Assembly (NCBI GenBank): GCA_000165345.1
Contig: CM000430.1
Span: forward strand, 448,001 to 512,000
Reading direction: 5' to 3'
Length of the DNA stretch: 64,000 nucleotides
A program made the position numbers and the translations under genes. Under the pieces are notes generated by a model, which had not been told where the DNA came from, searched no databases, and saw nothing but the letters and a program-made list of their open reading frames with translations. Of the stretch, positions 1-64,000 are shown in pieces (within the stretch, counting starts at the first letter, position 1; every line of letters starts with the position of its first letter).

Positions 1-1
1 T

Positions 2-190
2 CTAACGGATGAACAGTTTGACGAAACATCACTGGAATACCTTGCCAAATATCCTAAAGTTTTTGAATCACTTAAGACGTTGACCAAAATCAATGGGTTA
101 AATGATACGGTACCCAGCGAAATAAGTAATCATATTCAAAAGTTAAACTCGCAGATTGACAAGATTTACAATTTGCTATTAAATAGGTAA
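2..190 (+). CDS. 3' terminal fragment of a gene that begins upstream of the window (hypothetical protein)
   Basis: Frame 2 is open from position 2 to TAA at 188-190 (62 codons: LTDEQFDETSLEYLAKYPKVFESLKTLTKINGLNDTVPSEISNHIQKLNSQIDKIYNLLLNR*). No recognisable domain. It lies convergent to the Sestrin-like gene, which ends at 227. Confidence 0.3.
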   Translation, partial: LTDEQFDETSLEYLAKYPKVFESLKTLTKINGLNDTVPSEISNHIQKLNSQIDKIYNLLLNR

Positions 191-226
191 ATTAAAATAA
201 TTTTCGTGCTCAATTAGCTTGTAATC

Positions 227-2728
227 TCACTTAACACCCTTTAAAATATTTGATAATGATTGTATTGAACAGATTATAGTTACAGCTTGTTTTGCCTTGC
301 ATACGACTATTAGGTAATATATTAATTCTGTATATGAAAAAACTATTCTACACCTTTCAAAGTCTGAGCGTAGGATTCTCTGAGGAGATCGAATTGTTTT
401 TTTGAGCAAAACTTTTAATTCAAGGGGAAGGAAGCTGTTGTGAACCAATTCTGTCATTTCAAATTTGACAATTCCACATAGTTTAAATACGTAGCTCCAG
501 ATTGAAGACCTTATGGGATTAGTTGTGGGAACCTTATAAATATCACAAATTGTTGTAATGTTCTTATTGCAGTTATATAAAAGAATGTCTAATTCGTCCT
601 TAATACACTTTGAGCATTCTCCTGAGTAAATCGATAAAATAGACCATGCAGTTTCAGAATAGAATTCATATTCTAGCATTTGAATTGAAAAACTATTAAG
701 CATGCTCATGAAGTGTGCATTTTTATTTGTAAGGCATCCATTCTTCAATTCTTTTTTGTTTTTTCTAAACTCAAAGGTCTTTTCATTGTCTTTAAAACTA
801 AATTTTTTGTTGGATTCCAGCTTATTTAGAACTAAATTAGGGCTTTCTATCCCAATAAAGTTGCTTATATGTTTGAATCTTCCGGATAAAGAATTAAACT
901 GCAATTTTGGTTTAGAATTCATCACAGAGGAAAGAAGAACTCGATCAGCCTTATGCTTGTCAGAGTTTGATCTGAATAGAGGAATTTCGTCTTTGCTAAT
1001 ACCTAAAATATCGCCTTGGGGCGGAAAGTGATTAAGCAGATCCTTTATTCTAATCAAAGTTGAAACCTCTCCTTCATATTTTTGTTTTGAATGATACTCA
1101 CTCTCAAGATTTTTTTCATTATCATTAAAATTCTTAGTGTTGATTTGAGTGTATTCTTGCAGATATTCATTGGATCTAATTTGACTATCTGAAAATAAGG
1201 GCGTTCTATCTGAATTAGAGTAGTCTTTCCCCTCGTTAATTTGTTTCCTTTTTAACTTTACACTAATTGAGCTATCTAATATCCACTTTAAATCTATAAA
1301 GGAATTTATTTGAGAAAATAATCTAAGGTTGTAAATCTTGTTTAAACTGAAAATTGGAAGCTTTAAAAAACTTAATTTTGGCATTGACATATTTTTGTTT
1401 GTATTTGAAGTTGAATGATTGTTTTTTATACGATGGGTATAATTTTTTTCTTCCTTTTCTACATCTATATATTCTGATAAAATTTCTTTATAGTATGATG
1501 TTGTTAAGCTATCGGGATTTGAATTTTCATGAAAGAAATTCGATGAGATTACCTTTCGATATTCAAAGCAATCTTTCATAGTGGCTGGGTTTGGTTTGTA
1601 GCATGTATTCCCATCGCAATTCGGTCCTTCCAATGGATCTGGGCCAAGCTCCCAATGATCCATAGATGTTATTCCAAATGAACATGACAATTGCGATATT
1701 GATTGTATTGTTGTAACAATACATAAAATATGGCATAGTTCTGTTATTGTCCAAACTTGAGTATCTGAAACTTCTCCTATCAAATGGTTCATAAGTTCAT
1801 TAGAAATGTAGGCAGGTTCAAATGTAATACATTTTAGAAATTCAAAAAGCGCAAAGAATTTAACTGGTAGAGAATCTGAAGGATTTTCCAACCATTCAAT
1901 TGGACCATTGTTAAATATATACATTTGCATTTCTAATTTGATCATGTAATCGTTGTCGTATAAAGATGAACATAAAATCCCAATAAAGTGACGGTAGTGT
2001 AGTGGTAAAGCACCAAAGTTTTGATCTTCCATATTTATTTTGTAAGATTTGAGTAGCGCTTTTGCATATTCTGGAAGTATGTAAACAATTCTAAATACAG
2101 ACGGAATTCTCCCATAAAATGTATTGAAAACATCTTTCCAAAAAGTTTCGTTCTCATCTAAATAAAACTTGTTAGGAAAAAACCCAGGGGTACCAGGAAC
2201 TAAATACTCTGGAGAAATGAATCTTCCACAAGGAAGACAATGTTGATTATTTTCGCTATTTTCTGATGTAAATATTTTGATTGCTTCTCTAATTGAAATG
2301 CTACTTCCTCCCAGGGTGATGTTGAATAATAAATCCGGGTGTATATCTTTGATTTTCGTATAAAATAATGTGCTACTATACTCTGTTAATAACTTCTTTG
2401 GGTCCTCGTCTCTTCTTGAACCAATTGACCACGTTTCATTCAAACTGTTGATAATTGATTGCCAACTATTGGAAATAGACTCTCGAATATCTGAGTAGGG
2501 ATTTAGGCAAGTTGATAAGCGAAGAAGAATGCATAAAGATTGTTCAAATTTCCAGTAACTTGTTTCTCCATTTAACAATATTTGTTTCTGTATTACGTTG
2601 ACTCTATTTTCTATGTATCTTCCAATACTATTTGATTTTAGTCTTCCCCAGTTTGGAATATCCAAAAAAATACTAACAAATTCCTTATAGTTAACTAAAA
2701 GAAGAGATATTGGAAAACCATTATCCAT
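227..2728 (-). CDS. SESN: Sestrin (PA26) homolog with both Sesn-A and Sesn-C regions and a long low-complexity linker
   Basis: 833-aa ORF. The N-terminal part has HYRHFIGILCSS...NNGPIEWLEN...FEFLKCITFEPAYISNELMNHL...VWTITELCHILCIVTTIQSISQLSCSFGI, which parallels the sestrin block ...LVTHHL..GGDPAWL...INKLLAHRPWLITKEHI...[28 protein letters not shown]. The C-terminus has RSSIWSYVFKLCGIVKFE...LKVLLKKTI...YTELIYYLIVVCKAKQAVTIICSIQSL, which parallels [21 protein letters not shown]...LKVYIKTV...NLLLLEARMQAALLYALRAIT. Confidence 0.6.
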   Translation of the reverse strand: MDNGFPISLLLVNYKEFVSIFLDIPNWGRLKSNSIGRYIENRVNVIQKQILLNGETSYWKFEQSLCILLRLSTCLNPYSDIRESISNSWQSIINSLNETWSIGSRRDEDPKKLLTEYSSTLFYTKIKDIHPDLLFNITLGGSSISIREAIKIFTSENSENNQHCLPCGRFISPEYLVPGTPGFFPNKFYLDENETFWKDVFNTFYGRIPSVFRIVYILPEYAKALLKSYKINMEDQNFGALPLHYRHFIGILCSSLYDNDYMIKLEMQMYIFNNGPIEWLENPSDSLPVKFFALFEFLKCITFEPAYISNELMNHLIGEVSDTQVWTITELCHILCIVTTIQSISQLSCSFGITSMDHWELGPDPLEGPNCDGNTCYKPNPATMKDCFEYRKVISSNFFHENSNPDSLTTSYYKEILSEYIDVEKEEKNYTHRIKNNHSTSNTNKNMSMPKLSFLKLPIFSLNKIYNLRLFSQINSFIDLKWILDSSISVKLKRKQINEGKDYSNSDRTPLFSDSQIRSNEYLQEYTQINTKNFNDNEKNLESEYHSKQKYEGEVSTLIRIKDLLNHFPPQGDILGISKDEIPLFRSNSDKHKADRVLLSSVMNSKPKLQFNSLSGRFKHISNFIGIESPNLVLNKLESNKKFSFKDNEKTFEFRKNKKELKNGCLTNKNAHFMSMLNSFSIQMLEYEFYSETAWSILSIYSGECSKCIKDELDILLYNCNKNITTICDIYKVPTTNPIRSSIWSYVFKLCGIVKFEMTELVHNSFLPLELKVLLKKTIRSPQRILRSDFERCRIVFSYTELIYYLIVVCKAKQAVTIICSIQSLSNILKGVK

Positions 2729-2890
2729 AGTTTGACACTAGTTTTTGTAGATAACATATTCAATAATTATACGCTTACGAATAAATAGATAGTAGCTTAC
2801 CGCCAATAAGGCAAATTTTTTTGGTACTTAAAAACTGTTAAAACAATATTCATTAAAAGCCTAAACACTTATAATGAAACTATTAAAGAT

Positions 2891-4276
2891 TCAACAGTAA
2901 AATCTAGAATCTAATGTATTACTATGAATATTAGTACAATGAAAATTATGGAATGAGCCAATACCTCCAGTTCCATTTATATTTTTATTAGCTTCTGCAT
3001 TACTCATTAAAATATTTCCCAGTCCTGATTCAACTTGGGAGTTACATAGTGTATTGCCAGATACCAGGTTTTGATGATTTTGCCTTCCTAATTGTCTCTG
3101 AAGGAGCTGCTCATTGCATTTATCAACAATAAAGGATAAAACTACGGATGGTAGGGTCTCTAATCCATTCATGGACCCATCGGAAGCAAATTTTGCACTA
3201 ACTGGCAGTGTTGTCAGGCCACTAAATGATGATGGAAAGTATGAAATTGTAATGTAAGAAAGATTTTGCGAAATTTCTGCGCATGGATGAATATTCCTGT
3301 TTTCTCTAAATGAAATAGACTGTTGTTGTTCACGCCATTGATCTGTTTTAAACGGATAGCCTACTGAAAATCCTGTAACTTGTGCCGAGCTGTTTGCATT
3401 AGAAATTCCGGTATTAAAAGCTCTGTAATGCTCGTTTGTATTGGATATATATTGATTATCGCACTTTAACTGTGTGCTGTTTTGGATATAACCACCATTA
3501 AAAGTATCAATTTTTGGATTGTCTGAACATAGAGAAATAGATGAATCATCTTTTAACTGGTTATTAAAATGGTTAACACTGTGCTCGGAATTAGTATTAT
3601 TTACATTTTTACCTGAAATAATTTTTGACAAGTTTCTCCTTCTTGACCATCTCTGTCTATCTGCAACTCTACAGGGCTCACATGATCTCATATGGGGTGT
3701 TGCATCACGCTTGTGACATCTCCAGCAAAGTTTTGGGTCGTCTCTACGTCTCCTTACCATGTTATTTTCTTTATTAATTGATTTAAATTTGTCTGAATTT
3801 ACCTTTTCTGTCAGATTATTCTCCAAATACGAAAACAAATTAAGGTTTTGGCTGGACTCCACATATTGATTTTCAGTTTTAAATTGGTTTTGATCTTTTA
3901 ATAAACAGTCTATTATTATTGATTTTGGAGTTTCTTCTTGAGAAAATGAGATAGACTCTGAAATCTTTTTATGATTTGTATTACCTCTGTGTATTTCCAG
4001 AAATTTTGGATTGCATTCAGAAGCGTTCACTTCTTCTGAAATATTGTTCGTACTGAAGCTACATTTGGAATTACTATGATTGTAATTTACATTTCCGTTT
4101 ACGTTTACGTTAACATTTACATTTAACTTATTACTGGTATTTTGAATACTTGTATTCAAGATTTTAGGAGAGTTGCTTAAATTGCTTGATGTCTCGTTCC
4201 AATTGCAAGCCTCTTCATCAAAAGATAAGATCATATCAGAGTTGATATATATTTCAGGAATTTGTATCCCTTCCAT
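2891..4276 (-). CDS. Hypothetical low-complexity protein with a basic Cys cluster (CWRCHKRDATPHMRSCEPCR)
   Basis: 461-aa ORF with ATG at 4276-4274. It has N/S-rich low complexity including an NVNVNVNGNVNYN tract, and a C-x2-C-x11-C-x2-C motif flanked by RRRR. No confident family assignment. Confidence 0.4.
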   Translation of the reverse strand: MEGIQIPEIYINSDMILSFDEEACNWNETSSNLSNSPKILNTSIQNTSNKLNVNVNVNVNGNVNYNHSNSKCSFSTNNISEEVNASECNPKFLEIHRGNTNHKKISESISFSQEETPKSIIIDCLLKDQNQFKTENQYVESSQNLNLFSYLENNLTEKVNSDKFKSINKENNMVRRRRDDPKLCWRCHKRDATPHMRSCEPCRVADRQRWSRRRNLSKIISGKNVNNTNSEHSVNHFNNQLKDDSSISLCSDNPKIDTFNGGYIQNSTQLKCDNQYISNTNEHYRAFNTGISNANSSAQVTGFSVGYPFKTDQWREQQQSISFRENRNIHPCAEISQNLSYITISYFPSSFSGLTTLPVSAKFASDGSMNGLETLPSVVLSFIVDKCNEQLLQRQLGRQNHQNLVSGNTLCNSQVESGLGNILMSNAEANKNINGTGGIGSFHNFHCTNIHSNTLDSRFYC

Positions 4277-4606
4277 ATGACTGTCTTTATGAGACCTTAT
4301 TAATAACTTTCAATTAGTAAATATATATCAAAGTTCAAGTACATAGGATATCTAAACTCGTATTAAATCAAAACAGCTTAAATCTTCAGAAGTTCGGTTG
4401 CTTACATTTAGCATCTCTAATTATTTTGAAATATTCTGAATTTTCAAAAAAGGAATTTTTTCTCGTAAAAATTTCCCTCGTAAAAAAATTGGCTCCAAAA
4501 ATTGTCCCTCGCAACTATATTGAACTGTTCTAAAAAAAAACACATGGAAGATTACTTGAATTTAAAAAAGCAATATACTTGAGGTAAACTTCTCTAATTT
4601 ATCAAG

Positions 4607-5419
4607 ATGATGCAGAGTGAAGGTAGGTTTAACTCATCTTGGTCATTCTGTCCAAGCTAATTATCTTTAGACTGTAGTGATACTACCTTTACTACAACAA
4701 ATAATCCCTACTTAAGACTCTTAAATGCGTATATTGAAAAGACAACTGTTTACCCCAAATCCAGATGGTGTTTTTTATTCATTTTGATTTCAATTTTTGC
4801 ATTTAGAGTATATCATTGTCAAGGTATGTTACATTGTCATTAAAGTAGAATAATAACGTTTCGATTTATTATAAAATATATTTAACTTATTCTATATTTA
4901 TTTGGTATATTTTCTTAAATGCACTAATTATAGGTTTTTTTATAGTTACATATGGCCTTTCAATTTATTTATTAAATTTATTCATTGGGTTTTTGTCTCC
5001 GCAAATTGATCCAGAAGAAGAAGGTATGGTTCTTCCCATGCATGACACTCAAGAGTTCAGACCATTTGAAAGGAGGCTTCCAGAATTTAAATTTTGGATA
5101 TCTGCAACAAAAGCGACTATTGCTTCAATATTTCTAACATTCTTTGAAGTGTTTGACCTGCCTGTTTTCTGGCCGATACTTCTAATTTACTTTATTTTTT
5201 TGTTCATTTTGACAATGAGACAGCAAATTCAGGTAAGTGTATAAAATTATTATTGCATTTTAAAATAGTGACTAATATCCTTAGCATATGATAAAATACC
5301 GTTATGTTCCTTTTTCATGGGGGAAGCAAACGTATGGAGATATTACAAAGGGAAAACCAACAATAAATAAGAAAACAAGCCTGGGGGGAATAGGCTTGAC
5401 TTTGATAGGCGATAAGTAA
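4607..5419 (+). CDS. RER1: RER1 (retrieval receptor for ER membrane proteins), 4 exons
   Basis: Exons are 4607-4622, 4671-4823, 4934-5232 and 5285-5419. Introns are 4623-4670 (48 nt, GTAGGT..TTTAG), 4824-4933 (110 nt, GTATGT..TATAG) and 5233-5284 (52 nt, GTAAGT..CTTAG). The spliced protein is MMQSED...[54 protein letters not shown]...[22 protein letters not shown]...[38 protein letters not shown]. It matches the RER1 signature blocks RW....[58 protein letters not shown] and RQIKHMIKYRYIPF. Only exon 3 appears in the ORF track, at 4993-5244 with a TTG 'start'. Confidence 0.75.
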
Positions 5420-5592
5420 CATTTCAATTAATACTATTTTTACTTGTTTTTTTTTCAAATTTTCAACAAGTTTACTTAAGGAGAATATGCGCCAATTGTA
5501 AATTTTATAGTCATTAGAACAATAAACTTCTAGATGAATAGATCTATAAGATTTTTCATAAATAATATTTATTTGAATTATTATTTTATTTA

Positions 5593-7626
5593 ATGGTCAG
5601 GTCAATATTATTTGCTCTTCCTCCTATTCCTGTTGGGCTACATGGGGAATTAGCTTCTGGACCAGTGATTCAAAGTAGTGTTGCAGAGTTTGCTTTTAAA
5701 AAAAAGATAGAACCGGTTGGTGAAGCATTTTTTTACAGGTATGAAGTGAAATACTCAAATAAAATTAACTTTTTAAAAGAAAAAATTAAAATTGAGAGTT
5801 CGATTCCTATCAATAATATCTATTCTCAAGAAGAGTGTAAAAAAAAATCTAAGAAGATATCTGGAAATAAGTCAGGAAACAAACTTGCCAAGGGCGTTTT
5901 ATCGTTGGCACGCCTGAAAGAGCTAGTTGAAGAAAAGGAAACTCTCTATGAAAAATTAGGGTTGGATGAAAATGTATGTGTTAAGGAAATTAAACAGGCA
6001 TACAGAAGACTAGTGCTTTCACACCATCCTGATAAAAATAAGGAAAATAGTTCAGACGCAAGGTCCGAAGAATTTCTTAAAATTCAGGAAGCATATGAAA
6101 TTTTGAGCGATAAGAATCTGAGGCACGCATACGATTCTGCATTGCCATTTGACGATTCTATACCAAGTGTTTACGTTAGCGAAAATAATGATTTTTACGA
6201 ATTTAAAGACTTTTTTTCACCTATTTTTCGCAGAAATTCACGATGGTCAATAGTAAAACCAGTCCCTGAAATAGGAAACATTGATGACAATATTGAAGTT
6301 ATTGAAAGCTTTTATGAATTTTGGAGAGGATTCCAATCGAATAGAGACTTTAGTATCCATGAAGAGCATGAGCTGAACCATGCGGAATGTAGAGAAGAAA
6401 AAAGGTGGATGGAACGACAAAATTTTAAAATTCGCTCAAAATATATTAGAAATGAAATTTCTAGAATTAACAGGCTTGTCGATCTCGCATATAAAAATGA
6501 TCCAAGGATTAAACAACACTTTGAAAATCTTAACAAGAGAAAAGAAGAGGAAAAGCGTAAGAAACTAGAACAGAAGAAAATTGAGGAAGAGAAAAAGCGT
6601 CTAATGGATGAACAACAGAAAAAAAAAGCAATTGAGCTAAAATCAGCGATTAAATCATTGCGAGTTTCAATAAGGAACAAAATGAAAAATATTTCTGATG
6701 TAAATATTTTTTTTGATAAATTTCAAAAGGAAGATTTTTCAGTATGTTTAAAAACTATTGAGGATTTTGATTGGATTCATATTTTTTTAAAAAATATGCA
6801 TTTAACTGAAGCAGCCCAAATCAATTCCATTGAAAAAATTAATTTAAAGCTATGGGAAGAATGGCTCCTTAAATTAGATCGCTTTCAACTTGAGCAATTA
6901 GACAATTTTTTGAATAAATGGATTGAAGTGTTTGGCGAGAATTGCAGTGATGATTATTTGAAAAAATTATACTTGATTTTTACTATTAAAATCCTTAACA
7001 TAAACAATTTTGATGCAAACAAGTCTTTGCAACCTACGAAAAAAATCAATGAAAGCAATATGTCTAATCTTTCGAACGATTACGTAACTGTAAATACCGA
7101 AAATTTATCTTCTGATTGGACAGTTTCAGAAATGAGTCTGCTCGCAAAAGCTCTCCAAAAATATCCCGGTGGTTACAAAAATAGATGGGATATGATTTCC
7201 GAATACCTTAAAAATACGAAAACAAAGGAGCAGATATTAACAAAAGTTAAAGAGCTATCCGAGTCTGAGAAATTGGCGAAGCTTTCCAATGAAGTCAAAG
7301 AAGATTCAGCCTTTGACACATTTATTCAGTCTAACAAAGGCGTTTTAAAAAAATTTGACAATATTCCCGATGTTAGAGATTATTCAGGTACTTCAATAAT
7401 AAACAATAGCGCAAAAAATGATGCTACACAGCAGAAGAAAGAAATTGATCTTTGGACTAGAGACCAGCAATGTTCATTAGAGAGAGCATTGAAACAATAT
7501 CCTTCTTCTTTACCTTCAAATGAAAGGTGGGAGTTAATCTCTTCTTGTATTCCAGGAAAAGATTCATCGCAATGTCTTGCTAGATACAAATTAATAAGAG
7601 AACGGTTATTAAAGAAACAAAAGTAA
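5593..7626 (+). CDS. DNAJC2: Zuotin / DNAJC2 (ribosome-associated J-protein with two C-terminal SANT/Myb-like domains)
   Basis: 677 aa. It has a J-domain (LYEKLGLDENVCVKEIKQAYRRLVLSHHPDKN...EEFLKIQEAYEILSD), a charged K/E-rich middle region, and two SANT-like repeats (WTVSEMSLLAKALQKYPGGYKNRWDMISEYL and WTRDQQCSLERALKQYPSS..ERWELISSCIPGKDSSQCLARYK). Confidence 0.8.
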   Translation: MVRSILFALPPIPVGLHGELASGPVIQSSVAEFAFKKKIEPVGEAFFYRYEVKYSNKINFLKEKIKIESSIPINNIYSQEECKKKSKKISGNKSGNKLAKGVLSLARLKELVEEKETLYEKLGLDENVCVKEIKQAYRRLVLSHHPDKNKENSSDARSEEFLKIQEAYEILSDKNLRHAYDSALPFDDSIPSVYVSENNDFYEFKDFFSPIFRRNSRWSIVKPVPEIGNIDDNIEVIESFYEFWRGFQSNRDFSIHEEHELNHAECREEKRWMERQNFKIRSKYIRNEISRINRLVDLAYKNDPRIKQHFENLNKRKEEEKRKKLEQKKIEEEKKRLMDEQQKKKAIELKSAIKSLRVSIRNKMKNISDVNIFFDKFQKEDFSVCLKTIEDFDWIHIFLKNMHLTEAAQINSIEKINLKLWEEWLLKLDRFQLEQLDNFLNKWIEVFGENCSDDYLKKLYLIFTIKILNINNFDANKSLQPTKKINESNMSNLSNDYVTVNTENLSSDWTVSEMSLLAKALQKYPGGYKNRWDMISEYLKNTKTKEQILTKVKELSESEKLAKLSNEVKEDSAFDTFIQSNKGVLKKFDNIPDVRDYSGTSIINNSAKNDATQQKKEIDLWTRDQQCSLERALKQYPSSLPSNERWELISSCIPGKDSSQCLARYKLIRERLLKKQK

Positions 7627-7660
7627 TATTTGTAAAAATTTAAAAGCAAATACCTCATCG

Positions 7661-8698
7661 TTAATTCTTATTGTCTGTAAATAATAAGATTGGAGATGGT
7701 TTTGATGTTGGCAATGGAGACAAGAAGCTATTATATATCTTTCTTGTTGGAGTAGAACTATTGGCTTTAGCTTTAGTAGATTTATCATCAACTGATTCAA
7801 TTAAAATACTAGGAATTGAAGATTTTCTGTGTTTGCTTATTGCGTTTTTCTTAACACCGCTTTCTGAATTTGATACGCTGGAAAGGAGCCTTCCAGGCAA
7901 TGAGTTCCTTACTCTTTTGTTTGTAATTCTGAATTGTAGCGAGGAAATGTAGTCTTCGAATCTGCTTCTAGCAAATTCTATATTTGAGTGAAAAGAATAT
8001 CCAACAGATCTAAATAATCGCGAATTAGAGTTTTTTGTTTCTGCAGCCTTAGCCAATGTATTTGTATTGCTGCCTATCAAAATATTCGAATTTTGTAATT
8101 GGCTATTGTTATGTATTCCACGGTAGTGCTCACTTTGATAGTTTCTTGCGATGTCTGCCGCTTGAATAAAGGTATCTGCCAGTAGTGAAGGGCTGCAAAT
8201 CTTATGTGAGGAATTATAACAGTTATTATGTTGATATAATTTTTTGCTAGTATTAGGTGAATTCATGCTTAAACCAAAAAACGATAGCTTAGAGTCATGA
8301 AATAATATATCAGTATCTTTCATTTCGCTTGAATGCGTTTCACTTTGAGATACAAATTTTTTATTTTTAATCTCACTAGGATCGTCTTCTCCTTGTTTAA
8401 CAGTAACCAAGCCACCACTCAAATAGTTTTCTCTTTCCCTGTTATACCTTTCGAAAACGCTAAGCATCAAATTACTGTTAAATTCAGCGAAATCCTCTTT
8501 TTTGTTGGCAAACTTTCCAAAATCAATTTCAATGTAGAGCGATTTTTTAAAATAAATATATGCACCATAAAAAGTAATTATTACAATTGAAATAGAAAGG
8601 AGTGATGTAATGATTCCAAACTCCTTCTCAAAATATTTCCATAAATAGTGCAAGCAAAAACATGATAAAATCGAAAGAAGTGGAGTTAAAAAAATCAT
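7661..8698 (-). CDS. Hypothetical protein with N-terminal transmembrane segments and an S/N-rich tail
   Basis: 345-aa ORF with ATG at 8698-8696. The N-terminus is hydrophobic (MIFLTPLLSILSCFCLHYLW...ITSLLSISIVIITFYGAYIYF). It lies convergent to Zuotin with only about 34 bp between the two stop codons. Confidence 0.45.
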   Translation of the reverse strand: MIFLTPLLSILSCFCLHYLWKYFEKEFGIITSLLSISIVIITFYGAYIYFKKSLYIEIDFGKFANKKEDFAEFNSNLMLSVFERYNRERENYLSGGLVTVKQGEDDPSEIKNKKFVSQSETHSSEMKDTDILFHDSKLSFFGLSMNSPNTSKKLYQHNNCYNSSHKICSPSLLADTFIQAADIARNYQSEHYRGIHNNSQLQNSNILIGSNTNTLAKAAETKNSNSRLFRSVGYSFHSNIEFARSRFEDYISSLQFRITNKRVRNSLPGRLLSSVSNSESGVKKNAISKHRKSSIPSILIESVDDKSTKAKANSSTPTRKIYNSFLSPLPTSKPSPILLFTDNKN

Positions 8699-8917
8699 AT
8701 TTACATATTAGTATTTTGCATCACTCAATTTATGGTGAAGTATTCTTGTATTCTTCTACAAAATTTCAGAAATTGAGAGTATTTTAAATTTAAAACGCGA
8801 ATTTTCTGAAATGTATTGTTCCATCTCATAATTTAACCCTATCATTAGGCGCAAGACATGAAAAAATAAATCGAGAAAAAAAATTTAGTATTTGTACACA
8901 AGTTTTTACCTATTTAA

Positions 8918-10597
8918 TTAATTTGAAATATTACACGAAATAACAGTAATATCATCAACAGACGTATTATTTGTCGAATTTAACCAAAAGCCTTGACATT
9001 TTTTTACTGCTGAATCAAGCTCTTTTTGTATGCAGAGCTTGTTATAATCTATTCTTGCCTCATCTGAAAATTTAAGGAACCCGTCTGTCGCCAGAATAAC
9101 TTTCATTGAACTCCCTTTTTCTATTTTCATTTCCCATATCTCAGGCTTATTTGAAATCCCAACTACTCTTCCATCAGAGTCTCCTAGACTTCTTGTAATA
9201 GAGAAAAGTTGTGGCTTTTTTTCTTCAATACGATTTAAAGAAAATCTGTTATTTTCATTTATAGTGGCTCCATTACCTATTATTCTCTCTTTCTCAACAA
9301 TATTGCTTAAATCGTGCCTTGGGGTTGAATAAATCGTGTCACCTGTATTTGAATCTACAATAATTCCCCCTGAGCTCCCTAACTGTACCATAATTAACCT
9401 TTCGAAGCCAATTATTGCAAAAGTAACGCTTGTGCCAGAAGTTCCGAAAGAACCTTCTCTTTCTAAATAGCCTTGAATTCCCTCGAATATTTTCAAAATC
9501 GAAATAATAATTCTTTTTTGGTTAAGTTCTTCTAGTGAACCTAAATAATGATTATAAGTGATATCTGAAATTTGGCTATTTTCCTCAAATTTGAAAGGCC
9601 CACCCAAAAAGATACTTTGTATTCCCTTAATGATCTTTTGCCTTACAATTGCAGCAACTTTATGTCCATAACGCCCGTGCCCATCAAAAACTCCAATAAT
9701 TAAGGTATTATTAGCTAGCTTTACAATGCAAAAATCGTCTTGATTCACCATACTTTTATTTATTCTTTTGCCCTTAACACACGCAAAGCTAATTCCCATT
9801 TCTGTAAGATTATTCTTGGCCAATTCTTCGCACGGCCTCCAAATGCATTTCTTTCTAGAGAACACTTCATTATCGTCATTTGAGTAGTCTCCACAAACAT
9901 AAAGTTTGAATGAATCTTCATCTAGTTCTTTATTAGCGTGTTTATTATTTCTAGCTTTAACTTTCAAGGGTGGAAGAGACTCTCTACCTTGTAGTGAAAT
10001 ACCGGAAAATTTAATCATTTCTTTGTGAAATAATTCTAATTTTAATTTTAACATTTGGTTTTCTCCCTCTTTACATATAATTATTTCCTTCAATTCAGAT
10101 ATTTGTTTTTTTAATTCCCTGTTTTCTTCGTATATGCTTTTTTCGTTGCAAATTGCAGATTCTCCTATTTGTTTTGCTGAGTTTATTTCTTTGGAAATAG
10201 TTCCAAAGGAAAGTCCGAGATTTGAATTTCCATTTCTCTTTTCAATGCTTAAAAGTGAGTTAAGTTTTTGCCTTGAAAGCTCTTCTAGTGATCTTTCAGT
10301 GCTTAATTCAAGCCTTGAGCTTCGAATTTCCTTTAAATTTATATTCCCTCTTACAGGGCTAGGAGATCTGGAAATTCTCCCTGCTCTTCTATGGATAAAG
10401 CTTGCAAAATTAGTTATTTGAGATCCTGAACTGGAGTTTAATCTATTCCATCCGCTTATTGTTGCAGACTGTTTGCTTGGACCAATTATGTAGCTTGGAG
10501 ATGGAGCAGAATTTTTTGTAGACAAAGTCGATAGGTGGCCTCCTGATAATGCTAGCTTTCCTTTACAGGAAATATTCTGATTTGAAGAATTGTACAT
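8918..10597 (-). CDS. Protein phosphatase 2C (PPM family) with an N-terminal coiled-coil extension
   Basis: It carries PP2C motifs: GVFDGHGRYGHKVAAIV, the catalytic-core SITRSLGD, LILATDGFLKF and VDDITVI. The track start at 10603 is a GTG codon. The first ATG in frame is at 10597-10595 (MYNSSNQ...). Confidence 0.8.
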   Translation of the reverse strand: MYNSSNQNISCKGKLALSGGHLSTLSTKNSAPSPSYIIGPSKQSATISGWNRLNSSSGSQITNFASFIHRRAGRISRSPSPVRGNINLKEIRSSRLELSTERSLEELSRQKLNSLLSIEKRNGNSNLGLSFGTISKEINSAKQIGESAICNEKSIYEENRELKKQISELKEIIICKEGENQMLKLKLELFHKEMIKFSGISLQGRESLPPLKVKARNNKHANKELDEDSFKLYVCGDYSNDDNEVFSRKKCIWRPCEELAKNNLTEMGISFACVKGKRINKSMVNQDDFCIVKLANNTLIIGVFDGHGRYGHKVAAIVRQKIIKGIQSIFLGGPFKFEENSQISDITYNHYLGSLEELNQKRIIISILKIFEGIQGYLEREGSFGTSGTSVTFAIIGFERLIMVQLGSSGGIIVDSNTGDTIYSTPRHDLSNIVEKERIIGNGATINENNRFSLNRIEEKKPQLFSITRSLGDSDGRVVGISNKPEIWEMKIEKGSSMKVILATDGFLKFSDEARIDYNKLCIQKELDSAVKKCQGFWLNSTNNTSVDDITVISCNISN

Positions 10598-10796
10598 ATG
10601 CACTATTCAATTATTTGAGTAACTTAAAATAACATATTTCCCTTTTATAGTTGTCCTCATTGACTGAAATGACTTTTCACACAAGACAAAACGTTGGCCA
10701 GGCTAGTTATTAGACTAAAGAGGGGGGAGCTAAATTTAAACAATTAATAGATTTAAATATGATTAAATATTCTAAATTAATTATGATTAGTGCCAT

Positions 10797-11720
10797 TCAT
10801 ATTACATTTGAATCTCCGAAAGCTATGCCATATTTCTTTATTACTTCTCCTAAAAACCTTAATGAATAAGAAAATTTGACAAACTCCTCTATTGTTACCT
10901 TCAATCTAAAATCCATGAGTAGTAGCGCGTCTACCTCCAATCTAGATAATTCAGTCTCTGAAACACCTCCAACGTGTGCGTAATGAGTATTTGGTAAAAA
11001 CTTGTCGTCGTACAGCTTAACTGAAATGACTAAAGTTGCCAGCATAAGGCGATGCGCGCTTTTCGTGTCGAAAATATATGATGGATTATTGTCAATAATT
11101 CTTTTAATATAAATGAACATTAACACAAATAAAGATGGGCTACATAAGAAGTACTCAGAAAGCCTTGCAAAATAATCTTTAATAGAAATGGGAGGGTTAA
11201 TCTCTGAGTCAAACAAAGTACAAAATTCGCTATTGGCTTTTCTTGTAGGCAAGCACTGCAAAATAAGCATAATATCACTCATTGCCCTACCAAAGGAATA
11301 TCTGTCCATTAAAACTGAATCATGGATATTAATTGCTTTATTTTCAGAAGTATAGTTTTTGGGGAAAAGGTGTAATACATCCAAGAGATTAGATTCTTCG
11401 TTAACTTCTTTATCTTCAAAAACTTTATAATTTTCAACTATTTCGCTCAACCTTATCCTTTTTAGAATAGTGTAAGCATTATATTTAGCATCTATAATTC
11501 TTAGTAAAAAGTTTAAATCTCCAATTATTAAATCATCCAAAACACTGCATTTAGACTTTTTAAAACCATTCTCATCATTAACAATTATCCTTCTGCGCAT
11601 TAATTGATTGGGATATAAATTGGCTTCACCGGGAAAATGCAGGTAGTTTTTTATTTCAGGGACTGATTCTCCTAGAATTTTACTATTGGGGTTAGTACTA
11701 ACTTCAGAGTCGCCTTTCAT
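10797..11720 (-). CDS. PHO80-like / U-type cyclin (cyclin-domain protein)
   Basis: 307 aa. The cyclin-N fold segment is FVLMFIYIKRIIDNNPSYIFDTKSAHRLMLATLVISVKLYDDKFLPNTHYAHVGGVSETELSRLEVDALLLMDFRL, which is typical of the Pho80/PCL cyclin family. Confidence 0.65.
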   Translation of the reverse strand: MKGDSEVSTNPNSKILGESVPEIKNYLHFPGEANLYPNQLMRRRIIVNDENGFKKSKCSVLDDLIIGDLNFLLRIIDAKYNAYTILKRIRLSEIVENYKVFEDKEVNEESNLLDVLHLFPKNYTSENKAINIHDSVLMDRYSFGRAMSDIMLILQCLPTRKANSEFCTLFDSEINPPISIKDYFARLSEYFLCSPSLFVLMFIYIKRIIDNNPSYIFDTKSAHRLMLATLVISVKLYDDKFLPNTHYAHVGGVSETELSRLEVDALLLMDFRLKVTIEEFVKFSYSLRFLGEVIKKYGIAFGDSNVI

Positions 11721-11859
11721 ATTTCCGATAAATATTATTCATTCAATTAAAAAATATTTCTCGAATAAATAGCTTAGATCATATCCACAAAAATCTCAGC
11801 TAATCTAATCATTCCAATTAATCAGCAAGCTTTGATTAAATGTTAGAAAAATTAAGACT

Positions 11860-11874
11860 GCTCGCGCGAAAATT
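11860..11874. promoter_or_regulatory. E2F-like GCTCGCGCGAAAATT element in a divergent promoter
   Basis: It has a TTTCGCGCGAGC/GCGCGAAA core (E2F consensus TTTSSCGC). It sits in the 496-bp spacer between the divergent cyclin gene (start 11720, minus strand) and the glutamate 5-kinase gene (start 12217, plus strand). Confidence 0.3.
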
Positions 11875-12216
11875 CGGCATATAAAAATCTAGCGTACTTG
11901 TTTTAGAAAAAAGAAATTAGCAGTTCATACAACAATTTTTACTGCCTTAAGTTCCCCCCTATGCATTTTTGTTAGATCTCAGCTTAATTTAACATTAGTA
12001 TCAAATAGCTAAATTCCACATAGTAGCATTGAACACCTTTGCGGCGATATTATCGAAATTAAATTGTTGATTATTTAACTTTTAATCGTGGTAATTAATT
12101 AATAAAATCCCTATGTGGAAGATGGGTGCATTTTTTTTTTTTTTTTTGCGAATGTGGAAATAAATATTTTCTCAATTTTCAATAAACTAACTTTAATATA
12201 AACTAAGCTCAAATCC

Positions 12217-13680
12217 ATGGTTAAATTTGGTGCATACATTATAGAGAACAATGATAATGGACCACAATTAATAAGAAGAGAAAAGTCTGGGCCATTGATT
12301 GTCTTAAAGGTTGGAACATCAACTTTAACAAATAGCAGGACAGGCAAACTTTCGGTTTCAAATATCGGTGCGTTGGTGGAAACAGTATGTGATTTAATGG
12401 ATAAGGGATGCAGAGTTGTATTAGTGTCTTCCGGAGCTGTTGGAGCTGGATTGCTTCACATGAATATCAGAGAAAAACCAAATAAGCTTCACCTGAAACA
12501 TGCAATAGCTGCTATTGGCCAGCCACTACTAATGAGAGTTTATGAAGACTTTTTTTCTATGAGAGGCGCTAAGGTTGCTCAATTACTAATGACTAGATCA
12601 GACTTTGTCAACAAAGATAGATTTATTGACTTTAAGAACACACTATTGGATTTGATACATTGGAACGTTGTCCCAATAATAAATGAAAATGACTCTGTAA
12701 CAACTATTGATCTTCATTTCGGCGATAATGATACACTAGCAGCTTACTGTGCAATTGCAATATCAGCAGATTGGTTAATATTGGCTACTGATGTTGATGC
12801 GCTTTTTACAAAAAATCCTCGACTTCATAGAGATGCTGTTCCAATACTAAAAGTAAACAATATTGATTCAATTATTCATATGGAAAATGACGTTTCAGAT
12901 GAAAATTGTGGCACTAATTTTGGAACTGGAGGCATGAGAACTAAGATTTTTGCTGCGAGGATTGCGGCTGCAGCCGGAATTTCAACATTTTTAGTGAATG
13001 GGTCGCACCCCAACAGACTATTGCAACTAGTAGACTCAATAGATTTTAAACTGAATAAGGCTCATAATAACAATGCAATAAGTTCGTATTATAGTTCTAC
13101 TAGTGAAGCCAATGATTTAGAAAATGTTAGTCTGTGTGAAAGCTTGGATATGAATTCTAGTAGCATGGAAAGCCTTGCTGATACAAAAACATGTTTCGAG
13201 CATTCCTACTCCTCTATAGTTGGTAACTTTATCGAGGAAACCCCAGAATCAACACAAGTAGATAATGGCATAATTACATGTGCTTTGGAAGAACTATATC
13301 AAGGAGAATACATTGGTACTATTTTTGCTAGGCAGGCTCTAACTCAATCTATGAAAAATCATAAAAGGTGGATAATGAGCCTACCTATTTCTGGGAAAAT
13401 ATTTCTTGATAAAGGAGCTATCAAATCTGTTACTGCCGACTCAAAATCCCTTTTTTCTGTGGGAATTGTCAACGTGAAGGGTAAATTTGAAACAGGAGAT
13501 GTTGTTTCCATTATTTGCGACGGAGACAATGATGAAAGAGAAATTGCAAGATGTGTTTCCAATTTTAATTCTGAACTACTTAAGAAAATAATGGGTAAAA
13601 AGTCTTGTGAATTAAATGAGTTGTTAGGATTAAATTCTCAAGGAATTGTTTCCGATAGGGCAAATATAATAAAACTATAA
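12217..13680 (+). CDS. proB: Glutamate 5-kinase (ProB-type, monofunctional) with a C-terminal PUA domain
   Basis: The N-terminus has the amino-acid-kinase fold (LIVLKVGTSTLT..., VVLVSSGAVGAG, NENDSVTTIDLHFGDNDTLAAYCAIAISADWLILATDVDALFTKNP, GTNFGTGGMRTKIFAARIAAAAGISTFLVNGSHP). The C-terminus has a PUA domain (GKIFLDKGAIKSVTADSKSLFSVGIVNVKGKFETGDVVSIICDGDNDEREIARC). About 95 aa of low-complexity insert separates the two domains. Confidence 0.8.
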   Translation: MVKFGAYIIENNDNGPQLIRREKSGPLIVLKVGTSTLTNSRTGKLSVSNIGALVETVCDLMDKGCRVVLVSSGAVGAGLLHMNIREKPNKLHLKHAIAAIGQPLLMRVYEDFFSMRGAKVAQLLMTRSDFVNKDRFIDFKNTLLDLIHWNVVPIINENDSVTTIDLHFGDNDTLAAYCAIAISADWLILATDVDALFTKNPRLHRDAVPILKVNNIDSIIHMENDVSDENCGTNFGTGGMRTKIFAARIAAAAGISTFLVNGSHPNRLLQLVDSIDFKLNKAHNNNAISSYYSSTSEANDLENVSLCESLDMNSSSMESLADTKTCFEHSYSSIVGNFIEETPESTQVDNGIITCALEELYQGEYIGTIFARQALTQSMKNHKRWIMSLPISGKIFLDKGAIKSVTADSKSLFSVGIVNVKGKFETGDVVSIICDGDNDEREIARCVSNFNSELLKKIMGKKSCELNELLGLNSQGIVSDRANIIKL

Positions 13681-13789
13681 CCAATTTAATAAAACTTTCC
13701 AGTTGCTATAAGCATTATTTAGGTGCGTATAGGGGTGTGTGTATGTGTGCTGAAATAAATTTATAATTGTATCATTTAAAAGCTAAAAA

Positions 13790-15424
13790 ATGGACTTTTT
13801 AAATTTTCCAAAATTCTTGTTTGGAAACATATATGAAAGTATATATGAATGTTGTGTAGTGAATGAGCGTAAACAAGAAAAAAAAGTTCAGCAGCAAAAA
13901 AAGCTAAAATTTAATAACTTAAATATATTATTTTACAATCAAAAAGACTTTCATGCAAACAAATATTCTTTAAGAGGATGCATGACTTCCAGAAACAACT
14001 ATAATTTTCAAAAAAGTGAAGAGTTTTTTACGTATAGAAAACCATACAATGAATCAAAGCTAGCTGCTTTTGAATATACAATTCCTATTGAAAAAACCCA
14101 CAGACAGCCCGTTGAAGATTATAATTCAAATTGTTGGTTAAGTCAGAAAAAAAAATCTGGATTCAAAATTAATATAATTCCATCTAGTAAAACGCAAATA
14201 ACTCCTTCTATTAATGTCCAAAAGGTAGTAAAGAATGAAAATGAATCTGAAAAAAAAAACTCTAAAAGTCAAATTAATGGAGCGAAATACATCATTCCCA
14301 TGCTTGATCTCAATTTTACTGAAAAAAGAAATAGCGAGTTAATGACATATAGAGAACATTTTTCTGCATCGAATAATAAACAGATTTCACCGATTCTAAG
14401 TAACTTTAAAGATAAAACACTTGAAGGTGGTAGAAAGTTGCAAAATGAATGGATCAATGTAAATATGCTTCTTTTATCTGCATACCATGATCGTACTATA
14501 CAAAGCACTAAAGCAAAAATCGAGATGTTAACATTTTATGCAATTGAAATTTGTTTTAAAAAAATAGATTCCAAGCTCCACATAATCGAAGAAGGCAGTT
14601 TTGGAAGGGTTTACAAGGGTAGGTATAATAACTGTGATGTCGCAGTTAAGGTACCAAATCTGGATACAATGAAATCAGACCCATTTGGAGTTACTGAAAG
14701 AATCTTAAGAGAATGGAAACTACTAGCAAAAATTAACCATCCTAATATTATTGGTTTCAAAGGTGGTATAATATTGCCTAACAAGCATATTTGGTTAATA
14801 ACAGAATTTATACAAGGCTGCGACCTACATTCACTAAAGTATAAGTTTAAGTATGAGATTCCAAAAGAAAAGGCCATAAAAATGATTAAGCAACTAATTA
14901 AAGCCTTAGACTTCCTACACACACCAACAAGGGAAAAGGGAATAATCATCCACAGGGATATTAAACCAGAAAATATTATTATTGATAATAATAATTGGAA
15001 TATTTATTTGTGCGATTTTGGAGATGCAGAAGAATTTGGCTCAGGAAACAAAAGGAGACTATCAGGTGCAACATGGCTTTATTCTCCAATAGAATTATTA
15101 AATGCAGATCCAATAGGAAATCATATATCAATACAAAGCGTTTCTCAATATAACGAGAAGTGGGATATTTGGTCGCTGGGATGTGTAATACAGGAATTTT
15201 TTGGAAATTCAAATCCTTTTGAGTATATTGTAGATTTTGCAGATAATTCTAACCAGATTTACTCAAAACTAGTGAAAGCTGTGAGAGAAAATAAGTACAT
15301 CCCCAATATACCCACAAATATCCACCCTCGAATCAGAAAGGTGATAGAGATGTGTCTTCAGCCAGATCCTCGTCTTAGACCTAGCGCAAAAGTTATATTA
15401 AAAATAATAGATAACGTTTTTTAA
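13790..15424 (+). CDS. Ser/Thr protein kinase with a long N-terminal low-complexity region
   Basis: The kinase subdomains are present: GSFGRVYKG...VAVKV, HPNIIGF, HRDIKPENIII, DFGDAEEF and DIWSLGCVIQEFFG. Confidence 0.8.
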   Translation: MDFLNFPKFLFGNIYESIYECCVVNERKQEKKVQQQKKLKFNNLNILFYNQKDFHANKYSLRGCMTSRNNYNFQKSEEFFTYRKPYNESKLAAFEYTIPIEKTHRQPVEDYNSNCWLSQKKKSGFKINIIPSSKTQITPSINVQKVVKNENESEKKNSKSQINGAKYIIPMLDLNFTEKRNSELMTYREHFSASNNKQISPILSNFKDKTLEGGRKLQNEWINVNMLLLSAYHDRTIQSTKAKIEMLTFYAIEICFKKIDSKLHIIEEGSFGRVYKGRYNNCDVAVKVPNLDTMKSDPFGVTERILREWKLLAKINHPNIIGFKGGIILPNKHIWLITEFIQGCDLHSLKYKFKYEIPKEKAIKMIKQLIKALDFLHTPTREKGIIIHRDIKPENIIIDNNNWNIYLCDFGDAEEFGSGNKRRLSGATWLYSPIELLNADPIGNHISIQSVSQYNEKWDIWSLGCVIQEFFGNSNPFEYIVDFADNSNQIYSKLVKAVRENKYIPNIPTNIHPRIRKVIEMCLQPDPRLRPSAKVILKIIDNVF

Positions 15425-15493
15425 ATTTTTTTTTTTTCATTAGCTATTTACAATTATGAAACCCTTGCGTTTATATTTTAATTTGAAATAGAT

Positions 15494-15540
15494 TTGTTGG
15501 CGGCTTAGATCAAAGTACCGTAATGCGCATGCATCACGTG
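15494..15540. promoter_or_regulatory. Candidate upstream promoter motifs: an E2F-like TTGGCGGC element and a GCGCATGCATCACGTG (GCATGC core plus CACGTG E-box/G-box) element
   Basis: The TTGGCGGC element is at about 15494-15504 (ttgttggcggc). The GCATGC/CACGTG element is at 15525-15540 (gcgcatgcatcacgtg). Both lie about 50-90 bp upstream of the ferlin ATG (15587). GCATGC-type and E2F-type motifs are over-represented upstream of apicomplexan genes. Confidence 0.3.
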
Positions 15541-15586
15541 GATGAATTATTTAAAAAAATATTATAATTAAATTTTTCTAATATAA

Positions 15587-18500
15587 ATGGTTAGAAACGT
15601 GAGATCGAAATATGTTGTTGGATTTACTATTCATGCTGGGAAGGGGTTTATTACTCCGAATCAAAGCCCAATAAACCCATTAGTTGTAGTAAGATGTTGC
15701 GGAAGAGAATACAGGAGCAAAATTAAGTACAATAAGTTAATTGCGACTCAATGGGATGAATCCCATTCATGGAACGATATATTTTTGACTGATTCTGAAT
15801 GGGAAATGTCATTTATTACTTTTGAGGTACAATCTGCCAATTCATTTTGGAAAAATGATGTAATTGGACAATGTTCAATACAATTAAAAACACTTAAACA
15901 GAGAAAAAATCACTTTTTAAAAAGGCATTTCAACATTACTGAGCTTAATGATACTTTTCCAAAAGGATTGCTTTATTTAACAGTATATGCATGCGGTCCG
16001 AATGATACTCCCCCGACAAGCGATATACTGGAATTAATGAATGCAGAAGAAGATAACTTTCAGAATAATCAAGTTGATTTCCTAAATCAAATTGTAGGAG
16101 CTCACGAAATGAAAAAAGAGTTCTCAACTTTAGAAAGAGAAAAGCAGATGTATAATTTATATGTAACAATTTATAGGGTTGAAGATTTATTATTCAAAAA
16201 AGGGCTAAGAGACCCTTTTATAACAGTAGAGTTTAGTGGTTGTAGTATGCAATCATCAATTGCTCGCGGTGTACTAGATCATAATTTTAATGAGTGCTTT
16301 AGATTTCCTGTTGTTGTACCAATCGTTGAGGACATAATAATATTAAAATTATGGGATAATTCAACAAAACCCCCAGCAATCATTACGCAAGGAAAGTTTT
16401 CATTTGCGAGAGTTAGATCTACAACAATCCCTGTAAGATGGTATAACTTTTATGGAAATTCTGCACTAAATATAGAACTTGGGAATAAATATTCGAACGA
16501 TATTTTCTTTACAGAAAATGTTTCTTCCCAAAGCGATATTTATTTAGGGAGAATACTTATTTCCATAAAAACAGAGCTATTAAGAAATAAAGATCAATTA
16601 ATGCCGGCTCAAGTGATAGCTGCTCAGCCGCTTGATGAGCTTTTTACTCAGCCATGCAATATAATCGCAGATGTATACTCAATTAAAGGCATTTTTGGAA
16701 GAAATGCATGCGTAGAGGTTTCGGTTGGGCCAAATAAACAGAGAACTGAATTTGTTTCGCGTGAGGTCGAAGGACAAAATTATGATAACTGTAAAAACAA
16801 TATAGTTAACAAATCAAAAAAACAACAAAGTATGGATAATTTTGTCTATGGGTCAACACAAGGTAGGGTTCCAAATATTGAAATTGAGTCTCAATCAAAG
16901 GAAGAATTTACTTGGGATATAATCATATCAGTTTATACTCACACTAATTCAAATGTTAATAAGGTGGATGCTCAAGGAATATTGAGTAGTAGTGAGCTGG
17001 CTCATGGTTCCAAAAGAGTTGCATATTGTCGATTAAAAATAATCGACATACCGCATTACATCGAAAATAAGCCACTACCACCTATTTGGATTCCATTAAA
17101 ACAAACAAGAGATGGTTGGATAGATATGATAGATAACAAGGAAAGAAGTTACAATAATAGATTTGAACCTTTATCAGAGACCGAAAACGAAAAAAATATT
17201 GAAACTAATAATATACAAGAAATTGACTTGTATAGTATTGGCTCAAGCGCTATCTTGATCTCAATTTCTAAGCAATTTGCTTCATCAGTAAAGCGTACAA
17301 AGAGGCACACAATAAAGTGTATAGATTATGAGTTAAGATGTTATTTGTATGCTTGCAGAAATCTTAATGAAACAGGAAAAGATAGGACAAATCCCTATAT
17401 AGTAGTTTCATGCAATGGAGTCTATACAACATCTTCTGTTAAAGTTAATACAAATAATCCAACATTTTTAGAATGCTTATTTTTGAGAGTGAAAATAGAA
17501 TCTGATCCTTTAACATCTTTTCCAACTGTTGCGCCCATCACAATAAGTGTATTTTCAAGACATAGTTGGGGAAAAAGATTTATCGGATTATGTACCTGTA
17601 TATATGACAGAATTAATGGAAGGAATAAAAATAATGAGCCTATTAGTACCTTAGAGCCATTTTGGATTAAATTAAAAGGTGGTGCAAGGTTGAACAATCA
17701 TGTCGGCGATATTTTACTTTGTATTGATATTGTTAAACTGTGCGATTCAAAAATGGTGCCACCACAACCTTTATTTCCAGAATTAAAAAGGGTACAAATG
17801 ATAGTTACTACTACTCTTCTTCAAGATTTATTTATGATGACTGAAGAAGATATTCAATATAATATTAAGTCAAAGCTTTCTCAGGATGAAGATTTATCAC
17901 TCTTAAACCAAGGAATAATAGGTTCAAAGATTGAAAGATATAGAATTTTAAAGGAGATGAATGGTAATTTTTTTCTTGAAAATCATGAAAGGGGAAATGT
18001 ATATTCAACAGAAATAAAAAACCCAGTTATTGAGTTCACTGTAAGCGCTTTTGGAAGAGTTGATGCTACCACAGAAGGATCTGAAAATGTTGGTGATAAG
18101 CTACTAAAAAATTCAGAGGGTAGAACAAAATCATCTAGTAGTATTCCAACATATAGGCAGATTGTACAGTGGAAGTCTATAACATCCGCTGGGGCAAAGG
18201 AATTTTTCAATAAATCTTGGAAAACTTTAAGAGGGTACAACTTCGAATTCTTCAAGACAATCTCTCTAGATATTTTTTTACCGTTATCACCATTATTTGA
18301 TCCAAGACTCACAATAAGAATCTTTGAAGGGTTAGTAGATGATTCTAAACTAGTTGGCGAGTTTGTTATATCTTTAGTTTCGTTTCTACCTTGGATACCT
18401 GATGTTGATTCTGCTCACGAGTGGATTTCTTCAAAGCATGATTTTTCTAATAACATAGATATTGCAAAAATAACAAATGTATTATCAAAAGGATCTAAAA

Positions 18501-20647
18501 AAAAAAACTTAATTAAACATTCTGGCTTAGCAAGTATTGCTCTTGCAGATATGGAAGAAGATAAAGAAAAAAAGATGAATTCAACAGCGCACCCTTTCCC
18601 TGCTGTTTCACAACAAGAAGAAATGGAAGAACTTAAAAAAAAAAGTTTAATGAACCACGGGTTAAACCAAGCTGGAGTTCCAATTACTTTAATAAAGTCG
18701 TATACTGTTTCCAATGTATATTACCCTAGGATATCGCAGAATATGTTCACGATTAATTTACATATCCCGTTTCACTTTATTATTGTTGCAGAAGGAAAGA
18801 CTACTGATAAAAGAAATAATTTGAAAATCATGATATCAAATTCAGGGATGGATACAGGAGGAGTGATTACTACAAGCACATCTGGAAAGACAGTTTCACT
18901 CCGCCCATCAATTGACTCAACTATGGAAGAATTTCTGTCAGATATTCTTATTCCAATAATTCCTGTGAGAAAAAAAGGGTTTGATGGAAAGATGAAGACA
19001 TTTGGGTACTTAAGGGGATATATTCTCTTAGCATTGCCTGGGGTACTAGATGAAATTAATTCTAAGAAGAGCAATGAGAATATTACAAACGATAATATAG
19101 ATGAAGACGAAATCATATCTCAAGAAATAAAACAAGCAGTTGAGAATAACAAAATTTCTAGATGTTACAGCCATGAGATGATCAGATACATAATAAATAT
19201 AAATAGTTTATATAAGAGGATCAAAGGTGATAATGTGTACCCAAATCCTGTAAGAGTACGTCTATATATATTGTCCGCATTGGCACTAGTAGTCCCAATT
19301 GACTATAGTGAAAATATTTATCAGCAATCACTTGAAAAAAAAACGTTCTTTGAAAAAATTAAAGATAAACTATCAATAATAAATATGTTTGAACAAAACA
19401 TAAGGATAAAATCATTTTATATTTCAATTGTTTACGGTTCAAAGGAAGAAAATTTTAGGTCGACTGCAAAGGGGACATTAAACCCTTTATTTTATGTATG
19501 CCAGGAGTATAACGTAAACTTTCCAGTTGAATCTAGGTTTGAGATTAGGGTTTGGGGAATACAAGAAAAAGTTTATCCATATCTAGCATGTAAAGTACTT
19601 GGGCTACTGAATCAGGAAAAGAAAGAAGATGGCGAAAATACCGATCTGAATGGAAATTCGAATAATGATTTGGTTATTAATGAAATTAATAATGAAGTTT
19701 GCCAGGAGTTGGGACCTGAATATGATGTTTTTATTGGGAGTACAGCCATGGACTTAACTGATAGATGGCATAGCAAAGAATGGCGTCAGATGATGAGAGA
19801 AGATCATATACCCATTGAATATCGTCCACTATACAGGGACTGCACAAGTAATGTCAACTATGGTTTGCTACAAATGTGGGTTGAAATTATGAGTTCAAAT
19901 AAAGCAGCAGTTACAAAAAGGTACGAGCTTTCAGAACCTGTACCAACAGAAGTGGAAGTTAGGGTCATTATCTGGGCAGGAAGAGATATAAAGACTGCAA
20001 ATAATTTAGATTATGGAGATTATTTATTTAAATCTACCCTGGATTGCAAACAGTATCCAGAATTTAGGCCAGATTTTGGTAATAATAACCCAAGGGTACA
20101 ACAGACTGATGTTCATTATAATTGTAGAACTGGGGAACCTGTTTTTAATTGGAGGCTTGTTTATCCGCACCTGGTAACACCAATAAGTGGTTGTTTACTT
20201 CAAATTTCAATTTACCATTATAGCTCATTTGGAAATCACGAATTTATCGGCGAAGTTAATTTGGACTTAAGGAAATACATAATGAATGTTGCAAATTCGT
20301 TAGAGGCAATTGATGAAGATGTCGAATTGCCACTTGTGAACTCACAAAGCGTAGATTCGTCATTTGATGCCGGTTTTGTGCAAGTGACAATTCAAATAAT
20401 TCCTCAGTCAGAAGCAAATAGTAAAAAGGTTGGAATGGGGAGAGATATACCAAATAGATTTCCGAAACTAGTAACTCCTTCAGTTGGAAGAAACTGGGAG
20501 GATTTCTTACAACTGAAGGAAAGGCAGGATGCACTTAGACCTATTTGGCTGAAAATAAGAATCGTTTATGTAATTTTTGCGATATTATTATTTTTTATCA
20601 TAGGTGCAGTATATCCTGCATTGTTTTACCAGTCAATTTATTCCTAA
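15587..20647 (+). CDS. Ferlin-like multi-C2-domain, tail-anchored membrane protein
   Basis: 1686 aa. It has several C2-like beta-sandwich segments and a single C-terminal transmembrane anchor (IVYVIFAILLFFIIGAVYPALF) directly before the stop. Size and architecture are typical of ferlins. Confidence 0.7.
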   Translation: MVRNVRSKYVVGFTIHAGKGFITPNQSPINPLVVVRCCGREYRSKIKYNKLIATQWDESHSWNDIFLTDSEWEMSFITFEVQSANSFWKNDVIGQCSIQLKTLKQRKNHFLKRHFNITELNDTFPKGLLYLTVYACGPNDTPPTSDILELMNAEEDNFQNNQVDFLNQIVGAHEMKKEFSTLEREKQMYNLYVTIYRVEDLLFKKGLRDPFITVEFSGCSMQSSIARGVLDHNFNECFRFPVVVPIVEDIIILKLWDNSTKPPAIITQGKFSFARVRSTTIPVRWYNFYGNSALNIELGNKYSNDIFFTENVSSQSDIYLGRILISIKTELLRNKDQLMPAQVIAAQPLDELFTQPCNIIADVYSIKGIFGRNACVEVSVGPNKQRTEFVSREVEGQNYDNCKNNIVNKSKKQQSMDNFVYGSTQGRVPNIEIESQSKEEFTWDIIISVYTHTNSNVNKVDAQGILSSSELAHGSKRVAYCRLKIIDIPHYIENKPLPPIWIPLKQTRDGWIDMIDNKERSYNNRFEPLSETENEKNIETNNIQEIDLYSIGSSAILISISKQFASSVKRTKRHTIKCIDYELRCYLYACRNLNETGKDRTNPYIVVSCNGVYTTSSVKVNTNNPTFLECLFLRVKIESDPLTSFPTVAPITISVFSRHSWGKRFIGLCTCIYDRINGRNKNNEPISTLEPFWIKLKGGARLNNHVGDILLCIDIVKLCDSKMVPPQPLFPELKRVQMIVTTTLLQDLFMMTEEDIQYNIKSKLSQDEDLSLLNQGIIGSKIERYRILKEMNGNFFLENHERGNVYSTEIKNPVIEFTVSAFGRVDATTEGSENVGDKLLKNSEGRTKSSSSIPTYRQIVQWKSITSAGAKEFFNKSWKTLRGYNFEFFKTISLDIFLPLSPLFDPRLTIRIFEGLVDDSKLVGEFVISLVSFLPWIPDVDSAHEWISSKHDFSNNIDIAKITNVLSKGSKKKNLIKHSGLASIALADMEEDKEKKMNSTAHPFPAVSQQEEMEELKKKSLMNHGLNQAGVPITLIKSYTVSNVYYPRISQNMFTINLHIPFHFIIVAEGKTTDKRNNLKIMISNSGMDTGGVITTSTSGKTVSLRPSIDSTMEEFLSDILIPIIPVRKKGFDGKMKTFGYLRGYILLALPGVLDEINSKKSNENITNDNIDEDEIISQEIKQAVENNKISRCYSHEMIRYIININSLYKRIKGDNVYPNPVRVRLYILSALALVVPIDYSENIYQQSLEKKTFFEKIKDKLSIINMFEQNIRIKSFYISIVYGSKEENFRSTAKGTLNPLFYVCQEYNVNFPVESRFEIRVWGIQEKVYPYLACKVLGLLNQEKKEDGENTDLNGNSNNDLVINEINNEVCQELGPEYDVFIGSTAMDLTDRWHSKEWRQMMREDHIPIEYRPLYRDCTSNVNYGLLQMWVEIMSSNKAAVTKRYELSEPVPTEVEVRVIIWAGRDIKTANNLDYGDYLFKSTLDCKQYPEFRPDFGNNNPRVQQTDVHYNCRTGEPVFNWRLVYPHLVTPISGCLLQISIYHYSSFGNHEFIGEVNLDLRKYIMNVANSLEAIDEDVELPLVNSQSVDSSFDAGFVQVTIQIIPQSEANSKKVGMGRDIPNRFPKLVTPSVGRNWEDFLQLKERQDALRPIWLKIRIVYVIFAILLFFIIGAVYPALFYQSIYS

Positions 20648-20838
20648 AGACATACCAAATTGATTTTTAAATTATTTATATTCGGCAGAATATTCAAGTT
20701 TGCGGTAAAAAAAAAAATACATAATTACATGGATTTGTGAAGAAAGGGTTTGGTTAAATGAATAATTCCAACTAAACTTATTCCTACGCAAATTTTATTT
20801 AAGTTATCAAATTAATATACATTATCTGTGTTTTTATA

Positions 20839-21345
20839 ATGAGTGATCATTCTTCACTCTTTTCTCTATCAAAAATTTCAATTAGCGACTTATTAATGTT
20901 AAAAGAGAAAAAATGTGAAAATAAAATTGAAAATGCAAAATTTATCACAAAGCCATCGAATCTTGAAGACATTTTTACAGAAGATTTTAAGCAAAAAATG
21001 GAGAGAAACAAGATTTGTTTGAGTGTGAACGCGCAAGGTGATGTTCTAACTCATTTTCCTCTTTTCTTAAATGAACCATTTACTTCTAATGAAAACAATA
21101 AATCTTTATCTGCAAGAATTGATACAAAAAAAGAAAATCTTCATTTAAATCAAACGAACAATAGCGCTATTTCAAAAAAAAGAAGTAAAATTAATGAAAT
21201 AATTGAAACTAACATTGGAGATCATTTGATTTATGAAATGAAGATTAACAAAAATCGATTCGCAAGAAAAGAGTTGACTAGCACAAAATTAATTTGGAAT
21301 TCAATTCAAGAAAATATTAAAAGTATTATTTCTTCTACTGAATAG
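20839..21345 (+). CDS. Hypothetical small protein (168 aa)
   Basis: ORF with ATG at 20839 in the roughly 720-bp gap between the convergent ferlin and glucan-water-dikinase genes. It has a K/N-rich composition and no recognisable domain. It could be a genuine lineage-specific gene or just an ORF in the 3' UTR. Confidence 0.3.
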   Translation: MSDHSSLFSLSKISISDLLMLKEKKCENKIENAKFITKPSNLEDIFTEDFKQKMERNKICLSVNAQGDVLTHFPLFLNEPFTSNENNKSLSARIDTKKENLHLNQTNNSAISKKRSKINEIIETNIGDHLIYEMKINKNRFARKELTSTKLIWNSIQENIKSIISSTE

Positions 21346-21370
21346 ATAAAATTGATTCATTGATTTTTGT

Positions 21371-24300
21371 CTAAACCTGGGGTCTTGACTGTACAATAGC
21401 TATACTAAATGATTTTATGCTTGATCCTTGGCAATCTTCAATTATACAGCCCTCAATATCCTGTGGTATTTCGTCAAACTCATCTTGAACATAAAACGCT
21501 ATTGTTGCCAATTGTTTCAGTGCTTCATTTCTGTAATCTTGATCTTTTATTATTGGCTGACTCAGATACTTAACATATTTACTAATAGGATCGAATAGCG
21601 GAACTGACTGAAATACTCCTGCTCCTGCAAACCCTTCAATATCTTCTGCATTTGAGTCTGACCTAAAAATGAAGTTGCAAGGTATGTTACAATGATCAAT
21701 TAAGCTTCTATTATTTTGAGAAATTGGATTAAACATTGCAGTTGATTTTGAGGGAAACGAAACGACATTGATATTTTGAATAAAACTTTTATCTTTGTAA
21801 TTTTTACAGTTCCTTTTTCTTAATGCAGTAAATCCCATAGATTTCCCAAGTGTATTCGAAACTAATGTTTCCCCTAATCCAATAACCAATTCTCCATACA
21901 TCTCTTCGTATTCTGCTAAGTTAATATTCTTATTCTGAATTGGGTTTTTGCTGTGTAGTACAAAAGCGTATTTGGCATTCATTAACCTTTGAATTGCAAT
22001 CGACATGTATACATTTGACAGTGGTAATCCAATTTTTTTCATGTTCAAGAATGAAATTGGCTGATATACAGACATCCAAACCTTTATAATTTTCTCCCAA
22101 ATTAATTTCATCGAGTTGGAATGTTTTTGAATCCTTTCTTTATTAATTGCTTTTATAGTATCAACATTTATATTTTCTAAATCTAGCTGTACAAGTATTT
22201 TCATCGCATTTATTAATTCCTCAATTAGCTGAGTGCATGGTTCGACTTCATATTCAATGATATTGCAAACATTTTTAAGTATTTCAGATGCCTCTGGATT
22301 TTCTATTTTACATTGTTCTTCAAGAATATTTAGTTGGGAGGTTATTTTTTCAAATGTGCTGCTGTTCAATAATTTGTTCAATGTACCAAATGGTAAAGAA
22401 ACACAACTTGGTACAAAAAAAGGTAGTTCAATACTTTTTGATGTAAATAATCGTCTTAGCTTGACGAGGTTTAATGCCTTTTGCCCGACATTATTATTAT
22501 CCATTTCGCTTGGTAGTAAAACCCATTTGTTTAAGCCTTTAATTTTGTTTTTAAATTCGAAAAATCTTGATTTATACTTTACCTTTACTTGACTCAAAGA
22601 TTTGGTTGCAATCAATTCATTTTTATCTAAAATCTCATTGTTTTTACTGATATCTAGCCTCAAATCGCTTCTAATTTGTAAATTAATTATTTCATTTTCC
22701 TCTATAGAATTAATGAATTCTGAAATTTGAGGGTTTTGGCAAACAACTAGTAAAACATTCATATTCCTTGCTCTAACCGATAAATGAGAAAGTAAATCTG
22801 GTGAGTTTTCAGGGTTTGTCAAAATTATCCCAATTACATTCATTGGAATATCTTCCTCTCCAGAAATATTCGAGCAAGAAATTATTTTCTTATACGGATC
22901 TTCAGCAAGTTCTGTTATTTTGTTCAATTTCTTAAAAATTCCAGTGAAAATTTGGTCATCTCTCCATGAGGGGTGATAACTAATAAATTGCCAATCACTC
23001 AATTCATTAGGATCAGTTTTATTTAATAAATATTTATTTACTCGTTTAATTTGAAGTGAAATTGTGGAATATAGTGTAGAACGCAAAATTTCATCCATAA
23101 AATTTTTTATTATTGGATCGTCTTTAGATAGACCAATGCTTCTTCCGAAGAAAGTAACTTTTGGGTTCCATATTGAAAAAATATTATCCATCATTGATCC
23201 AATAAAAAGCTGTAGCCTATCTACTAAACTCTTCAAAATAAGAATATAGTTTTCTGTTGATTTATTCAATATTTTGAATTCTTTCCAATCAAAAATAATT
23301 GCTTCTAATTCTTTATTACACGGGTCATGCCCAAATAATATCCAGATGAAAGAATTCATTTCATCAATGAGATGTATAATATTATCATAGTTGTTATTTA
23401 TAGTGCAGATTGTTTGTATAAACATGCACTGCAAGTTTTCCAGGCCTAAATCCAAGTACATTATTTCTTTAATTGCATGAAAATTGCAAGTATCTGTATC
23501 CAATTGTTTCCCTCCGTATAAATTATAAATCAAATTTAAAATTTCTTCTCTTGCCCTATTAACATGCATTAATCGACCATGTAAAACATTTAAGTCTTTG
23601 GTGTTATCAAACCGTTTATTTTCCCCAAATATCACAGATGCGCAGATATTTTGTGATCTTTCATCCAAGTACTCTCTTGAATAATGAAATGATCTTTGAA
23701 GGTTTGATGCTTCGTGAACATCCACCAGCACCTCTAAATATTGTTCAAAATCAGATGCAAGAGTATTAACATCTAAGAAAGGAGGAATATATGGCTTTGA
23801 AGTAATTGGACGGTCATAAGATCTAATTTTTTCCCAAGATAATCCTTCTTCATGAAGTATCTTTGAAAAAATTTCTTCATTACCATTGTTTCTAAGGTAT
23901 CCAATAATTGAACGACATATTCCAACATCATCCGGAGTTGTATTATTATGTAACTTTTGATGCCATTGCTCGTAAAAGGTTCCATGATCTTCTGGAATAC
24001 GATTCTTATGCATAATATGTAGTATCCTATCTCTTACTTCCTGCCCACGAGATCCGCCTCTAATAATTGACTGGGCAATTAATCTAATTTGGTATCTGTA
24101 TTGAGGCATCTCCAGCCACTTTGATATTAGCGTTAATGAAGCTGTTTCTGCTGATTGAGCTAATAACCTCGGAGCAGTGTTATAATTTCTTTGCCAATCT
24201 AATACTCCAAGAGAATTAAATCTCATCCAAATCATAATCCATGCCCAGAATTCTTCACCACAAAGTATTGCGTCTCTAATATTCTCGGAGTTTATTGCTA

Positions 24301-26329
24301 TCAAATTATGATCAGTAGACTCTCGTTTGTTATTGGTTTCAAAGTCATACCATAATATTACATTTGAATTAGATATAAATTTGTAAGTACCATTTATAAA
24401 TTCATTTGACCATTTTTTAATAATCTGATCCATTAAATTATATCTGTGCATCAAAGTTATACTTCCCCATTCAACTTCTGCATTAATGATATCAAATACT
24501 ATATCTGACCAAATTCCTTTCCATCTGTCATTTTTTTTTTCTTGGAAGGAGATTACAATTTCTATATCTTTATCTCCTTCCTTGTGCCAACAAACATGAC
24601 CATTCTCGTCTAATGTCTTAAAAACACAAACGAACCGATCAAATGGCATTGAATCTATTAATTTGATTTTTATTTCAACTTCTTGTTCAAATATGTAATC
24701 ATCTACTTTATTTATTTCAGGCATATCGATTTCAGTTGAATCTTCACTTATTTCGTTGTATTCTGAAGATGAACAAAAATTTGAAAGATTTCTCCAGCTC
24801 TTTTTCCCTCTTATTGTTCGATCCAACATTCCACAGTGCAATACAAGTTTTCTTTTTGAAATCGTTTTTAATCTGATTATGCTATTTCCATTTTGAAGAG
24901 CAGATAGAATATGTAATTTTCCAATACCTTCGGAAATATCTACAATTTTATTTGTAATAATAAATTCAGATGAAATTAAATTAACCTTTAAAAATTCTTC
25001 GATTGATTTGTCTATTTCGGATAGAAATCTTTTTAGATTAAATTCCCAAGTTTGATTAGTTTTTTTCTTATTTATATCAAAGATAGAATTTAGAGACTTT
25101 TCTTCTTCATGATGGATAGAATATGGTAATTTAAAAATAAAGTCTTTATTGTTCTCTGACTTCACCCACTTAATTGGATATTTTGAAGTTTGTTTTGGCT
25201 TAAGCTTGATTACATAAACAAAACCTTTAAATAGCTGTAAAATTTCAATTGGAAATATTAATTTACATATAGAGTAATACTTTGTGATAATAAAATTTGT
25301 TTCGACAGACATTTCATCTATCCTAGTAAAATTTGAAATTAGATTGTGCCTTCTCAAATATTCGTATGGAGATAACCAATTTATCTTCTGCGTACATTTT
25401 GTAAAGCCAAAGTGAAGAGCCAATTCATATTCTTCGAGGTTAAATTTATTTTGATAATTATAGCTTGAGTTACCAATATCCGTATAAACTATTAATTCAA
25501 AAAAATCGTTGTTTTGAAATTTTTCATATGTTTTACAGGATACGACCCAAACACAATTATTCTCTGTGGTAAATTCATTGTATGAATATATAAATGAATC
25601 ATTAAGGATGAAGTGGGCATTTTTGTCTGTTGTATTTAATGATTTGGATTTTAAAGTATCTTCTGAATCCAATCCAATTTCAGAGAATTTTTGGAATAAA
25701 TGTTGATTTTGTTGGTCTTCGGAAATAATTAGTTCTATCCACTCTAAAAGGAATAACACTCTTCCAATTGGAATAAAAAAGTCAGAATTGTGTCTATCCA
25801 AATCTTTAATCCATATTTTCTCAGTTAAAAATAGTTCATTATTGGTAGAGTGAGGTGAAATTGAATACAGTACAAATGATATTCCCCACTCTTTGTTTAT
25901 TCCGTTAAGCCAATCCGGAGAATTTTTACAATTTTCTGTTTCATTAAATTCAACTTCATTAATAGAGATATATTTATGGGAAGATTTTAGATGAAGAATA
26001 TCAAGCATAATTTTGCAAGAATAAAATGAAAAATCGTCCGATATTTTAAGGCCAGTTTTACACGAGATTCCATCGTCATTTTTCTCTATTGTAGAACCAT
26101 TGGATAAAAAAAGACAATTTAAAGGCTGCATCCATTTAGATTTACTTTTTGGAACAATTCCCCAATGAAGTGTTATCAATTGATTTAAAAAATTATTATT
26201 TCGATATAAAAAGTTAATTTTTAAAGCTCTATTTTTATTTTCAAGTTCAACTTTGACTTGAATTTTTCCTCCGTTTGAGCAGTTAAAGTTATAAAGTTGA
26301 AACAATTGTATACCATTACCTTCATTCAT
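21371..26329 (-). CDS. GWD: Alpha-glucan, water dikinase (GWD/R1-type starch/amylopectin phosphorylating enzyme)
   Basis: 1652 aa. The C-terminal PEP-utilising/PPDK-like nucleotide-binding region carries the diagnostic motif IFRSDSNAEDIEGFAGAGVFQSVP (compare plant RSDSNGEDLEGYAGAGLYDSVP) and ELVIGLGETLVSN. The N-terminus has starch-binding-like repeats. Confidence 0.85.
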   Translation of the reverse strand: MNEGNGIQLFQLYNFNCSNGGKIQVKVELENKNRALKINFLYRNNNFLNQLITLHWGIVPKSKSKWMQPLNCLFLSNGSTIEKNDDGISCKTGLKISDDFSFYSCKIMLDILHLKSSHKYISINEVEFNETENCKNSPDWLNGINKEWGISFVLYSISPHSTNNELFLTEKIWIKDLDRHNSDFFIPIGRVLFLLEWIELIISEDQQNQHLFQKFSEIGLDSEDTLKSKSLNTTDKNAHFILNDSFIYSYNEFTTENNCVWVVSCKTYEKFQNNDFFELIVYTDIGNSSYNYQNKFNLEEYELALHFGFTKCTQKINWLSPYEYLRRHNLISNFTRIDEMSVETNFIITKYYSICKLIFPIEILQLFKGFVYVIKLKPKQTSKYPIKWVKSENNKDFIFKLPYSIHHEEEKSLNSIFDINKKKTNQTWEFNLKRFLSEIDKSIEEFLKVNLISSEFIITNKIVDISEGIGKLHILSALQNGNSIIRLKTISKRKLVLHCGMLDRTIRGKKSWRNLSNFCSSSEYNEISEDSTEIDMPEINKVDDYIFEQEVEIKIKLIDSMPFDRFVCVFKTLDENGHVCWHKEGDKDIEIVISFQEKKNDRWKGIWSDIVFDIINAEVEWGSITLMHRYNLMDQIIKKWSNEFINGTYKFISNSNVILWYDFETNNKRESTDHNLIAINSENIRDAILCGEEFWAWIMIWMRFNSLGVLDWQRNYNTAPRLLAQSAETASLTLISKWLEMPQYRYQIRLIAQSIIRGGSRGQEVRDRILHIMHKNRIPEDHGTFYEQWHQKLHNNTTPDDVGICRSIIGYLRNNGNEEIFSKILHEEGLSWEKIRSYDRPITSKPYIPPFLDVNTLASDFEQYLEVLVDVHEASNLQRSFHYSREYLDERSQNICASVIFGENKRFDNTKDLNVLHGRLMHVNRAREEILNLIYNLYGGKQLDTDTCNFHAIKEIMYLDLGLENLQCMFIQTICTINNNYDNIIHLIDEMNSFIWILFGHDPCNKELEAIIFDWKEFKILNKSTENYILILKSLVDRLQLFIGSMMDNIFSIWNPKVTFFGRSIGLSKDDPIIKNFMDEILRSTLYSTISLQIKRVNKYLLNKTDPNELSDWQFISYHPSWRDDQIFTGIFKKLNKITELAEDPYKKIISCSNISGEEDIPMNVIGIILTNPENSPDLLSHLSVRARNMNVLLVVCQNPQISEFINSIEENEIINLQIRSDLRLDISKNNEILDKNELIATKSLSQVKVKYKSRFFEFKNKIKGLNKWVLLPSEMDNNNVGQKALNLVKLRRLFTSKSIELPFFVPSCVSLPFGTLNKLLNSSTFEKITSQLNILEEQCKIENPEASEILKNVCNIIEYEVEPCTQLIEELINAMKILVQLDLENINVDTIKAINKERIQKHSNSMKLIWEKIIKVWMSVYQPISFLNMKKIGLPLSNVYMSIAIQRLMNAKYAFVLHSKNPIQNKNINLAEYEEMYGELVIGLGETLVSNTLGKSMGFTALRKRNCKNYKDKSFIQNINVVSFPSKSTAMFNPISQNNRSLIDHCNIPCNFIFRSDSNAEDIEGFAGAGVFQSVPLFDPISKYVKYLSQPIIKDQDYRNEALKQLATIAFYVQDEFDEIPQDIEGCIIEDCQGSSIKSFSIAIVQSRPQV

Positions 26330-26415
26330 CTCTTTAGTACATCTAAGATATAATTCTGTGCTTGAAATAATGCATGTTTAATAATTGTATTTCAATTTAG
26401 CTTAGGCTGCAGCTT

Positions 26416-26455
26416 GCGCATGTATTTAAATTGACTATTTTTTACATGCATGTAA
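26416..26455. promoter_or_regulatory. Bidirectional promoter region with two GCATG-core motifs (gcgcatgta; acatgcatgta)
   Basis: The motifs are at 26416-26424 and 26445-26455, inside the 353-bp divergent spacer between GWD (start at 26329, minus strand) and the MA3-domain gene (start at 26683, plus strand). Confidence 0.3.
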
Positions 26456-26682
26456 ATTCAAAAAGCCGGTTTAACCAACAATTATCAGGCGGTCCATTCT
26501 TATTTGAGAGGATATTTAATTTAATTAATAATAAATTATAACTATTGAAATTATTTGTACACAATTGTTTAATTTATTTAGCAAATTTACACAAAGTACC
26601 ACACTCGTCTTTGAAAAGTGAACATCTTTAATAATTTAATATACTGGAGTTTGCCTTTGTACTGATTTAAACATTCTTTACT

Positions 26683-28398
26683 ATGGAGGAAGAATCACCA
26701 GTTGGCTCTCCAATTCTAATATTAGATAAAAGCGATCCTGTATTTAATAGTGAATCCGAAGATGAAAATGTTTCTTATTCTGTGATTGATGTGGAAAGGA
26801 GAGAGAGGGTGGTGGAGACGTTTTCTTGGAGTCCTCAAGGAAGAGGGGCAGAAGCTGAGTGTAGGATTTCTATTGAGGAGTTTAGAATTCGAATAAAAAA
26901 TCTTTGCCAAGACTATTTTTTAGATTTTAAAACCCAAGACTTTATCAATGGACTAAAATGTATTTCTTGCCCTTCTTTACATAATTTAGTGATAGTAATT
27001 ACTATCAGAATGGCATTAGATTATAGTTTGAGCGTGCAACAACAGGTATCAGCACTGCTAACGATATTGAAAGACTCTCACTTGATTACTCAACAACAAA
27101 TTGAAGATGGCTTAGAAAAGCTTATCCAGTCTATAGACGATATATGTTTGGATGCGCCCTATTCTCCGGAGAGACTGGAATGCCTTGTAGATTGCGCAAT
27201 AGTTGACGGCATTATTCCATCTAATTTCAGATGTAGGTATCCTGAAGCTTTCCTAAACAAGCTGATTGAACTTCGTAGAATATCAGAAAATAATCCAAAA
27301 GAAATTTTTAATGTAAGTGAAATAGAGGGGCTGAATCTTCATCTAAAAACTCTTAGAACATTCAAGTCATTTATACTTGAAAATGAGGAGGACTTCTTTT
27401 CTTCAGGTTTTAACATTACCGAAGTTGAAAAAATAATATCAGATGCCCATTTGGCAGCTTATAAAACTGCATTTTGGAATGGAATTGACTGGACGGCTAG
27501 TTCTTTCGCGGAAAAGTCTTCTAGCGAAGCCAATTCAGTTCCTTCAACACTGTGTTTCAATCACGAGTTTGTAAAGAATATTGTAATTTCATCAATGAGC
27601 CGGAACAATTTACAAAGAGAGCTAGTTTCTAATGGGTTGAATTTATTATCGCCTTCGATAATCAATTCAGTTGACATCTCACTTGGATTTATGAGGATTC
27701 TTGGAAACTTGGATGATTTATCTCTAGACGTGCTTAATGCATGCGACCTTACAACTAAATTTATCGCAAGATGTATTGTGGACGAACTACTTCCACCTTC
27801 ATTTATAACGGTGAATTCAATTCTTCATATGGGAGGTCCTGGCGGAACTCAAGCTTTGAATATGTCCGAGCAGTTTTTACGCAACAAGCCGAGAAATTTG
27901 TTGAGACATCAGACACAAAATATCTGGTTGCAAAGTGAAGATGTGAAGGAGGATATTTTAATTAAGATGGAAGTTACAAAAGCACTAGATAAATATTCAA
28001 TTTCTCTTGACAAAAGAGAATGCATAAAAACACTTCACTCACTACCATTAACACAAACAAATAAAAAATACTTAGTTAAGTATATTATTCTTCACTTTAT
28101 TGAAAAAGTATCGCTAGGTTCAGATGATCAGTTATCAAATTATACTGGCGGCGATCAGTTTAAAAATAATTTCGTAGAGTTTTGTGACCGTGAGATGAGA
28201 GCAGGTATATCTTTACTAGAGTACTTATTGAGCCAAGGGTTCCTTGACGAGGATACAATTATGGAAGGATTTCATATATATCCAGATACTACACGTGACT
28301 TTGCATCAGTAGACCAACAAACACAAGAGGTTTTTTCAGTTTTTGTTTCAAAAGCAATAGAGCGCGCCCTGCTTCCATATAATTGGAAAACAAACTAG
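26683..28398 (+). CDS. MA3-domain protein (PDCD4-like, tandem MA3/MIF4G-type helical repeats)
   Basis: 571 aa. There are two MA3-like blocks. One is ...ICLDAPYSPERLECLVDCAIVDGIIPSNF..., which matches the PDCD4 'D.P.a.e.la.fvaRavvD.ilp' pattern. A second is near SLDVLNACDLTTKFIARCIVDELLPPSF. Confidence 0.6.
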   Translation: MEEESPVGSPILILDKSDPVFNSESEDENVSYSVIDVERRERVVETFSWSPQGRGAEAECRISIEEFRIRIKNLCQDYFLDFKTQDFINGLKCISCPSLHNLVIVITIRMALDYSLSVQQQVSALLTILKDSHLITQQQIEDGLEKLIQSIDDICLDAPYSPERLECLVDCAIVDGIIPSNFRCRYPEAFLNKLIELRRISENNPKEIFNVSEIEGLNLHLKTLRTFKSFILENEEDFFSSGFNITEVEKIISDAHLAAYKTAFWNGIDWTASSFAEKSSSEANSVPSTLCFNHEFVKNIVISSMSRNNLQRELVSNGLNLLSPSIINSVDISLGFMRILGNLDDLSLDVLNACDLTTKFIARCIVDELLPPSFITVNSILHMGGPGGTQALNMSEQFLRNKPRNLLRHQTQNIWLQSEDVKEDILIKMEVTKALDKYSISLDKRECIKTLHSLPLTQTNKKYLVKYIILHFIEKVSLGSDDQLSNYTGGDQFKNNFVEFCDREMRAGISLLEYLLSQGFLDEDTIMEGFHIYPDTTRDFASVDQQTQEVFSVFVSKAIERALLPYNWKTN

Positions 28399-28466
28399 TT
28401 CAATTCACTTTCTGCGATTAATATTCTACTCATAATGATATTTGCTAGGTAAATGTAGATATAATA

Positions 28467-31400
28467 TTAAATTTTTGAGAATTTATTGCAGTTATGTTTT
28501 AATATGGATTTTTGGTTCAAAATCATATTGTATAAGGAATATAGATCGCAGCTGTAACTCCAATCTAATAAATTATCAGGAAAGTCAAGAAAGTCATTTT
28601 CTATTGATTTCAACAACTTCTCGTAATCAATTTTAGAACTTTTTATAGAATTCAACAGACAGTTGTTATTTAGTTGTAATGCCATTTCAACAAAATTATC
28701 GTTATATTCTGTTTTATTTCGCTGATAGATCAGAGGAAACTTCGGTATTTCCGTATTAAAAGAGTGATCCAAAGCTTTCATATCTATTCCGAGAACTAGC
28801 TTGTCAGCATCTTCATTTGCATCCGAAATATTGCAAAATGGAGAAAACAAGATGCTTTCTGGACTTGGAATATTTTCGTTATATTTTTGATCGTCAGTTT
28901 CTGTAGTATCTTTTGTATTAAAAAAATCAATGACAAAAATCCATTGATAGAGGTGGAATTCAGGAATATCCAATAAAGATGCCAGGTCAACGAATTTCAT
29001 TGCTGAAATTTTGAGCCTCTTGTGATTTTTTAATCTAAAAATTTTAATTAATTCTGCTAAAACTATTGGCCAAAGTGGCATTAAAGATTGATAGTGTACC
29101 TTCAGTAAAAGTACTCTGAGGCATAGTATAACTTGCTCTGCTAAATAAACGAAATGGAGGCTAATATTTGAGTCAGAATCAATTAAATATTCTGGAGCCA
29201 GTTTTAAATTTTCAACCAGTTTTTCTAAAATGAGTGAAAGTTGTAATTGAAACGTATTCTCTGGGCAGCAAAAAATTAAAAAAGCAAGTCTTTTTATGTG
29301 GTTGCACCTATTTTGAAGTTCTGCAGCTTTTGTACTAAAAATTCCCATACTTTGTAAAGAAACATAAGTCTCGAGGATATTAACTCTTCCAACAGCAGAT
29401 AATGAAGTTGAATCGTATGAGACTAACTTTGAAATAATATTTGTCCAACATCTAAATGTTCTTCTGTCAATACAGAAAAAATTAGGTGAGTTCAAAGCTT
29501 CAATTACTGGCTTTCTGATACCTGAAAGGTAGTCTGGGAAAATCCTAAAAGGAAATGTGTCAATGTGAAGTAGCAGAAAGTATTTATGAATCATATTTGC
29601 GACATTATTATTCCTTTTTAGCAAGGGTTGGAACATCCAATCTAATGATTTAACTATACATGAGCCCCAAATATTTCTAAGAAACAGTCTTTTGTTACTT
29701 ACATGGAACGCAACCTCAGTATTATACATAATTAGGAACCCCAGAGAATAATATGAAAAAAGTAAACTGGGGTCATCACTAACAATTGATTTCGGACTAT
29801 TTCCTTGAATATTCGAGATTTCACGGGGAAGCTGTGATTCATGAGAAAAATCAAATTCTATTGATTGGAGAATTGCCTCAATATTTGGAGGAAGGGGCGG
29901 AAATTTATCAAATTGTTGAGGAAGAGCAGCCCCTGAAACTTTTGACGAGAAATTTTCTTGTAATAAAAATAGTACCATATAAATCAAATTATTTAAATTT
30001 CTAATCATTTTTTTATCTTCAAAAATACATAAAAGTCTTTTATCAAGGAAAAAAGATGAAGGCACATCTTTTGAGGAGGACATAGAACTATCAAGTGTTG
30101 AAAGTATTGTTGCAAACCATAATATACTTTTTGGTTGTTTAACATTTTGAAGGAATAAATTAAGTAATGTTGAAATAATTTCCCAAAGATTAAGAAATTC
30201 ATCTTGACCATTTGAAAATGGAGACGTTACGAGAACAGTGTATAAAAAGTGGTAAACCATTGTTTCTTTCCAAAATTTATGACAATAGATCCAACCTTTA
30301 TCTATGGTAATTTTTGAAAAGAATAATACATAACTTGGAACCTTTGCATCTTGAGTTTCATTATTATGGTTAAACTTCGTATTGTTTGGAGTACTGACAA
30401 CATTTGAATTGAGCCAAAAATATGAAAGAAAGTCACCAACTACAGAAAAAATGGTTGCAGGGCCAATCAATTCTTTGATTGAATTTAACTGAAATATTGA
30501 AATAATTGAAATATTTCTTAAGTCATTCGTATTTTCTTGATTTGATGAATTTCTTGATTTTGTTTTTATTATTTGATTATTTACATGAGACCAACAGGTA
30601 ATTCCTGAAAAAACAAATGCATCTGAAGCATTCCAAGCAATAATAAATGCAATTGAATCTACATAACGTAAAATTTGAGAACATACCATATCAAGATTTG
30701 CGGTTTCTTTTGACAATCTAATTTCATGTACAAAGTTGACTGATTCAATTAAAGCACTAAACAAAATTAAAATTGTATTCTTCAAAATTAAAGTTTTTGA
30801 AATTTTTGTTATAGAGCTAATTGTTTCAGGTGGATTATTAAGTAGTTGGGGAATGTGAACTAGGGAGTTGAGTTCAATATTAATGTTTTTATTTGGATAG
30901 GACTTTTGCGAACTAAAAAGCGAATAAATAAATCCTGAATTATTCTGAAAATTATTAGGTTTAGATTCACTGAGAGTATTTGAAGTAGGTAAAATTCCAA
31001 TAATATTCAATATAACTTTTAAAATTGAATCCAAGTATTGTAAAATTGCTGAATAGTTTTTATTAGAAATAGATACAACAAGTTCCATACACAAACATAA
31101 AATTATGGATTTAGCATTTTGAATAAGGGTTTCTTGATCAAGGTCTTCAAAAATTGATAGTGAAAGATCTAAATATGGTTTTATTAGTGACGAACACGAT
31201 GAAATAGATGAGTAATTTGTTGAAAAAATATAATGGTCATTTTTATTAATTTCAATTAGATTGTTGGATAAATTTGGGGTTTGCTGTATTCCACTGATCA
31301 AAATCGTAAAAAGCTTGGTATTTGCCGAAATAAGGCAGGATGGTTCAAGTTTATTACTAATACTTTTATATTGCCTTTGAATAAGTAGTATTGTATTCAG

Positions 31401-34373
31401 AAGTTGAATAGTCGGTGCTTGTAATGGGTATTTCCTTGTTGTTATTGATTCCTGCAAAGCCTCCAATACTAAGTTAATAATATTATACAAAATAGTCATT
31501 AATTTGTCTTCATAGTTGAATTTCTTTGAAACTACATAGTTATTACATATTTTATTTAAAATAAAATTCAAAGAATTAATTGCTGTACAATTCACCCTTA
31601 AATCACTAGAATTTGGAATATCAGCAATAAATAATGCAAGACAAATAAAAGAGAATGCTTCGAAATAATTCAATATTTCATATTGAAAAATATTAAGCGA
31701 GATTGGTAATTTATCAATTTTTGTATCAAAAAACACTTGAATAATATTAATATTTTCCATTGATATTAAGGCAACTAATCGCTCCAAAGAATAGATTATT
31801 CTTGCAAAATCTAAGCCATCTTTATATTGTAACCTTTTACTCGTTAAAAGGACGAATTCAAATCCTGATAAGTCAGCAAGAAGATGGTCCAAAATTAATT
31901 TTGGCGTTTCCATAGCTTGTATAATCCAAATTGAACAAGATGATTTAAGTTGAATGGAGTTTGAATCTAGACCTTCTAGAATTAGAAACGTCACCTCTGG
32001 TGGAATTTTGTAAATAGAATTTACTGAATATTTCATAAAAATAGATAATTTTTTGATATTTTTAATTCTAAGGTCAATCTCCAATACACTCAACTGGCTT
32101 ATAAATAATTGATTCAAAATAGAACTTCCCCTAATAACTGAAGCTTGACTATGGATATTGATTTGATTTGATATACGACTAAAATTTGCCTGAGCCCAGT
32201 TTTCTAAGTCAATCAATAGGTTAGTTGTAGGTTCATGAAATCTGAAAAGGTCTGAATTGAGAAAACCCCAAAGCATCTTCACTATTTTGAGAGTACATTC
32301 TGCCCAACAAGATGGTATAAATTCTTCTTTAGAAAACAAATTCGAATTAAATAATAAATCAATTATAATTTTAAGGCATTTGAAAAAGTCTTCAATATGA
32401 TAGTTTTCTAATTTTAGAAGTGAGTATTCTGTGAAATCCACTTCAACTAATCGACTGAATAATTTATAGAGCCAAGACGGAATTGGAAACTTTTCAAAAG
32501 GGGATAAGTTAGACATGTCCATTTGGGTTAGTAATATTTCATTGAATATTTTAATATTAAATAGTTTAGTTAGAGCTTCATAAAGTAGGTTTCTGAGAGT
32601 AATTTTATCTTCAGTAAACACATTTTCATATAAGAAAGTTGAAATGAATCCAATAAATTGTTTAAGTGTTTCAATTGAAGATTCAAGTGTGTCGTTATTA
32701 TTAATCTCCTTGAAAGCTCCTAGATTATTTAAAGAAAATATACATAGTTCGGTAAAAATGATCATTTCTTTGTCCTCAGCCTTAAATTCAACCATAATTT
32801 TAATTAAAATTATAAACAAATCCATAAAGAAAGATTCTAATGAATTATATTCAGCTTCTTGGTTCAGTAAGAAGTTATCAACGTAAAATAAAATAATTTC
32901 TTTCAAGAGTAAGGATGTAGGGCTTGTAATTAAAGATTCATTTGGATCAATAATCACTTTTTCTGTCTTTTTTTTTAAAAGATTAAAAAAAGTTGAATTA
33001 ATTGTGTCTAAAAAAATATTTGGGTTTAAATTAGTTGAATTTATAAGAGATCTGCATTCTTCGATTATAGAATCCTTTAACTCTGGAACCTTTATCGTCA
33101 ATTCTCTAGAATACATAAATATTGGAATCAATATTTTAGGAGCAATAAAATTTACACATTGAACAAATTCTTCAAATAATGCATTAATCATCTTAATAGG
33201 CTCAAGAATAATTGTTTGATTTGCTAAATTATTTGTTTGCTGTAAGCTATGGAGGTTTTTTGAAACCCTAATTGATTGATATTTTGCAAAGCTTGAGCTA
33301 TTTTCAGAAACCGAGAAATAATTGTCTAAGAGTGAAAATGAGAAAATTAACTCCTCAATAATAGCAGCAATTAATGTTTCCACTATTTCATCATCCATTT
33401 TATATTCATTTTTTTTTTCTGGAGAAAAGTATTTATCATTCATAATCCATTGTATCAACCTCCTTGTTAATGACCATTCTCTTATCAAAAAAAGTTTCAG
33501 TGCTTTCCTAAGTAAGTTAACTTTTGATTTATGAGGCAATATTTCTTCAATATGGCTATTATAAAGTTTTAAACTAGTTTGTTGATTAATAGGAACATGA
33601 GAAATTAGGAAATCCAAAAGATATCTTTTAACCAAAATATTTTCATCATCAATACAAGATTCAAGAGCTTTCAAAAAGAGAATACTACAAGGGATAAGAC
33701 TCTGAACTTTCTTCATAGAAATGATTTTATTAGATGTAGAGATAGCTGAGAACCTTGCTAATATCACTTCTAAAGCAGGATACCTAACTTGTGTTGTTCT
33801 CAAAATAACTAGCCATAGGGTGCACATAAAATTTTTTTCTCCAACGCAATTTTTGCTTGATATTGATTGGAATGTCTTCATTATTCTGTCATAGCATTCG
33901 CTTTTCGAATCCTCTAGCCCTGGGAGTAGCCCTACTATTAACCCGGATAAACATGGGAGTAAACCTGGACCTAAAGGCAAAAAATACTGGTCAATTAAGT
34001 CAAGAAAGATGGGCTTAACTTGTGTTGACGAGTGAACAAAAAATGGGAAAAGCCCGGATCCATACAGTGCAAGATCAGAGCTTAATTCATTCTTGCCTAT
34101 TTTCCCAAATATTCCTCCATAAGTCTCTAAAGCTTTAGTATGAACACCGCTAGGTAAAGACGGATTCAAACATTGAGCAAGTCTCTTTGAAATAGTTTCT
34201 TTGAGAGGAACTCCTGGAATATCGCAGAACTCTTTGCTAATACATCTGTTTAATCTTTGTAGGCAATTGCTAAGATCAGCCCATTCCTGTGCTTTTTCAA
34301 AACTTTGAAGGATACTATGAATTTCATTTTCATATTTTTTAAAATCGCTTTTTGGCCAAGAAAAATCGCTCAT
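28467..34373 (-). CDS. DOP1: Dopey/DOP1 family protein (large Golgi/endosome trafficking leucine-zipper protein)
   Basis: 1968 aa. The N-terminal Dopey_N block is recognisable: KKYENEIHSILQSFEKAQEWADLSNCLQRLNRCI...LAQCLNPSLPSGVHTKALETYGGIF...LALYGSGLFPFFVHSSTQVKPIFLDLIDQYFLPLGPGLLPCLSGLIVGLLPGLED. Confidence 0.8.
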   Translation of the reverse strand: MSDFSWPKSDFKKYENEIHSILQSFEKAQEWADLSNCLQRLNRCISKEFCDIPGVPLKETISKRLAQCLNPSLPSGVHTKALETYGGIFGKIGKNELSSDLALYGSGLFPFFVHSSTQVKPIFLDLIDQYFLPLGPGLLPCLSGLIVGLLPGLEDSKSECYDRIMKTFQSISSKNCVGEKNFMCTLWLVILRTTQVRYPALEVILARFSAISTSNKIISMKKVQSLIPCSILFLKALESCIDDENILVKRYLLDFLISHVPINQQTSLKLYNSHIEEILPHKSKVNLLRKALKLFLIREWSLTRRLIQWIMNDKYFSPEKKNEYKMDDEIVETLIAAIIEELIFSFSLLDNYFSVSENSSSFAKYQSIRVSKNLHSLQQTNNLANQTIILEPIKMINALFEEFVQCVNFIAPKILIPIFMYSRELTIKVPELKDSIIEECRSLINSTNLNPNIFLDTINSTFFNLLKKKTEKVIIDPNESLITSPTSLLLKEIILFYVDNFLLNQEAEYNSLESFFMDLFIILIKIMVEFKAEDKEMIIFTELCIFSLNNLGAFKEINNNDTLESSIETLKQFIGFISTFLYENVFTEDKITLRNLLYEALTKLFNIKIFNEILLTQMDMSNLSPFEKFPIPSWLYKLFSRLVEVDFTEYSLLKLENYHIEDFFKCLKIIIDLLFNSNLFSKEEFIPSCWAECTLKIVKMLWGFLNSDLFRFHEPTTNLLIDLENWAQANFSRISNQINIHSQASVIRGSSILNQLFISQLSVLEIDLRIKNIKKLSIFMKYSVNSIYKIPPEVTFLILEGLDSNSIQLKSSCSIWIIQAMETPKLILDHLLADLSGFEFVLLTSKRLQYKDGLDFARIIYSLERLVALISMENINIIQVFFDTKIDKLPISLNIFQYEILNYFEAFSFICLALFIADIPNSSDLRVNCTAINSLNFILNKICNNYVVSKKFNYEDKLMTILYNIINLVLEALQESITTRKYPLQAPTIQLLNTILLIQRQYKSISNKLEPSCLISANTKLFTILISGIQQTPNLSNNLIEINKNDHYIFSTNYSSISSCSSLIKPYLDLSLSIFEDLDQETLIQNAKSIILCLCMELVVSISNKNYSAILQYLDSILKVILNIIGILPTSNTLSESKPNNFQNNSGFIYSLFSSQKSYPNKNINIELNSLVHIPQLLNNPPETISSITKISKTLILKNTILILFSALIESVNFVHEIRLSKETANLDMVCSQILRYVDSIAFIIAWNASDAFVFSGITCWSHVNNQIIKTKSRNSSNQENTNDLRNISIISIFQLNSIKELIGPATIFSVVGDFLSYFWLNSNVVSTPNNTKFNHNNETQDAKVPSYVLFFSKITIDKGWIYCHKFWKETMVYHFLYTVLVTSPFSNGQDEFLNLWEIISTLLNLFLQNVKQPKSILWFATILSTLDSSMSSSKDVPSSFFLDKRLLCIFEDKKMIRNLNNLIYMVLFLLQENFSSKVSGAALPQQFDKFPPLPPNIEAILQSIEFDFSHESQLPREISNIQGNSPKSIVSDDPSLLFSYYSLGFLIMYNTEVAFHVSNKRLFLRNIWGSCIVKSLDWMFQPLLKRNNNVANMIHKYFLLLHIDTFPFRIFPDYLSGIRKPVIEALNSPNFFCIDRRTFRCWTNIISKLVSYDSTSLSAVGRVNILETYVSLQSMGIFSTKAAELQNRCNHIKRLAFLIFCCPENTFQLQLSLILEKLVENLKLAPEYLIDSDSNISLHFVYLAEQVILCLRVLLLKVHYQSLMPLWPIVLAELIKIFRLKNHKRLKISAMKFVDLASLLDIPEFHLYQWIFVIDFFNTKDTTETDDQKYNENIPSPESILFSPFCNISDANEDADKLVLGIDMKALDHSFNTEIPKFPLIYQRNKTEYNDNFVEMALQLNNNCLLNSIKSSKIDYEKLLKSIENDFLDFPDNLLDWSYSCDLYSLYNMILNQKSILKHNCNKFSKI

Positions 34374-34641
34374 GTTTAATTATATAGTCATGAAGCCATT
34401 CCAATCGTTCTTCATGAAGGCCTGTCTCAGATAAATTCTCTTCTTAGAATTAATTTTACCTTGAATAAAATGCCGCAATTAACTTGAGCCTCAGTAAATT
34501 GTAAAAACAATTTCCAACAAAATAATTTTGGTTTTAACAAATGAATACAGCTTATCAATAAGAAATATGTAAACCTTAACAAGAAAATTATTTATATTTC
34601 TTGAGTTATCGAAAATATTAAATCGTGTTTAAATATCAGTT

Positions 34642-35535
34642 ATGAGAATTACACACACAATTCATGATCAAAAAAAATACTTGAATTCATTGTGCATTAA
34701 TAATTTTGTTGACTTCGAGCCTTGCTTCATTAGAGAAATAACTTCTAAGTTGATAAATCAAAAAAAATATGTCAAGGTTTTGGGAATAATAGTCAACATA
34801 AGAAAAAGACCAAAATTTTTAGAGTTGACAAGTGGGTTTAAATAATATTTTCTGATCATAGTTATTTTTTTAATATAGTCGATGATTCTTCAGATATATT
34901 GAGGGCTGTCTTCTGGGGAAGTAGGCCAGAATTCCAAAAGTTAAAGCTTATAAGAAATTTCTACACCAACTCTCTTGTAAGTTTATTGAACGATAGCAAA
35001 ATAGTTAATAGAAATTTTCGCCAAAAAGAACCTTGGAGCTCTTGTAGAAGCACGAGGAATTGTTGAATCTTATAATAATACAGCCCAATTAAAATTGTTT
35101 TGCATAAATAACGTTTATAATTTCAATATGGAATCACTTTGGTGGTTAAACATTTTTGAAAAATTTATTAAAGAAAAAATGAGCATTTCAATTCCTTCAG
35201 ATAATATATTAAATGGAGAGTTAATAAAATCCAGTTCTTTTAATAAAATTGGTCGCTTTGAACTCATTAGTCAATTAAATAATCAATACTTCTCTTGCTT
35301 CTGCAGAAGGTGTCACAAAATAATTAATAATGCAAAGTTGATTCCGAATAATTCTAGATATGAAATTATAAGTAGGATGATTGTATCAGCTTTAAATAGA
35401 TTTAGAGGTTTATTTCGTTGTTCTGAAACTAACAAATTAAACAAGGAAGATATTCAATTTATAATCAATAGAATTTTAATCACCAATTGCGAAATTAATA
35501 ACGTTCTAAGAGAAGTACCTGTAAGTTATTAATAT
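34642..35535 (+). CDS. STN1: STN1/RPA32-family OB-fold protein (probable CST-complex STN1 homolog), 3 exons
   Basis: Exons are 34642-34831, 34879-34976 and 35005-35535. Introns are 34832-34878 (47 nt, GTGGGT..ATATAG) and 34977-35004 (28 nt, GTAAGT..AAATAG, unusually short). The spliced N-terminus is ...FEPCFIREITSKLINQKKYVKVLGIIVNIRKRPKFLELTIDDSSDILRAVFWGS..., which parallels human STN1 FAKLYIRDILD...[34 protein letters not shown]. The track shows only fragments, at 34642-34845 and 35095-35532 (TTG 'start'). Confidence 0.5.
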
Positions 35536-35860
35536 AGTTTACGACATTCAATGGACAAATTTCATAAATTAAAACACAATAAATAGATGAGTTGTATTTC
35601 CTGTATATTGAACTCTGTTAAAGAAATTTATATTAAAGAATTTGGATATGAGGTAAGATCTAAGTGAGTTTATTTTTCATTAACATAAAAATTTTAGGAT
35701 TTTAAAATCCCTTCATTTTACTTATGTAATTAAATCAAGTGTGCACGCTTTGCTATAAGTCGAAAGTAAGCGCACCCTGCTCACACAACTCTAATTAAGC
35801 TATTCTGAAATCTTAATAAATAGCTGGTTTTTATCGTTAAAATTTGGATAAAATGCCGAA

Positions 35861-36826
35861 ATGAATACTGAATCTAGCAGCTTTGAATGGCTCGATGTAA
35901 TAAGTAGGCAAGGTAGTAAACTTTCAAGAACTAGTTTTAATACTGCAAAAACGGACTTATCAATATACTATGAATGCGATGAACTAGAAGAATATATTGA
36001 AGATAAAATAGAGTTACCTCGTGATAAAAGTGAAGACTATTTCGATTTTAAAAAGTCTGTTACTACGAAGTTTACTGAAGTTGTTCCACGTTCTAAGACA
36101 AGAAGTACATATATTTCAGACGCCTACTATGGGTTTTCGAATAATCGTGATAAAAACAAGGAGCACGAAAGAATTCGATCAAAAACAATACCTTACAAGA
36201 ATAATATTTCAGGCATTATTAGTAGTGCTTTATTCAGCGATGTTTTTTTAATCGAGAATTCTGAGGATGTATTTATAGATAATAGCAACTTAGCTTCAAA
36301 AAAGTTTAATACAAAAATTAAAATTATTAAAGAAGGAAATAGCTTTCAAAGTATCAACTCTCAAGACAGTTTCGTAAATTACTTAAATGATAATACACCA
36401 TCTACGCATTGTACTGAATCCCAAGTAAAAGAAAACCTTATTAGAAGGAGCGAAGATACTAATAAGAATCATGAGAAAAAGCAAGATTCTTTCCAGAAGT
36501 CATGTAACTTAGAAAACAATCAATTATTTGAATCCTTTGAAGTTAAATTAAATAGCAAAAGATCTATTTTTGAAACAAGACAGTCTTATAACGCTACAAA
36601 CCGAAACTTATTTAACAGTAATCCTCAATTAATTGAAGGTAAATCTAGAACCGTTGAGTCTAAAACAAGTATTGAAAAAAATAAAGATTTTAATAATAAA
36701 TTATACATTGACCTTCCCACTATTTTTGTAGAGGGAGAAACAGATATTAATAGAAAAGTTAGTCAGTTTGACTGTATCTTATCCACTTTTTTTAAATGTA
36801 AAAATATTTGCTGCTTAGTTGATTGA
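35861..36826 (+). CDS. Hypothetical protein (321 aa, S/N/K-rich)
   Basis: ORF with ATG at 35861. It has low-complexity composition and no recognisable domain. Confidence 0.35.
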   Translation: MNTESSSFEWLDVISRQGSKLSRTSFNTAKTDLSIYYECDELEEYIEDKIELPRDKSEDYFDFKKSVTTKFTEVVPRSKTRSTYISDAYYGFSNNRDKNKEHERIRSKTIPYKNNISGIISSALFSDVFLIENSEDVFIDNSNLASKKFNTKIKIIKEGNSFQSINSQDSFVNYLNDNTPSTHCTESQVKENLIRRSEDTNKNHEKKQDSFQKSCNLENNQLFESFEVKLNSKRSIFETRQSYNATNRNLFNSNPQLIEGKSRTVESKTSIEKNKDFNNKLYIDLPTIFVEGETDINRKVSQFDCILSTFFKCKNICCLVD

Positions 36827-36893
36827 AACTAAGCACTCTATTTTGCATTGAAATGTAATTATACCCTATAATTTTCTATTTAACTGGCTCCAA

Positions 36894-37904
36894 TTACATA
36901 CTATCCTTTTCAGAAACCTTATCATCTCCGCTTTTATTTAATATTATAAAAATTGTTACGGATATAAATCCAATTGTAATATAATCGTGGGAGAATAAAA
37001 TACTGGGGAATATGGAATATAGGGCATACTCAAAAAATGAAATATTAGGAATAGTTATGATTTGCAAAGGAAAAATTATTCCAAATGAAATGAATGAAGA
37101 TATAATTACTTTAAGAGCCGAAACGCGGCCACACCTTGCCAAGTCAAATAAAAACAACTTGTACTCACGTCTAGGTAGTAATTTGTTCATTCTCCAAGTA
37201 TGAACAAGAACTCCAATTGGGATACCTATCTTCGAAACATTTAATAGACTGGTTGCAGAGATTTCCAATGGTCTTATTTTATTTTTATTTATTTTAATTA
37301 CTGTTAAGTAAAATATTATTTTGCAAATTAAGAAAATCGACGTAAAAAATATTAAGTAAATAAAAAAAGCCCAGCTATTCTTAATTTGAATGAAATTAAT
37401 AATAGATCGAGTTGAAGCGATTACTGACCAAAAAATTATAAATAAATAAATAAATCTTTTCAATAGACTATTTTTCTTATTCAAATATATATTTTTATCA
37501 TAAAAAATTCCAAAAATAACTAGAGCTGGTGCTAGTAATATAAAATTATCATTGAATCTATCATCAGTTGAACCAAATAAAAGGTATATTCCCATAACCG
37601 AAATTTGCCCAATAGAAAAACAATATGATAAAACTTTCGTGTTGAAATCAGTTGGTAAAGGCTCTCTAATTAAAGAGAATATGGAAATAGTCGAAAGAAA
37701 TACCAACCCCCCAATACATCTTAAAGCTAATAAAATCCAAGGTTCCAACCCAATATTTCCTATTAAAGTTAAATTTAACGCTTGTACAATTGATTGAGCA
37801 ATCATCAAAGTATGGCTGAAAATAGTATTATTGGCTAGAACTCTCTCTTTAAATGTTGTTAATGCATTAGAAGGTGTTAGTTTGCTTGCTTTACTTTTTT
37901 CCAT
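36894..37904 (-). CDS. Multi-pass integral membrane protein (about 8-10 TM helices; possible small-solute transporter)
   Basis: 336 aa dominated by hydrophobic about 20-residue stretches separated by short polar loops. No soluble domain is present. Confidence 0.45.
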   Translation of the reverse strand: MEKSKASKLTPSNALTTFKERVLANNTIFSHTLMIAQSIVQALNLTLIGNIGLEPWILLALRCIGGLVFLSTISIFSLIREPLPTDFNTKVLSYCFSIGQISVMGIYLLFGSTDDRFNDNFILLAPALVIFGIFYDKNIYLNKKNSLLKRFIYLFIIFWSVIASTRSIINFIQIKNSWAFFIYLIFFTSIFLICKIIFYLTVIKINKNKIRPLEISATSLLNVSKIGIPIGVLVHTWRMNKLLPRREYKLFLFDLARCGRVSALKVIISSFISFGIIFPLQIITIPNISFFEYALYSIFPSILFSHDYITIGFISVTIFIILNKSGDDKVSEKDSM

Positions 37905-38137
37905 GTTTGTTCTCTACATTTTCAAAATGCAGAAAATTATTTATTAAATTGCACATAATGGCGGGAAGATTTGGCTATTAAGATTCCTCATTGCGTACTA
38001 ATTTTATTCAATACCCACCAAAATAAAATTATTCTAATTAGCTATTTAATCACTTAAAAGCAAATAATTCGTCTCTCACATTAGAAATAATCGCAGATGT
38101 TGTTTCATGTTCATCAAGTAGAAGAAATTAACTAGAG

Positions 38138-41100
38138 ATGCAAAAATATGAAGAAAAATCGCCGTTAATAAGAACAAATAAAAGCAGTTTCTCAATCTTT
38201 TCTTTTTTTAACTCTCTACTTTTTAAACCTAGCTTGAGCTATTCTGAAAGGAGTATTCATTTAAGCGGAAGAACATTGCCTTCAAAATTTGTGCCAAATG
38301 TAGTTTGTAATCAAAAGTACTCACTCATAACCTTTATTCCAAAAGTATTATTTGACCAATTTAGTAATTTCTTCAATTTCTTCTATCTAATTGTGGCACT
38401 ATTTCAACTTATTCCCGAACTCAGAACTGGCCCTCTATTTACATATATCGCTCCGCTATTACTAGTACTATCAATTACAATCGGAAAAGAAGCAATTGAC
38501 GATTTTAAGAGATATAAGAGAGACAAAGAGTTCAATAACAAGAAATATCGTAAAATTACTAGGAATGGAATTCAAGAAATACGTTCATCTGATATTAAGG
38601 TTGGAGACTTGATAGAAATTAATACAAATGACAGAATACCTGCAGATATACTCTTTCTAAGAACCAACGATCCAACTGGTACGGTATTTGTCAGAACAGA
38701 TCAATTGGATGGTGAAACTGACTGGAAAGTTAAACGTGCACTAGGAATTACTCAGCACTTGGAAACTTTGGATGATATTTTTAGTTTAGAAATTATTGCA
38801 AACATTGAAGGACCAAAAAAGGATATATATGTTTTTAATGGAACTATTCAATATTACGAGCAGAATATTACTAGCTCATTTAATCCTGATGATAGCGGCT
38901 CCTTTTTCAATTCACAAATATCTGTTGGAAACTTAAGCGCTGCAAATCTAGAAAAGAATATCTCTGAATATGGAGCCGGCACAGCAATACAGCCAGTAGT
39001 AGAACCCCTTATGCTTGATAATACTATCTGGGCAAATAGTGTTTTAACGTGTGGAAAGATATATGGATTAGTTATTTACACTGGTATTGAAAGTAGGTCT
39101 CTGATGAATACATGCACAAAGAGTTTACGTACAAAAGTTGGATTACTTGACAACCAAGTAAATACATTGTCAAAGATTTTATTTTTATTGCTTATAATCA
39201 CATCTTTTGTTCTTGTATTTTGCAAAGGTTTTGATACACTATGGTATGTTTCATTTGCTAGATTTATGTTATTATTATCTTCCATAATCCCAATATCACT
39301 AAGAGTTAACCTAGAAATGGCTAAAATTGTATTTTCATCCCAGATAAATAATGACAAAAATATGAAGAGTGTAACAGTAAGGTCGAGCATTCCAGAAGAG
39401 CTTGGAAGGATTGATTATTTATTAACAGACAAAACTGGAACTTTAACACAAAATTATATGATAGTCCAGACATTACACATTGGTCATGCAATCTTTCACC
39501 AAGAAAATTTTTCTGAAATTGTGGATGCGCTGCAATATGTGCAAAAGGGACGAGTAAACATTGAGAAAGAAGAAAGAATCATTATAGACACTATGGATAA
39601 TATTCCAACTTTTCCCATTATTAGCAGTAATCCAACCATTTGGAATAACTCCAATAATACTCTTCATCTACAAAACTTTATGTTAGGGATAGCTTTATGC
39701 CATAATATCTTCCCTAGATCTTCTATTGATGCTAACTTAAGTAATGAAAACAGAAATAACTCAGCAGAAGACATTTTAGATAATAACTTGGGATCTGATG
39801 AGTGTATGGTTGATTTGAATCAAAAACATATAGTATATCAATCTTCTTCTCCTGATGAAATTGCACTAATTAATTTCGCAGCAAGCTTGGGGCTCAGACT
39901 AGTTAGTAGATCAAATGAAAATATGGACTTAGACTTGGAAAAACTTTATTTAGGTGACCACTTAAGAAATTCTATGGAAAGTGGTCTGTATAAAAATGAA
40001 AAAAATTTTCCAGTTAGGCTTTCTTTCAAAATCCTAGCATGCTTCCCTTTTTGTAGCTCCTCAAAGCGTATGGGAATTTTATTAGAGTTTAAGGGTAGAT
40101 ATATATATTTTTGCAAAGGCGCAGAAAGCGTAATGATTGAATTGCTCCGTCAAAAAGGGTCTGGATGGCTTATGGAAGAATGTACAAACTTGGCTAGGCT
40201 TGGGCTAAGGACTCTAGTATTTTCTTACAAGATTATTTCAAAAGAAGAATATGAGGTTTTTAACAGTGTGTATTCTTTTCCATGCACTAGCTTATTACAA
40301 AGAGACAAAAATCTTAATAGCTCCAGAAAAATATTAGAGAGCAACATGGAATTATTGGGTTTAACTGGAGTAGAAGATAAACTTCAGATCGATGTGCCGC
40401 TTACGCTTGAAGCATTTAGGTACGCAGGTATTAAAATTTGGCTTCTTACGGGCGATAAGCTTGAGACTGCTCTTTGTATTGCAATTTCTGCTGGGCTAAA
40501 ACCAAAGTATTTAAACTTTTATATTTTAGAGTCTAAATATTTAAAACATAATGTTAATTTTACCGAAAAGCTACTCCAAGTAGAAGAATTAAAGTATCAG
40601 CTCCAAAGGTACATAAATGAATCTGCAAATAGCAATGTTCTGGTTGTAGAAGGTTCAATTTTAAGCCTATGCATAAAATATTGCCCATTTTTGCTTATAC
40701 ATGCAGCATCCCTATCTCCTGCAGTTGTATGGTGTAGATGCTCTCCATCTCAAAAAAAAGATCTTGTTCTTCTTCTAAAAGAATATCATCTAAAATATTT
40801 AAAACTATGCGAGTCAAATGCTCTAATTTCTTTAGATGATTTAGATTCTTTAAGTAATAAAGATCTAACATATGGCCAAAATGATGGTGAGTCAGCAAAA
40901 AATAGGGAGAACTCAAAAACTTGTTCTGTCAAGAGGCGTATTAATGAAGCCAAAAGTGGTTACAATAGAAACAATAACAAAAACTTAAATATGTTCAGCT
41001 TTGATGAACTAAACTCTAAATCCTTTGGGATAAATAATTTCCCAAAACTAGCAGAATCTGTAGGAAATATTGATGAATGGGGCAACGATTCAGGTCCAAT

Positions 41101-42013
41101 GAGTAATTACAGTAAGCAAAACACATTATCTTTTGTACAAACAGAATCCAAGAGGATATATAATTTAGCAAATGTTTCAGAAAATGCTAGAACATGTAGG
41201 ATATGTGCTGTTGGAGATGGGGGGAATGATGTGGGAATGATTCAGGCAGCTGATATTGGAATTGGGATAGTTGGGAAGGAGGGGCAACAAGCAGCAAATG
41301 CAGCAGATATTAGTATACATGAATTTGCTGATTTAAGACCACTCTTTCTTTGGCATGGGCGTCATGCATATCAGAATAGTGCAAAGCTGGCGCACTTCGT
41401 GATTCATAGAGGATTAATTATTGCTTTCATGCAGTGCGTGTTTTCTGCACTTTTTTATTTTATTCCAGTAGCGCTTTTCCAAGGGTGGCTAGCGGTTGGT
41501 TACGCAACATATTATACAATGGCACCTGTATTCTCATTGGTTTTTGATGTTGATGTTAATAGGTCAACTGCTCTATTATACCCCGAGCTATATCGGCATT
41601 TGAAGGCTGGTCGAGTTATGTCAACAAAAACTTTTTTCTGTTGGGTCTGGAAATCATTATATCAAGGAACCGTAATTATGTTGGGAGCATTTGTACTTTT
41701 CAAAGATAATATCCTTATGAATCTTGTTGCAATTACATTCACGTCTTTGATACTATCAGAAATTTTAAATGTTGTTACCGAAATTCATTATTGGAATGAA
41801 GTCATAATATCATCTTGTATAATTTCAATATTAATTTATTTTGCATCATTTTTCCTCTTAGAGAGTCACTTCGATCTTCAGTTCATTTTTACCTTTATAT
41901 TTTGGGGTAAAATTTGTGTTCTCACCTCTATTTCATGGGGTCCAATACTTCTATACAAATTAATCAAGAAAACGATTCATCCCCCCAGATATTATAAGTT
42001 GATGCAACATTAG
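38138..42013 (+). CDS. P4-type ATPase (phospholipid flippase), Neo1/ATP9-like
   Basis: It has the P-type ATPase motifs: DKTGTLTQN (phosphorylation site), TGDKLETA, and the GDGGNDVGMIQAADIGIGI hinge. The N-terminal ...NVVCNQKYSLITFIPKVLFDQFSNFFNFFYLIVALFQLIP matches the P4/Neo1 pattern xNQKYxxxTFxPxxLFEQF. There are 10 predicted TM helices. Confidence 0.85.
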   Translation: MQKYEEKSPLIRTNKSSFSIFSFFNSLLFKPSLSYSERSIHLSGRTLPSKFVPNVVCNQKYSLITFIPKVLFDQFSNFFNFFYLIVALFQLIPELRTGPLFTYIAPLLLVLSITIGKEAIDDFKRYKRDKEFNNKKYRKITRNGIQEIRSSDIKVGDLIEINTNDRIPADILFLRTNDPTGTVFVRTDQLDGETDWKVKRALGITQHLETLDDIFSLEIIANIEGPKKDIYVFNGTIQYYEQNITSSFNPDDSGSFFNSQISVGNLSAANLEKNISEYGAGTAIQPVVEPLMLDNTIWANSVLTCGKIYGLVIYTGIESRSLMNTCTKSLRTKVGLLDNQVNTLSKILFLLLIITSFVLVFCKGFDTLWYVSFARFMLLLSSIIPISLRVNLEMAKIVFSSQINNDKNMKSVTVRSSIPEELGRIDYLLTDKTGTLTQNYMIVQTLHIGHAIFHQENFSEIVDALQYVQKGRVNIEKEERIIIDTMDNIPTFPIISSNPTIWNNSNNTLHLQNFMLGIALCHNIFPRSSIDANLSNENRNNSAEDILDNNLGSDECMVDLNQKHIVYQSSSPDEIALINFAASLGLRLVSRSNENMDLDLEKLYLGDHLRNSMESGLYKNEKNFPVRLSFKILACFPFCSSSKRMGILLEFKGRYIYFCKGAESVMIELLRQKGSGWLMEECTNLARLGLRTLVFSYKIISKEEYEVFNSVYSFPCTSLLQRDKNLNSSRKILESNMELLGLTGVEDKLQIDVPLTLEAFRYAGIKIWLLTGDKLETALCIAISAGLKPKYLNFYILESKYLKHNVNFTEKLLQVEELKYQLQRYINESANSNVLVVEGSILSLCIKYCPFLLIHAASLSPAVVWCRCSPSQKKDLVLLLKEYHLKYLKLCESNALISLDDLDSLSNKDLTYGQNDGESAKNRENSKTCSVKRRINEAKSGYNRNNNKNLNMFSFDELNSKSFGINNFPKLAESVGNIDEWGNDSGPMSNYSKQNTLSFVQTESKRIYNLANVSENARTCRICAVGDGGNDVGMIQAADIGIGIVGKEGQQAANAADISIHEFADLRPLFLWHGRHAYQNSAKLAHFVIHRGLIIAFMQCVFSALFYFIPVALFQGWLAVGYATYYTMAPVFSLVFDVDVNRSTALLYPELYRHLKAGRVMSTKTFFCWVWKSLYQGTVIMLGAFVLFKDNILMNLVAITFTSLILSEILNVVTEIHYWNEVIISSCIISILIYFASFFLLESHFDLQFIFTFIFWGKICVLTSISWGPILLYKLIKKTIHPPRYYKLMQH

Positions 42014-42094
42014 TTTCTTTTTAATTGGCTTATTTAATTACAGTTGTAGAATACAAGATAGTAATTGTTAATTTACTTTATTGACGATTAAAGT

Positions 42095-42562
42095 TCAACT
42101 TGAATCGGCTTGTAAGTTATTTATGAATATTCTCTTCCTCGAATTATAATACAAAAAGAATGAGAAAATAAATCCCAATATAGAAAAAAAAGATAAGTTA
42201 CCTAAATGAGGAGATAAATCACTAAATACCTGCAAATTGGCTATGGCAAAAACCGCAAAAAATAATTTAATGTAAGTTGAAAATATTCCGCAATAAAAGA
42301 GTTTGATTCTAGAACCTTGAAAAAAAACAAAATGCGTGTTTCTTGGTATTGAATATGGATGAAGGCAAACGCTACAAAATCTGCTTGACCATGGTCTGTT
42401 GATTTGCAGCCTTTGCCATTTATATAAACAGTTTAAATGGATATATGCTTGAGTTCCCTTGCATTCACAAGGAGTTATCAATGGAGAGTGATCTGTTTCT
42501 ACTCCAAAGCAAAATCTACATTCTTTGTTGTATATATTTAAAAAACCCTCTTCCATATACAT
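42095..42562 (-). CDS. RING-CH (MARCH-type) zinc-finger membrane E3 ubiquitin ligase
   Basis: 155 aa. The N-terminus is CRFCFG...PLITPCECKGTQAYIHLNCLYKWQ (C4HC3 RING-CH), followed by two hydrophobic TM segments. Confidence 0.6.
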   Translation of the reverse strand: MYMEEGFLNIYNKECRFCFGVETDHSPLITPCECKGTQAYIHLNCLYKWQRLQINRPWSSRFCSVCLHPYSIPRNTHFVFFQGSRIKLFYCGIFSTYIKLFFAVFAIANLQVFSDLSPHLGNLSFFSILGFIFSFFLYYNSRKRIFINNLQADSS

Positions 42563-42789
42563 TTTTTTCTGGCCAAATTATAGCTATTTGAATTAAGAAC
42601 CTGCACTTTTTAAATACTAGATATTTGAATAATTACGGAAATATCCCAATTAAGTAATTTATGATGTTTATAATATAATAATTGTTTTCGTATCGTGTAC
42701 AATTCATGTTGATTAAAAATGACCAGCTTGCATCTATGTGGATAAAATATGGACAGCTTTTAAACAGAAAAATGGAACTAAATTAACGT

Positions 42790-44235
42790 CTATAACAATC
42801 CTAATTTATTATTTTTTAATTCACTTAGTATCGACTTGTTCCAGTAAGGCCAATCTTCCAGGACTCTTGCAATATTTAAGTTTGTATTCTTAGCTATCCA
42901 ATCGGGCAAAACTTCGCATTTAAAAATCAAATATTTTTCGGTGGGTACACTAGGCGGTAAAATATATAATAATGAGTGAAGGCATATTCCTATTGGAGGT
43001 TCTACAAAATATTCGACATGTGCAAGTCCATCAGAGGAATCTAATGACATAGAACCACCTCCACCAAAGTACTTTTTTTGTAAAGGGAATTCTAATAGCT
43101 CTTCAACTTCTAGATCTTTTATGTTATATATACATCTAGCTGACAAATTTGAGTCCGTGAACTTAAAACTTGAGGTATTTAATTTAGTTCCTGGTAAAAC
43201 TTTATCACTATAAAGAATATCTCGAACGATAGGAAATCCAATATACTTCAAATGAGCCCTTATTTGATGTGTTCTTCCAGTAATTGGTTTACAAAGCAAA
43301 ATAGAATACTTATCTGTTTCATTTATTTTTTGTTTTTTTGCCTCGTTTATGTCCAAACATGAAATTAGAGGGAAAAAATATGTCAGAGAGTACTTACTAT
43401 TTTCTGAACTGTCGATTCTTGTTATTAATGATTCGCCTTCTCTGTCTTTTAACGTTTTAAGTCCAATCTCGCATTTGATTACATGGCTTGTGATTCCGTG
43501 TGATTCATCCAGAGATAGCTCCCTAATGCTCACGCCTTCAATGCTACTCTGGGAAATATGAGAAATAAAGTTTGAAGTGCTCTCATTTATCATAGCTAAA
43601 TAATATTTATGTGCAAACTGGACTTTTGATGATAAATTTTTAGTTGTTGAAGAATCTTTACTAAGCAATACAAGGCCAGATGTAACTCTATCAAGTCTAT
43701 TTATCGGATGAATATAAGTACTGTTAGTGTTCAATTTTGAAAGATATTCTGATTGAATTAATTTTGTAAGTGAAAGTTTATTGAACCTTCCTTGAGGATG
43801 GCATGGAATGCCACAAGGCTTAAAAACTGCCAATAAGGTAGAAGAATCATACAATATTTTAACTTTATCTATCGCAACAGGAAGTTCTATAAATAGCGAT
43901 CTGTGTTTAATTTTGTCACCATTGCGAACAATATAGTCTAATGAATTAACAGGTGTATCATTAACACTTAGTCTTCTTTGGTCGATTAATCTCAGGTATT
44001 CTTCTATAGGTCTGGTTCTAAACTCGTTCAGAAACAAGTCTCTTAAGGTTCTGTCTCTCCATCTTAATTTACAAAACGATTCGTATTCAAACATATATGG
44101 AGGAACAACAACGACGTAGTCTTCAACTTCTTTATCATTATAATTTTTTTTTATAATTTTTAGTGTTTTTGCATCACTGGACGAGATTTCAACATTCAAT
44201 TCACTATATATTGTAAAGGTGTTATTTGAATTCAT
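42790..44235 (-). CDS. RluA-family pseudouridine synthase (RPUSD-like)
   Basis: It has the catalytic motifs NRLDRVTSGLVLLSKD (HRLDxxTSG) and GRTHQIRAHLKYIGFPIVRD. An N-terminal S4-like extension is present. Confidence 0.8.
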   Translation of the reverse strand: MNSNNTFTIYSELNVEISSSDAKTLKIIKKNYNDKEVEDYVVVVPPYMFEYESFCKLRWRDRTLRDLFLNEFRTRPIEEYLRLIDQRRLSVNDTPVNSLDYIVRNGDKIKHRSLFIELPVAIDKVKILYDSSTLLAVFKPCGIPCHPQGRFNKLSLTKLIQSEYLSKLNTNSTYIHPINRLDRVTSGLVLLSKDSSTTKNLSSKVQFAHKYYLAMINESTSNFISHISQSSIEGVSIRELSLDESHGITSHVIKCEIGLKTLKDREGESLITRIDSSENSKYSLTYFFPLISCLDINEAKKQKINETDKYSILLCKPITGRTHQIRAHLKYIGFPIVRDILYSDKVLPGTKLNTSSFKFTDSNLSARCIYNIKDLEVEELLEFPLQKKYFGGGGSMSLDSSDGLAHVEYFVEPPIGICLHSLLYILPPSVPTEKYLIFKCEVLPDWIAKNTNLNIARVLEDWPYWNKSILSELKNNKLGLL

Positions 44236-44299
44236 AATTTAGAATTAACACTACTGTTAAATTTTTATTAGGCGGCGTTAGTTATTCAATTATTTTGAA

Positions 44300-45303
44300 A
44301 TGGATTCTACAGCTTTAAAAGAAGAGATAATCGCACTCGAAAGTATATTTGGAGAAAGCCTTTACAACTTAGATAAGAGTGGACTCCCTTCCCCCGGTGT
44401 AAATTTTAATGATAAAGAAAGATCCCTTAAGTATTTTGTAAGTTTAAACTCGTAACTTTTTTCAATTTTTTAATATTTCTTCAGTCGGAATATCTTGATG
44501 GGATCTTGGAAATTAAAATTAGCATTCCATTTGGATACCCCTTAGAAGCGTCTTCTTTTTGTATATCTTCATGGTATTTTGACGTTCATTATTTAACAAA
44601 TTCAGAAGAATTACCGCAATCAAAAAATATCTCTCTAACTTCCAATACATTCAAGCAGTTAAAGGAACTAATTGAAACAAGAGTAGAAAGCAAAACCCCA
44701 ATTTTATTTGAGATAATTGACATTTTGATTTCCTGTAATATTGATCACGAGAAATATAAAACAAAATCAAGTATTAAAGAACAAAGAATTGAAACTAACC
44801 ACTTTGATCAATTTGATGGAGATAAAATTTTTGGTGTAACGCATGGCGAACCTATAATTGATCGAAAAAGTGTTTTCCAAGCTCATGCGTGTAAGGTAGA
44901 AACAGTTGAACAAGTTAAAAAAGTTATCAAATGGTTGCTTTCGAACCCAAAGATTGCTAAAGCAACGCACAATATTTGGTCATATAGAATATTCAAGGAG
45001 AAAAATTTCGCAGAAGTAACTGAAGGATCTTTCCCCATTGGGTACGATATCATATCACAAGATCACGACTCGGATGGCGAGAATGCAGCAGGAGGCAGAC
45101 TTCAACATCTTCTTGAAATTACTAATGCAAAGAATGTATTCGTTATGGTGTCTAGATGGTACGGGGGTATTCAACTAGGGCCAGACAGGTTTAAACATAT
45201 TAATAATGCTGCAAGGCTGATCTTAGAAAAATCGGGCTTAATAACTAGATCGGGGACTTTTTATAAACCGCAATCGAATAAAAACAAAAAGAATCAAATT
45301 TAA
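44300..45303 (+). CDS. IMPACT: IMPACT/YIH1 homolog (RWD domain plus UPF0029/YigZ domain), 2 exons
   Basis: Exon 1 is 44300-44398 (MDSTALKEEIIALESIFGESLYNLDKSGLPSPG). The intron is 44399-44484 (86 nt, GTAATT..TTCAG). Exon 2 is 44485-45303 (SEYLDGILEIKISIPFGYP... then ...RKSVFQAHACKV...IAKATHNIWSYRI...DGENAAGGRLQHLLEI...VFVMVSRWYGGIQLGPDRFKHINNAARLIL). The RWD block matches EEIEALAAIYGE...LPNEYP and the C-terminus matches the IMPACT family. An alternative donor at 44437 (GTAAGT) breaks the frame. The track shows only 44506-45303 with a TTG 'start'. Confidence 0.7.
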
Positions 45304-45321
45304 TCGTTCTAAAAATGTTTT

Positions 45322-45803
45322 TCAATCTTTGGAAACTAAACTGCTGAATATCATATCTGGTACTCCTTTGGAAACAATATATCGATGGTTACATATTGGG
45401 CAGATCAACTCCGCCTCCATAATTTGAAACTATAAAAGTTAAATTGAAAAAAAAAAAATGATTATTAACTTACTCTTAAAATCGCGTCATGTACTGCGCA
45501 TAAAAAAACTTCATCATCAAAATCTTGCTCGGAATAACTCAACGGCAAGCTTAATCCAAATTGAGAAGCACTTTTTACTAGAACACCCCAATCTACCTTT
45601 TTTATTATTTGCTTAATTTGTTCTATATTAAATTCAACATCCAGCATTTTTGTCGATTCCTCAACGCTTCCATTCAAAGAAATTTCCAACGGAAAACCAT
45701 TCCTACATTCAGATCTATTACTTAAGTTATTAAAGATGGATATTTTATATTCATGTAATTATTTGACTTACCAAATTAAAATGTTATGAGTCAACAAACG
45801 CAT
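45322..45803 (-). CDS. TRM112: TRM112 (methyltransferase activator subunit), 3 exons
   Basis: Exons on the minus strand are 45803-45772, 45702-45474 and 45429-45322. Introns are 45771-45703 (69 nt, GTAAGT..TGTAG) and 45473-45430 (44 nt, GTAAGT..TATAG). The spliced protein is MRLLTHNILIWNGFPLEISL...DVEFNIEQIKQIIKKVDWGVLVKSA...DEVFLCAVHDAILRFQIMEAELICPICNHRYIVSKGVPDMIFS, which parallels human TRMT112 MKLLTHNLL..GFPL...EFNP.F...IPKVEW...NEEFLR..HHLLLEV.V.EG.L.CPESGR.FPI..GIPNML. The track shows only the middle exon, at 45465-45689 with a TTG 'start'. Confidence 0.7.
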
Positions 45804-46011
45804 TTTACTTTTGATAATCCTGATTTGACTAATCACATCATAGACATATCGACAAAATTTACGTTTTATCACCGCTTCATGGCGGCTTTCTCTTGCATGA
45901 CTTCTCAACTATTCTCTAAATTAGTAGTCATATACCTAAGGAATAATTTTTATAATAATTTATTAAAGAAATATTTTATGACCTGATTGTTGGAATCAAA
46001 TTTTTGCTCTC

Positions 46012-46515
46012 ATGATGGGAAGATTAACTATCGAAATATTTTTATCTATCATAATATTGTTCATTTCTTGCTCCACACAGTTAGAACTTGATATCATGAA
46101 GGATATTGGAACTAATAATAAAGATTTTTTCCAAAAAGAAATATCTCCAGTTGCCATTTCAAGAATTATTGCAATTAAAGATCAATTAAGAATATTTAGT
46201 GGGTCAAATGCTGATACTTCTATAAGAGAGGGTAATTTTATTTCGACTATAATGGCAAACAATTTGAAAGAGTACATAGGATTAGACCACAAGGTAATGT
46301 CAGGGAGTAATAGAGGCGCATTCGTAATATATGATACAAACGACTATCCTTTTGCGTGTAACTGCAACTCGGCGCAATATCAAAACTGGAAAAACGCCAG
46401 TGAAAACCAAAATATAAAAGTAGAATGTACTAACACAATAAATACGGGAATTTTCAATAGCAACGATATTGATTATTGTGATCCTACAAATATTGCAGCA
46501 TCACAAAGTGTCTGA
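46012..46515 (+). CDS. Hypothetical secreted Cys-containing protein (signal peptide)
   Basis: 167 aa. The N-terminus has a hydrophobic signal-like segment (MMGRLTIEIFLSIIILFISCS). The C-terminal half has about 6 Cys residues. Confidence 0.4.
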   Translation: MMGRLTIEIFLSIIILFISCSTQLELDIMKDIGTNNKDFFQKEISPVAISRIIAIKDQLRIFSGSNADTSIREGNFISTIMANNLKEYIGLDHKVMSGSNRGAFVIYDTNDYPFACNCNSAQYQNWKNASENQNIKVECTNTINTGIFNSNDIDYCDPTNIAASQSV

Positions 46516-46608
46516 ATTGAAGAATAATGAAGCGAAAAAAAATTCTCTATTTTGACTATTTGCAATCATAAATTTAATAATTTAAACTTAGTAGTTATTA
46601 CATTAATA

Positions 46609-47236
46609 TTACATTATATCGTTATCATTAGTATTGTCTTCCAGTTCATCATAATCTTCATTAGCTCCAGAATTCATATATTCATAATCGATGTCAGACT
46701 CTTGATCATCTTCTAAAATTTCAATGTCTTCATTATAGGTATCTTTATTCTCTTGTACTGTTGTATCTTCGTCATCACCTAAATTCTTATTCTTCAAATT
46801 ACCAAAATTTGCCATACATATGGCTCTCTTCGAAATCCCTAGCCTTCTTTTATTCATATTCAATGAATTGGAAAGGAGATCATGCGCAAAAAATGGGTTT
46901 TCTTTTTGTAAATTCTCAGGTAAATTCAAAAGGGAAAATAAATATTCCTTTAAAATATTCTGATTTTCGTTTGAATGTTCATCCAAATTCTCATTTACTA
47001 TACTGTTTGTGCTCCCAATATTAAACTGCCAAAACTGCATTATGTGTAAATATTCATCTACGCAAAATTTGACCTCGCGTGCCAAATTAATTTCTTTGTC
47101 AACTTCAGATTGATCAGGAAAATATGGATGAATTGGAAACACTCCTTAAAACAAATGCGTAAATTTCTAAAAGCATAGCAAGATTGCTTAACAACTTACC
47201 TTGGGTGTTATTTTGATTAGTAGTTTGTCCACTCAT
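46609..47236 (-). CDS. Hypothetical protein with an acidic D/E-rich C-terminal tail, 2 exons
   Basis: Exon 1 is 47236-47200 (MSGQTTNQNNTQ plus 1 nt). The intron is 47199-47145 (55 nt, GTAAGT..TTTAAG). Exon 2 is 47144-46609, which the track shows as 46609-47142 with a GTG 'start'. The phase is consistent (G+GA=Gly). The C-terminus is DDEDTTVQEN...EDIEILEDDQESDIDYEY...EDYDELEDNTNDNDIM. Confidence 0.4.
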
Positions 47237-47316
47237 TAAAAGTAAACCAGGTAACGAGCATCTCTGTTAATTTGCAATTGGCGCCTGTCAATTTATTTAT
47301 CCCGCTATTTTTAATT

Positions 47317-48021
47317 TTAAGATAAAAAAATTGCCACTTCTATTGCAAATTTGATCTTTTTCGCAACTCTTAATATATTCAACTTAATATTTTGTAGCAC
47401 TACATCCCTTTCAATGTTCATTATTATTTGCAACCTTTCTTTTTCATGCATGAAGTGATTCTTTTCTTCCTTTGATAATATTGAATCATCCAATTTAATT
47501 ATTTCGGAGTAGCACATAACTAATGTATGTTTTGGAATTTTTAACCTATGTAACATAACTTCAGAGAAATCTTGTAGGTGAGATATGACTAAATATTTTG
47601 TTTTCGAAATAAGTATTTTTCTGTAAATTAAGAATAAGAATTGATAGCTGATATCAATTGAATTTGACGGAAACGATTCGGAAAGCAGTTTTAACAATCT
47701 TTCATTGAATTTTTGAGAAGAACTCAACTCATTAGCGTCGTAAACAATTTTATTAAAGCTACTAATAAACTTGCAAACAAGTCTCTGTGCTGAAATATTG
47801 TTTAAAGAATTAATATTGTTAATTGACTCTCTATTATGAATTTCTGTTGCCTCATCTATAACATTTTGTAAAATTTCTGCATCATATAATACTGAGATTA
47901 TACCAAAATAAACCAAAACTGTTGTGATTAAAATGATAAATAAAATTTCTTGGTAACCAATAATAGAACCATTAAATATAAAAGTTTCGTTTTTGAGGAA
48001 TATATTAATTTTTTTAAACAT
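47317..48021 (-). CDS. Hypothetical protein with an N-terminal signal-anchor/TM segment
   Basis: 234 aa with ATG at 48021-48019. A hydrophobic stretch (ILFIILITTVLVYFGIISVL) lies near the N-terminus. It is divergent from MetAP2 across a roughly 420-bp spacer. Confidence 0.4.
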   Translation of the reverse strand: MFKKINIFLKNETFIFNGSIIGYQEILFIILITTVLVYFGIISVLYDAEILQNVIDEATEIHNRESINNINSLNNISAQRLVCKFISSFNKIVYDANELSSSQKFNERLLKLLSESFPSNSIDISYQFLFLIYRKILISKTKYLVISHLQDFSEVMLHRLKIPKHTLVMCYSEIIKLDDSILSKEEKNHFMHEKERLQIIMNIERDVVLQNIKLNILRVAKKIKFAIEVAIFLS

Positions 48022-48204
48022 TAATTTTGTTCGCTTTGAGATAACTATTTGACCCTATTCAAAAGTGAAAATTTGATATAGCCAAAGCAATAAGGAATAG
48101 CATGGAGTAGGCAGTAGCTATAAGGAGGAAAATATTTTTAGCAATCAAGAAAGTCATCAAATTTGAAAAATTTTTTATAGCATGACTTTTCTATAAATAA
48201 ATAA

Positions 48205-48214
48205 GGCATGCATT
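48205..48214. promoter_or_regulatory. GGCATGCATT motif in the divergent promoter upstream of MetAP2
   Basis: The motif aaggcatgcattcatacgcgc lies about 230 bp upstream of the MetAP2 ATG (48443), in the spacer shared with the divergent gene at 48021 (minus strand). Confidence 0.25.
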
Positions 48215-48442
48215 CATACGCGCTTTTACGTACGTTTTTCATAACAATGTAATTTATGTTCTTTTCGAACAACCTAACTCAAATTTGAATTAACTTATTC
48301 ATTTCTAATATGTGAATTGAAATTAAAAACCTGAAATTTAATTTCTGCTTTGGAGCAGTTGTCAATTACTAGAGTAAAAAAAAATTAAAATCAGAATTTT
48401 TTGCCGCAATTAAAGTATAGAAGTCAATCAGAATTAACAAAA

Positions 48443-49861
48443 ATGAGTGAAAATGAATATAATGAAAAAGATAATCAGAATAATGGAAAAGAATTGGGAA
48501 CTAAAACTGAACAAAAAACTCAGCTTCTACTCGAAGAATCAGGTGTTTTAAATCTTGATAAACCTCTAAATGAGATAGAATCTATTGACAATAAACAAAA
48601 TAATAAAAAGAAAAAAAAGAAAAAGAAAAAAAAAGGAAAGGAAAACCTATACGAAGATAAAGATGATACTTATGATCCAGATCTTCCTACTTATTCAATT
48701 CCTATACAAGATAACACCCATCTGAGAAAAGTTTGCAACTGGCCAGCTATTGAATTTAGCAAACAAACATCTCCTCCAACTGTGCCTATAAATAAAATTT
48801 ACTCAAGACATGAATTTCCAGAGGGCGAAATAATTGAATATAATGGGCCTAACTCATATAGAATATCGTCTGAAGAATTAAAAGATAAAGAAAAACTCCA
48901 TATTTTGGACTACGCCTCTTTAAGAAGAGCAGCAGAGGTACATAGACAAGTTCGAAAATATATGCAGAGTATCATTCGACCAGAGATGAAACTTATAGAT
49001 ATGTGTAATATTTTAGAGAGTAAAGTGAAAGAATTAGTTGCTGCAGAAGGGCTCAAGTGTGGATGGGGATTTCCAACAGGATGTTCGCTTAATCATTGTG
49101 CGGCACACTACACTCCAAACCCCCATGACTTTACAAAATTAACCCAAGATGACATTTGTAAATTAGACTTTGGTGTACAGGTTAATGGAATGATAATTGA
49201 CTGTGCTTTTACCGTTGCATTCAATGATGTTTTTGACCCTTTAATTCAATCTACATTAGATGCAACAAATACAGGATTAAAAGTTGCCGGAATTGATGTT
49301 ATGTTTTCTGAAATAGGCTCAGCTATAGAAGAAGTCATTAAATCTTATGAATTTGAGTACAAAAGTAAGGTTTATAATATTAAACCTATTAAAAATCTAA
49401 ATGGTCATTCAATTCTACCATATCATATCCATGGAGGGAAATCAGTACCAATTATTGCAACAAATGATGACACAAGAATGGAGGAAAATGAAATATATGC
49501 CATCGAAACATTTGCAACCACTGGAAGAGGCTACGTTACAGAAGGGCTAGATTGTAGCCACTATATGAAATACTATGACAATCCCTTCCTAAACGAAAAT
49601 TCAACCAGACTTAATTCTGCTAAAATTCTTCTTGGTGGAATTAATACCCATTTCGGTACACTTGCGTTCTGTAGAAGATGGTTGGACCAATTAGGATTTA
49701 ATAAGCATGCACTAGCTCTTAAATCATTGGTAGACTCGGAAATCATTCGGCCGTATCCTCCATTAAACGACATTCCGGGTTCATTCTCCTCTCAAATGGA
49801 ACACACCATTTTATTAAGGCCTTCTTGTAAAGAGGTTGTATCTAGAGGTGATGACTTTTAA
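48443..49861 (+). CDS. METAP2: Methionine aminopeptidase 2 (MetAP2, M24A)
   Basis: It has the N-terminal poly-Lys block (KKKKKKKKKKG) typical of MetAP2. It also has the pita-bread catalytic region: HCAAHYTPN, DFGVQVNGMIIDCAFTVAF, LNGHSILPYHIHGGKSVP and YAIETFATTGRGYV. The track start at 48401 is TTG. The first ATG is at 48443 (MSENEYNEK...). Confidence 0.85.
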   Translation: MSENEYNEKDNQNNGKELGTKTEQKTQLLLEESGVLNLDKPLNEIESIDNKQNNKKKKKKKKKKGKENLYEDKDDTYDPDLPTYSIPIQDNTHLRKVCNWPAIEFSKQTSPPTVPINKIYSRHEFPEGEIIEYNGPNSYRISSEELKDKEKLHILDYASLRRAAEVHRQVRKYMQSIIRPEMKLIDMCNILESKVKELVAAEGLKCGWGFPTGCSLNHCAAHYTPNPHDFTKLTQDDICKLDFGVQVNGMIIDCAFTVAFNDVFDPLIQSTLDATNTGLKVAGIDVMFSEIGSAIEEVIKSYEFEYKSKVYNIKPIKNLNGHSILPYHIHGGKSVPIIATNDDTRMEENEIYAIETFATTGRGYVTEGLDCSHYMKYYDNPFLNENSTRLNSAKILLGGINTHFGTLAFCRRWLDQLGFNKHALALKSLVDSEIIRPYPPLNDIPGSFSSQMEHTILLRPSCKEVVSRGDDF

Positions 49862-51104
49862 GTAGTTGGTTCTCTTTTACTAGGTTTAGCTTTTTAATAT
49901 CATTCACAATAATGAATTTCAACGTCTAAGTTTTTGAAAGCTAACCCAAATTGACTATTTAGAATTGAAATGAATAACTATTTGCTTTATTGCGTTCTAT
50001 TGACTATTATACGTATTATATTTGAACCGAGTGTTCGAAATGTCGAGCAAATAAAAATTTGCAACTTGCTTCCTCTCACTATAACTGTCTCAATTACCAT
50101 TTTTTTATATTTAATATTCTGTTTCTTATAGAAAGGCCCTTTAATATGAGCAATTAATTACCACTTCAAATAGAAATTTTTTTCAATTAAAATTCTGAAA
50201 AAATACAAAGAATACAAAACTTTCAAATGTGAAGTTATTTAGAAATGTTAAATGATGAAGTATTCTTAATTATTGTTTTATATCTTAGTATAGGAAATAA
50301 TTTTAGAAATAAGAATTAGTATGGAAAATATTTAATCACTTGTGAGAGTGGTTTTAGGGAATTATTAGTTCATTAAAGATTAAAAAATAATAATTGTTCA
50401 ATTTAAAAACTAGAAGTGTTTATCTAATAATTCAAAATTGGGATTATACTTTTGGTTCCAGGAATAATAAAAATTTGGTGTTGAAACGGTCATATCTTTG
50501 ATATTAATCATTTTAATATAATTTGGAGAATGCTACGAAATATTAATATAGATTTTGTCCTGCAATAAAAAGTTATTAACTCTAAGCAATATAAGCCATG
50601 AATGTCAATAATGAAAAAAAAAATTATCAAAAAAACTCGATATTTGACTCTACGAAATCAAACTGTATAAAGACTGTTCAATAAAATTCTTTTCAAATAT
50701 TTCTTTCAAGCTATTTTCTTTCAATTTAAATATTTTAGAAATACATGAGATTTGGTATTAATAAATTATAAAAAGGTATTCGGACCAAAATTATCTAAAA
50801 AAGTATTGAAAAACAACACCGTTACTTCTAACCCAATATTGTACGGCACAAATTTAGAAATGAAAGGTTTTTAATGTGTAATAAAGAATTTTATAATTTA
50901 CAAAAGTCCTAAATAAGTTTAGTTTGATTTTGAAAGAAGTATTTTTAAAAAATTAGATAAAAAATAAAGAAACTCATACCAGATATAACAAATTAACTTT
51001 TGGTTCAAGTTGAATATTATATGAATAGCATAAACCGTTTTAATGAAATGTTTAAAATTCAAATAATTAACTAAATGTTTGAACTTAAATTTTTTTTTTA
51101 TTTA

Positions 51105-51989
51105 TTATTTCCAAAAAAATGTTATGAAACATAATATTGGGGAAAGAAGCATGATAATAAAAGTTGCAATTAAAAAAACAATTCCTTTGTTTATTTTCCC
51201 ATAATCCGCAAATACAAGTGGGTCTTTTGGGTCAAGCTCCCAAAGTAAATCTATAATTCCGACCCCAATCCCCTGAATTTGGAACTTTGTGATGAGATAA
51301 ATGTATTTAAGCGCAATTTTTCTGACTAAGGATTCAAAGACGCTTAGTCTTTGTTTAGACGATAAATTTAAGTTTTCTTCTATATAAACTTCGGGTAATC
51401 TGTAAAACTTTGCAACTTTTGTTATCAGGTTTATGTAATTTTCACTAGGAAGTGCTGGACTAATTTTTTTAGATGATTTACTTAATTCTGTTAAATATGT
51501 ATAATTTGAAAAATCATCTTGTTTTTCCAACAAAAAATCAGTAAATGTACTATCAAATATCATATTTGAAGTTTCTGTGAAAAATGTCATAACTTTTAAA
51601 TCAAATGAACTCTGATTTTTTGATTCACGAATTCCTGAATTAGAAAATAGCATGTTTTTCTGTGAATTTTTTCCAGAATTCTCAAAGTTTAACTTAATTA
51701 TTACGGCATTTGTTTCAATTAAAAGGTTATTTGGTAAATACTTGACGTATTTCCTGATCATTTTTTTTTCGTAACTATTTATTTCAATAATTACTCCATA
51801 AGTTGCCGTATTTAACGAAGGCGTCAACGTTGGTCTCGTTCTACAACAAAATGGTAAACCTTTTGCAATCCAATTAATTTTGAAATTATCAAGTCTTCCT
51901 ATTCCAAAAAGCCTAAACTCAACGTTTGGAAAACATTGCTTGAATTCGAATGGGTCCATTAAGTGGTCATAAATGAATAAAAATGTCAT
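51105..51989 (-). CDS. AIG2/gamma-glutamyl-cyclotransferase-like fold protein with a C-terminal TM anchor (tentative)
   Basis: The N-terminus, MTFLFIYDHLMDPFEF, resembles the GGCT/AIG2 'lFvYGtLm' beta-strand start. The C-terminus has a hydrophobic anchor (VFLIATFIIMLLSPILCFITFFW). The track start at 52010 is a GTG codon. The first ATG is at 51989-51987. Confidence 0.35.
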   Translation of the reverse strand: MTFLFIYDHLMDPFEFKQCFPNVEFRLFGIGRLDNFKINWIAKGLPFCCRTRPTLTPSLNTATYGVIIEINSYEKKMIRKYVKYLPNNLLIETNAVIIKLNFENSGKNSQKNMLFSNSGIRESKNQSSFDLKVMTFFTETSNMIFDSTFTDFLLEKQDDFSNYTYLTELSKSSKKISPALPSENYINLITKVAKFYRLPEVYIEENLNLSSKQRLSVFESLVRKIALKYIYLITKFQIQGIGVGIIDLLWELDPKDPLVFADYGKINKGIVFLIATFIIMLLSPILCFITFFWK

Positions 51990-52155
51990 ACCTAAATCAA
52001 TTAATTTCACACATTAAATTGCATTTTGTCCAAAAAAATTTGTTAAAGTTATACCGCCAAAAATGTGGGTAAAATGTAACTAATCTGTTGAAATTATAGG
52101 AAAAATAATTTATTTTTGAAAGTTTTGATCATATGATTATAACTATTTGCTTCAC

Positions 52156-53904
52156 ATGAAGGATATATATTTGTCATCTGTCTCAAACTCCAAAAAAAAT
52201 GTTGAATATTCAATAGGGAGATCTCAATTAAAGGTAAGACTAAATATTTAGAGTCTATTAATTATCAAAATAACCTTAACTTAATCACGTATCCTCATTC
52301 ATACTTATTAGGACGAAAAAATTGTTAAATGTTGTGAGGTTAATCAAATTCATGAAAGGTCAAATATCTACTCTAACGTCAATTATTTTAGAAATAGACA
52401 TTTACAACGATATCAAGTAATAGAATATTTATTAATTAAGCACAAATCATTTACATTCTATGTCAAAAATAAAGTGAAAACTAATGAAATATTGTTAGAT
52501 AAAATTGGAAATGAGTTCATTGGAGAAATCGGCATAGATTTGGATATTGAAAAGTCTAAATTCGTTGTTTATCCATTAAAGCATGTAATCTCTCTTAGCG
52601 AACAGGTAACCACTTTAGGGATGCTAATAAGTAACGGAGAGGGTCAAATATTAATAGAAGATCCAACTCATAGAGTTAAAATTGTTACTTCAAGCAAGAC
52701 CTTATTTGGCAAAGGTATTTATTGTTTTAACCATTTCGTTATTGCAAGAGGCAAAATGAATAAAATAACTCAGAGTTTTCATGTGGACCTGATGTTCCAT
52801 CCTCCAATCCAAAATATTGATAAAAATGTAGCAAATGAAATTCTATCCAATTTATTTTCAGGCATAAATTATACTTTATTAAAATCTGAAGATAGAGAAA
52901 AAAATATCAAAAATCAAAGCTTAAACAAAACAAAATTTTTTAGAACTACAAAATATTTGGAAGATTTAAAGATTAAAGTTCAGGTATCGAAAAATGATTA
53001 TTGGGTAATTTTTTCAGATATTATGTTAACAAGCATGAGGGTAATTGAAAATTTACGTAAAGTGTTTTCTGGTTATGAAAAAATGATTAAAGACTCAAAC
53101 ATTAATATAGGATTTATTTTATTAGGCAATTTTATTAATATCGACTTTGATAAGAATGGAGAAGATTGGATGGAAGATAAAACTTGTGTTGAAAATGATC
53201 ATAATTTTAGCAACGTAAATGAAAAAGGAAGATCTAAGAGTCTATCTATTTTTAACTCAAACTCACGTGAAAATCATTTTAAAAATTCTCAAAACAATTT
53301 CAATACAACGAGAAAAGGTTTTGAAGGATTCAAAAATGTTCTGAAAGAATTTCCAGTGTTGCTTTCAAACTGCAATTTCTTCATTATTTCTGGTCCAAAT
53401 GATATTGGGCCCGATTTACTTCCTAAACCCCCCCTTTCTAATTACTATGCATCATACTTATCTAAAGTATTTCCAGATTCGAAAATTCATTTTCTTTCGA
53501 ATCCATCTGTTATCGATGATAGTGATATTAAGATGTTTTGTTCAAGGTATTCTCTAACTAAAGAACTTAAGGAAAAGACTTTATTTTCTTACTGTGGTAC
53601 AAAAGATATGGGTTTCACAACCCAATGGAATATTGAACCTGAAACTTTAGAAAACATTATACCACAAACTGTGTTAGGCCAACAACACTTAACTCCAACA
53701 AGTTCCAATGTCATGCCAAATCTAGATTATTTCTTATTTTTACTACCAACCCCAAAAATATTAATTATTGGCGATTCCAGTCCAAGCTACTCAGTCAAAT
53801 CAATAAACCAAACTTGGATAGTGAATCCAGGGTCTTTTAATAACACATGTTCATGGGTCCAGTATAATGTTTTAACTGATTCAATTGACCATGTATGGTT
53901 GTAA
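52156..53904 (+). CDS. POLE2: DNA polymerase epsilon subunit B (POLE2/Dpb2), 2 exons
   Basis: The core ORF has the OB-fold block VVYPLKHVISLSEQVTTLGMLISNGEGQILIEDPTHRVKIV (compare human ...[28 protein letters not shown]), followed by a C-terminal calcineurin-like phosphoesterase-like region. The track starts at a GTG (52474), but the same frame is open upstream to 52312 (DEKIVKCCEVNQIHERSNIYSNVNYFRNRHLQRYQV...). An upstream exon, 52156-52233 (MKDIYLSSVSNSKKNVEYSIGRSQLK), joins in phase through intron 52234-52311 (78 nt, GTAAGA..TTATTAG). Confidence 0.55.
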
Positions 53905-53968
53905 TCAATATAATGATTATTGATCTTCAATATTTAAATTATTGAAATTAGTATACTAATCAAGGTAC

Positions 53969-56263
53969 TTATGAATATATTCTTTCATTATTTTCTTGAT
54001 TTTTTTTACGCAAATTAATAATTGAAATTCCTGCATATCTTCCTAAACTCATGATTGTATAGACAGGATTAATTCTTGGCAATATTTTTAAAAGAGACGC
54101 ATCAACAATACCTAAGTTTCTTGTGCCTGATAATAAAAACGATTCATTTTCCACAAGCTCTCCCAATGGAACAGATCCTGACCAATGCCAAATACTTGTT
54201 CCTATATTGTAAGCTAATCTTAAAATTTCGTCTTTATTCGAAAGATCTGGAAGTATTGGAGGGAATGTTGCAATTTTCTCAAATATTATGTTTTTGCTTT
54301 CAAGACAATCCCTTGGGTCAGAAACTCCGTTACATTCATCTGGAAATATTGAATTTTTATAATTGAGTATGATGTTATAAACATTTTCAAGCTCATCCAT
54401 AAAATCTGGAGATAGTGGCTTGTTTATAAATAATCTCTCAGTTCTTGCAGATGCAAGCACGCCAATTATGCCATTCAATACTGTCATAGGGCATGAAGAG
54501 TATCCTCCTTGTTCTGCAATATTTTGAAATCTTCCTGACCTTAGCATCTTTATCACAGAACTAAGTCCAATTATTACGTTTTCTCTATCTTCTTCTTCCG
54601 ATAAATATTTCCCATCTAATTCAAATTTTCCATCACTTTTTACACTTATTCCCCCCCTGCTTTTAGGTTCAGATGTAAAATAAAAAACAGCAGCAGATCT
54701 CCTTAGACATTCTAAAGGATACTGTAAAATCAGACAAATTGGTATTCCTCCACTTAATGGGTAATTTTCTGCGCATTTTTTGAATATTTCAATCACAAAA
54801 TCCGTAACAATATTATTCCTAAGTCTTGGAGGGAAAATAAGTCTTGTAGCATATAATGTGCCTTCCACAGTTCTTCCTCCTCCCAAAGACTCGATATTAA
54901 TAGTACTGCAGCTATATCCGCAATTTCCAGAAGTTTTTGAAAAACTTGACATGATTGGGTTTACGAAAGGGTTAGTAAAAACATCACTTTTGAAAAAAAA
55001 TGGAATTGCAAATAACAATCTATCGACGATATTTGTTCCCAAATTTGGAACTTCTAGCAATGGCATTATATTCATATTTTGTAGAGATTCAAGAGGTCCT
55101 ATCCCGGACTTATAAAGTAATACAGGGGTATGGATTGCCCCTGATGATAGTATTATCATTCCATTGTCATTTAAACAAATTCTTTTGGCAAAGATACTTC
55201 GAATTAAGTCTTTAGAAGGTTTTATACCGTCCTCAATACCAAATTCATTGGCCAGTTTTCCTGCAGTTATATTAAAAAATGGGTATTCAAAGTCAGAATA
55301 TTGATTTTTTAACATAACTCTTTCTAAAATAATACATTTTGCATTTAAAACACTTTTACTAGAAAGTGCCGATTGAAAACCCATTTTATTATAATTAAAT
55401 TTTCCTCCTAAATTTGCATTCCTTAAAAATGGAAAACCTGTGCTTTGAGTTTTGTTTCCTCTAATCTCTCTCTGTCCTTCGATTTGTTCAAACTCTACTT
55501 TTGTTACAAGATGGTTTGTTAAAATATCAACAGGACTTGTTTCAATGACCGTATTATTTTTGGCATTTTGATAATCAGAAAGTAAGATATCTGATGACAT
55601 TCTGAAACCGTGGTCACTTACATTAAATAGATTGTATACTCTCCAAGTTCCGTTTATTCTATTTAAGCTGAATTCTGAGTTCGGGTTTTTTTCTGTCACA
55701 AATCCAATATCTTTAAATGCATTCTCCATAGGTTCAACAATTGGGAGATCCTGATCGCCTTTATTACTAACTCTATTTACAATCCAATCATAACTCTCTT
55801 TCAAAATGGTTTTGTTAAAACTAGCTCCTGAATTTTCTTCTAAAAGTTTGAAATATTCTGGATTTTCTTCCATGATCATTCCCATATTTATTGCTGTCCC
55901 ACCTCCTAATACATTTCCAATATGAGTTCTTATTCCCTGTTTAGTAATAACAAGTTCGCTAACTTTTTTGTCATCCACAACACTTCCCATTCCTTTTATA
56001 TCACGAGTAAGTATTGATTCATCTAGCCTAGCACCTCCTCTTTCTACAAGCAAAACAGAGTATTTCGAGTCAGCAAGAGTTCTAGCTAATGCGCATCCTG
56101 CAGCCCCACCCCCAACTACTATATAATCATAGCTAGATTTAATATTCCTCGATCCAGTTATGATTCTTTTAGGTAAAACGAAAGCTCTCGCACTTATTTT
56201 TTCAAAAATACGAAGCGCATTTAGTGAAAATAATAATAAAGTGAAATATAAAATATTTTTCAT
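53969..56263 (-). CDS. Secreted GMC-family FAD oxidoreductase (choline dehydrogenase / glucose oxidase-like)
   Basis: 764 aa. It has an N-terminal signal peptide (MKNILYFTLLLFSLNA) and the GMC N-terminal FAD-binding fingerprint YDYIVVGGGAAGCALARTLADS..YSVLLVERGG. The GMC C-terminal substrate-domain region is recognisable, and several insertions are present relative to a typical 550-600-aa GMC enzyme. Confidence 0.75.
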   Translation of the reverse strand: MKNILYFTLLLFSLNALRIFEKISARAFVLPKRIITGSRNIKSSYDYIVVGGGAAGCALARTLADSKYSVLLVERGGARLDESILTRDIKGMGSVVDDKKVSELVITKQGIRTHIGNVLGGGTAINMGMIMEENPEYFKLLEENSGASFNKTILKESYDWIVNRVSNKGDQDLPIVEPMENAFKDIGFVTEKNPNSEFSLNRINGTWRVYNLFNVSDHGFRMSSDILLSDYQNAKNNTVIETSPVDILTNHLVTKVEFEQIEGQREIRGNKTQSTGFPFLRNANLGGKFNYNKMGFQSALSSKSVLNAKCIILERVMLKNQYSDFEYPFFNITAGKLANEFGIEDGIKPSKDLIRSIFAKRICLNDNGMIILSSGAIHTPVLLYKSGIGPLESLQNMNIMPLLEVPNLGTNIVDRLLFAIPFFFKSDVFTNPFVNPIMSSFSKTSGNCGYSCSTINIESLGGGRTVEGTLYATRLIFPPRLRNNIVTDFVIEIFKKCAENYPLSGGIPICLILQYPLECLRRSAAVFYFTSEPKSRGGISVKSDGKFELDGKYLSEEEDRENVIIGLSSVIKMLRSGRFQNIAEQGGYSSCPMTVLNGIIGVLASARTERLFINKPLSPDFMDELENVYNIILNYKNSIFPDECNGVSDPRDCLESKNIIFEKIATFPPILPDLSNKDEILRLAYNIGTSIWHWSGSVPLGELVENESFLLSGTRNLGIVDASLLKILPRINPVYTIMSLGRYAGISIINLRKKNQENNERIYS

Positions 56264-56608
56264 AACTTCGTAAATATTAAAAAATAAATATGCAACGGGG
56301 AAATTAAAAATTTAAATTAATATTAAACAATAATTACTTATACGTATTCATGATTTAGTTATATTCTGAAACGCTAATTTGCGACTATTTTTTTTTTCTT
56401 AAACTATGTTATTGAAATAATAATAAAAGTTAAAGAAAAAAATATGATACTCATTAAAAATAGTATTGTTGTATGAAAAAATGATATATTTGAATTTTTT
56501 ATAAATTTTTTCATATCTTGGATTGATTTTTGCGTTTTTTCTGAATTTACAGCTTGCTCTTTCTCTAAAATAAATAAGACCTAAAAACTATTATTTTTCT
56601 TTTCAAAT

Positions 56609-57184
56609 TTAAGGAGAAAAACTTACTTTTTTTTCACTTCTAAGTAATTCTTGAAATCTGAATGCAGAGCACTTCATTTCTTCAGCTAGTTCAACCAATT
56701 CATCTTTGAATCGCTCATTTATAACTTTTATATCAAGCCTATTATCAATATTTTCTGGTTTCAAATTATTTTTCGAAGTAGGTGGCAATTCTAAACTATG
56801 CTCTGCAAATTTAGTTGAATTACTTTCAAGATATTCATAAATATTTTTGTTTGGCTTCAAATGTGAATATAAATTTTTGATATTTTGGGGTTGATTTTCA
56901 TCTCCTAATAATTCTAGATTTAGCTTATCTTCCAATTTCAATTTTAATATCTCTATTCTTCCAAGGTAATCATCTTGCAGTTCTTTATTGCCGCTAATTT
57001 GGAGCTTGACAGACTCAAGAGAGTGTAATATCTTTTTGTATGCAATAATATTAATTATGCTTTTGTCAAATGTTACAAGCATTTCTGAACAGTTAGTTCC
57101 GAATGCATATTCTAAAAATTTATCTTCTTCAAGTACACATTCAATATTGTATAATAGTACATTAGACCGGTGCATAATATTCAT
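56609..57184 (-). CDS. Hypothetical protein (191 aa, predicted coiled-coil)
   Basis: ORF with ATG at 57184-57182. The segment EILKLKLEDKLNLELL has heptad-like character. No family assignment. Confidence 0.35.
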   Translation of the reverse strand: MNIMHRSNVLLYNIECVLEEDKFLEYAFGTNCSEMLVTFDKSIINIIAYKKILHSLESVKLQISGNKELQDDYLGRIEILKLKLEDKLNLELLGDENQPQNIKNLYSHLKPNKNIYEYLESNSTKFAEHSLELPPTSKNNLKPENIDNRLDIKVINERFKDELVELAEEMKCSAFRFQELLRSEKKVSFSP

Positions 57185-57417
57185 GATATCTCGGTTACAT
57201 AATAGCCATAGTTTATCAATTTATAGAATATTTAGCAAATATTGTTAATAGGAAACATTTATTCATATATCTAATTTAACCGCCCTAATCAATTTATTTA
57301 AAATAATATTCTAATTTCAAGCAAGAAACTCAATTCCACACCTTTTACATAGTAATGAGGGAAAATTGTGTGTTTTAAGGAAAGAATGCAGGCTCAAGCT
57401 ATTACAAATAGATAGTC

Positions 57418-58313
57418 ATGAAAGTTAAATCAACCTTTATTTTGCTAATTTTTACTCTTAATTATCTCACATCTTATTGTTCATTAAGGAATACTAATGG
57501 TGTAAGTACATAAATAAAAAAATTATTAATTATTTGTAACATTTTATTAGAATGGAAACAAATTAGTTGAAATACTTGAACCAAAGGAAATGAACAACGT
57601 AAGAGATAATTTTCAAAAGTCGAATAATAATTTTGAGCTTTTAGGTAACTTCTGCATTGAGAATCTTTCCTTTTGTTTACTATGGATATATTTCAAGGCT
57701 CAGTTTAAGTAATTTAGATAGCAATATAGTGGAAAGAAGGCTAGAAGAATTATATCCTTTTTTGCAGAAAATAGCCTGCACTGCTTTGAATTGTTTAAGT
57801 ATGTTTAACTAAATTTACACAAATAGTAACACTCAATCTCACAGTGATCTTTAATCCTATTCCCGGCTCAGCTATGACAGTTTCCGCTCTTTCATGTAAG
57901 TGGAATAAATAAAGAAAATAATTTATAATTGCTTTAGGGATTCTTTCATTTTCAACATTGAGCAATAGCGTATTACCTTACTTGTTACAATACGCAACGG
58001 GTCTTCCTCAAGCACTTTACTTTTCTTTGCAAATTTCCGAATTTCAGATAATTACTTCACCTGTCAGCCTAGTTAAAGAGGGAGATGTAAGTCGGAACAC
58101 GTCTTTTTTTTTTCGAATCTAGAACAGAGCTAATAATTGATGCAGATATTTGGAAAACTAATTTCCCATAGGGATGGAGATAATGCTATACATGATCTAC
58201 TAGTTTCTCCATGTGATGGCGTTTTGCAATATGTTTGGCCAAATGTTTCAACACCTACTGTTGCTTTCATGCTAATTGCAAGGATTCAATGTAATTTGAA
58301 AATACAAGGATAG
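57418..58313 (+). CDS. Multi-exon gene encoding a signal-peptide/signal-anchor protein (tentative 6-exon model; not visible in the ORF track)
   Basis: Proposed exons: 57418-57501 (MKVKSTFILLIFTLNYLTSYCSLRNTNG), 57551-57598, 57645-57798, 57845-57895, 57938-58086 and 58146-58313 (ending ...VAFMLIARIQCNLKIQG*, TAG at 58311). Introns are 57502-57550 (GTAAGT), 57599-57644 (GTAAGA), 57799-57844 (GTATGT), 57896-57937 (GTAAGT) and 58087-58145 (GTAAGT). All are 42-59 nt and phase-consistent. There is a weak resemblance to the signal peptidase complex subunit SPCS3 C-terminus (SALSWILSFSTLSNSVLPYLL versus LTLSWNVVPNAGILPLV), which is speculative. Confidence 0.3.
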
Positions 58314-58526
58314 TGAGGCAGATTGAAATATCTTAATACTAAATAAATTATAATAGTTTGATAATTATCAAACACGCTTTTTCTAAATTGTTCATATTAC
58401 AAGAAAATGACGTCATCATATTTGATTATTAGATCAAAAGGCGGCTTGAATGCACGCAAAATCCCCACTGAGCGTTTTGATGTTTTCTAAATCAAATTTG
58501 TAGAAATTGAGAGAATTTATGTAAAT

Positions 58527-59555
58527 ATGCAGATTAATTACCTAATTTTTTCTGTATTTTCTGCGTTACTTCTTGGGTTAAATAGTCCAGTATACGCAAT
58601 AACTACTGAGTCAAATGAATATGTTGCTAACACCAAAAGCAAATCTAGAAATAGACTTAGAAGATTTTTGGATAGTTTAAATAAAGTGGAACTCAAGCTT
58701 CCCAAGATAACCAGAAAAAATGTGATTAGTGAATATACTGTTGAGGATTTAGTCTCAAAGTTGCGAGAAATAGAGAAAACAAGAAGTAACACAAAAAATC
58801 CATTCAAGAAAATAAGATGTCTCATTCAAGAGTCAAATATTAAGAAAAAAATCAGTTCATTACTTAAAGAAAAGAGTGAAGAAGAAAAGTTCGAAAAGTT
58901 TGAAGAAGAATTTCCAATGGATTATTCTCCAAAGGCATTATCTGAAGAGGGGTCTATATCGCCCTATATCCCAGTAGTTGTTGAAGACTACAAGGACGTA
59001 GAAGTTGCGTCAGGAGCATCTATTAGAAATGAGGGAATTCAAGACGAGATTAAATATCTGACATCGGAGGATACTGATCAATCGACTAGTGGAGAGTTGG
59101 ATGATTTGGCACATCCAATTACATCAGAAACTGGCAATGAAAATGAAGGCACTGAAGATTCCGTTACGGAAGACTTTGAAAAAAAGGAAGTTGTAGAAGA
59201 CAATTTGGAAGACTATCAAGCCAAAGATGTGGATGGTGAAAGCCAGTCAAACGAGAATGGGCAGCAAACAGATTCAGATCTGCAAGAAAACGCAGATAGA
59301 GGAGAAAAAGACAACATTCAAAGCAAGGCAAGATTAGCGAACATTTTTAAAAGAAAAAAGTTAACTGCTTCCGAAAAGCTTGAAAGATTAATGTCACTTA
59401 AAAAAGATATTGAAAGCAGGATTTCTAGTTCTAAGAGTAAACTCCTTAGAAGAGTTTTGGAAATGAAACTTAAAAGAGTGAATCACAAGATTTCTAAAAT
59501 AACAGATGCGGCTGTAGATACAGTTACTGAATCAGGCGAGATTGACATCGAATAG
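58527..59555 (+). CDS. Secreted acidic/charged protein (signal peptide, E/K-rich, predicted coiled-coil)
   Basis: 342 aa. The N-terminal signal peptide is MQINYLIFSVFSALLLGLNSPVYA. The remainder is highly charged (about 40% D/E/K) with no Cys residues. Its character is like a lineage-specific secreted antigen. Confidence 0.5.
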   Translation: MQINYLIFSVFSALLLGLNSPVYAITTESNEYVANTKSKSRNRLRRFLDSLNKVELKLPKITRKNVISEYTVEDLVSKLREIEKTRSNTKNPFKKIRCLIQESNIKKKISSLLKEKSEEEKFEKFEEEFPMDYSPKALSEEGSISPYIPVVVEDYKDVEVASGASIRNEGIQDEIKYLTSEDTDQSTSGELDDLAHPITSETGNENEGTEDSVTEDFEKKEVVEDNLEDYQAKDVDGESQSNENGQQTDSDLQENADRGEKDNIQSKARLANIFKRKKLTASEKLERLMSLKKDIESRISSSKSKLLRRVLEMKLKRVNHKISKITDAAVDTVTESGEIDIE

Positions 59556-59908
59556 GTCCTATCATACATATACACCGCTATTAACTAAAACTGCACGAGG
59601 AAAGTATACTTTATTACATAAATCAACAGTTATAAAAAAAATAAAATCGATTTAGATCTGATTTGAAAATAACTGCCGACAAGTTAAAAACAGGCTTTTA
59701 AGACCTAAAGGATTTAAGACTAAATGAGACATTTAAATGGCAAGATATTTAGGTAATATGATAGAGAAATACACTGCATTTATTCTGTTCTATAGTAAGA
59801 TTCTGGTATTATTAGATTTAAATCTTGCACCACGTCTTGTCTAAGAGATACCTCTATTTTTTTTTTGTACACAAAATATTAAGAGAATTATTTCTTGATT
59901 TATTCACA

Positions 59909-60412
59909 ATGTTTAAACTATTTAGTTGTTTGTGCTGTCAAAATGTTGACTTGAATGAAGAAAGGTAAGTCATATTTGACAGTTTAGATGAATTTATATC
60001 TTTTTTTACAGAATGGACACAAGATTATTCACAAGGTTTCCTTCAACGTATCATCTTAGGACTCTTTTTGACGAATATGTAAGTTTTCCTATTCAACATT
60101 ATATAAAGTAAGTCTAATTATTGGTAGAGCTTAAATGGATCAGATATTTCTGAAGGAAGCGAAGTTGGAGATAATCATGAGTGTCAAAATGAAGATCGTC
60201 TAGAAATGATTGTTGAAGAAGATAATGAATTTTTAGAAGATGGACTTTATGATAGAAATTCTCTAAATGCGAGTAGGAAGGTCACTGAAAAAAGTGAAGT
60301 TGATGTAATGAACATAAACAGCAATAGAAGTTCATTGAACACAAACTCTGGATCTAATACGAATCGATCAAAGCAATCGAAGAGGAATAAAAGGAGGAGC
60401 TACAGGAAGTGA
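59909..60412 (+). CDS. Small protein with an N-terminal Cys cluster (putative S-palmitoylation motif), 3 exons
   Basis: Exons are 59909-59964 (MFKLFSCLCCQNVDLNEE plus 2 nt), 60012-60078 (RMDTRLFTRFPSTYHLRTLFDEY) and 60128-60412 (SLNGSDISEG...KRNKRRSYRK*). Introns are 59965-60011 (47 nt, GTAAGT..TTACAG) and 60079-60127 (49 nt, GTAAGT..TGGTAG). The track shows only 60206-60412. Confidence 0.45.
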
Positions 60413-60571
60413 ATATCGCTTATCCAAGAGTATGCTGAAGATTTGCAATAAATAAGCGGTTGGCTAATTGCAATGTAAATTTCTTATTATACAGATTAAC
60501 GCGCTTAGAAAGCTGATAAATGTTGTAAATAGTTAGGTTTGTAAAAATAACTAAAAAATATTGACACTGCA

Positions 60572-60877
60572 ATGAACTCAATAAAGTTATTAGTAGAGTC
60601 ATTCATAAGTTCAGGAGATATCTGTGTTATATCGAAGAGTTATTGCCCATACTGCATAAAAGCAATCAATAGCTTGAAAAGCGCTGGATATTCACCTTTG
60701 GTTATGCAAATCGACGGTAGAGTAGATACTAAAGAAATTCAAGATTACTGTAGGGAGCTAACTGGAAGTGGAACTGTCCCAAGAGTATTTGTTAAGGGAA
60801 GGTTTATAGGAGGATGTGATGATACCCTGAAGCTGTTAGAAGACGGCTCATTGAGTAGTTTTGTTGAAACGATCTAG
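60572..60877 (+). CDS. GRX: Glutaredoxin (dithiol CPYC class)
   Basis: 101 aa. The active site is VISKSYCPYCIKA, followed by the glutathione-binding signature TVPRVFVKGRFIGGCDD. Confidence 0.8.
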   Translation: MNSIKLLVESFISSGDICVISKSYCPYCIKAINSLKSAGYSPLVMQIDGRVDTKEIQDYCRELTGSGTVPRVFVKGRFIGGCDDTLKLLEDGSLSSFVETI

Positions 60878-61270
60878 GCACCTTAATTTGTTTTTTTCTT
60901 CATACTTGTAACAGTATTTTTGCTCAATTGCGAATTGTGCGTTGTATAGCAAAAATGTCTAATTAATACAAATTTAACTTTTGTTTATTTCTATCCATCC
61001 CACTACCAAGATATTTGCAAGATCAAGGAGCCGCGCATTCACTGTGGGGCATGCAATTCGGATATGCTTAATGGCGAATAATTTGAGGATTTCTTTAAGA
61101 CGTATATATTCTTTATTTTTATTACATTGTAAAGGGTGTTATATTTCTCTAAAAACGCACATTAATTACATGCACATTACAAATTAAGTCTGCGAAGCTT
61201 TAATTTTTTGCGATTAAGAAGATCTCCAATTGTGGTCTAACTACAGTAATAAATTTTGCAGATTTAACGA

Positions 61271-64000
61271 ATGAGAAAAATATATTGCAGTTTTATTTTA
61301 ATTCTTTGGATACTACTGCTAACACAGCTAATATCAGAATGTACTTCTTCTAGTTTGGATACTAAATCTGAGGATTTAAAAGAAGTGAACGAAGTTGATG
61401 TCGTACAAGAAGGTAGCAATGCACCGGTTCCTACACATTTAATTAGAGAATATGGTTATTATATATTAAATGATAATGGCTTCAGCCAAAATTCACTAAT
61501 TTGCAAGTTTGAGGATGAAAATCTACAACTTAAATACATAAATTTCGCATCCACATTGGCAAATGTCACTTCAAAGTTGTTATTGAATATAAAGTTGACA
61601 AATTCCGTTCAATATAATATTTACAACAAAATATTTAGTAGCATTTTGCATCTAGATGGTAAAGGCTCGGGATTTCATTATTTCCTAGGATTAAAAGATA
61701 TGTATGAGCAATTGAAATATATCAAATACAAAGAGTTTACATTTAACGAAAAAGAATTAGAATCTGAAATTAAGGGTTCTATGGAAGAATTAGACAAAAT
61801 AATAAATAGTTTATCAGAAAAAATGGATCAAACAAAAAGTGAATTCTGCATGAGCTTATATCTTTTTAGATTTAAAGGTCTAAAGCAAATCATGTTGGCT
61901 ATTCGCGGATTGCTATCACTTATTCTGACAGGAGAAACTTCTGAAATAAATGCCCATTTAGATACTCAGTTTAACAAAGTATTTGATTTGATTACCCTAA
62001 ATATAGAGTATTTAGGCATGTACAAGTCAACTTTACTTGAGATTAATACAAAACTGGAGGAAACGTTATTAGGATGTTTAGATGCAATTGGGAATTTAAA
62101 TATTCCATTATTTGGGGGGAATGGCCAAGATAGTCAACTTTTAGATATTATTTCAAAGTCTTTCAGAATGTCTTTTGGTAATGATAGCTACAAGAGATCT
62201 GCAAGTGATTTTGGATCTGCATTGGATGAACTTGCGGAAAATAAAGTATTTTATCGAATGAATTGCGAATTAAAAGTTTCTAAATTAAAAGAATTCGTAA
62301 AGTCTCAGAAAATTAATGTGGATAACAGCTTCAATATTTCAAAAAAAATTTTACAGGATTTAAGAAACATTCCAATTAATCTTGAAATTGAAATGCTGAG
62401 ATATACAATCTTCAAAGAATATTCAAATAGTAATATGCAAGGTGTTGCATTTGATAAAATAGCTAGTCAAATAAATAATGAATATTTACGTGGACTGATT
62501 ATTTTTATTTCCGAGTTTCAGGTTCAATTGCAAGAAAGATGCTTAAGTTTAATGCAAATACTTAATTTTACAGAATTAAAAGGTTCTTTTCTATGGTGGA
62601 GTAGTTATTTTGATTCCGCCATAAATGAAAATATATTAAAAGAGGATAAATTGACGGAATTATCAAGAATACTGGATATTGCAATTTCATCATTCATTAA
62701 AGTTGATTCTTTTGAAAGTAAAATAGTTAATCTTTTGTCTTTGGAGCCTTTTTCAAAGTTAATTAGAGATTATAAAATAGATGACAAAAATTTCAACGAA
62801 CTTATTAATAAAGTTCAAAAGCATTCAAAATTAATTATGTTAACTAACTCTTATTATTCGAATTATGGCACATTTACGAGTAATGGATATTTAGATACAG
62901 AAAATTCAAAGCCTTTACAAGATTTATTTCAAAATAATAACATGCAACAATTTGAGGATTTATGTAAGATTTTAAGGTCCAATTCTAATCAATTATTTAA
63001 AAATGAACGAATTCGTTCAGCTTTCAATAACGTTGACAGAACTGTTTATTTGGAAGTTCAAAAATATAGGAGAGAATTAGAAAGATTTCGGGCGAATATG
63101 AGTTCTACAAACATTTTATTCACTACGAGTATTGGGTATAACGATCAATACAACTTAATTTTTGAATTAATTGAAAAATTGTTAGTAGGAGAAAGAAATT
63201 TTGAGGCATATATCTCTAACTATTTAGAAATGAGAAATTGTATTGGTAATCTGAATTCTGATTATTCTCAATTAACTGGTATAGCTCATCCAGCTTTAAG
63301 AGAAGACTCAGAGGAAAGAATATTCTTTGATCCAATGAGAAATAGGCTTTTGAGATTCAGAGATGAACTTATGGATAAATTCAATAGTTTATTTGATGAA
63401 CGAATTATTAGTTCTATTGAATCAGTTTTTGATACGTACTTAAACGCTCAAATTTATCTTTCTGGTTCTTTATCTCAAATGATAGGATCTAAGGAAAGCC
63501 CAGAAATGCCTTTTAATAAATATGACTTCAATCTACTATATGGCTCAATTGTGAGAGCTGAAAATTTGTTATTTAAATCTAAAGGTATAAAGCCATCAAT
63601 TTTTCCTGAAAAAAAATTGAAGGAGAGAGTTTCTTTTCTTTATTATATTTATAGATCTTATGTACAACAGATTTCTAATTTAAAAAATTATTTGACTGAA
63701 TGGAATAATAATATGATTAAAGAAAGCACCTTATCTAAAATTAATCCATTAAAATTTATGAATCTTTTAAATTTTAGCTTTGATTCAATTAAAAAACAAT
63801 TAATTCAAATATTTGAACATGGCTCTCTAAATAAAAACATTGAAAGAGAAGTTTTTGGGGAAATTGAAACTTTATTCCTTTGGATAAAGTCTCAGGAATT
63901 TGAAAAGCTTCTAGACAAACTAGATATAATATATAAATCAGAAGGTTTAATTGATTTGATTATGAATGGCAATTCTATTTCCCTATCGCAATCATTTATC
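61271..64000 (+). CDS. Large secreted protein, 5' partial (runs off the window end; at least 910 aa)
   Basis: ATG is at 61271. A signal peptide (MRKIYCSFILILWILLLTQLISEC) is followed by an uninterrupted open frame to position 64000 with no stop. It is absent from the ORF track, presumably because no stop lies within the window. Composition is helical and L/N/K/E-rich, with no recognisable catalytic motif. Confidence 0.6.
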   Translation, partial: MRKIYCSFILILWILLLTQLISECTSSSLDTKSEDLKEVNEVDVVQEGSNAPVPTHLIREYGYYILNDNGFSQNSLICKFEDENLQLKYINFASTLANVTSKLLLNIKLTNSVQYNIYNKIFSSILHLDGKGSGFHYFLGLKDMYEQLKYIKYKEFTFNEKELESEIKGSMEELDKIINSLSEKMDQTKSEFCMSLYLFRFKGLKQIMLAIRGLLSLILTGETSEINAHLDTQFNKVFDLITLNIEYLGMYKSTLLEINTKLEETLLGCLDAIGNLNIPLFGGNGQDSQLLDIISKSFRMSFGNDSYKRSASDFGSALDELAENKVFYRMNCELKVSKLKEFVKSQKINVDNSFNISKKILQDLRNIPINLEIEMLRYTIFKEYSNSNMQGVAFDKIASQINNEYLRGLIIFISEFQVQLQERCLSLMQILNFTELKGSFLWWSSYFDSAINENILKEDKLTELSRILDIAISSFIKVDSFESKIVNLLSLEPFSKLIRDYKIDDKNFNELINKVQKHSKLIMLTNSYYSNYGTFTSNGYLDTENSKPLQDLFQNNNMQQFEDLCKILRSNSNQLFKNERIRSAFNNVDRTVYLEVQKYRRELERFRANMSSTNILFTTSIGYNDQYNLIFELIEKLLVGERNFEAYISNYLEMRNCIGNLNSDYSQLTGIAHPALREDSEERIFFDPMRNRLLRFRDELMDKFNSLFDERIISSIESVFDTYLNAQIYLSGSLSQMIGSKESPEMPFNKYDFNLLYGSIVRAENLLFKSKGIKPSIFPEKKLKERVSFLYYIYRSYVQQISNLKNYLTEWNNNMIKESTLSKINPLKFMNLLNFSFDSIKKQLIQIFEHGSLNKNIEREVFGEIETLFLWIKSQEFEKLLDKLDIIYKSEGLIDLIMNGNSISLSQSFI

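What the first reader, a model, noticed from the sequence alone, without database searches (positions are those of the whole stretch)
57418..58313. Region without track ORFs contains a phase-consistent six-exon gene model with a signal peptide
The 1.3-kb gap 57185-58526 has no ORF of 60 aa or more. However, it contains five canonical GTAAGT/GTAAGA/GTATGT donors, each followed 42-59 nt later by a pyrimidine-rich tract plus AG. Every junction preserves the reading frame, giving a protein of about 220 aa. The protein begins with a signal/anchor sequence (MKVKSTFILLIFTLNYLTSYCSL) and ends at TAG 58311. A weak similarity of the exon-4/5 product to the signal peptidase complex subunit SPCS3 C-terminus is noted but unproven.
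Basis: inference. Interest (0 to 1): 0.5.

Follow-up and report, generated by a model that had tools for sequence, protein, structure and literature searches.

The report
Already annotated six-exon Cryptosporidium gene

Summary
The window is C. parvum Iowa II chromosome 2. Its 217-aa product is identical, residue for residue, to deposited C. parvum proteins (QOY42980.1 / CPATCC_0028280 / CPHLJ_2g2525; CryptoDB cgd2_2523, "uncharacterized protein").

- **Gene model:** all five GT..AG introns keep their position and phase (0,0,1,1,0) in six other Cryptosporidium genomes, including the distant gastric species C. andersoni. Introns 2-5 are also kept in two environmental contigs.
- **Junction evidence:** one public contig from a related species lacks introns 1, 3, 4 and 5 at exactly the predicted junctions.
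- **Selection and chance:** dN/dS is about 0.2. No shuffled control comes close to a 654-nt spliced frame.
- **Expression:** published RNA-seq gives about 180-420 TPM at 18-48 h post infection.
- **Protein:** N-terminal signal sequence, no other membrane-like segment, four invariant cysteines and a near-conserved NVT sequon. No homologue was detected outside the genus.
- **SPCS3 idea:** not supported (Pfam, PDB profile, hhalign probability 0.2%).
- **Structure:** prediction failed (pLDDT 36-38), so the biochemical function remains unknown.

The finding is correct but already known.

The parts
57418..57501 (+). Exon 1 (84 nt, ends in phase 0): start ATG and the signal sequence MKVKSTFILLIFTLNYLTSYCS|LRNTNG
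   Evidence: An in-frame TAG lies 3 codons upstream. This is the only segment with 19-residue Kyte-Doolittle hydropathy above 1.6. A hydrophobic N-terminus is present in every full-length ortholog.
57502..57550 (+). Intron 1 (49 nt, GTAAGT...TTAG)
   Evidence: Same position and phase in L001, L004, L005, L002, L003 and L008. Absent at exactly this junction in contig L010.
57551..57598 (+). Exon 2 (48 nt, phase 0): NGNKLVEILEPKEMNN, a variable linker
   Evidence: It is 45-48 nt long in the orthologs.
57599..57644 (+). Intron 2 (46 nt, GTAAGA...TTAG)
   Evidence: Conserved in all 8 other lineages examined. Retained as a 44-nt insert in L010.
57645..57798 (+). Exon 3 (154 nt, ends in phase 1): the NVT sequon, the near-invariant block ALRIFPFVYYGYISRLSLSNL, a predicted helix IVERRLEELYPFLQK, and Cys89 and Cys94
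   Evidence: The exon is 154 nt in every ortholog reconstructed.
57799..57844 (+). Intron 3 (46 nt, GTATGT...ACAG)
   Evidence: Absent at exactly this junction in L010.
57845..57895 (+). Exon 4 (51 nt, phase 1 to phase 1): (M)IFNPIPGSAMTVSALS
   Evidence: It is 51 nt in every ortholog.
57896..57937 (+). Intron 4 (42 nt, GTAAGT...TTAG)
   Evidence: Absent in L010. The deposited C. ubiquitum and C. felis models wrongly read through it.
57938..58086 (+). Exon 5 (149 nt, ends in phase 0): W-LSFSTLSNSVLPYLLQYATGLPQALYF...SPVSLVKEGD
   Evidence: It is 149 nt and highly conserved in every ortholog. That includes C. xiaoi and C. ryanae, whose deposited models skip most of it.
58087..58145 (+). Intron 5 (59 nt, GTAAGT...GCAG)
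   Evidence: Absent in L010.
58146..58313 (+). Exon 6 (168 nt including TAG 58311-58313): a variable loop, then the near-invariant block SPCDGVLQYVWPNVSTPTVAFMLIARIQC with Cys185 and Cys211

Best explanation
**What it is.** This is the protein-coding gene known in CryptoDB as cgd2_2523 (CPATCC_0028280, CPHLJ_2g2525) on C. parvum chromosome 2. It lies between a Use1-like gene (cgd2_2520) and cgd2_2530.

**Shown.**
- It is transcribed on the + strand.
- Five short GT-AG introns (42-59 nt) are removed to give a 654-nt mRNA coding region and a 217-aa precursor.
- The gene is conserved and under purifying selection across the whole genus.
- It is expressed at roughly average level in intracellular stages 18-48 h post infection.

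**Inferred.**
- The hydrophobic N-terminus (residues 1 to about 21) acts as an ER signal sequence, so the protein is made into the secretory pathway.
- The mature part (about 194 aa, about 21.6 kDa) has no other membrane-like segment, no conserved C-terminal retrieval signal and no GPI-type tail. It is therefore most likely a soluble lumenal or secreted protein.
- The four invariant cysteines (89, 94, 185, 211) would form two disulfides, and Asn44 in the NVT sequon would be glycosylated.
- Two blocks are almost invariant from C. parvum to C. andersoni: residues 46-68 and 181-211. Together with dN/dS of about 0.2, this points to binding of a conserved partner or a housekeeping role, not a fast-evolving host-interaction effector.
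- The C-terminal ~65 residues are probably an all-beta domain.

The precise biochemical activity is not determined.
For: **Identity**
- The translation is an exact match to QOY42980.1, WKS76549.1 and others.
- The neighbouring ORF is 100% identical to the C. parvum Iowa II GMC oxidoreductase.
- Gene numbering follows from glutaredoxin = cgd2_2540 (PMC3542205) and from the rows cgd2_2520 / cgd2_2523 / cgd2_2530 / cgd2_2533 / cgd2_2540 in the S2 File of PMC11078545.

**Splicing**
- All five introns keep position and phase with GT..AG in chipmunk genotype I, C. ubiquitum, C. felis, C. xiaoi, C. ryanae and C. andersoni. Introns 2-5 are kept in contigs L006 and L007.
- Exons 3, 4 and 5 are 154, 51 and 149 nt everywhere.
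- Against chipmunk genotype I, all six exons align without gaps, while every intron carries 3-5 gapped positions.
- Contig L010 is colinear with the spliced CDS across junctions 1, 3, 4 and 5.

**Selection:** dN/dS is 0.19-0.24.

**Expression:** 183-309 TPM at 18 hpi, 188-196 at 36 hpi, 289-424 at 48 hpi and 0-13 at 72 hpi (PMC11078545 S2 File).

**Protein features**
- Hydropathy, cysteines and sequons; conservation.
- Genus-restricted: an exhaustive HMM search of 1.84 billion representatives and two searches of the 5.8-billion set returned only Cryptosporidium proteins, plus one spurious repeat protein.
- Beta-rich C-terminus: both AlphaFold runs place strands at about 156-211.
Against: - No signal-peptide predictor was available, so the call rests on hydropathy and inspection. 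Cleavage is not shown, and the N-terminus could be an uncleaved type II anchor.
- Cys21 sits in the putative signal region and is nearly conserved. That is unusual for a segment that is discarded.
- The region 104-150 is moderately hydrophobic (peak 1.15), so membrane association cannot be excluded.
- Both structure models have very low confidence (pLDDT 36 and 38), so no fold statement is secure.
- I did not see C. parvum splice-junction reads themselves. The transcript-level junction evidence comes from a related species, and contig L010 could be genomic with intron loss and not cDNA.
- Localisation data (hyperLOPIT) could not be accessed.
Confidence: 0.8

Rival explanations
1. The protein is a highly diverged SPCS3 (SPC22/23) subunit of the ER signal peptidase complex. 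It would be a type II protein held by an uncleaved N-terminal anchor, with a glycosylated lumenal domain that supports SEC11.
For: - The gross layout fits: a short N-terminus, one N-terminal hydrophobic segment, a ~190-aa remainder and an N-glycosylation sequon.
- There is a 9-residue resemblance, TLSNSVLPY against TLSWNVVPN.
Against: - No Pfam hit, PF04573 included, for any of 10 members at E<=10.
- The family profile does not reach the SPCS3 chains 7p2p_B and 9rjb_D in the PDB at E<=10.
- hhalign probability is 0.23%.
- The 9-residue match lies in a different relative position of the two proteins.
Confidence: 0.03
2. The gene model is right, but the N-terminal hydrophobic segment is not cleaved. 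The protein would then be a type II membrane protein resident in the ER, Golgi or an organelle membrane, not a soluble cargo.
For: - A very short n-region.
- A near-conserved Cys21-x-Leu-Arg motif at the end of the hydrophobic segment in intestinal species, which suggests this segment is part of the mature protein.
- No ideal small residues at -3/-1, apart from Ser19/Cys21.
Against: - In the gastric clade the Cys is replaced (YYNLRG) and the segment contains Glu and Lys (LLIEIKANE), which weakens it as a stable anchor.
- The hydrophobic core is only about 13-16 residues long.
Confidence: 0.2
3. The middle of the protein (about residues 67-120) is a degenerate NifU/Nfu C-terminal-type domain and the C-terminus is a lipoyl/biotinyl-like barrel-sandwich domain. 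The protein would then be a diverged relative of cofactor-carrier or scaffold proteins, relocated to the secretory pathway.
For: - Profile hits to the plant NifU-like domains 1th5 (E=0.17) and 2z51 (E=1.2) over the same 41 residues.
- The predicted helix-strand-strand-helix order there.
- Foldseek hits of the AlphaFold model are dominated by GcvH, lipoyl and BCCP domains, with probabilities of about 0.6-0.9.
Against: - All E-values are non-significant. The two NifU hits are homologues of each other, so they are not independent.
- No CXXC motif, and no conserved Lys in the hairpin loop, which is the most variable part of the protein.
- Pfam finds neither PF01106 nor PF00364.
- hhalign against E. 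coli BCCP and an E2p lipoyl domain gives probabilities of 0.2-0.3%.
- The model has pLDDT 38, so fold matches are unreliable.
Confidence: 0.05
4. There is no functional gene: the splice-site-like hexamers and the joined frame are a chance arrangement or a decaying pseudogene.
For: No single ORF of 60 aa or more lies in the gap.
Against: - 0 of 200 shuffles exceed 294 nt, against 654 nt here.
- The frame stays open in 7 further species.
- dN/dS is about 0.2.
- Introns are conserved in position and phase.
- The gene is expressed at about 180-420 TPM.
Confidence: 0.01

Closest known systems
Cryptosporidium orthologs of cgd2_2523: C. hominis CUV04609.1, C. tyzzeri CTYZ_00002499, C. meleagridis cmbei_2002523, chipmunk genotype I ELE39_001751, C. 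muris CMU_037420, C. andersoni cand_033330, C. serpentis ACR3K2_31420
   Same: - Same protein: 44-98% identity over the full length.
- Same flanking genes wherever the surrounding locus was fetched: GMC oxidoreductase on one side, then the downstream gene, a small spliced gene and glutaredoxin on the other; a gene at the Use1-like position is called in the five intestinal loci but not in C. andersoni.
- Same six-exon structure wherever the DNA was examined.
- All are labelled uncharacterized or hypothetical.
   Different: Nothing of substance: the window copy is the C. parvum member. The deposited models for C. xiaoi and C. ryanae (exon 5 mostly skipped) and for C. ubiquitum and C. felis (truncated, or split with intron 4 read through) differ, but the full six-exon frame is open in their DNA.
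Signal peptidase complex subunit 3 (SPCS3, SPC22/23, Pfam PF04573)
   Same: Similar size, and a single N-terminal hydrophobic segment followed by a lumenal part that carries an N-glycosylation sequon.
   Different: No detectable sequence relationship. In SPCS3 the N-terminal segment is an uncleaved anchor; here it looks more like a signal peptide.
Biotinyl/lipoyl barrel-sandwich hybrid domains (BCCP, E2 lipoyl domains, GcvH)
   Same: - The low-confidence model of the C-terminal ~65 residues gives this fold class as its top Foldseek matches.
- The strand pattern V-K-E-G-D ... S-P-x-D-G-V-L resembles the two halves of the hybrid motif (from my own knowledge of these domains).
   Different: No significant sequence or profile match. 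There is no conserved lysine at the hairpin tip. The protein is in the secretory pathway, whereas these domains act in the cytosol or organelle matrix.
NifU C-terminal (Nfu) domain, degenerate second domain of plant CnfU (PDB 1th5, 2z51)
   Same: A weak profile match of residues 67-107, with the motif 'vE..L.E.yPfL' aligned to 'vE..L.EirPyL'.
   Different: E-values of 0.17-1.2 are not significant. There is no CXXC motif and Pfam PF01106 is not matched.

Membership tests
Cryptosporidium cgd2_2523 orthogroup (annotated uncharacterized protein) | Full-length sequence identity to deposited members | tested here: met
   Exact match to C. parvum entries, and 98% to C. tyzzeri, 82% to chipmunk genotype I and 44% to the C. 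muris/andersoni/serpentis group.
Cryptosporidium cgd2_2523 orthogroup (annotated uncharacterized protein) | Conserved gene neighbourhood | tested here: met
   The order GMC oxidoreductase (-), target (+), 342-380-aa gene (+; 550 aa in C. andersoni) holds in L001-L005 and L008. A gene at the Use1-like position (-) is called in L001-L005 but not in L008. A small spliced gene and glutaredoxin follow wherever the fetched DNA reaches them.
Cryptosporidium cgd2_2523 orthogroup (annotated uncharacterized protein) | Shared exon-intron structure | tested here: met
   Five introns at identical positions and phases. Exons 3-5 are 154, 51 and 149 nt in all lineages.
Spliceosomal GT-AG intron-containing gene | GT donor and AG acceptor at every junction, with the reading frame kept | tested here: met
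Spliceosomal GT-AG intron-containing gene | Transcript or processed copy that shows the joined exons | tested here: inconclusive
   Contig L010, from a related species, lacks introns 1, 3, 4 and 5 exactly and keeps intron 2. The library type of SRR31831731 is unknown. No C. parvum junction reads were examined; only gene-level TPM was seen.
Secretory proteins with an N-terminal signal peptide | Short charged n-region, a hydrophobic h-region of about 10-16 residues and a polar c-region at the extreme N-terminus | tested here: met
   MKVK / STFILLIFTLNYL / TSYCS. This is the only segment with mean hydropathy above 1.6, and a hydrophobic N-terminus is present in all full-length orthologs.
Secretory proteins with an N-terminal signal peptide | Cleavage by signal peptidase and ER import | not testable with these tools
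   No predictor or experiment was available.
SPC22/23 (SPCS3), Pfam PF04573 | Match to the family HMM | tested here: not met
   hmmscan against Pfam-A at E<=10 gave 0 families for the query and for all 10 members of A1.
SPC22/23 (SPCS3), Pfam PF04573 | Profile or pairwise similarity to a bona fide SPCS3 | tested here: not met
   The A1 profile against the PDB gave no SPCS3 hit, although 7p2p_B and 9rjb_D are in the library. hhalign of A3 against human SPCS3 gave probability 0.23% over 9 columns.
SPC22/23 (SPCS3), Pfam PF04573 | Physical association with SEC11 in the signal peptidase complex | not testable with these tools
   Needs co-purification.
Biotin/lipoyl attachment domain (PF00364 and relatives) | HMM match and a conserved modifiable lysine at the hairpin tip | tested here: not met
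   No Pfam hit. The loop at residues 166-180 is the most variable region and has no conserved Lys. hhalign probability is 0.2-0.3%.
Biotin/lipoyl attachment domain (PF00364 and relatives) | Barrel-sandwich hybrid fold | tested here: inconclusive
   The Foldseek top hits are GcvH, lipoyl and BCCP domains, but all have E>0.1 and come from a model with pLDDT 38.
NifU C-terminal domain (PF01106) | HMM match and a CXXC cluster-binding motif | tested here: not met
   No Pfam hit. The PDB profile hits have E=0.17 and 1.2 only. The cysteines are spaced C-x4-C at a different position.

The most novel reading that the evidence does not exclude
cgd2_2523 could be a slowly evolving component of the Cryptosporidium secretory pathway that looks genus-specific only because it has diverged beyond sequence recognition. 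It might be a replacement or remnant of a conserved ER or organelle complex subunit, or a new fold that includes a lipoyl-like beta domain used as a binding module. Its five introns, strictly conserved within a 654-nt coding region in an otherwise intron-poor genome, might themselves matter for expression.
Probability: 0.1. Interest if true: 0.45.

Novelty: already known. Interest (0 to 1): 0.2.

Why it matters
- **For the scan:** reading splice signals directly from raw sequence recovered a multi-exon gene exactly. An ORF track misses it, the 2015 C. parvum/C. hominis gene-pair table does not list it, and several current Cryptosporidium annotations still get it wrong.
- **For biology:** the value is modest. 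It is one more conserved, expressed, genus-restricted secretory-pathway protein of unknown function in a pathogen with few drug or vaccine leads.
- **Unusual features:** slow evolution and a high intron density set it apart from typical Cryptosporidium secreted proteins. That could justify tagging or knock-down, but nothing here shows a new mechanism.

Tried and rejected
- **Pfam:** scans of the protein and of 10 family members found nothing at E<=10.
- **PDB sequence and profile searches** (whole protein, residues 40-152, residues 146-217): only non-significant hits, namely T4 gp59 at E=0.04-0.05, NifU-like domains at 0.17-1.2, p47phox PX at about 0.7 and mitochondrial AspRS at 1.2.
- **Homologue searches:** an exhaustive HMM search of 1.84 billion representatives found only Cryptosporidium fragments plus P0016, a bacterial-type repeat protein at E=3.7e-4 that I regard as spurious. 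A profile search of the 5.8-billion set with a broader alignment added only the gastric-clade orthologs.
- **AlphaFold2:** two runs gave pLDDT 36.4 and 38.3.
- **Foldseek:** run on the poor model against the PDB. No hit reached E<=0.001, so the lipoyl/BCCP/GcvH trend is a lead only. hhalign against E. coli BCCP and an E2p lipoyl domain was not significant.
- **SPCS3:** rejected.
- **RNA genes:** Rfam and tRNA scans of 57000-58700 found nothing, so the gap is not explained by an RNA gene.
- **Spliced-model enumeration:** a brute-force enumeration in the orthologous loci timed out. I replaced it with a junction-by-junction search.
- **Literature:** the identifiers cgd2_2523, cgd2_2525, CPATCC_0028280, CMU_037420 and cand_033330 appear in no main text. 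The hyperLOPIT paper (Guerin 2023) is not held. Two other papers had no supplements held as text.

Full report
**Where we are.** The window is AT-rich (about 31% G+C). The long ORF at 53969-56263 (-) is 100% identical to the GMC oxidoreductase of Cryptosporidium parvum Iowa II. The glutaredoxin ORF at 60572-60877 corresponds to cgd2_2540 (PMC3542205). The window is therefore C. parvum chromosome 2.

**The observation.**
- The sequence at 57418-58313 is as described.
The product is 217 aa, ends at TAG 58311-58313, and the intron phases are 0,0,1,1,0.
- The ATG at 57418 follows an in-frame TAG three codons upstream.
- No ORF of 60 aa or more lies inside the gap.
- Five GTA[AT]G[TA] hexamers lie on the + strand in these 896 nt, against a window-wide density of 0.62 per kb. 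All five are used as donors.
- Two hundred shuffled segments of the same size gave spliced ORFs of at most 294 nt under the same rules.
- No Rfam family and no tRNA explains the gap.

**It is an annotated gene.**
- A search of the 5.8-billion-protein collection returned only Cryptosporidium proteins.
It shares a 90% cluster with C. hominis, C. tyzzeri and C. meleagridis entries.
- The expression tables of PMC11078545 list the genes in the order cgd2_2520, cgd2_2523, cgd2_2530, cgd2_2533, cgd2_2540. From that order and the name cmbei_2002523, I infer that the CryptoDB identifier is cgd2_2523, 'Uncharacterized protein'.
- The gene-pair table of the 2015 reannotation paper lists cgd2_2520 and cgd2_2530 but no gene between them (PMC4637869). 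A C. hominis protein with an ENA accession (CUV04609.1) does exist.
- C. muris (CMU_037420), C. andersoni (cand_033330) and C. serpentis orthologs are also deposited.

**Independent support for the exon-intron structure.** I fetched the syntenic loci of chipmunk genotype I, C. xiaoi, C. ryanae, C. ubiquitum, C. felis and C. andersoni, plus two short environmental contigs.
- A junction-by-junction search recovered every intron at the homologous position and in the same phase, with GT..AG ends. The search tried all GT/AG pairs and all phases, and scored each against the C. parvum junction peptide.
- All five introns were recovered in six species. Introns 2-5 were recovered in the two contigs, which do not reach exon 1.
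- The full six-exon frame is open in all of them. Exons 3, 4 and 5 are 154, 51 and 149 nt throughout.
- Intron lengths drift from 39 to 77 nt and are mostly not multiples of three.
- Against chipmunk genotype I, all six exons align without gaps, while every intron has 3-5 gapped positions. dN/dS is 0.19-0.24.
- My C. andersoni reconstruction equals the deposited 227-aa protein.

**A contig that lacks four of the introns.** L010 is a 2219-nt Logan assembly from SRR31831731. It comes from a species whose coding sequence is about 80% identical to C. ubiquitum.
- It is colinear with the spliced coding sequence across junctions 1, 3, 4 and 5.
- It carries only a 44-nt GTAAGA...TTTTAG insert exactly at junction 2.
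- It may be a transcript with one retained intron, or a genome that lost four introns through a processed copy. Either way the junctions are those predicted.

**Expression.** In HCT-8 culture, cgd2_2523 has 183-309 TPM at 18 hpi, 188-196 at 36 hpi, 289-424 at 48 hpi and 0-13 at 72 hpi. Several growth-inhibiting compounds reduce it about two-fold (PMC11078545 S2 and S3 Files). That is close to the average gene. The pattern resembles genes of proliferating stages more than sexual-stage genes.

**What the protein looks like.**
- Only residues 1 to about 20 reach membrane-like hydropathy. The next peak, around residues 115-120, reaches 1.15.
- The N-terminus (MKVK, then a 13-16-residue hydrophobic run, then TSYCS) has the form of a signal peptide. 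A hydrophobic N-terminus is present in all full-length orthologs.
- The rest is about 194 aa and about 21.6 kDa.
- Cysteines 89, 94, 185 and 211 are invariant across the ten full-length and near-full-length sequences aligned. An NVT sequon at Asn44 is present in most species.
- There is no conserved C-terminal retrieval motif and no hydrophobic tail.
- Two blocks are nearly invariant from C. parvum to C. andersoni: ALRIFPFVYYGYISRLSLSNL and SPCDGVLQYVWPNVSTPxxAFMLIARIQC. The linker after the signal sequence and the loop at 166-180 vary freely.
- I infer a soluble, disulfide-bonded and probably glycosylated protein of the secretory pathway, with a conserved partner or housekeeping role. A type II anchored form is the main alternative.

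**Attempts to name the fold or family.**
- Pfam found nothing for any member.
- PDB sequence and profile searches gave only non-significant hits.
- An exhaustive HMM search of 1.84 billion representatives, and a second profile search with a broader alignment, found no homologue outside Cryptosporidium.
- AlphaFold2 with the shallow alignments allowed by the tool gave pLDDT 36 and 38.
- Foldseek with the second model gave no significant match. Its top hits were almost all barrel-sandwich hybrid domains (GcvH, lipoyl, BCCP) over the C-terminal ~65 residues. This agrees with the strand pattern seen in both models. Direct profile comparison to BCCP and a lipoyl domain was not significant, and there is no conserved lysine.
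- A weak resemblance of residues 67-107 to degenerate plant NifU-like domains (E=0.17 and 1.2) is likewise only a lead.

**The SPCS3 suggestion.** I confirmed that bona fide SPCS3 chains are in the PDB library. The family profile does not reach them at E<=10. PF04573 is not matched. hhalign of the family against human SPCS3 gives 0.23% probability. The suggestion is not supported.

**Verdict.** The gene is already annotated in at least eight Cryptosporidium genomes as an uncharacterized protein, so it is not new. What remains open is its function. The most defensible reading is a genus-restricted, conserved protein of the secretory pathway. Practical by-products are the misannotations in four other species, listed under things noticed in passing.

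Noticed in passing
window 59909-59964, 60012-60078, 60128-60412 (+): A second gene that the ORF track misses. A three-exon model (two GTAAGT introns) gives a 135-aa protein that begins MFKLFSCLCC, a cysteine cluster that might be acylated, and ends in a basic tail. Its length matches the 135-aa gene annotated at the syntenic position in chipmunk genotype I (L001 5501-6003). By gene order it is cgd2_2533, which is highly expressed in the columns seen (about 700-3950 TPM in PMC11078545 S2). It has no Pfam hit.
   Followed up: partly
L002 3001-4001, L003 3001-3996, L004 2542-3420, L005 2541-3437: The deposited models of this gene look wrong in four species. C. xiaoi (190 aa) and C. ryanae (187 aa) skip most of the highly conserved exon 5. 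C. ubiquitum is split into a 102-aa gene and a 123-aa gene. C. felis is truncated to 130 aa. The last two read through intron 4. The full six-exon frame is open in all four.
   Followed up: yes
L010 1-760 (Logan SRR31831731 contig): This contig, from an unidentified Cryptosporidium species, lacks introns 1, 3, 4 and 5 of the gene exactly but keeps intron 2 (44 nt). It runs on into the downstream gene. Its first ~42 nt do not match exon 1, have no in-frame ATG and end in TTTCAG, like an acceptor site. I could not decide whether it is cDNA, pre-mRNA or a genome with intron loss.
   Followed up: partly
window 56609-57184 (-): The divergently transcribed neighbour (cgd2_2520, 191 aa) gets no Pfam hit itself. 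Its syntenic C. ryanae counterpart carries a precomputed PF09753 (Use1, an ER SNARE) hit. The two start codons are only 233 nt apart, so the genes probably share a promoter region.
   Followed up: partly
window 53969-56263 (-): The GMC oxidoreductase (cgd2_2510) has a signal-peptide-like N-terminus. Its expression rises from about 6-41 TPM at 18-36 hpi to 197-1257 TPM at 48 hpi, and many compounds strongly reduce it. This suggests a sexual-stage gene. The gastric-clade orthologs are about 220 aa longer (987-988 aa).
   Followed up: no
window 58527-59555 (+): The downstream gene cgd2_2530 (342 aa) has a signal-peptide-like start and an acidic, low-complexity middle. It has no significant Pfam hit. 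It is well expressed (about 580-3700 TPM at 18-48 hpi) and appears in the 'Signal' keyword gene lists of PMC11078545.
   Followed up: no
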